A DNA stretch of 63,890 nt, counting the filler, from Octopus bimaculoides (taxonomy: Eukaryota), in assembly GCF_001194135.2 (NCBI RefSeq). It is 10 parts of 10 records of this genome, joined end to end, with 100 filler letters (N's around TTAATTAATTAA, not from the genome) between each part and the next. Parts side by side here need not be neighbours in the genome. Positions count along the whole stretch, not along the records: positions 48,309 to 55,711 come from NC_068989.1; 9 more parts are not named here. One strand, written 5' to 3'. The translations under genes and the position numbers were made by a program. The notes below the pieces were generated by a model. It was given only the letters and a program-made list of their open reading frames with translations. It did no database searches and was not told the origin of the DNA. Below are positions 1 to 63,890 of this stretch, piece after piece. Each line of letters opens with the position of its first letter. Position 1 is the stretch's first letter.

Positions 1-61
<61 letters not shown>
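1..61. repeat. (TA)n followed by (TG)n microsatellite
   Basis: Direct reading; typical of dozens of TA/CA/TATG/ATCT arrays across the window, many flanking N gaps. Confidence 0.95.
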
Positions 62-63
<2 letters not shown>

Positions 64-589
64 AGGTGTATGTATTTGTGTCTGGGAGTAGTGCTATCTA
101 TGTTTTCAGATAAAACAGTGCTATCTATATTTTTGGAGAATGGATGTGGGTGGTGAGGTCTGTTGTTGTTAGCTGTTTTAGTTGTTAACTCTCCAACACT
201 ACTAAATAAACATAATGAAGCACTAAGCACATGTAATCACCGCTTTTTTCACACATTCAAATTCTACCACAAATCCAAATGCCTAAACAACCATACAGTA
301 CATTTCCACAATACCCCTTAGGTAACCCCAATAACCTTATAAATCTACATTTTAACTCCTAATCCCTATCTAATTCCTCTTTCATACTTGAATATCACAA
401 CCTTTTAGTTATATTTGCATATAAGCATGCGTATGTATATGCGCATGTGCGTGTGTATATATGGGTCTACGTATGTAAATATACATATGAGTACATGTTG
501 TATGTGTAGGTGTTGATATGTATTAATATCTATATACATGTTTAATATATGCATGTATACATCTTCACATATATGCTAAGCACTGACCT

Positions 590-1110
590 GTCCTCTAACC
601 AACCTGACCTATAGTCCCAAATTCTTCATTCCACCATTTTTCTACCCCTACCCCCTCTCTCTGCCTCTCACTTAGGCTCTATCACTACATACCTGATACT
701 CCTTTACTCTTCATACTCTCATACCTTTCTCTCTCTATCACCCATCAACCCCACCATTCCTTCTATCTGTCACTCTTTTACTCTTTACCCTATCATCTTT
801 TTACACCCTCATATCTTTCTCTCTCTATCACCCTCACCTCCTCTTTCCTTCTATCAATTTGAACCTAATGAAGGGTAGATTTTCAGTGCCGGGATCATTC
901 TGATTCCAAAAAGGTATAATATGTCTATGATAGATCGCTAGCCACTACACATTCTTTATTTTCTCTCCTTGTTTCTTTCTGTGTTCCTTTCTGTGGAAGA
1001 GCGTAGGATCGAAACGTTAAAGACTTTTTCTATACCCGAGCATTATACTAATACATCTGTTTGCTGTCTACACCACCTGTCTTCATCTTTTGTTTTTTTG
1101 TGAATTCTCC
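590..1110 (+). mobile_element. Retroelement 3' remnant, possibly Penelope-like, with a degenerate hammerhead-like motif at 993-1022
   Basis: Pyrimidine-rich tract followed by GGAAGAGCGTAGGATCGAAACGTTAAAGA, which resembles the CTGANGA-stem-GAAACGTT motif of Penelope-like element termini but has two core mismatches. No coding signal. Confidence 0.4.
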
Positions 1111-1360
1111 GCATATGTCTATGTACAGCAAATGTGGATTGAGATACATGGATTCTAGTCAGACAGAATTTCATGTTTATTAATATAGATAATATTTATG
1201 TATGAGAGGTATTGGTATCTAGAAGACCCAAAGAGCAGCAGGTAATGCTAAGTAAGTGCTATGGAGCAGACTGTAGTTAAACACTTTGTCCGATAGTGAT
1301 ATGAGTGAGGAGTCTAATGTGGGTCTTGTATTAGCATGCATATATATATATATATATATA

Positions 1361-1533
1361 TTAGACAAAATGAGATAACAAAGCCAAGTCTGTGAGGAGT
1401 TTTCACATCATCTCTGATGAAGGGATATCCATAATATCCCAGAAACAGCAGTAAGACTATATCTGTATCTTTTTCCTTATAAATGTCCTGAAAACTCCTC
1501 ACCGCATTGGCTTTATTGTCTCATTTTGTCTAA
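1361..1533. mobile_element. 173-bp foldback/MITE-like element with ~45-bp imperfect terminal inverted repeats, flanked by TA
   Basis: Left arm TTAGACAAAATGAGATAACAAAGCCAAGTCTGTGAGGAGTTTTCA (1361-1405) matches the reverse complement of 1489-1533 with few mismatches; TA on both sides. Confidence 0.85.
1411..1456 (+). ncRNA. Minimal type I hammerhead ribozyme-like motif
   Basis: TCT-CTGATGA-A-GGGATAT-CCATA-ATATCCC-A-GAAA-C-AGCA-GT-A-AGA: core intact, 7-bp stem II flanked by extra As, 2-bp stem III, GUA triplet, 3-bp stem I. Confidence 0.6.
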
Positions 1534-1559
1534 TATATAATATGTATGAATATACACAC

Positions 1560-1745
1560 ACATATACATGCACACACACTCACACATTAAGCAGGCTTCA
1601 ATGCAGTTTCTGTCCACCAATTTTACTTTCAAGGAATTAGGTAGCCCAAAATAAAACTGGAAGACCCTTACTTATCCTAGGTGCAGCGCAGTAGAACTGA
1701 ACCTAAAACTACATGGTCACAAAGTAAACTCATTTAGTTACACAG
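1560..1745 (-). mobile_element. Decayed tRNA-derived SINE 5' portion
   Basis: Similar to the SINE head at 44562 in reverse orientation (CAGTTTCTGTCCACCAA...GAACTGAACCTAAAACTACATGGT). Confidence 0.6.
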
Positions 1746-2169
1746 CCAAATCATACCATATATGTAAAACAAAATATTTGACCAGACTACCAATATCAGT
1801 CTATCTCAGGTCGACATTTTCAGATGATCTGATATCAATTCTTGACAGTTAAATGAATTGAAGTGAGTAGAATTTACGACACTCTGTATTTGAACTAAAC
1901 ACTCATTTGTTGTTGTGGTTATTGCTTTTGGCTTTGTTCTTTCAGTTAAAAGCACCACAAAGAATCCCTTGACACACTGCTGCTAAATTGACCTTTGTCT
2001 CAGACCCTCAACCATAAATGTTTTATTCTTTGCTTTGGTCTATTCTTACATCATAATTTGGTGTCATTTTAGGAATGGAAAATAAAACCAACTGAAAAAA
2101 AAAAATGGATAAAAATTTGGAATCAAAACTTGAGATGTTAGTTCTACTACATTATTATCTACTCAAACA

Positions 2170-2532
2170 CCTATGCTGGTGCCAGGTAAAAAAACACCTG
2201 TACTAGTGCCACATAAAGAGCACACATGCTGGAATCACATAAAAACCACCTGTGCTGATGCCGCATCATGAAAAGCACCCATACTGGTATCATATAAAAG
2301 CACCCGTGCTAGTGCCACATAAGGGGTACCCATGCTGGTGCCATATAAAAAGCACCTATAGTGGTTTCACATACAATGAACCTTGTACACTCTGTAAAGT
2401 GGTTGGCATTAGGAAGGGTATCCAGCAGTTAAAACCATGCCAAAACAAACAATTGGATCCTGATGCAGCTCTTCAGCTTGCCACCACCTATCAAACCATC
2501 CAACCCATCCCAGCATGGAAAATGGATGATAA

Positions 2533-2565
<33 letters not shown>

Positions 2566-2571
2566 GTGATG
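2170..2571 (+). mobile_element. RTE-type LINE/SINE 3' end: ~8 copies of a 26-27-bp AAAAGCACC..GCTGGTGCCACAT subrepeat, conserved tail and (GAT)n
   Basis: Tail TACACTCTGTAAAGTGGTTGGCATTAGGAAGGGTATCCAGC recurs at ~16190 (+) and ~18310 (-); ends in (GAT)n. Confidence 0.7.
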
Positions 2572-2689
2572 ATGTATACAGAGTGCGGTGAATAAACTGT
2601 CAGTGCCTCTGTGTCAGTGTGTGTGTATGTGTGTATATGTGCACATGCACACAAACAACTATATATGCAGAGGTGATTATGCAAGTTTA

Positions 2690-2900
2690 ATCCTTAAACC
2701 TGACATGTCCGGCCCAAATATTCTACCTGTTTTATTTTCAAACTGACCAGCCTCTCACACCCACCTTATACAATGTCATTCTGAAAACAAACAATCGCAT
2801 CATCAAAATCTTTGATAAGAAGCTATGAGATAATGCATGATTAATCCAAAATAATGTGAATCAATAAACATTGCATTTGACAGAGAATCTGAATGCTAAC
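2690..2900 (-). mobile_element. piggyBac-like MITE copy (partial)
   Basis: Reverse complement resembles 13352-13571. Confidence 0.6.
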
Positions 2901-2992
2901 AGTATGTAGAGGGGAGACATTCTGAATGTGTCTACATTTCTGTATTATGAGTAGCTGTTGACTTTTCTTGTCATAGTAATAGCAGTAGTAGC

Positions 2993-3025
<33 letters not shown>

Positions 3026-3049
3026 GGTGGTGGTGGTGGTGGTGGTGGT

Positions 3050-3180
3050 GTGGAGGTGCATAGGTTAGTAGTTAGGGTGTTGGACTTGTGATCAAAAGAT
3101 TGTGGTTTCAGTTCCTGGATCGAGCGATGCAAAACACTTCATTTCTGGTTGCTCCAGTCCACACAGATGGCAAAAGTGAG
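3050..3180 (+). mobile_element. tRNA-derived SINE head, cut by a gap
   Basis: GGTGCATAGGTTAGTAGTTAGGGTGTTGGAC...GGTTTCAGTTCCTGG (A/B-box-like) then GCTCCAGTCCAC; same family as the reverse copies at 4340-4580 and 56330-56540. Confidence 0.6.
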
Positions 3181-3293
3181 NNNNNNNNNNNNNNNNNNNN
3201 NNNNNNNNNNNNNACCACATCCAGGGCGGAATACATATATGACAGAGAAACCAGTAAACCAGCCCTCTGCTCCTTAGGGAGTAATGCGGACTA

Positions 3294-3327
3294 AGCAGCA
3301 GCAGCAGCAGCAGCAGTAACAGTAGTA

Positions 3328-3379
<52 letters not shown>

Positions 3380-3484
3380 CAGCAGCAGCAGCAGCAACAG
3401 CAGCAACAGCAGCAACAGCGGCGGTGGTGGTGGTGGTAGTAGTAGTAGTAGTGGTGGTGGTGGTGGTGGTGGTGGTAGTAGTTT

Positions 3485-3527
<43 letters not shown>
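3294..3527. repeat. Compound trinucleotide array (GCA/GTA/GGT)n
   Basis: Direct reading; source of the poly-Leu ORF 3092..3415. Confidence 0.95.
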
Positions 3528-3530
<3 letters not shown>

Positions 3531-3789
3531 TCTTTTTTATCACTAAGTTAGAAAGGAAAGGAGTGGTTCTTCATAGGGCCTTTAAAATTTGTGGGAAGGA
3601 GGAAAGGAGCAAAATCTCTTCAAACCAGGAGCTGAGCCCAAGTGCTTCAACTGAATGGACTCTGCTAAAGGCACCTAATGACCAGTTAGTGATGTCAAAC
3701 AGCAGTGGATTTAAAGTCTCTTGCCCTTGTCAGCAGGATCTGAATTCAGAACACAAAGAGCTATAACAAATACCACGTGGTATTGTAGT

Positions 3790-3945
3790 GCTTACTGTTT
3801 GGCCAATCAACTAGTACCTTTTTTTTGTTGACCCTGAAAGGCTGAAAGGCAAAGCTGAATTTGATGGAATTTGATCTCTTGGTGCAGAGAGTCGAACCAA
3901 ACACTGAGTGGCAATTTACTTCATATGCAAAGGGCTCTGCAAATT
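3790..3945 (-). mobile_element. Decayed SINE, second family (GTCGACTTTGCCTTTCATCC core)
   Basis: GACCCTGAAAGGCTGAAAGGCAAAGCTGAATTTGATGGAATTTGATCTC is the reverse complement of the family seen at 52890-53085. Confidence 0.55.
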
Positions 3946-4339
3946 TGCCCCACTAATGAAGCAGATTTTTTTATTCTATCTTTTATTCACACACAGTGAA
4001 TCTAGAACTACATCATCCAATGTGCCCAACCATTTTTTTTTTTAAGGTAGCCGACTACGAATTCAGGGATATTTGGCTGCTGTTTGTAGTAGGTTGAGCA
4101 GCCATGTAGAGATTTCCAAGGTTTCTGATTTGGTTTGTGATTTTGCTTGCCATTGTTGTTGCTCGGTTAGGTCACATACAGATGTACCTGAGCAATCAAT
4201 GGCATGGAGATAAGACATCAAAGGCTGAAGAACAATCTGCTAGTCAAAAACTCATTCAAACATACAGAGTAGATATGGAAGGCTTCACCAGTGCATTCTG
4301 GGTTGAACTGTGGGATCTTAGCCAATATCTTCTATGGTA

Positions 4340-4580
4340 AAAGTTACCTTCTCAAGTCATACAGACTCACAAGAGCTGGTTTCCCAGTTTCATGGTATAT
4401 ATATTCCCCACCTGGATGGGACGCCAGTCCATCGCAGGATTACTCATTTTTGCCAGCTGAGTAGACTGGAGCAATGTGAAATAAAGTGTCTTGCTCAAGG
4501 TCACAACACACAGCTGGGAATCGAACTCATGAGCTAACAATCATGAGCCGAATACCCTAACCACTCAGTCACATGCCTTC
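4340..4580 (-). mobile_element. tRNA-derived SINE
   Basis: GCCAGCTGAGTAGACTGGAGCAATGTGAAATAAAGTGTCTTGCTCAAG...GGAATCGAACTC...CCCTAACCACT, i.e. reverse-complement B box and A box. Confidence 0.7.
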
Positions 4581-5714
4581 ACCAGCAATAAGAACTATAC
4601 ACTGGGTATTGTAGTTGTCGATGTAACTTGAACAGTGGATTGGGGTCAATATAGTTAGAATGCCTTGGATCAGGGATCTGCACAATCAGAATAGACCTCG
4701 ACCTAAACAACCGCAACAACAATTAACAATTAACAACACCTTCATATCAGAGAAATGAAATGACTACAATGGCAAATTGAAACTGGGTCACAGGTTTTGC
4801 TTTGACCAAAAAAGTTTACTTCAAAATGCTGTGTGTGTGTGTGTGTGTAAGGATGGTAGAATATAAATCTAACATTGACTAACACAAAAATACAACAAAA
4901 TACAACAAAAATTACAACACTTGAGAGGTTAAAGAAAAGAAAAATTGCAGAGTAATTTCAAATAAATTTTTGAAAAAAAAAAACAAAAACAGGCAATATA
5001 TAACAAATAACAAATAACTTATATAAAGACAAGAAAGAAGAAAGGAAGAAAGAAAGAATGAAAGGAAGAAAAGGAGAGGATCAGAAAAGAAGAAAGACAA
5101 AGAAGAAAATAAATTTGTTTTAACAAATTTCTTCCAAGTTTAATGAAAGAAGAAAGTAAAAAAAAAAAAATACACACATTAATACACATCAACAAATAAA
5201 ACCTAAGATTAAAAAAAAAAAATACATTCCAAAAAACAAAACATTTAAAAGAAAACTTAAATAAAGCAAATAAATTAATAATTATAAAAAACAAAATTTT
5301 AAATAATTACCTGGTATTGTAAACACACGTAGAAAAGAAAAAAAGTTAACAGCAACAACAACTACAACAACAACAGCCACAAACAAGCAATTATAACAAT
5401 GACAACAACAAACATAGGAGACAACATTGCAATCCAATTAAAAGTAGTAAAAAGATATATAACGAGTGGCGTCAAATTATTTCTTCAGTCAGTGTATTTT
5501 AATGTTCCACAACTGTCATTTTCTATTGCTGTTCTCAAGGAAAGGCTACTCAGTTTATTACAAAAACAAAACAAAAATAAAGATTTTAAAAAAAGGGGGG
5601 GGGGGAATGCTTCACTATAATGTATGTTTACATGCAAATGTGTGTTTGTGTATGTATGCCCATCCACATATAATATATCATACATACACACACATATATG
5701 AATATATACACACA

Positions 5715-5760
<46 letters not shown>

Positions 5761-6052
5761 CATGCACACACACACACATTTTGTGTGTATATATGAGTGT
5801 GTATGTGTACGTATGTATATGATGTATATGTGTGTATATATATATATATGTGTGTGTGTGTGTATGTATATATATATATATACATATATACATATATATA
5901 CATTATATACATACATATACATTATATACATACATATACACATTATATACATACATATACATATATATACATTATATACATATACACATTATATACATAC
6001 ATATACATATATACATTATATACATACATATATATACATATANNNNNNNNNN

Positions 6053-6100
<48 letters not shown>

Positions 6101-6554
6101 GCTGGTGATGGCAGTCAATTTTCCAATCAAACCAAGGCAACCATTTTCACCATTGGTTTTGAAATTGTTGATTTACTCAATGTTGTTAGTCACATCTCCT
6201 GACGGAGTCATCAGCGCTCTACTTTTTTTTTTCTTTGTTTAGCTTTCATTTTTTTAATCTTTTTTTTTTTGTTTTTACTATTATTTTTGTTTTATTGGTG
6301 ACAGTGTGGAATTTGAACTCCGAATGCAGAGAGGTGGAACAAATACTGCAACATTGTAAAAGTTCCACCAGCCTCACTTTCTGGGACCAGCACATGGGGT
6401 TTAAAAAAAAGAAAAACAATAAAATTTTAGTTTGAATAATCTCAACTATTGTCAAAATAGTTTAGCAAAGTTTCAGGAACAGAGCAAAACGTTTCTGTGA
6501 TCTAAGCCTGGAACAAACAGATTAACCAGCGCTTTTAAATTGCTAATCCTGATT

Positions 6555-7485
6555 GACTGATGATGACGATGATGAAGATGATGATGATCATCATCATCAT
6601 AATCATCATAACCTATCCCATCACCACCAGCAACAGCAATGCTATCATCATCATTGCTATTATTGTCATCGACGTCATCATTGTCATCGTCATCATCATT
6701 GCCATCATCATTGTTGTTGTTGTCTTCATCAATACCATCGTCATCGTCATCATTGTCATCATCATCATCATCATCATTGTTGTTGTCTTCATCATTGCCA
6801 TCGTTGTCATCATTGCCATTGTCATCATCATTGTCACTGTCATCATCATTGTCATCATCATCATTGTCATCATCATCATCATCATCATCATTGTTGTTGT
6901 CTTCATCATTGCCATCGTCATCATCATTGCCATTGTCATCATCATTGTCACTGTCATCATCATTGTCATCATCATCATCATCATCTTCATCATCGTCATC
7001 ATCACTGTTGTTGTCTTCATCATTGACATCGTCGTCGTCATCATCATCATTGTCATCGTCATTGTCATCGTCATCATCGTCATCATCATTGTTGTTGTCT
7101 TCATCATTGACATCATCATCATCATCGTTGACATCGTCATCATCATCATCATTGTCATCATCATCATCATCACCATTGTCATCGTCATCATCATTGTTGT
7201 TGTTGTCTTCATCAGTCATCGTCATCACTGTCATCATCATTGCTGTTGCCTTCAACATTGCTATCATCATCGTCATTGTCGTCATCATTGCTATCATCAT
7301 TGTTGTTGTCTTCATCATTGCCATCGTCATCATCATCATCATTGTCAACATTGTCATCATTGTCATCATCCTTGCCCTCACCATCATCATTGCCATTGTC
7401 ATCATTGTTGCTGTCGTCATTGTCCTCATCATTGCCATTATCGTCATCATTATCATCATCATTGTCATCATCATCATCATCATTT
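6555..7485. repeat. Degenerate (ATC)n array with recurring TGTTGTTGTCTTCATCA subunit and ~115-bp internal duplications
   Basis: Direct reading; gives Asp/Asn-, Met-, Ile-, Ser- and His-rich ORFs in five frames. Confidence 0.9.
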
Positions 7486-7689
7486 CATTTTTGCTCGCTT
7501 TCTCCATGCTGGCATAGTTTCAATGAGTCTCCTCCACAAGGCAGTGTTCTACAGCCAGATGACATTCCTGATTTCTGACACCAACCCTTCTTTATTCTTC
7601 AAATAAAGTATTTCATTTCTCATCTTTGCATGCTGAAGACTATTTGTTTATATAGGAGATAAACAAAAACATCATCGACAATCCACAGA

Positions 7690-8200
7690 TAGCTTAGACT
7701 GAAGTAACACAAGCATGTCAAAACATCAATGTCTTAAAGTCCTCCTTACATCACTGAATCATCTGAAAGAAAAAGTTGATGTCTGAAGGCAAAACACTAC
7801 AGTGATTTACATATTCACATTCGGAGTTCAAATCTGCCAGAACCTGTTAAGAACGAATATAGTTGTCATTGTTCTGATTCCCATTTTTTTACATGTTTAT
7901 GAGAATTTATCAACTTAGCAGACATCAGTAGATATCAGCAAATAAATTTGGCTGCTAAATTCTATATACAAGAACAGTTATTCTTGTTTGGCTTTAATGA
8001 TCGCATGGATGGGTAGCTTTTACTGAAGAGATACAATGAATTTGAAACACTGGTCTAACAAAGTCCTCCTACATCACTGAATCTCTTGCATTGTCAGTAC
8101 ACATTGTATGAATGAAGTTGTTCTCCAAAGGTGAACTACAACAGCAATTAGCATTTCTAATTTCAAATCTGCTGGAACATATTACAAATGAACATTCTCT
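7690..8200 (+). repeat. Diverged ~324-bp direct repeat, each copy with a decayed hammerhead-like core
   Basis: AAAGTCCTCC(T)TACATCACTGAATC at 7736 and 8060; CTGAAG cores at 7699 and 8023 (both offsets 324); TTCAAATCTGC..GAAC at ~7827 and ~8162. Confidence 0.65.
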
Positions 8201-8257
8201 TCCATTGTGTATGTGTGTATGTGTGTGTGTATACACACACGTATACATATTTATGAG

Positions 8258-8746
8258 TTCAAATGGAATATGCTTTCTGTGGCTAAAGAGTCTATGACTT
8301 ATTTCTAGCAATGCTGGTGCTCCCTGCACCTTTGGTCACTTTTAGTGACTGTGAATTATTTTCTTTTTGGTTTTAAATGGGTAATAGCCACCTTAATTAT
8401 TTTATAATTTTCACATTACCATTTTGCAGAATCAGTCACCGATTCTGATGGTATGCTCTATAATAGTGACAGGTGAAAATTCAGCTTCACCACTTGCAAT
8501 GGAAAAAGCATTACTGATGAGTATTAATTTCTATACGAAATTAGCATTGTAATCTAACGCACCTCACTTGTGGGGAAGTTGTCTCCCCTGTCAATTCAAA
8601 CAGAACATGTTCTTTCTGTGGCTAAAGAGTCTATGACTTTTATTTCTAGCAATGCTGGTGCTCCCGGCACTCTTGGCGACCGTGAATTATTTCCTTTTTG
8701 GTTTTAAATTGTGTCTAACCACCTTAATTATTTCATTTATATATAT
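8258..8746 (+). repeat. ~338-bp direct-repeat unit (one full copy plus ~145 bp of a second) containing a hammerhead ribozyme
   Basis: CTGTGGCTAAAGAGTCTATGACTT..ATTTCTAGCAATGCTGGTGCTCCC at 8277 and 8616; the second copy ends at the Tc1 insertion at 8748. Confidence 0.85.
8467..8593 (+). ncRNA. Type I hammerhead ribozyme, predicted cleavage after C8554 (AUC triplet)
   Basis: CTGATGA 8514-8520; stem II GTAT/ATAC (8521-24/8533-36) with canonical G10.1-C11.1; GAAA 8537-8540; stem III ATTA/TAAT (8540-43/8550-53); C17 at 8554; stem I GCATTA/TAACGC with one mismatch; distal pairing 8482-8493/8570-8581 and 8467-8473/8587-8593. Confidence 0.8.
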
Positions 8747-8747
8747 A

Positions 8748-9341
8748 CAGGGGCTGGACAAAATAATGGAAACACCTGGCATCATAGCATCATAATTCTG
8801 AAATATTTATAAAACCGTCAAAAGCTTGTTTATTTTTATGTTTTTTGATTTATTAATAGTGTTGCTTAATATGTCTTGCTAAAATTGCTGTTTCTTTTCA
8901 GATATCATTAGAAAAAGGTAATTAAAATTCATTAAAATTCATTAAAATGACAGATCTATCAGACTGTCAAAGAGGTCAAATTGTTGGTGCTCGCATAACA
9001 AAGACAGCCAAAATGTTTGGTGTATCAAGAAGTACTGTCTCAAAAGTAATGACAGCCTTTGAGAAAGAGAGAAAAACCTCCTCATTGAAAGAAAACCAAA
9101 ACTTTCAGATAGGGACCGTCAGACTTTTATACGAATTGTTAGAAAGGATCACAAAAGTACAGCTCCCAAAATTACTGCTGAGCGTAATGACCACCTTGAG
9201 AACCCAGTTTCCACAAAGATTGTTCACCAGAAGCTGTACAAAGCCTGATTTCACAGGAGGACTGCAAGTAGAAAATCACTACTTTCAAAAACAAACGTTG
9301 CAAAGCATCTAGAGTGGAGTAAAAACCTACAAAATTGGTCC
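8748..9341 (+). mobile_element. Tc1-family DNA transposon 5' fragment (left TIR and decayed N-terminal transposase)
   Basis: TA|CAGGGCTGGACAAAATAATGGAAACACC terminus; ORF from 8947 MTDLSDCQRGQIVGAR..TKTAKMFGVSRSTVSKVM, then after a frameshift KPKLSDRDRQTFIRIVRKDHKSTAPKIT...LLSKTNVAKHLEWSK (paired-like HTH); one stop; DDE domain absent. Confidence 0.85.
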
Positions 9342-9689
9342 CTTTCAGTTTCCATCTACAAAATCCACTGACAAAGCTTTAGTTAGCCCAAGGCCATGCA
9401 AGCTTCTTACCACACAACCATAAGAATTTAGAACTTCAAGAGACATGAAATAACTTGTCTTTTTTAATTGCAGAACTTGAAGTGGATAAAGCTATAGACA
9501 ATAGTATGTAATTATTGGGTTAAAAACCATTTGGACAGAAAAAGTCAAAGTGCAAAAGAGAGAGACAGACAGTCAGATAATTCTATGTATGTAACTGAAG
9601 AAGTATTAAATTTAAATAGCCCTCTATGAATCATACTTAATGTATATACACTGTTAACAAATTACTGCAGTTTGTGTCCGAGAGATATT

Positions 9690-10100
9690 GGAGTATGTTT
9701 AAGGGAAATTTGTTAGCTATTTCTAGTACGAACTTGTTTATCATCCGGTTTTTACAGTTATTGTTGTATAGACATAACTCAGGTCTGACTGAAGAGACTT
9801 ATGATCAAAGGCAGTCCGGTTATGACCTTCACAACAGGAAAACTCGGGACCACATCATATATGCTCTTTTTTAAGATAATGGAGTATGTTTAAGAGCAAT
9901 TTGGCAGCTATTTCTAGTATCAGCTTGCTTAGCATTAGGTTGTTGTTATTGCTGTTGTATAGACACAACTTAGGTCTGACTGAAGAGACATGATCAAAGG
10001 GGGTCTAACCATGACCATCCAGTATCTTTTTTAAGATGGAAGAGTGTGATTTGAGTGATAATGGAGTTTTATTTCTAGCAGGTTAATTAGAAATATATAG
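9690..10100. repeat. Diverged ~190-bp tandem duplication of a dispersed repeat
   Basis: GGAGTATGTTTAAG...GCTATTTCTAGTA...TATAGACA(T/C)AACT(C/T)AGGTCTGACTGAAGAGAC at ~9690 and ~9880, partial third copy at ~10060. Confidence 0.7.
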
Positions 10101-10455
10101 GCTTCCCAGGTGGCCCAACTGTTTAGAATCAAGAATATATGTAGGTGTTGGTGGTGGTGGTGCTTCTGTTGTGGTGCTGGTGCTACTGCTGCTGCTGTTG
10201 GTGGTGGGGACATTGTGGTATTGGTAGTGGTAGTGGTGGTGATGTTAGTGATGAAATTTGTTGTAGTGGTACTTATTGGTGACGGTGATGTTTAGCCCCA
10301 GGTCAAGTCAGACAGAGCAGGCAGACTGTGATTAACTGATTGATTGAGGGTACAACTGGAGTGATTTGTAACTATCCAGTTGTGACTATCCCACCCGTCT
10401 TTGTTCCACACACACCCACCACCATCACAGAGATCTTAAGATCTCACTATCAAAT

Positions 10456-38689: not shown

Positions 38690-38866
38690 TGTAGCAAAAA
38701 TCCTTTCTACTAAAGGGAAATGCCAGTAATTTTAGTGGAGGAGTAAGAAGAATTAGACCGATGCAAGGTGAAGTTGGCTTCAACGGAATTTGAACTCAGA
38801 ACGTAAAGACGGACACAATGCCGCTCAGCATTTCGCTAAGAGTGCTAACGATTCTGCCAGCTGCCA
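38690..38866 (-). mobile_element. SINE, second family
   Basis: GGAATTTGAACTCAGAACGTAAAGACGGAC...GCTAACGATTCTGCCAGCT. Confidence 0.75.
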
Positions 38867-38876
38867 TTTCAACAAC

Positions 38877-39309
38877 ATGAGAACTGTCCTCAACATTCAA
38901 ATGGGTGCAGAGAGGGACAGGATCATTAAGAAAATCAGATATAACCCAAATGCGTTCTGCTCTTTGGTGGTTACACTCATCGATACACTGACAGATGGTA
39001 ACAGAACCCTTTATAATGATACCAAAGAAATGGTGAAGGTTCTGCAGAAATACTCTTCTGTTTTGGGAATGTACTTCGACAACTATATTGTCTTCTTTCA
39101 GACAATATATTATGGCGGAGACCTAGAAATATATGTTGACGTCAAACTCGCTTCACGTATCCGCATCAACAACATGGTTGATACGGAAAGCAAGATGATC
39201 TCTCGGATCCCCAGAACTACGCGTTTACAAAGCGTGATACTTAATGAAACGGCCATGTCTTCACACGCAGACACAGATACTGACACAGACACACATACAC
39301 CCAATCACA

Positions 39310-39355
<46 letters not shown>

Positions 39356-39368
39356 CATGTATATATAG
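38877..39368 (+). CDS. Unidentified ORF (~130 non-repetitive codons running into a CA microsatellite)
   Basis: CAAC-ATG start; MRTVLNIQMGAERDRIIKKIRYNPNAFCSLVVTLIDTLTDG...; protein-like composition; no recognised family. Confidence 0.3.
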
Positions 39369-39509
39369 CATATACATATGTATGTGTGTGTGTCTGTGTG
39401 TGTGTATGTGAGTGCGAACGTGTGTGTGCCTCTGTGTGCGTGTGTGTGGGGATGTGTAGGTGTACGTATGCATGTACTTATATATGTATGTCTTCGGGTT
39501 TATGTTTGT

Positions 39510-39700
39510 CCTCTACTTCTGCTTGATAACTGGTGTTGGGTTGTTTACGTCGGCGTAATAAGCGGTTCGGCAAAAAGAGACTGGGGAAATTAATGTCCAG
39601 GTTTGAAAAGTGAAGTACTGGGACCATTCGTTCGACAAAACTCTTCAAGGTGGTGCTCCAGCATGACCACAGTCCAGTAACTGAAACAGTTAAAAGGCCC
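39510..39700 (+). mobile_element. Major-family SINE 3' portion
   Basis: GCGGTTCGGCAAAAAGAGAC...GGTGGTGCTCCAGCATGACCACAGTC...ACTGAAAC. Confidence 0.75.
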
Positions 39701-39808
39701 GTGTGTGTNNNNNNNNNNNNNNNNNNNNNNNNNNNNNNNNNNNNNNNNNNNNTTAATTAATTAANNNNNNNNNNNNNNNNNNNNNNNNNNNNNNNNNNNN
39801 NNNNNNNN

Positions 39809-39874
<66 letters not shown>

Positions 39875-42599
39875 CAGATACACATACAGATACACACACA
39901 ATCTATGTATATACGTGTATAGACACACATATACACATAGTCATACACATACACACAAATACAAATATGCACACAACACACACACACTCACATACACACA
40001 CATACACATACATAGATACACAGACACACAGATATACACATATAGACTCATACATGTATATTATATCACCAATAACAGAACAGTTCCATATATATATATA
40101 TATTCTACAGAGGGTGGCGCATAAAAACGTAGCCCAAGTTCTGTAGCATAGTGTTAATACAGAAATATATTTACGCACACATGAAATAACGCCCAGCCTT
40201 TCGTTTCCAGGTGTCATTGTGTTATTTCGACCAGAAAAGTAGTCCAGACTCCGTAGCATAATATAAATACAGAAATGAATTTGCACACACGAAAAAGCAA
40301 CCAATATTTTATTTGTAAATGTCATTGCTTATCCTTTTTTGGATCTAAGAATTCCACAGCACAGTTGAATTCCAGATCAAAAATTTTCAGCAAATGCACA
40401 CATATGGACAAATTTCTTTTGGAGACTTGCAGAACACCACCCTCCCTGGATTGCACAGCTGCATCGCGGACTTTAGACCCTTTCCGTTGATTCTACACCA
40501 TCTAGACATACGACTCTACGGCCCAAGGGGGCATAACGACAATTCTTTATTCTCTATTCCTTTCTTTTTCTGTTTTTTGTTTCTACCGTTCCCCTTTTTG
40601 AGCCTACCTTCATCTCGTATTTTCTCGTGATTTCCCTTATTCTATTGTCCTGATTTGTAACTTGTATAGGCCATGTACTTAGAGCTTGAAAATTGCTTGG
40701 ACACACTAGGCGTTTTTTAAAACCTGCCTAGATAATATCTTCAATGTATGAAACGATTTGTAGTTCATAACTATAATACGTGTACATTAAACAATATCTA
40801 TATCCCACCAGATGGAGTTGAATTATANNNNNNNNNNNNNNNNNNNNNNNNNNNNNNNNNNNNNNNNNNNNNNNNNNNNNNNNNNNNNNNNNNNNNNNNN
40901 NNNNNNNNNNNNNNNNNNNNNNNNNNNNNNNNNNNNNNNNNNNNNNNNNNNNNNNNNNNNNNNNNNNNNNNNNNNNNNNNNNNNNNNNNNNNNNNNNNNN
41001 NNNNNNNNNNNNNNNNNNNNNNNNNNNNNNNNNNNNNNNNNNNNNNNNNNNNNNNNNNNNNNNNNNNNNNNNNTATATATATATATATATATATGTTACA
41101 CACAATGAGATAACAAAGCTAAGGCTGTGAGTAGTTTTCAGGGCATTTATAAGGAAAAAGATATAGATGTAGTCTTACAGCTGTTTCTGGAAGGTAGCGT
41201 ATAGAAGTGGTAAAAAAGTTTCCTGTACATGGTAAGTTCCATTAGTAGTTTACGTTCAGTCATTTCAAAGTATGGAGCCATGGATTCTGCGTTGCTTATT
41301 CGAAAGGGTACTGTAGTGTGAATGAAAATTTGAGAATGTATTAGTAGTATTTGTGGATAGATGGGGGTGGGGGAGATGTATATGATTAGAAAGAAGAGAC
41401 AGGTCAAAATGAAAGTAGGAAGAGAAAATGAGAGGAAGAAAGAGAGAAAAAAGAGAATGACAAAAAGTGAAAAGAGTTTTAAAAAAGTGAATAATGGGTG
41501 AAAGAAGTGAGAAAAGTAGTGTTAGTTGGTGGTCAAGATAATGTGAGGGGAGGATGGGAGAAGGGTGAGAGAGGGATAGGAAGAGATGAGAAGGTAAGGA
41601 GTGAATAAGTGTGAGATATGTGAGAAGGGGTGATATGATAGAGCTGCATTAAGGGATGGGTAGAGAACAAGTATGTGTGGGGTGCTACCAAAGTGAGTAG
41701 TAGCTTTAGTAGTAAAATTTAAAGTGGAGGGAAGAATACAAGTATGTCAGATTTCTATAAATAAACGTATGTGATTGTATAGGTTACTGTGATAGCTAGG
41801 AATCAGAGAGGAGGAAAGAAGGTATAATGACATATGTACGTGCGCACACACGTACATATACATGTGCGCATATTCATGCATACATATACACATACATATA
41901 TAGATATACATACGCATATACATTATTCCTCGAATAATGGAACTGCAACTACAATATCTTTATATATTTTATATTTTTATTTCTNNNNNNNNNNNNNNNN
42001 NNNNNNNNNNNNNNNNNNNNNNNNNNNNTTAATTAATTAANNNNNNNNNNNNNNNNNNNNNNNNNNNNNNNNNNNNNNNNNNNNTATATATCACAAAATT
42101 AGGGCACAAGAGCAACAACAGACATCAAATTCTTTTACATCAAAAATGTTAGTCTCCTCATCATCACCTGACGTTTCAGAGAAACTATAAATGTGAATAG
42201 TAAGCACTAAACTCGTAGGTTGTGTTTAATATAAAGCTCGAGCCTGTCTGCCTGCTTGTCTGTCTGTCTTTCTTACCTGCTTGCCTGCTCTCTGTATGTA
42301 TGTATGTATGTATATCATTGTTCGCTTTTATTTGAAGACTTCTTGTAAATAGAGAAAGAGCCGGTTTCTTACCTCGATCCGAGGCACGTTCATTGGAATT
42401 CCAACATGAGCACCCGGGTATCTTGGTATGCATGTGTATGCATGTGTGTGTGTGTGTGTGGGGGGGAGTATTTGAAGTTATTGCATGTGAAGATGTGTAT
42501 GTTTTGTTTTATGCATGTGTTCTCATGCATACAGTTGTATATCTAGACATGCTCATATATATTTAAATGATAAACTTCTGGAAAGTTTTACAAATTCCA

Positions 42600-43065
42600 C
42601 GCGTTTCATTGATAGTTTGAATATGTATGCATGTATGTATGTAAGTTTTTTTGCTTGGCGCTCGCGGGCGAACTTTTCGTAAGGTGCCAAGTAATCTCTC
42701 TGCTTTGACTCGCTCCTGTCCTAACTTGAGGCGTGCATTCCTCTTCATACTAGGTATTTTGACAATTTTTGTTGCTGTTTCTGTAGCAATAGTTTTCCAC
42801 ATAACATAGTGACAGGTTTCTAGCCTCCTCCTTTTGCATCCTGTAAGAGATTGCCGTGGAAAGAAGGGCTAGGCTCTCGGGTAATGTTTTCCGATTGCCA
42901 AAAGAACAAATATAAAAGACAGATATACAGTGGGTAGCATTACATTGAGGGATGAATGAAAAGACAGACTCAAGAAGATATGGTACGCTATCTTCAATGA
43001 AGATTTGAAGCAACTTAGCATCAATGCAGGCAACTATGCTCATAACCTGAACTTGTAGTCGTTCA
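42600..43065 (+). pseudogene. Decayed RTE-clade LINE ORF C-terminus
   Basis: VERRARLSGNVFRLPKE and KDRLKKIWYAIFNEDLKQL resemble the RTE motifs RRRLRWxGHVxRM and GRPKKTWxDxIxEDLKxL; stops and frameshifts present. Confidence 0.45.
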
Positions 43066-43124
43066 GGTTGAGGATGGTTCTACCTCACAAGACATTGGTC
43101 TGCCTTTATATGATATATGAAAGA

Positions 43125-43320
43125 ACTCTTTCCACCGGGCGAAATGCTTAGTGGTATTTCATCTGTCTTTACGTTCTGAGTTCAAATGATCGCTGGGGTC
43201 GACTTAGCTTTTTATCCTTTCGAGGTCGATAAATTAAGTACCAGTTGCATTCTGGGGTCGATCTAATCGACTGCTCTCCCTCCCACCAAATTTCAAGCCT
43301 TGTGCCTATAGTATAAAGGG
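43125..43320 (+). mobile_element. SINE, second family
   Basis: GGGCGAAATGCTTAGTGGTATTTC...GTTCTGAGTTCAAAT...GAGGTCGATAAATTAAGTACCAGTT. Confidence 0.8.
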
Positions 43321-43865
43321 TCATATGTACCATCCTTTAAACAAAAGGCTGTGACAGAGCGGTAAGAGTTCCTTTCTCGCAGAAGGCATATCCCATCTCA
43401 CATTTTATAAGATTGTCAAGATTTTTGTCCGCTAGGACTTTTCCTGATTTTTTTAAAGAAAGAAACCTACTATTTGTTATCAGTTTCAGCTTGGCGTGCT
43501 AACGGTTCTGCCGGCTCACCGCCTTAGATGGTACATATGCCATTTGCCCTCCGTCACACAATGAAATATATTTCATTCAAATTATTTGCCAGACTCGTTT
43601 TCTCTTATTCATGTTTTGAGAGGATTAGCTATCATGTTTCCTGATTAGCAAGACAAAGATAAGTTACTTTTATTCTTATCCCTATCACGGATCTCTGTAA
43701 TTGGATTATGCAAGGCTGGCCCCAGTTCGCAGCAACAATTTCTACCTAGATTCGAGACTTTTGGAAAAATATTTCACACCGAGAGTTTCCCCTGTTTGAA
43801 AAATAATCTAGCATAAAACAATTTATTATTAGTCATCTTTACACTCGAAGCAGTATGTGCATCTA

Positions 43866-43903
43866 TGTTGTTGTTGTTGTTGTTGCTGTTGTTGTTGTTG
43901 TTT

Positions 43904-43937
<34 letters not shown>
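43866..43937. repeat. (GTT)n microsatellite
   Basis: Direct reading. Confidence 0.95.
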
Positions 43938-44561
43938 CAAGAACCTTACTCGACGTGCTTAAAATGTCTGTTTTTATTTTCGTTTGTATTTACTGCTAAC
44001 ATTTTCTGTTACAATTGAAATAGTATTATACACACAAATATATGTATATATATATATGTGTTTATATATATATATGTAAATATGTATATATATGTATACA
44101 TACATATGATGTATATATATATATGTGTGTGTGTATATATATGCACTCAACATAAATACATACATACATACATGCATACATACAAACAAACAAACAAACA
44201 AATACACATACATACCAGTAGTGTTTACTGCATGAATGCAAGTCATTCAACGAATACTTAAGATATATAATACATACATGACTGAAAATAACAAATCTAA
44301 TTTTAATGTAAACCTTATATTTTTATGAGAGACAGCTGGAAGGAGGCTACGTGCATCCCGGGTTGCACGTACCCTCTTTCAACTTTATGGCTTGAATTTT
44401 TCAAATTACATTTACTGGTCTTTATCGTTAGCATACATACATACATACATACATACATGCATGCATGCGAACATCTGGAAATGCATACATACATCTATTA
44501 ACATATATATTCTTTCATACATATATGTACATACGCATATGTACATACATATATACATATA

Positions 44562-44740
44562 GGCGCAGGAGTGGCTGTGTGGTAAGTAGCCTGCTTACCA
44601 ACCACATGGTTCAGGGTTCAGTCCCACTGCGTGGCACTTTGGCCAAGTGTCTTCTACCGTAGCCTCGGGCCGACTAAAACCTTGTGAGTAGATTTGGTCG
44701 ACGGAAGCTGAAAGAAGCCCGTCGTATATCTGTATATATA
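44562..44740 (+). mobile_element. Major-family SINE 5' half with intact Pol III boxes
   Basis: GGCGCAGGAG-TGGCTGTGTGGT (A box) ... GGTTCAGTCCC (B box, 44615-44625), running into (TA)n and a gap. Confidence 0.85.
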
Positions 44741-44945
44741 TATATATATATATATATNNNNNNNNNNNNNNNNNNNNNNNNNNNNNNNNNNNNNNNNNNN
44801 NTTAATTAATTAANNNNNNNNNNNNNNNNNNNNNNNNNNNNNNNNNNNNNNNNNNNNTATATATATACATCCTTTAAATATACGTGTGTCTGTGTGTGTG
44901 CGTGTGTATTTTATATATATATTTATACATATACACATACAGCTT

Positions 44946-44981
<36 letters not shown>

Positions 44982-45234
44982 GATGGTATGAGTTGTATGT
45001 AAAAATTAGTACTATTTTTAAGAGTAAATACATCAGCTATATAAGGATATATTGGGCTATGTAATCTGTACGTAGTGCCTTTGTGCTAGCATGTGTGTGA
45101 GTGTGTGCATCTGCATGTGTGTGCATTTGCATGTGTGTGTGCATGCGTTTCTGAGCAGGTGTGTGTGGTTATGTATTCTTTATGATTGAGGGGAGGTCTA
45201 CATTTATCGAAGTAAATTTAACGTATACACGAAG

Positions 45235-45640
45235 GCTGCGAGCTAGCAGAAACATTAGCACGTCGGCAATAATGGTTAGCAGTATTTCCTCTGCCGTTAC
45301 GTTCTGAGTTCAAATTCACCGATATCGACTTTGCTTTCATTCTTTCGGGGTCGATCAATTAAGTACCGGTTACACACTGGGGTTGATGTAATCCCTTGTT
45401 TGTCCCCTCTATGTTTAGCCCCTTGTCAGCAATAAAGAAATAAGAAACGTTAGCACGTCGGGCGAAATGCTTAGCGGTATTTCGTCTGTCTTTATGCTCT
45501 GAGTTCAAATTCCGCCAAGGAGGACTTGCCTTTCATCCTTTCGGTGCCGATAAATTTAGTACCAGTTTCGTAGTATGGTCGATTTAATAGAGTGACCCAT
45601 TTCCCAAACGTTTCGGACCTTGTGCCCAGAGTACAAATGG
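45235..45640 (+). mobile_element. Two tandem copies of the second-family SINE
   Basis: GTTCTGAGTTCAAATT...TTTCATTCTTTCGGGGTCGAT motif twice (~45300 and ~45500). Confidence 0.75.
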
Positions 45641-46436
45641 ATATTTAACGTGTATACACCAATATGAATATAAAACCATGACCTTAGCCTTGTGTGTGTA
45701 TGTATGTATGTATGTATCCAACCCTCTTTCTATATGTCTATGTAGCTTCCTTCTGTCTATCTATTTATTTATATACATATNNNNNNNNNNNNNNNNNNNN
45801 NNNNNNNNNNNNNNNNNNNNNNNNNNNNNNNNNNNNNNNNNNNNNNNNNNNNNNNNNNNNNNNNNNNNNNNNNNNNNNNNNNNNNNNNNNNNNNNNNNNN
45901 NNNNNNNNNNNNNNNNNNNNNNNNNNNNNNNNNNNNNNNNNNNNNNNNNNNNNNNNNNNNNNNNNNNNNNNNNNNNNNNNNNNNNNNNNNNNNNNNNNNN
46001 NNNNNNNNNNNNNNNNNNNNNNNNNNNNNNNNNNNNNNNNNNNNNNNNNNNNNNNNNNNNNNNNNNNNNNNNNNNNNNNNNNNNNNNNNNNNNNNNNNNN
46101 NNNNNNNNNNNNNNNNNNNNNNNNNNNNNNNNNNNNNNNNNNNNNNNNNNNNNNNNNNNNNNNNNNNNNNNNNNNNNNNNNNNNNNNNNNNNNNNNNNNN
46201 NNNNNNNNNNNNNNNNNNNNNNNNNNNNNNNNNNNNNNNNNNNNNNNNNNNNNNNNNNNNNNNNNNNNNNNNNNNNNNNNNNNNNNNNNNNNNNNNNNNN
46301 NNNNNNNNNNNNNNNNNNNNNNNNNNNNNNNNNNNNNNNNNNNNNNNNNNNNNNNNNNNNNNNNNNNNNNNNNNNNNNNNNNNNNNNNNNNNNNNNNNNN
46401 NNNNNNNNNNNNNNNNNNNNNNNNNNNNNNNNNNNN

Positions 46437-46468
<32 letters not shown>

Positions 46469-46657
46469 CACAACCCCACTATTTACTGACTTATATATAT
46501 ATATATATGTGTGTGTGTGTGCATATATATATATATGCACACACATGCATATGTATATATATTAACTAAATTCAAATTCAATAGCGTATTTAGATACCAC
46601 TTGCTATTATTAATATCTGTAATAATACTTATTTCATTTAAATATATATATATATGC

Positions 46658-46700
<43 letters not shown>

Positions 46701-46753
46701 CGTGTGTGCGCGTGTGCGCGTGTGTGTCTGTGTGTCTGTGTGCATATATATTT

Positions 46754-47086
46754 GCGTAGAAGTGGCTGTGTGGTAAGAGGCTTCTTTCTCCACCACATAG
46801 TTACGGGTTCAGTCCCAGTGCGTGGCACCTTGGGGTTTAATCTTCCACTACATTCTCGACCGACCAAAGCCTTGTGTGTGGATTTGGTAGGCGGAAACTC
46901 GTGTCTATGTTTGTCCTATCACCATCGGTTGACAACTGATGTTGGTGTGTTTACCTACCCCTAACTTAGCGGTCCAGCAAAATAAGTACTAGGCTTATAA
47001 AGAATAAGTCCTGGCGTCGACTTGTTCGAGTGAAGATGGTGCTCAATCATGGTCAATGCCAAATGGCTGAAACATATAAAAGAATA
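46754..47086 (+). mobile_element. Major-family SINE, near full length, no internal microsatellite
   Basis: AGTGGCTGTGTGGTAAG...GGGTTCAGTCCCAGTGCGTGGCACC...AAGAATAAGTCC...GGCTGAAAC. Confidence 0.85.
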
Positions 47087-47865
47087 ACAATACACACACG
47101 CGATCGAGCGCGCACACACAGAAAGACAAACATATACGGGATTTGAACCTAACAAACTTGTTACAAATGTTTCTATTCCACATTTACATTAATAGCAGAC
47201 TAGTATAAACCAAACACAAAAGTATGTAGTCGTGAAGATCAAGTTTTTAGCATTTCTTTAGTTTGTATAAGAAAATATTCATAATTTTGTTTCAAAGTGT
47301 TTTGCTTGTTTGAACTCAAATTCACTAAGCATATGTGTCTGATGAATTTCTGTATATTAATACTGCATATGTACGTGTAAATATATTAAAATATGCACAC
47401 ATACACTCACATGCACATAAATATGTATGTATATATCTGCATATANNNNNNNNNNNNNNNNNNNNNNNNNNNNNNNNNNNNNNNNNNNNNNNNNNNNNNN
47501 NNNNNNNNNNNNNNNNNNNNNNNNNNNNNNNNNNNNNNNNNNNNNCATACATACATACATGCATACATACATACATATATACATACACACACATATATAC
47601 ACACACACACACGCACACACATATATATATATATACATACTCATATACATATACATATACTCGAGCTTTGTTAGGAGCCTGCGACAATTGAATTTGGTCG
47701 GAAACCGAGTCAAGCAGTTATTTATACAGATATATTGTTTATTGATATTTAGCTGAAGCAACGGAATGAATTCAAGGGCCAAGAGTTTCGTGTATTGGTA
47801 CATATCAAATCTGCGAAAGCAAAAAATCTCTCGGACTGAGTCACTCAGTTTGCCTCTGCTAAATA

Positions 47866-47891
47866 TCTATATATATAAAAATGAGAATGTG

Positions 47892-47922
<31 letters not shown>

Positions 47923-48200
47923 GTGAATCCCTAAAACTCGAGAACTACGCAACCAATTTCATTCAAATTTTACAGATGCCTTACTTAGGGTTCCAGTTGT
48001 GTTTTAGTCAAAAAAAAAATATTAACTTCTTGCGGAGTTCGAGCCCACGGCAACATAATATCGCCTCCACTATTTAAGTATTACGTGTCAAAAGTGAAAC
48101 AAAAACACTCATGTCAAATACTTTCACTTTAAAAATGAAACTATTCTACTAACTGAAACAATCACATTTCGATACTGTAATGACAGATATTTTCAGAGAG
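47866..48200 (+). mobile_element. Helitron-like non-autonomous element, 5' end
   Basis: A|TCTATATATATAAAAATGAGAATGT, then (GTCT)n and CTAAAACTCGAGAACTACGCAACCAATTTCATTCAAATTTT: the TC start, A|T site and GTCT tract typical of invertebrate Helitron 5' ends. 3' end lost in a gap. Confidence 0.6.
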
Positions 48201-48310
48201 AGAGAGAGNNNNNNNNNNNNNNNNNNNNNNNNNNNNNNNNNNNNNNNNNNNNTTAATTAATTAANNNNNNNNNNNNNNNNNNNNNNNNNNNNNNNNNNNN
48301 NNNNNNNNCG

Positions 48311-49732
48311 CAAGACTGTAATACATGTAAATGTGAAACGAACGGTAGAGTAAGTTGTACAAATAAACCTTGTAACTGTATGTACAATGGAAACACCTAC
48401 AAAATAGGTACTACATTTAAAAAGGATTGTAATACGTGCACATGTAAAGCCGATGGCACTGTAGATTGTACAACAAATCAATGTACCTGTACTTATAAAA
48501 ATGAGGTTTATAATTTCGGAGCAGTGTTCAATGATGATTGTAATACTTGCAGATGTCAATACAACGGACAAGTTGATTGTACAAACAGACCCTGCCGGTG
48601 TACGCATAAAGGACAAACTTATCGAATTGGTGATAGATTTTCGGAAGATTGTAACCAATGCCAATGCTTATCGACTGGATATGTTCGATGTTCTACCAAC
48701 ATTTGCAGATGCACTTACAACAACCAGATTTATAACGTAGGTCAATCATTTACGCAAGACTGTAATACATGTAAATGTGAAACGAACGGTAGAGTAAGTT
48801 GTACAAATAAACCTTGTAACTGTATGTACAATGGAAACACCTACAACATAGGTACTATGTTTAAAAAGGATTGTAATACGTGCACATGTAAAGCCGATGG
48901 CACTGTAGATTGCACAACAAATCAATGTACCTGTACTTATAAAAATAGGGTTTATAATTTCGGAGCAGAATTCAATGATGATTGTAATACTTGCAAATGT
49001 CAATACAACGGACAAGTTGATTGTACAAGGAAGCCATGTAAATGCACATATAAAGGACAAATTTATCACATTGGCAATAAATTTCATGAAGATTGTAACC
49101 AGTGTGAATGTTTATCGAGCGGTGAAGTGCAGTGTTCTAAGAATCTATGTAAATGTGTTTACAATGGAAATACCTACCAAATTGGTACAACATTTAAAAA
49201 GGACTGTAATACGTGCACATGCAAAGCTGATGGTAGCGTAGACTGTACAACAAATCCATGTACTTGCACTTACAAAAATAGAGTTTACAATTTCGGAAAT
49301 CAATTCAAAGATGGCTGCAATACTTGTACTTGTCAATACAATGGTGAGGTTAGCTGCACTAAAATACATTGTTCCTGTAATTACAACGGTAAACGTTATG
49401 AAATTGGTTCTGTATGGTATAATGATTGCAACAAATGTCAGTGCACCTCCGATGGGAGAGTGGATTGTGAGCAAAAAGTATGCAGTAAGCCCTGTGTATA
49501 CAAAGGAAAAACTTATTCTGTTGGTGAAACATTTAAAGATGTCTGCAATACTTGTCGATGTGGACAATTTGGTGAAGTAGCTTGTACTAAAATGTATTGC
49601 CCCCCGACAACATGCCAGTATTATGGAAAATCTTACAAAGAGGGAGAAATGTTCATGACTCAAGATAAATGCAATGTTTGTCGATGTTCAAATGGGAAGG
49701 CTAAATGTACCAAGTATGATTGCTATCGTATG
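48311..49732 (+). CDS. Large exon of a cysteine-rich protein with 12 full and 1 partial 37-40-aa six-Cys VWC-N/pacifastin-like modules
   Basis: Open from the gap edge (QDCNTCKC...) to the donor GTGAGT at 49733 (phase 0 after ...CYRM); 474 codons, 77 Cys; module pattern C-x16-CNxCxC-x3-G-x3-CT-x3-C. The 5' exons and signal peptide are not visible. Confidence 0.9.
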
Positions 49733-50463
49733 GTGAGTAAAGTATTTTATTAAAGTTTTGTTAGTGTTTTACTATCCCTAACGTAACAAATTTAATTCAT
49801 CCTTTACACTTTGTAACCTCTATTTTATTTCTCATATTAAACAGAAAATAATCATCCAGCAATTAGATGATATTTAGCATAAAAACTAGAATGTTATCAA
49901 ACTACTGAATTCATGTAACGACCAAATGGTACCAGAGATCACTTTTCAATTATCAATCGGTCTTGTTCATTTTAATGTTTTAGAAATGTCTCGAAGAAAG
50001 CCATTGTTGTCTTCTAAGTTTATTTATTTATTATATATGCATACATTCAATAATATATATGAAAGTAAATGGTTAACTTTCAATTTTCAATTTAATGTTA
50101 TTGACACTAATGTCAAATCGCTACGTCAAATTGGCACGACATTGCTGTTAATGTTAGAAATATTCATGTTTATTTAAGAAATATTATTTTCAACTGTTTA
50201 AATAGTGAAACGTACTCTTTGGAGATATATTTGTGAATTATTCTATATACAAAATATTTCAGGATATAGCTTATGAGAATGTGAACTGGGCTTTAAAATC
50301 TGAGGCTCTGATGAATTTTTAATACTCTATGTGATATTTAATCTAATGCACAATTGTTGAAATTTAAATTTTGTATTTTACTTAGTGATACTAAATTTGA
50401 AATACAATATGTATATCCAGTCCGATAAATATATTAATTTCTTGCAAATTTATTTTATTGCAG

Positions 50464-50481
50464 AAACAACAGTACGGATGA
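50464..50481 (+). CDS. Predicted terminal coding exon (KQQYG-stop) of the six-Cys module gene
   Basis: Acceptor TTTATTTTATTGCAG (AG at 50462-63); phase 0 gives AAA CAA CAG TAC GGA TGA; AATAAA 61 nt after the stop. Confidence 0.65.
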   Translation, partial: KQQYG

Positions 50482-50541
50482 AGAACTGTTAATTTATTTT
50501 GATAATTCCAATAATTTTGATACTACAAATATAATTTTTTA

Positions 50542-50547
50542 AATAAA
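50542..50547 (+). terminator. Polyadenylation signal AATAAA
   Basis: Follows the stop at 50479-81; a T/GT-rich downstream element (TTTTGTTGTTT) lies ~20 nt later. Confidence 0.6.
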
Positions 50548-50934
50548 ACATATATCTACCACAATTTTGTTGTTTAATTTATTAATTTAAATTTCTTTAT
50601 TAGAATGATAGTCAACCGAGTTATCCATTTAATTTTTAGGCCGAGTTATTTCCTATTAGCATTTTAGAATTCCTAATCTATTTCCAATATAAACAAAATT
50701 TCAACTCAGCCGCGAAAATGCAAACGTAAAAGATCTGATATAATTATATGCGGGAGAAAAACTTTCTTATACTTTCATACTTGTCAACAACCCTGCATTG
50801 AAGAACATCTCTTCCACAGAGAATATTTGTAGACAACTGCTTCAAGGCCTGTAGTGTCTTTAGACTGATTATAAATTCATATTTATACCAATAATTCTTG
50901 GTGAATTACAGTACTGTTATATTTTTTCTTCTTT

Positions 50935-51303
50935 TACTCGTATCAGTCATTTGACTATAGCCATGCTAGAACACTGACATAAGGGGTTTTAGTCGATGAA
51001 ATCGACCCCAGGACTTATTCTTTGTAAGCCTAGTATTTATTCTATAGGTCTGTTTTGCCGAACTGCTAAACACACCTGCATCGGTTGTCAAGTGATGGCG
51101 GATGGGGGGGGGGCACGCAGACTCACAGACACACACGCATATATATATATATATACACACACAACGGGATCCTTCAGTTTCCGTCTACCAAATCCACTCA
51201 CAAGGCTTTGGTCAGCCCGAGGCTATAGTAGATGACACTTGTCCTAGGTGCCACGCAGTGGGACTGAACCTGGAACCATGTGGTTCAGAAGCAAGCTTCT
51301 TAT
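50935..51303 (-). mobile_element. Major-family SINE with internal CA/TA microsatellite
   Basis: Same landmarks as 14535-14944. Confidence 0.85.
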
Positions 51304-51604
51304 CGTTAGCAAATGTTAATAATCTCAAAGAGCGAGGACTTCAGGCAAATAAAGTCATCAACAAATAGGCTGTTTGTAAGTACATTTTACAAGCTAAACA
51401 GTAAAAATTTACAAGGCTTTCCTTTAGTTCAACATGTAACGCCTATCGATATCGAAGTTGTTGAAATTCCGGCAATAGTGTCATTTCATTTTATTAGAAA
51501 CTATATCCTTCAGGAAAGGCAGACTTGACATAATTAAAAAAGATATGCATGAACAAAAATACATACAGGCGTATATATCATATCTATATGTTAAGGTATT
51601 TAAA

Positions 51605-51822
51605 TATTGACTTCAAATTTTGGCACAAGGCCAGCAACTTCGGGTGAGAGATAAGTCGATTACATCAACTCCAGTGTTCAACTGGTACTTATTCTATTGA
51701 CGCCGAAAGGATGAAAGGCAAAGTCGACTCCAGCGAAATTTGAACTAAGAACATAGAGACGGATGACATGTTGATAAGCATTTTACGTTGCGCGCTAACG
51801 ATTCTTCCAGCTCGTTGCCTGA
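51605..51822 (-). mobile_element. SINE, second family
   Basis: CAAATTTTGGCACAAGGCC...GGATGAAAGGCAAAGTCGAC...GCTAACGATTCTTCCAGCTCG. Confidence 0.8.
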
Positions 51823-52569
51823 AGGAGTTTAAATATGAATATCGAAAAAAGAAGGGGTTAAACTAATATACTCTTCGTAATTTTCATAAAGTACACATAT
51901 CACAATATACTAGTTCCTAGTTGAGTATGAAGCTATTTTCTGGAGTCACAAATAAGTAAATTTTATTTTAAATTATATGGTTCATTGGGAGAAATTTCAA
52001 CTATAGTCATAACATTTACGCTCCATATCCGGGAGCAAACCCAGACCTGCATATTATTCTCTCTCCCCCCCCATATATATATATATATATATATATANNN
52101 NNNNNNNNNNNNNNNNNNNNNNNNNNNNNNNNNNNNNNNNNNNNNNNNNNNNNNNNNNNNNNNNNNNNNNNNNNNNNNNNNNNNNNNNNNNNNNNNNNNN
52201 NNNNNNNNNNNNNNNNNNNNNNNNNNNNNNNNNNNNNNNNNNNNNNNNNNNNNNNNNNNNNNNNNNNNNNNNNNNNNNNNNNNNNNNNNNNNNNNNNNNN
52301 NNNNNNNNNNNNNNNNNNNNNNNNNNNNNNNNNNNNNNNNNNNNNNNNNNNNNNNNNNNNNNNNNNNNNNNNNNNNNNNNNNNNNNNNNNNNNNNNNNNN
52401 NNNNNNNNNNNNNNNNNNNNNNNNNNNNNNNNNNNNNNNNNNNNNNNNNNNNNNNNNNNNNNNNNNNNNNNNNNNNNNNNNNNNNNNNNNNNNNNNNNNN
52501 NNNNNNNNNNNNNNNNNNNNNNNNNNNNNNNNNNNNNNNNNNNNNNNNNNNNNNNNNNNNNNNNNNNNN

Positions 52570-52673
<104 letters not shown>

Positions 52674-52889
52674 TATACATATACATACATATATACATGT
52701 GTGGGGATGGGTGGGAGGAGATGTACTTGCATAGGAATTGTTTTGATTTGAGATCGTGTGCTGAAATTAAAGAAATTGCTTCGTGGAAGACACCAATTAA
52801 CCATTCGGAAATACACAAAGAACGTTAACTTCACTTAAACATACATTTTAAGAACTTTTCGTGGATTGCTACCTTATTCTAAGGAATAG

Positions 52890-53085
52890 ACTCGTTGTTT
52901 ACGGCAAGGAAAATGGTTGGCGACATTTCGTCTTCACGTTCTGAGTTCAAATTCCACCGAGGTCCACTTCGCCTTTCATCCTTTCGGGGTCGATAAAATA
53001 AGTACCAGTTGAGTACTGAGTCCGGTGTTATCGACTTACCTCCTCCACCGAAATTGTTGGGCTTGTGCCAAAATTTGAAACCAAT
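52890..53085 (+). mobile_element. SINE, second family
   Basis: CGTTCTGAGTTCAAATTCCACCGAGGTCCACTTCGCCTTTCATCCTTTCGGGGTCGATAAAATAAGTACCAGTT...CTTGTGCCAAAATTTG. Confidence 0.8.
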
Positions 53086-53846
53086 ATTTTAGTAAAATAA
53101 ATAAACTGATAAATATGACATTAATTTCAATGTTTATAGATTACCTATTGTTGTTCTTCGAAAATTTGGTTAAATTTCGATACTTTCACCCGCACGAGTT
53201 TCACTAAGAAAAATTAAAAAAACTCAGATTTTTCGCATGGAATCAAGTAGAATCTGAAAAAGGGTTGGGGAAAAACCGGACCTCACCTATCCTGGAATCA
53301 TTTAAATTTTTTTCTACTTTCGTTGAATGTATTACGGTGACCTCCTAATATGCTACAATACGCTTTTTTTTTTGGTCCAGAAAACGGGGTGGAACCCTCG
53401 GAAATTTCACCCCTCACTCCCATTTGGAAGTATACGCGCACGATTTTCACTAAGAAAAAAGAAACTAGGATTTTTTGTGGTGAATCAAGTACTCTGACCT
53501 CTTAATATGCAGCAAACCCCATGGTTTTGTTCGGAAAAAAGATGGGGTAGGAAACCAGACCATCTATCCTGGAATTATTAGATATTCGTTTTTCGATCTT
53601 ATAGATCAAACACACATACACACACAAAACATTGAACGTTTGTGGAGGGACATAAAGGAACAGATAAAAAGGCCAGGTATTCGGTCGAAATATCTGCATG
53701 AATACCTGGCTAGATATTTATTTATTTTCTCGGAGAAAAATAAACCACTCTTACTCCACAAATTTTTTCGATAAGTATCCCAATTATATGTACACCTCAC
53801 AGACCAGCAGCATCTTTCGATTACATAAGCACAACTCCAGAGAAGG

Positions 53847-53988
53847 GGGCCTATGCAGATTCGCACCTCTCCTTACAAAATGCATTTTTCTGAAAAAAGG
53901 TTATTTGGATTCCTAGGTTTTACATGTCGGAATAAACTTTTTCAGAAAAATGCATTTTTGAAGAGGAGGTGCGAATCTGCATTAGCCC
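53847..53988. repeat. Foldback inverted repeat, ~58-bp arms and ~25-nt spacer
   Basis: ATGCAGATTCGCACCTC...AAAATGCATTTTTCTGAAAAAAG matches the reverse complement of CTTTTTTCAGAAAAATGCATTTTT...GAGGTGCGAATCTGCAT. Confidence 0.85.
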
Positions 53989-55118
53989 CACCCGCAAAAT
54001 CTCGTGATTTTAGTGGGTGCATCGAAGAGCTTTTCCGTCATCCTCAAAAACTTCATGGATACGAAAAGACAAAACCGACGTATATGACAGGTATCTAAAA
54101 AATATTTCTGTGTACTTTTCTCTGTTTATTCATATAAGTTATTGAAACTGTTGCTCGCGTACACACAAAAGCAAAAATTCTCCAGGCATTTGTTTGTTAT
54201 TTTTAGCATATCGACATTTACAGTTTTAGACAGTTTGGAGTTTTCATATAAAATTTGAAATGAAAAAAATTTTTCCATTTTCTTAATCTCCGTATTTTTC
54301 CACGTACATTCAAATATAAATTTTAATTTTGAAAAAGTTCAGCGGTAAATATGCAACTTTTATTCTTTCTCTCTAAACTCCTCACATACAAAGATATATT
54401 TATTTTAAATATATTTATTTTAAATCGCTCCTTTTATTCTTTTATTCTATCTCCCTCTCACCTTACACGAAAATGTAACCCAAGCGAGTCTGGGTGTGAA
54501 AGATTTTCGTTTCTAAAACGCTGGTATAAAGCCGAAAATATTTAGTGGAGAAAAAGTATTTTTGGGGGATTAATTCATAATATGACGGCAAAGAAGTAAG
54601 TAGTACTTTGTCGGTGAATTTTACCTGTCTACATATACATACACGCTATTGAATATACATATACATACATACATATATAAATATATATGTATATATATAT
54701 NNNNNNNNNNNNNNNNNNNNNNNNNNNNNNNNNNNNNNNNNNNNNNNNNNNNNNNNNNNNNNNNNNNNNNNNNNNNNNNNNNNNNNNNNNNNNNNNNNNN
54801 NNNNNNNNNNNNNNNNNNNNNNNNNNNNNNNNNNNNNNNNNNNNNNNNNNNNNNNNNNNNNNNNNNNNNNNNNNNNNNNNNNNNNNNNNNNNNNNNNNNN
54901 NNNNNNNNNNNNNNNNNNNNNNNNNNNNNNNNNNNNNNNNNNNNNNNNNNNNNNNNNNNNNNNNNNNNNNNNNNNNNNNNNNNNNNNNNNNNNNNNNNNN
55001 NNNNNNNNNNNNNNNNNNNNNNNNNNNNNNNNNNNNNNNNNNNNNNNNNNNNNNNNNNNNNNNNNNNNNNNNNNNNNNNNNNNNNNNNNNNNNNNNNNNN
55101 NNNNNNNNNNNNNNNNNN

Positions 55119-55162
<44 letters not shown>

Positions 55163-55380
55163 TACACTATGTATGACTTCAGAAAAAAATATTTTCAGCA
55201 TAAAATACACACAGTATGAATGTGAACATATTAATCCACATTCTATATATATTTAATAACGAACCATGTAATCTGTACTATGGAAAATATATTTCTGTAA
55301 AATGTTGGAAGTGGGTGGGGGTGAAATTTCCGAGTGTTCCACTCCACCCTACTCCGTTTGCCGGACTAAAAAAGGGTTTT

Positions 55381-55711
55381 GTGCTCTTTGCAAAAAATGA
55401 CCAACAACTCAAAGGCCTACTAGCGATTGTTAAACAATTCAGTGATGACATCAGGATGTAATTTGGCCTTGATAAATGTGCAAAAGCTACCTTTATCAAA
55501 GGAAAAATGACAAATACATCTAATGTGAACCTTGACCAGCAAAATGTCATAAAAGAGTTAGAACCAGCAGAGAGCTACAAATACCTAGGGGTAATTGAAG
55601 GGGACAATATCAAGCACTCAGTGATGAGGGAAAGGATCAGAAGAGAATGTTATCGCAGGGTGAGAGCAATACTGAAGACAGAGCTGAACGCGAGAAACAG
55701 GATCGAAGCGA
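55381..55711 (+). pseudogene. R4/Dong-like non-LTR retrotransposon RT fragment
   Basis: LFAKNDQQLKGLLAIVKQFSDDIRM*FGLDKCAK...ESYKYLGVIEGDNIKHSVMRERIRRECYRRVRAILKTELNARNRIEA; premature stop at 55459-61; cut by a gap. Confidence 0.8.
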
Positions 55712-56329
55712 NNNNNNNNNNNNNNNNNNNNNNNNNNNNNNNNNNNNNNNNNNNNTTAATTAATTAANNNNNNNNNNNNNNNNNNNNNNNNNNNNNNNNN
55801 NNNNNNNNNNNTATATATAGGGGCGGTATTATTAAAATACCGTCACGGCCTATATATTTATATATATATGTATGTGTATGTATGTGAGTGTGTGCGTGTG
55901 CGAATACGTGTGTACATACATAGAGACACAAACACACACACACACACACATACACACACACACAGACACACACACATTATGGGATTCTAGCAAATTCACT
56001 CGCAAGGCATTGATCGGCCCGAGACTATGGCAAAAGGCATTTAGCCAAGCTGCCATTAAATGGGGCTGATCCCAAACCACCATGACTGCAAAGCTAGCTT
56101 CCGCACAACCATGCCTACAACTACACATGTAAGGTGTTTCCAATATAATGACAGCGTTTTAAAATCAAATAAATTGTTTCCTTATTTCTAATCTAATATG
56201 CAATCGTTTCAACAAATATGTGGAAATTCACCTGCGAATCAATAGTTCGTGTTTAGGCATATTCCGATTTAATATCATGGCTAGTTTAAGAAAAAGAAGA
56301 AAAAGAGATCTTTCCTTCTCGAGCCATAC

Positions 56330-56540
56330 CACGCTCATAAGGGTTGGTTTCCCGGTTTTAGTGGCGGATATGTTCCCCACCTGGATAGGACGCCAGTCCG
56401 TTGCAGGATTACTCGTTTTTGCTAGATGAGTGGACTGGAGCAACGTGAAACACAACGCGTCGCCCAGTCCAAGAATCGAAACCACAATCTTACGATCATC
56501 AGTCCAACACCCTAATCACTAAGCCACGCGTCTCCACTAG
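56330..56540 (-). mobile_element. tRNA-derived SINE
   Basis: GAGTGGACTGGAGCAACGTGAAA...GAATCGAAACC...CACCCTAATCACTAAGCCACGCGTCTCCAC. Confidence 0.75.
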
Positions 56541-58039
56541 AGGTAGTTTAAGACAGATGTCTAAATTTTCAAAGAATTGATCATGGTAAAAATTAAATGT
56601 TAGACAACAGGGGTTCAGTTCCGGGATCGGATGGTGTATTGCATTCTTGAGCAAGGCACTTTATTTCGCGTCGCTCCAAACTACTCACTTGCAATAAGTA
56701 CCAGTAGAAGTCGAAAGTTCACCCTGCAATAGATCCACGTGTCCCTCTGGGTGTCTTATATTCTTAGTTGCTCATAAGTCACGGCAACCAAGATAAGCGC
56801 TGACCTAATGAATCTCTATGTTCGAGGCAGAATCTATAGAGTGGAAGTAGTATGAGAAAGAGCAAGAGATAGAAAGATAGAGAGAAGAAGCTATATGGAA
56901 AGGTATATCACATGATGAAACATGTATTCGCAGAGGATGAAACGGAAAAAGATACAAAACAAATATTAATAAAAAATATTATAACTGCGAGGAAGGAAAA
57001 AATGCTATGACTGTCAATTGAAGGGGAAACAACCAGGTCTTAACTTGATTTCACTTCGCCCAACTGGAAAATAAGGGTTGTAGCGGCACAAGCAGTCAGC
57101 GCCATACTGGATGAGATCTCGCGGCAGCCATTGCGCGAGATCACAACGAGGCTCGTGATTGCAAACTGAATAAAAAGGCTCAGCAACCAGATTCTATCTC
57201 TCTTTTACCCGCGAGTGCTTGCTGAACACACTTCTCTGGTTGGGCCTCTAAGCTAATCTGCTTGTATCTCCTGAGGCAATGGGCCCGCGTAACGAAGAAC
57301 GACGAACTCACACCGCGTGAGATGGCTACAGAGAGCAACGCACTTCACCCCTGTATATATTATAAATAAAACTGATAGGGAATCTGCCTTTTGCCTAAGA
57401 CTTCTTTCCTCGACTGCTGGAGCCTTAAACAACACGAAGAACAAGAAATTAATGGGAGAAGGCGATATTCAGCCGATATCGAGAATCTTGCCTCCTATTA
57501 TAAATAAATAAGCAGAGAAAGCTTTGTGCTGGCGGGTCCGTGACCAAGACCGAAACTGGTAGCGGATCGTCAAGATTGATCGACAAAGCAGCAAACTGGC
57601 TCAGTCGTTGGAGCGTAGGAAAAATTGTTTGCAGAATAACTGTGTCTCTGTCTGTGGTGATGTTCTGCATGGTAAAAGCAGAAACTGATATCAGATGAGC
57701 AATAGAATCATTTTGCCATGTAGCCGGGTACCAATGGTTAAATAAAATCAGTTGTGGTGACACAAAAAAAAAATCATTGTGTTTTGTTGCTGATTCAAAA
57801 CCGTCATTCTCACTCACATTACTACTGCTACCGCTACTACACCCACTACATTCCACCCATCCCACCACATCCCCACCACACCAAACCTTCTCCTCTCCTT
57901 TTTCCTCATCTACATCTTCCTCTCCAGTCACCACCATCATCATAGTCACCATCACCACCACCAGCTACAACAACGTAACGTAGAATCCTCCATCTTTTTT
58001 TCTAAATACAGGACACAATATCCGGTACTCCGTCGCGAA

Positions 58040-58280
58040 ATAAACAATCAAGTGGCCGAGCACTCCACAGACACGCATACCCTTAACGTAGTGTGCATGA
58101 AGATTCAGTGTGACACAGAATGTGACAAGGGTGGCCCCTTTGAATTAGAAATATAACTAAATTTATCAGCTAAGTGAATTAGAGCAACGCCAAATGAAAT
58201 GCTTTGCTCAAGAACACAGCCAACGTGCCACCGGGACTCGAACTCGCAGCCTTACAACTGTAAGCCGAAAACCTCATACA
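58040..58280 (-). mobile_element. SINE, composite of third-family body and tRNA head
   Basis: GAGCACTCCACAGACACGCATACCCTTAACGTAG...GTGACACAG...GGGACTCGAACTC. Confidence 0.65.
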
Positions 58281-58924
58281 ACTAAAATACGACACAAATT
58301 TATCGAAGTCTGTTCTGTTTGAATGAAAGAAGGATTGGTCAGTGATGGGACATGTGTCCTATCATTGTTAACTAGGTGCTAAAAAACAAAAAAAAAACAA
58401 CATCAACACATACTCGCCTTATATAACTTCCTCTCACCGTCATCCTTATTGCCACTACGACCACTAATAACGTCTCTGTTAGCGCGTTCAATGGGATGGA
58501 TGCTACTGGCACACTTGAACCGTTTTCAAACCTTGCAGCCCGTTCCCACTTTACCTCTACTCTGCCAACGTCAGTAACACCATCACCATACTGTCACAAA
58601 CACAAGCGCCATCACCATTTACCAACACTGCAGCCACCACCACCAGCACCACCACCACCACCNNNNNNNNNNNNNNNNNNNNNNNNNNNNNNNNNNNNNN
58701 NNNNNNNNNNNNNNNNNNNNNNNNNNNNNNNNNNNNNNNNNNNNNNNNNNNNNNNNNNNNNNNNNNNNNNNNNNNNNNNNNNNNNNNNNNNNNNNNNNNN
58801 NNNNNNNNNNNNNNNNNNNNNNNNNNNNNNNNNNNNNNNNNNNNNNNNNNNNNNNNNNNNNNNNNNNNNNNNNNNNNNNNNNNNNNNNNNNNNNNNNNNN
58901 NNTATATATATATATATGTATATG

Positions 58925-59115
58925 TGTGTTTGTGTGTCTGTGTTTTCCCCCCAACCATCACTTGACAACCGATGCTGGTGTGTTTTCGTCCCCGTAACTT
59001 AGCGGTTCGGCAAAAAGAGACCGATAGAATAAGTGCTGGGGTCGAATTTCTCGACTACAAAGGCGGCGCTCCAGCTTGGCCGCAGTCAAATGACTGAAAC
59101 GAGTAAAAGAGTAAA
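58925..59115 (+). mobile_element. Major-family SINE 3' portion
   Basis: CTTGACAACCGATGCTGGTGTG...GCGGTTCGGCAAAAAGAGACCGATAGAATAAG...GTCAAATGACTGAAACGAGTAAAAG. Confidence 0.85.
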
Positions 59116-59910
59116 AAGAGAGAGTATAGTAGCCACAACGGTAAAGGCATCATCATTAGAAACAATAGCAACAATAACGTTATCAGTTGCAACATGAACA
59201 GTATAAAAATAACAAAATCAGTATAAAAGTAACTGCAATAACAATAACAACACCGATATCAACAGCAAAGATATGAAGAACAATAATAACAACATCAACA
59301 AGAGTGTCAAGAATAATAACAACAAAATAGCAACATAAACAATGGCACCGAGAACAGTAGAAAGATCAATAGCAACAACAGCAAAAGAAAAAAAAAAGGT
59401 GGTTTTAAGTTGACGCATATGATCCTTAAATGTAAAGTATGAATATTAAACTATACTTAATAGGCTTTGTTCTCTCACCGATTTCACGGTAAATGGTGAC
59501 GCTTTGAATTTTAGATGTTGATGTCGTTCAAAATGATCCCGTTCGTTTTCCAGTATGTTTTAGATATGGAAGTGTAGGTTTCTCAATTTCATGCAAGCTC
59601 TTAGTTTTTATTTTCTTGTAAATTTTTACTTTTTCCAAACTATAATTAAATTTTGCATTGGAACAGTTATTGTATTTTCTAAATCTGATACTCTTAATTG
59701 GCAACATATTTTGTTGATCGTTGGAAAACTCCGTTGAGAAGTAAGAATTTATAAGAAAAAAATGCTCCTTTTAATAAAATGGCTGCTTTAATTTTGTTCA
59801 TCAAAGGAAATATTGATCAAATTCATCTTTTGCTGAAATAAGTTTTCAATATTGAGCACGTGAGGCAGTATTACCCTTGTGATCATTTTAATGTTTCTAG
59901 AGGAAGTATA

Positions 59911-60350
59911 CCCCCTTTGATCAATAAGTATCTGGACTGTTGTCATAGTAACGAAGCTAAAGCATGCCGAGTAAAGTCGCTTAATAACGACCGACCTTAA
60001 ACTCTGCTGTGCATGCGCACTAAGACTTAGCGTTCTAGCTTGCTTCCGGCGTTTACAGTAGTGCTAGGAAGGAACGTGTGTAGCGTGTGATCATCGCATT
60101 GACAATGAGAGAAAAAATTCTCATGGTGATACCTGCTCAAAGGCCTACAAACAGTTTCAGAAAGTGTATGGAGAGGAGTGAATGAGCTGCACACAAGTGT
60201 ACGAGTGGTTCAGACGTTACCAAGATGGCTGAAAAATGTCGATATTGACGAATGTTGTCGGAAACCCGCAGCCAGAAGTACTGAGAAAAACATCGCAGAT
60301 GTGCATACAGTTGTGAGGAGAAATCGTCGAATCACCATCCGTGAGTTATC
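59911..60350 (+). mobile_element. mariner-family transposon 5' fragment (decayed TIR and HTH region)
   Basis: TA|CCCCCTTTGATCAATAAGTATCTGGACT mariner-like end; GDTCSKAYKQFQKVYGEE*MSCTQVYEWFRRYQDG, then after a frameshift DIDE...RSTEKNIADVHTVVRRNRRITIRELS. Confidence 0.8.
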
Positions 60351-61230
60351 TACATGCTATGAATCAATGGGCAGACAAAAATAAAATGCAACTAAACGAG
60401 GGAAAATTTGAGCTGATCCATTTTGAAAAAAATAAGACTATACTAAAACAGCCATACTCTCTTCCTTCAGGAGAACTCCTCACAGCATCTAACATCAGAG
60501 ACCTAGGAACAATTGTTGATAACAGTCTTATTTCGAGTGCCCACGTCAACAATAAGGTCGATATTGCTCGTAGGATGAGCTCCTGGATCCTGAGAACCTT
60601 CAGGCCCAGAGAACAAGGTGTCATCATTCCACTTTTCTCCTCCTTTGTACGGCCACACCTCGTATACTGCTATCCCTGAGGTCTCCCCATACAAAACAAA
60701 ACATCTCGAAAACTGAATCACTTCCGAGGTCATTCACTGAAAGAATAAAAGGCATGCCGGATCTCGATTATTGGGACTGCCTGAAAGCATTGAAACTCTT
60801 CTCTCTCCAGCGTCTCCTTGAGCGATATACCATGTGCACGATGTGGAGAATATATTACCAACATTGCCCAAACGACCTCAACATTAGCTTCAAAATTCAT
60901 CCAAGGCTATGACCACGGGCCATACGTCCCCTACCCAATTCAGGATCACACACAGCACATAAATACACTGCAACACAATTTCGTTTCCTCAACAGGCCCT
61001 GACCTATTTAACATTACCCCGAAACAGATCAAAGAGGAAAAGGATCTCCTTACCTTTTAACGGAATCTGACAAATTTCTTCAAGGAATACCAGATAAGCC
61101 ACCTATACCTGGATACAACTCACTCAGCCAGAACTCCCAACTGGAATGAACCATGATAGCACAAAACTTGATTTAAATTAGGTGGTGCTATTAAGTTAGA
61201 CATGGCCTGGGCCGATCTTTGGTCGAAACA
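60350..61230 (+). pseudogene. CR1-like LINE ORF2 C-terminal fragment and 3' end
   Basis: HAMNQWADKNKMQLNEGKFELIHF...NIRDLGTIVDNSL...FSSFVRPHLVYC, and after frameshifts IKGMPDLDYWDCLKALKLFSLQRLLERY. Confidence 0.85.
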
Positions 61231-61624
61231 TATATATATAATAATAATATAATATATATATATATATATATANNNNNNNNNNNNNNNNNNNNNNNNNNNN
61301 NNNNNNNNNNNNNNNNNNNNNNNNNNNNNNNNNNNNNNNNNNNNNNNNNNNNNNNNNNNNNNNNNNNNNNNNNNNNNNNNNNNNNNNNNNNNNNTAACAT
61401 ATAAAGAACGACCCTTTATCAGTTGCTGGTTGTTTTTCTACTCTCGTATTTCGAGCATTTGTTGATAAATTTATCAATTTATAATTTACCCTAGATTGTA
61501 AAATTATTTCTTTAGCGTTTCCTATGAAGAAACCATATTTGATGTCACTTTGTAGATATATCGCCTTTTTCGTTATATTGGCTCATATCTATATTTCTCA
61601 CATACTCTATCTATCAATCAATCA

Positions 61625-61669
<45 letters not shown>

Positions 61670-61714
61670 CCGAAATGTATTGCACTTTTAACAGAAGAAA
61701 GGTGTCGGCTGCAT

Positions 61715-61775
61715 GAACGTTTCGCACTCCTAGCATTCATCAGATATTCCGATGAAGGGTAGCAAGCCGAAGCTT
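61715..61775. ncRNA. Back-to-back inverted pair of minimal hammerhead-like motifs
   Basis: Minus strand: ATAT-CTGATGA-ATGCTAGGAGTGC-GAAACGTTC (core intact, stem II decayed). Plus strand: CCGATGA-AGGGTAGCAAGCC-GAAGCTT (core mutated). Confidence 0.45.
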
Positions 61776-61904
61776 CGAAATCACAGTTATCTACCTACAT
61801 ATAAACTTTCATAAACATCTTCTCTAGTCAAAAATATCGAGTAATCCTTCAAATTAATCTTATAAAATGTGACATAAAACACAAATTAACATATATATAC
61901 ATGC

Positions 61905-61966
<62 letters not shown>

Positions 61967-62244
61967 GTGTTTGTATGTTTGTGTTTCTCTGTGTGCGTAT
62001 GTAAATGTGTGTTATATATACCTCCACACAGACGCACACATGCACATGAACGCACACACGCGCGCGCACACACACGGACACACATCTGTATATGTATAAT
62101 TCTAATATTTTAATCGATAGACTGAAAAGCTCATGGCTGTGCATGCACAACTGCGTTTACTACACCGTGCTGCATTATAATCTACTATTGGGTTCTTAAT
62201 GTATTTCGTGGTATATTTTGATTCAAAGAACAAACACATACTAA

Positions 62245-62247
62245 ATA

Positions 62248-62303
<56 letters not shown>
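62245..62303. repeat. (AAT)n microsatellite
   Basis: Direct reading. Confidence 0.95.
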
Positions 62304-62304
<1 letters not shown>

Positions 62305-62441
62305 GTAACTTCTCATATATATATATATATATATATATGTGNNNNNNNNNNNNNNNNNNNNNNNNNNNNNNNNNNNNNNNNNNNNTTAATTAATTAANNN
62401 NNNNNNNNNNNNNNNNNNNNNNNNNNNNNNNNNNNNNNNNN

Positions 62442-62647
62442 AAACCAACACGAGTTGTCAAGCAATGGTGGGAACAAATGAAAATATACAAACACACGCA
62501 TGGCAAGTTTCTGCTCACCAAATTCACTCAAAGAACATTGGTCAGTCCAGAGCTATAGTAGAAGACATCTACCCAAGGTGCTGTACAGTGGGATTGAACC
62601 CCAAATCATATAGCTACAAAGCAAGTTTCTTAACCACACAGCCATAC
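62442..62647 (-). mobile_element. Major-family SINE 5' portion, decayed
   Basis: CCAAATTCACTCAAAG...GTGGGATTGAACCC...TTAACCACACAGCC. Confidence 0.75.
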
Positions 62648-62992
62648 TTGTGGCTATAAATGTTAATATATGTAATATTTCAGTAGCAAATCATGTTTAA
62701 TTAATGCTAGAATATATATTGATTTTCTCATTGTATACTACGTATATAAAGAAAAGATCATCATCATTANNNNNNNNNNNNNNNNNNNNNNNNNNNNNNN
62801 NNNNNNNNNNNNNNNNNNNNNNNNNNNNNNNNNNNNNNNNNNNNNNNNNNNNNNNNNNNNNNNNNNNNNNNNNNNNNNNNNNNNNNNNNNNNNNNNNNNN
62901 NNNNNNNNNNNNNNNNNNNNNNNNNNNNNNNNNNNNNNNNNNNNNNNNNNNNNNNNNNNNNNNNNNNNNNNNNNNNNNNNNNNNNNNNNNNN

Positions 62993-63410
62993 AGTGAAGT
63001 CACCAGGTAACTTGCAAGACAAGACCCCTTCAAGTGAGGTGGGAGTAATATTGAGGGAGAGAAAGACGTCTCGCATTAGAAGAAAGACATGGCTTCCTCA
63101 GATGGAGAAAAGAACGAGGAGAGAAAGATGGTGAAGATGTGATAGAGAGAGAGTAGTGGCCCTTACACCCAAGTTAGAGGGTGATGTATATAGTGGGGTG
63201 GACTGGAGATAGAAGATGGGTAGGCAGGTGAGTTCACAAGATTTCAAAAGGAGAATGGTAGCTAGAAGTGGTGAAGAACAGAAGGGATTTCACAGCTGCA
63301 TATTATGTGTAGATAGGTAAGTGGACACATAAGGGAGAATGGTGGTGATAAGTGAAACCACAGTGGTGAGCATGGGTGGATTGTAGGAGAGAGAGGGTGT
63401 CATGGACATG
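62993..63410 (-). mobile_element. 3' UTR region of the adjacent RTE LINE
   Basis: Directly downstream (minus strand) of the RTE ORF end; pyrimidine-rich on the coding strand. Confidence 0.55.
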
Positions 63411-63890
63411 GATCTTACTTTGCTGGGCAGGTCATTTCAAGCACAGCATATCACCAGTAGTCTCAGTCCTTTGTCATCTCTGTTAGGCTCAATATTTGAA
63501 GATCATTTCTCACCACTTTATCACATGTCTTCCTCTTCCACAGATTCCCTTCATATTTTGAGATTGGCACTTCTTTACACAGCTGTCCTTGTCCATATGC
63601 ATCACGTGACCAAACCAGTGCAGTCTTCTCTCTGGCATACTACATCTGATGCCTCTTATACCCAATTTTTCTGTCAAAATATTTACACTTTGTTGTACAT
63701 GCAGAGTGCCATTGCACATCCAGCAGAGCATGCTGGCATCATTTTTTTTTCAAGCCTTCACATGTCCTCTGCAGTCAGCCCATGTTTTTTTGTCATGTAG
63801 CATAGCTGTCTGTACACAGGCATCACAGTTTACCTTTCACTCTGAGGGAGAGGCCCTTAGTAACCAATAAAGGTAACAGTTCTCTGAACT
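63411..63890 (-). pseudogene. RTE-clade LINE ORF C-terminus, decayed
   Basis: MLCWMCNGTLHVQQSVNILTEKLGIRGIRCSMPERRLHWFGHVMHMDKDSCVKKC...CGRGR matches the RTE RRLRWxGHVxRM / GRGRP region. Confidence 0.85.

What the first reader, a model, noticed from the sequence alone, without database searches (positions are those of the whole stretch)
48311..49732. Single-exon array of at least 13 six-cysteine modules intermediate between VWC and pacifastin
Seen: each module has the VWC-type front half (CxYxGxxYxxGxxF) and the pacifastin signature CNxCxC-x3-G-x3-CT-x3-C, with six Cys rather than the ten of a full VWC domain. Most modules are joined by a single residue (C-x-C), without the dibasic processing sites of insect pacifastin precursors. 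At the pacifastin P1-P1' positions the residues are NK, TN, NR, TN, NK, TN, RK, KN, TN, KI, QK, KM, KY; module 6 (CTRKPC, 49022-49039) has the Arg-Lys pair of locust trypsin-inhibiting pacifastins. Established: pacifastins are best known from arthropods. Inference: an unprocessed multi-headed serine-protease inhibitor (saliva, ink, egg or immune role) or a disulfide-rich rod-like matrix or growth-factor-binding protein.
Basis: partly seen in the sequence, partly recalled or inferred. Interest (0 to 1): 0.7.

Follow-up and report, generated by a model that had tools for sequence, protein, structure and literature searches.

The report
Octopus-type tandem pacifastin-like domain exon
This is a real coding exon, probably from an octopus, that encodes at least 13 back-to-back small disulfide-knotted modules of the long "ancestral" pacifastin type, a class already described in molluscs, so it is a new and apparently unannotated member of a known family whose protease-inhibitor role is plausible but untested.

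Summary
Window 48311-49732 (+) is one open frame of 474 codons with 77 cysteines. They form one 5'-truncated and 12 complete six-Cys modules (C-x16-CNxCxC-x7-C-x4-C). Ten junctions are a single residue, and no linker has a dibasic site.

Pfam scores the exon as Pacifastin_I (E 1e-73, 13 stretches). Of the 11 modules scored singly, 10 pass the pacifastin cut-off and none passes the VWC cut-off. The VWC-like front half is an N-terminal beta-hairpin.

This architecture (C1-C2 loop of 13-20 residues) was described in May 2026 as the "ancestral" pacifastin class. That class is common in molluscs, rarely processed, and also found in myxobacteria. Pacifastins are also listed among components of cephalopod salivary (venom) glands.

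A new point here: the whole module, signature included, aligns full-length to the E modules of human VWF and of mucins. Those modules are spacers, not inhibitors, so the signature alone does not prove inhibition.

Best reading (0.45): a secreted multi-headed inhibitor of trypsin-like proteases, acting through five Lys/Arg-P1 heads. Main rival (0.35): a non-inhibitory rod or spacer.

Verdict: new member of a known kind; modest interest.

The parts
48311..49732 (+). Coding exon (474 codons seen). It is open at the 5' edge of the piece and encodes 1 partial and 12 complete six-Cys modules.
   Evidence: Pfam Pacifastin_I E 9.7e-74 with 13 stretches.
48317..48373 (+). Module 0 (partial, C2-C6), loop CTNKPC. 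It is identical in protein to the C-terminal half of module 4.
48377..48817 (+). Modules 1-4 (types A, B, C, D), each 36 aa and joined by single residues T, R, R. Loops are TN, NR, TN, NK.
   Evidence: Pacifastin_I scores 33.1, 29.1, 25.7 and 33.5 bits against a cut-off of 27.9.
48821..49150 (+). Modules 5-7 (types A', B', C'). Loops are TN, RK, KN.
   Evidence: Pacifastin_I scores 32.3, 31.2 and 28.4 bits.
49154..49483 (+). Modules 8-10 (A'', B'' and a divergent module). Loops are TN, KI, QK.
   Evidence: Pacifastin_I scores 35.4, 31.2 and 29.6 bits.
49493..49723 (+). Modules 11 and 12, set off by the longer linkers SKP and PPTT. Loops are KM and KY. Module 11 is the most pacifastin-like module.
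   Evidence: Module 11 scores 36.9 bits. It aligns to locust SGCI/SGTI variants in PDB at E 4e-6.
49022..49039 (+). CTRKPC: Arg-Lys at P1-P1' (module 6).
   Evidence: The P1 position is defined as C5-x-P1-P1'-x-C6 (alignments).
49133..49150 (+). CSKNLC: Lys at P1 (module 7).
49355..49372 (+). CTKIHC: Lys at P1 (module 9).
49583..49600 (+). CTKMYC: Lys-Met (module 11). This pair is reported as enriched in the ancestral class.
49706..49723 (+). CTKYDC: Lys-Tyr (module 12). This pair is reported as enriched in the ancestral class.
48309..49250 (+). 444-bp (four-module) tandem super-repeat, about 2.1 copies. Identity between copies falls from 100% to about 60% along the unit.
   Evidence: TRF result and windowed identity.
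49733..49738 (+). GTGAGT, a consensus-like splice donor directly after ...CYRM. The alternative is read-through to the stop at 49751-49753.
   Evidence: Sequence. Inference only.

Best explanation
The exon belongs to a gene of an octopus-like cephalopod. The gene encodes a secreted, disulfide-rich protein built from a tight tandem array of long ('ancestral') pacifastin-like domains.

Each 36-residue module is predicted to fold as an N-terminal beta-hairpin followed by the three-stranded pacifastin core. The modules are strung together by single residues into an extended chain that resembles tandem fibronectin type I modules.

Proposed mechanism (inferred, not shown): the C5-C6 loop of each module is a canonical, substrate-like protease-binding loop. 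The five modules with Lys or Arg at P1 (6, 7, 9, 11, 12) would block trypsin-like S1 serine proteases by the standard Laskowski mechanism, without the array being cut into single domains. The Asn/Thr/Gln-P1 modules would act as spacers or as heads of unknown specificity.

The array grew by tandem duplication of a four-module unit inside the exon.
For: **Identity (strong).**
- Pacifastin_I scores 243 bits over 13 stretches.
- 10 of the 11 modules scored singly exceed the Pfam cut-off, whereas VWC (23.6-26.7 bits) and FnI_RECK (at most 29.9) never do.
- By sequence, the exon's significant PDB matches (E <= 0.01) are all pacifastin inhibitors.
- The AlphaFold model of module 6 has pLDDT 92.4. It superposes on trypsin- and chymotrypsin-bound pacifastins at 0.7-1.9 A over 26-32 residues with 41-48% identity.
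- The C4-C5 loop has the pacifastin form x3-G-x3 with an invariant Gly, not the Trp-containing loop of E modules.
- The C1-C2 loop of 16-18 residues matches the published 'ancestral' class.

**Inhibitor role (indirect).**
- 17 of the 120 listed homologues also carry Kunitz, Kazal, WAP, antistasin or TIL domains. One example is P0016, which has a visible Kunitz domain.
- The K-M and K-Y pairs are the ones reported as enriched in this class.
- Pacifastins are found in octopus salivary glands, which are rich in S1 proteases.

**Real gene.**
- dN/dS is 0.08-0.37.
- There is no N-x-S/T sequon, against 8 expected; 0 of 5000 shuffles reached zero. This fits a secreted binding surface.

**Octopus origin.**
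- The LINE reverse-transcriptase fragment is 86% identical to an Octopus vulgaris protein.
- Interspersed repeats match O. bimaculoides at 72-85%.

**Extended chain.**
- The four-module model has pLDDT 90 and pTM 0.51.
- It matches the fibronectin 2F1-3F1 pair over 81-87 columns.
Against: - No long-type pacifastin-like domain has been assayed; the 2026 paper says so itself.
- Eight of the 13 heads have Asn, Thr or Gln at P1. These are poor P1 residues for known S1 proteases.
- In the wider family the commonest 'P1' is Glu (35%).
- The full module, including the CNTCxC...CTxxxC signature and the spacing, also occurs in VWF and mucin E modules. Those are spacers, not inhibitors.
- The reactive loop is not more variable than other surface positions among the duplicated modules.
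- With one-residue linkers, the next module starts at P5'. It may obstruct a bound protease.
- The signal peptide and 5' end lie outside the piece, and expression is unknown.
- No predicted protein in the 5.8-billion-cluster database contains this exon; the best hit is 37% identical.
Confidence: 0.45

Rival explanations
1. The protein is a non-inhibitory structural rod or spacer. The array would be an extracellular, disulfide-stiffened string of E-module/FnI-like beads, for example part of a mucus, egg-case, cuticle or other matrix protein, or the spacer region of a larger adhesive protein. The 'reactive loop' would then be just a conserved structural turn.
For: - The family profile aligns full-length to the E modules of human VWF (350-384, 829-863) and MUC5AC, at E about 1e-8 for the whole chain. 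Cys spacing and the CNTCxC...CTxxxC signature are identical.
- Foldseek gives TM 0.78-0.82 over all 36 residues to these modules.
- E modules are described as disulfide-rich spacers.
- A VWC/pacifastin protein is present in the Lottia shell matrix.
- The 2026 study finds the ancestral class partly embedded in matrix-type architectures.
- Single-residue linkers and the match to the fibronectin tandem FnI pair suggest a rod.
- Most P1 residues are Asn or Thr.
Against: - Pfam scores every module higher for Pacifastin_I than for TILa, VWF-like or FnI models. TILa hits only 1 of 12 modules.
- The C4-C5 loop is of the pacifastin (Gly) type, not the E-module (Trp) type.
- No VWD, C8 or TIL partner is seen in the exon.
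- Homologues are often fused to bona fide inhibitor domains.
Confidence: 0.35
2. The protein is a chordin/kielin-like binder of BMP or other growth factors. The modules would act like the SD1 subdomains of VWC domains and sequester TGF-beta-family ligands.
For: - Pfam VWC scores E 9.8e-49 over 12 stretches.
- NCBI names the molluscan relatives 'kielin/chordin-like'.
- The best Foldseek hit of the four-module model is NEL, a VWC-repeat protein, at E 1.4e-5.
Against: - Only profile positions 1-36 (single modules) or 1-42 (whole exon) of the 57-position VWC profile are matched.
- The second subdomain and its CCxxC motif are absent. Each module has six Cys, not ten.
- No single module reaches the VWC cut-off.
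- The family profile hits no solved VWC domain at E <= 1.
- The NEL match has TM 0.23 and rmsd 17 A.
- The 'kielin/chordin-like' names are automatic.
Confidence: 0.07
3. The exon is a recently expanded array that is unexpressed or decaying. This could be a dead paralogue, or an assembly expansion of a repeat with no current function.
For: - The exon is absent from every predicted protein in the database.
- The first 270 bp of the two super-repeat copies are 93-100% identical, as would be seen after a very recent duplication or a mis-assembly.
- The surrounding sequence holds gaps, microsatellites and a dead LINE.
Against: - 480 codons are free of stops and frameshifts in AT-rich DNA.
- All 77 Cys and all invariant Asn and Gly residues are kept.
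- dN/dS is 0.08-0.37, with saturated synonymous divergence between the older copies.
- A consensus splice donor lies at the end of the exon.
Confidence: 0.08

Closest known systems
'Ancestral' (long-loop) pacifastin-like domains of Mollusca, other non-arthropod metazoans, fungi and myxobacteria (Rodriguez-Aguilar et al., Sci Rep 2026, PMC13388995)
   Same: - Six-Cys scaffold with Asn after C2 and Gly in the C4-C5 loop.
- A C1-C2 loop of 13-20 residues rich in Tyr, Phe and Gly, forming an N-terminal beta-hairpin.
- Tandem repeats.
- Linkers poor in dibasic sites.
- K-M, K-Y and Q-K pairs at P1-P1'.
- The homologues found here are the same kinds of protein: Octopus, Mytilus, Liolophura, and Sorangium/Polyangiaceae proteins with Kunitz domains.
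   Different: - This copy uses the x16 rather than the commoner x18 loop.
- It joins modules by a single residue.
- It has unusually many Asn/Thr P1 residues.
- It packs at least 13 modules in one exon.
- It is at most 37% identical to any database protein.
Classical arthropod pacifastins (MEROPS family I19: crayfish pacifastin light chain; locust PMP-C, PMP-D2, SGPI-1, SGPI-2)
   Same: - Core C2-C6 signature.
- Predicted three-stranded core that superposes at 0.7-1.9 A.
- 41-48% identity over 26-32 residues.
- P1 at the same loop position.
- An unprocessed multi-domain chain also occurs in crayfish pacifastin (nine domains; from my own knowledge) and in Trichoplax (42 domains).
   Different: - The C1-C2 loop is 16-18 residues rather than 9-12. 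The Pfam profile aligns only from module residue 10 or 11 onward.
- There are no dibasic processing sites.
- P1 is mostly Asn, Thr or Lys rather than Arg, Leu or Ala.
E modules of VWF and gel-forming mucin D assemblies (E1 and E' of VWF; MUC2, MUC5AC, MUC5B, FCGBP)
   Same: - Full-length alignment with identical Cys spacing (x16, x2, x1, x6-7, x4).
- The same CNTCxC and C[T/S]xxxC motifs and the same Y/G front half. An example is VWF 829-863, [35 protein letters not shown].
- TM 0.78-0.82 over 36 residues.
   Different: - E modules occur singly after a TIL module inside VWD-C8-TIL-E assemblies.
- Their C4-C5 loop is 6 residues and contains Trp, with no Gly.
- They act as spacers.
- Here the modules form a homotypic array with pacifastin-type loops.
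VWC (chordin-like cysteine-rich) domains and fibronectin type I modules
   Same: - The front-half motif and the CxxCxC motif.
- A two-sheet FnI-like fold.
- Tandem modules resemble the fibronectin 2F1-3F1 pair.
   Different: - VWC has ten Cys, a second subdomain and a CCxxC motif, all absent here.
- FnI has four Cys.
- No module reaches either Pfam cut-off.
Octopus bimaculoides and O. vulgaris 'VWFC domain-containing' or 'kielin/chordin-like' proteins (P0003, P0012, P0076)
   Same: - The same module family, probably from the same genus.
- 11-13 modules per protein.
- Lys-rich loops.
   Different: - Only 29-32% identity.
- An x18 loop.
- Thr/Pro-rich linkers of 10-21 residues.
- One module per ~168-bp exon, spread over 37 kb, against at least 13 modules in one exon here.

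Membership tests
Pacifastin (Pfam PF05375, MEROPS I19) | Profile score above the curated cut-off | tested here: met
   The whole exon scores 243.3 bits against a cut-off of 27.9. Ten of the 11 modules scored singly reach 28.4-36.9 bits; module 3 scores 25.7.
Pacifastin (Pfam PF05375, MEROPS I19) | Core pattern C2-N-x-C3-x-C4-x(2-3)-G-x(3-6)-C5-T-x3-C6 | tested here: met
   CN, CxC and Gly are present in 13/13 modules. Thr follows C5 in 10/13, with Ser in two modules and Glu in one.
Pacifastin (Pfam PF05375, MEROPS I19) | C1-C2 loop of 9-12 residues (classical, 'conventional' type) | tested here: not met
   The loop is 16 residues in 11 modules and 18 in the last. The Pfam profile starts aligning at module residue 10 or 11.
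Pacifastin, 'ancestral' class (PMC13388995) | C1-C2 loop of 13-20 residues forming an N-terminal beta-hairpin rich in Tyr, Phe and Gly | tested here: met
   The loop is 16-18 residues. DSSP on the models shows paired short strands before the three-stranded core.
Pacifastin (Pfam PF05375, MEROPS I19) | Disulfide topology C1-C4, C2-C6, C3-C5 | tested here: inconclusive
   Model coordinates could not be read. The evidence is indirect: superposition on solved pacifastins at 0.7-1.9 A and on E modules over all 36 residues.
Pacifastin (Pfam PF05375, MEROPS I19) | Canonical tight-binding inhibition of S1 serine proteases through the C5-C6 loop | not testable with these tools
   Five of the 13 loops carry Lys or Arg at P1. 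No assay was possible.
Insect pacifastin precursors | Dibasic (KR/RR) processing sites between domains | tested here: not met
   The linkers are N,T,R,R,N,T,K,K,T,S,SKP,PPTT. Dibasic pairs occur only inside modules.
VWC domain (PF00093) | Ten Cys with both the C2xxC3xC4 and C8C9xxC10 motifs; profile score above cut-off | tested here: not met
   Each module has six Cys and no CCxxC motif. Only positions 1-36 or 1-42 of the 57-position profile are matched. Single modules score 23.6-26.7 bits against a cut-off of 27.6.
E module of VWF/mucin D assemblies (Pfam TILa) | Six-Cys module with x16/x2/x1/x6/x4 spacing, aligned over its full length | tested here: met
   Profile A2 aligns positions 1-38 to VWF 829-863 and 350-384 and to MUC5AC 838-872. 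The whole chains score E 4.5e-9 to 1.5e-8; the single-module stretches score about 23-27 bits.
E module of VWF/mucin D assemblies (Pfam TILa) | Position after a TIL module within a VWD-C8-TIL-E assembly; TILa profile score above cut-off | tested here: not met
   No VWD, C8 or TIL hit lies in the exon. TILa scores 26.6 bits against a cut-off of 27 for the whole exon and hits 1 of 12 single modules. The part of the gene 5' of the piece is unseen.
Fibronectin type I (PF00039, FnI_RECK PF25028) | Four-Cys FnI module; profile score above cut-off per module | tested here: not met
   FnI_RECK scores 17.5-29.9 bits per module against a cut-off of 30. fn1 hits 1 of 12 modules at E 0.07.

The most novel reading that the evidence does not exclude
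The array may be a living intermediate between structural E/VWC-SD1 modules and true pacifastin inhibitors. It would be a semi-rigid, unprocessed rod in which a minority of Lys/Arg-P1 heads inhibit proteases, while interleaved Asn/Thr-P1 modules are pure spacers set at fixed distances.

That would be a 'ruler' holding several proteases, or alternatively a rod that has not yet acquired inhibition at all. Either outcome would show experimentally when inhibitor function arose in the E-module/pacifastin superfamily. It would also test whether the many 'ancestral pacifastins' of molluscs, fungi and myxobacteria are inhibitors at all.
Probability: 0.2. Interest if true: 0.5.

Novelty: new member of a known kind. 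Interest (0 to 1): 0.3.

Why it matters
**Against novelty.** The module type, its presence in molluscs and cephalopod salivary glands, its lack of processing sites and its dual VWC/pacifastin annotation are all already in the literature.

**What the locus adds.**
1. It is an apparently unannotated and divergent paralogue, at most 37% identical to any predicted protein.
2. Its organisation is extreme: at least 13 modules in one exon, joined by single residues, grown by a recent four-module duplication. The octopus paralogue examined has one module per exon.
3. It gives a clean set of natural P1 variants (Arg, Lys, Asn, Thr, Gln) on one scaffold. This is a convenient test bed for whether long-type pacifastin-like domains inhibit proteases at all, which nobody has measured.

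**A cautionary point.** The same signature occurs in the non-inhibitory E modules of human VWF and of mucins. This is relevant to how the 'ancestral pacifastin' class is being interpreted.

Tried and rejected
- **Further exons.** I looked for more exons of the gene in 49733-55711. There are no Cys-rich open stretches, and no tblastn hit from 120 homologues at E < 0.2.
- **Antisense ORFs.** The ORFs of 113-172 aa across the exon, and two other ORFs, have no Pfam hit. They are by-products of the codon composition.
- **RNA genes.** No tRNA or Rfam family was found in the piece.
- **Orthologue search.** Nothing above 38% identity was found, so a one-to-one orthologue of known function could not be found or excluded.
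- **Reactive-loop hypervariability.** This would be the classic inhibitor signature.
  - My hand count over the duplicated module pairs gives 8 of 33 inferred substitutions in the 3 loop positions, about 2.9 times the mean of other non-Cys positions.
  - Several other surface positions (9, 12, 13, 24, 28) are equally variable.
  - The test is therefore neutral and was not used.
- **Full VWC or chordin-like membership.** Rejected: six Cys instead of ten, no second subdomain, and every module below the cut-off.
- **D-assembly membership.** Rejected for the visible part, which has no VWD, C8 or TIL.
- **Organism.** It could be narrowed only to an octopus-like cephalopod, through a LINE fragment and interspersed repeats.
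- **Disulfide topology and steric access.** Neither could be read from the models, because coordinates are not returned.
Full report
**1. What is in the sequence.**

The piece 48309-55711 begins inside an open reading frame. From 48311 the + strand reads 474 codons to ...CYRM, followed directly by GTGAGT. Read on, the frame stops 7 codons later.

The translation has 77 cysteines in a strictly periodic pattern. It divides into one module truncated by the piece edge and twelve complete modules. Eleven of these have the spacing C-x16-C-N-x-C-x-C-x7-C-x4-C. The last has x18 and x6.

Ten junctions are a single residue (N,T,R,R,N,T,K,K,T,S). The last two are SKP and PPTT. No linker holds a dibasic pair.

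The invariant residues are the six Cys, Y8, G11, N19 and G27.

**2. It is a real, constrained coding sequence.**

- A 444-bp unit of four modules is repeated about 2.1 times. The order of module types is D-A-B-C-D-A-B-C-A-B, followed by three divergent modules.
- Identity between the two full copies falls from 100% at the start to about 60% at the end. This suggests a recent unequal exchange or gene conversion over the first ~270 bp, laid on an older duplication.
- Between paralogous modules dN/dS is 0.08-0.37, with synonymous sites saturated in the older pairs. The protein is therefore under purifying selection.
- Antisense ORFs over the exon have no family match.
- No further exon of this kind lies downstream in the piece.

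**3. What the module is.**

Pfam scores for the whole exon:

| Family | E-value | Stretches | Profile coverage |
|---|---|---|---|
| Pacifastin_I | 9.7e-74 | 13 | |
| VWC | 9.8e-49 | 12 | best stretch covers profile positions 1-42 of 57 |
| FnI_RECK | 3.2e-38 | 12 | |
| TILa | 6.5e-06 | 7 | |

Taken singly, 10 of the 11 modules scored one by one pass the Pacifastin_I cut-off (28.4-36.9 bits against 27.9), and module 3 scores 25.7. Module 12 was scored only at E <= 1. None reaches the VWC cut-off (23.6-26.7 against 27.6) or the FnI_RECK cut-off.

The pacifastin profile always starts at module residue 10 or 11. The first ten residues, including C1, lie outside the classical domain and are what the VWC and FnI models recognise.

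Structure prediction:
- The AlphaFold model of module 6, built with 119 family sequences, has mean pLDDT 92.4. It shows a short N-terminal hairpin and a three-stranded sheet.
- Against the PDB, the best matches are protease-bound locust and related pacifastins (rmsd 0.7-1.9 A, 26-32 residues, 41-48% identity).
- With full 36-residue coverage and TM 0.78-0.82, it also matches a module inside VWF, MUC2, MUC5AC and FCGBP.

A profile of the family locates that module precisely. It is the E module of the D assemblies: VWF 350-384 and 829-863, and MUC5AC 369-403 and 838-872.

These human modules have the same Cys spacing and the same CNTCxC...C[T/S]xxxC signature. They differ mainly in the C4-C5 loop, which is six residues with Trp, against seven residues with an invariant Gly here and in pacifastins. 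The profile hits no solved VWC domain at E <= 1.

However, the module is a known type: a pacifastin core with the N-terminal hairpin of an E/FnI-like module.

**4. Relatives.**

The exon itself is in no predicted protein of the database. The best hits are 37-38% identical: a marine JGI contig and a MERC marine eukaryote sequence. Both also have single-residue C-x-C junctions.

Named relatives are:
- Octopus bimaculoides and O. vulgaris 'VWFC domain-containing' or 'kielin/chordin-like' proteins (29-32% identity);
- Mytilus, Dreissena and chiton proteins;
- myxobacterial proteins.

Almost all modules found in the first 60 of the 120 listed hits have the long C1-C2 loop (mostly 16-18 residues). 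Only the insect hit has 9-10. Seventeen of the 120 also carry Kunitz, Kazal, WAP, antistasin or TIL domains.

The O. bimaculoides paralogue P0012 is built from one module per ~168-bp exon over 37 kb. It sits next to another such gene. The single-exon, linker-less organisation here is therefore a real difference.

A LINE reverse-transcriptase fragment at the 3' end of the piece is 86% identical to an O. vulgaris protein. Interspersed repeats in the piece match the O. bimaculoides locus at 72-85%. The source is most likely an octopus.

**5. What is already known.**

- A 2009 survey found no pacifastins in molluscs but described a 42-domain, essentially unprocessed array in Trichoplax.
- Pacifastins have since been listed among proteins of cephalopod posterior salivary glands.
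- A 'VWC/pacifastin' protein was found in the Lottia shell matrix.
- A May 2026 study (PMC13388995) defines two classes. The conventional class has a C1-C2 loop of 9-12 residues and is found mainly in arthropods. The 'ancestral' class has a 13-20 residue N-terminal beta-hairpin rich in Tyr, Phe and Gly.
- That study found the ancestral class in 109 molluscan proteins, in fungi and in myxobacteria. It reports low predicted processing, enrichment of K-M and K-Y at P1-P1', and about a third of its proteins carrying other domains, among them matrix-type ones.
- The window's modules fit the ancestral class in every tested respect.
- That paper does not mention the E modules of VWF or mucins, and it states that inhibition by these domains is untested.

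**6. How it probably works.**

Shown:
- the domain family;
- the predicted fold;
- the tandem organisation without processing sites;
- purifying selection.

The four-module model is confident per residue (pLDDT 90) but has only moderate pTM (0.51). Two-module stretches resemble the fibronectin 2F1-3F1 pair. The array is therefore probably an extended chain with limited flexibility.

Inferred: the protein is secreted, and it presents the C5-C6 loops as canonical protease-binding loops. Five heads (RK, KN, KI, KM, KY) would fit trypsin-like S1 proteases, which are abundant in octopus salivary glands.

Against this:
- Eight heads carry Asn, Thr or Gln at P1.
- The family-wide commonest residue at that position is Glu.
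- The same signature exists in non-inhibitory E modules, which act as spacers.
- The loop is not more variable than other surface positions.
- One-residue linkers place the next module at P5', where it may hinder a bound protease. I could not test this.

My estimates are:

| Reading | Probability |
|---|---|
| Multi-headed serine-protease inhibitor | 0.45 |
| Non-inhibitory rod or spacer | 0.35 |
| Chordin-like growth-factor binder | 0.07 |
| Unexpressed or decaying exon | 0.08 |

**7. Verdict.**

This is a new and apparently unannotated member of a known kind, with an unusually compact organisation. Interest is modest (0.3).

Its main value is as a natural panel of P1 variants on one scaffold, for testing whether long-type pacifastin-like domains inhibit proteases at all.

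Noticed in passing
window 48311-49732; homologues P0001, P0003, P0005: There is no N-x-S/T glycosylation sequon in 474 residues, although Asn is 11% and Ser+Thr 16%. Residue shuffles expect 8.0, and 0 of 5000 shuffles reach zero. Where module position 5 or 26 is Asn, position +2 is never Ser or Thr. P0001 (82 Asn), P0003 and P0005 also have none. This suggests family-wide avoidance of N-glycosylation.
   Followed up: partly
profile A2 versus PDB: VWF 350-384 and 829-863; MUC5AC 369-403 and 838-872: The E modules of human VWF and of gel-forming mucins carry the full 'pacifastin' signature (CNTCxC...C[T/S]xxxC) with identical Cys spacing, and they align to the family profile end to end. The 2026 paper on 'ancestral pacifastins' does not mention them. 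The 'co-occurrence with VWC' that it reports may partly reflect overlapping Pfam hits on the same residues, as seen here.
   Followed up: partly
L002 (O. bimaculoides CM046611.1) 5001-42561 and 42790-47561: The octopus paralogue P0012 has one module plus linker per ~168-bp exon, spread over 37 kb. It is followed directly by a second pacifastin-like gene, so the two form a tandem gene cluster. This contrasts with at least 13 modules in one exon in the window.
   Followed up: partly
window 48311-48580 versus 48755-49024: The first ~270 bp of the two 444-bp super-repeat copies are 93-100% identical, whereas the rest is 50-80% identical. The cause could be a recent gene conversion, an unequal crossover, or an assembly effect.
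   Followed up: partly
window 55384-55711 (+): This is the C-terminal fragment of a LINE reverse transcriptase with an in-frame stop (IRM*FGLDKC), cut by the piece edge. It is 86% identical to an Octopus vulgaris RT-domain protein over 67% of the query, and 57-72% identical to many unnamed ENA contigs.
   Followed up: yes
window 50924-51257, 51600-51819, 52910-53088: Interspersed repeats match several places in the O. bimaculoides locus L002 at 72-85% identity. Two copies of one ~115-200-bp element (51648-51761 and 52929-53042, 79% complementary) lie in inverted orientation around a TA microsatellite and an assembly gap.
   Followed up: partly
window 52098-52569 and 54701-55118: Two assembly gaps (472 and 418 N) are each flanked by (TA)n or (TATG)-type microsatellites. 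These produce the spurious long 'YIYIYI' ORFs in the ORF list.
   Followed up: no
L001 (JGI 3300019005, contig Ga0193527_10009537) 400-2868: The closest relative (P0001, 822 aa, 37% identity) is a single ORF on a 3.5-kb JGI contig. It also consists of modules joined by single residues. Its source organism is unknown.
   Followed up: no
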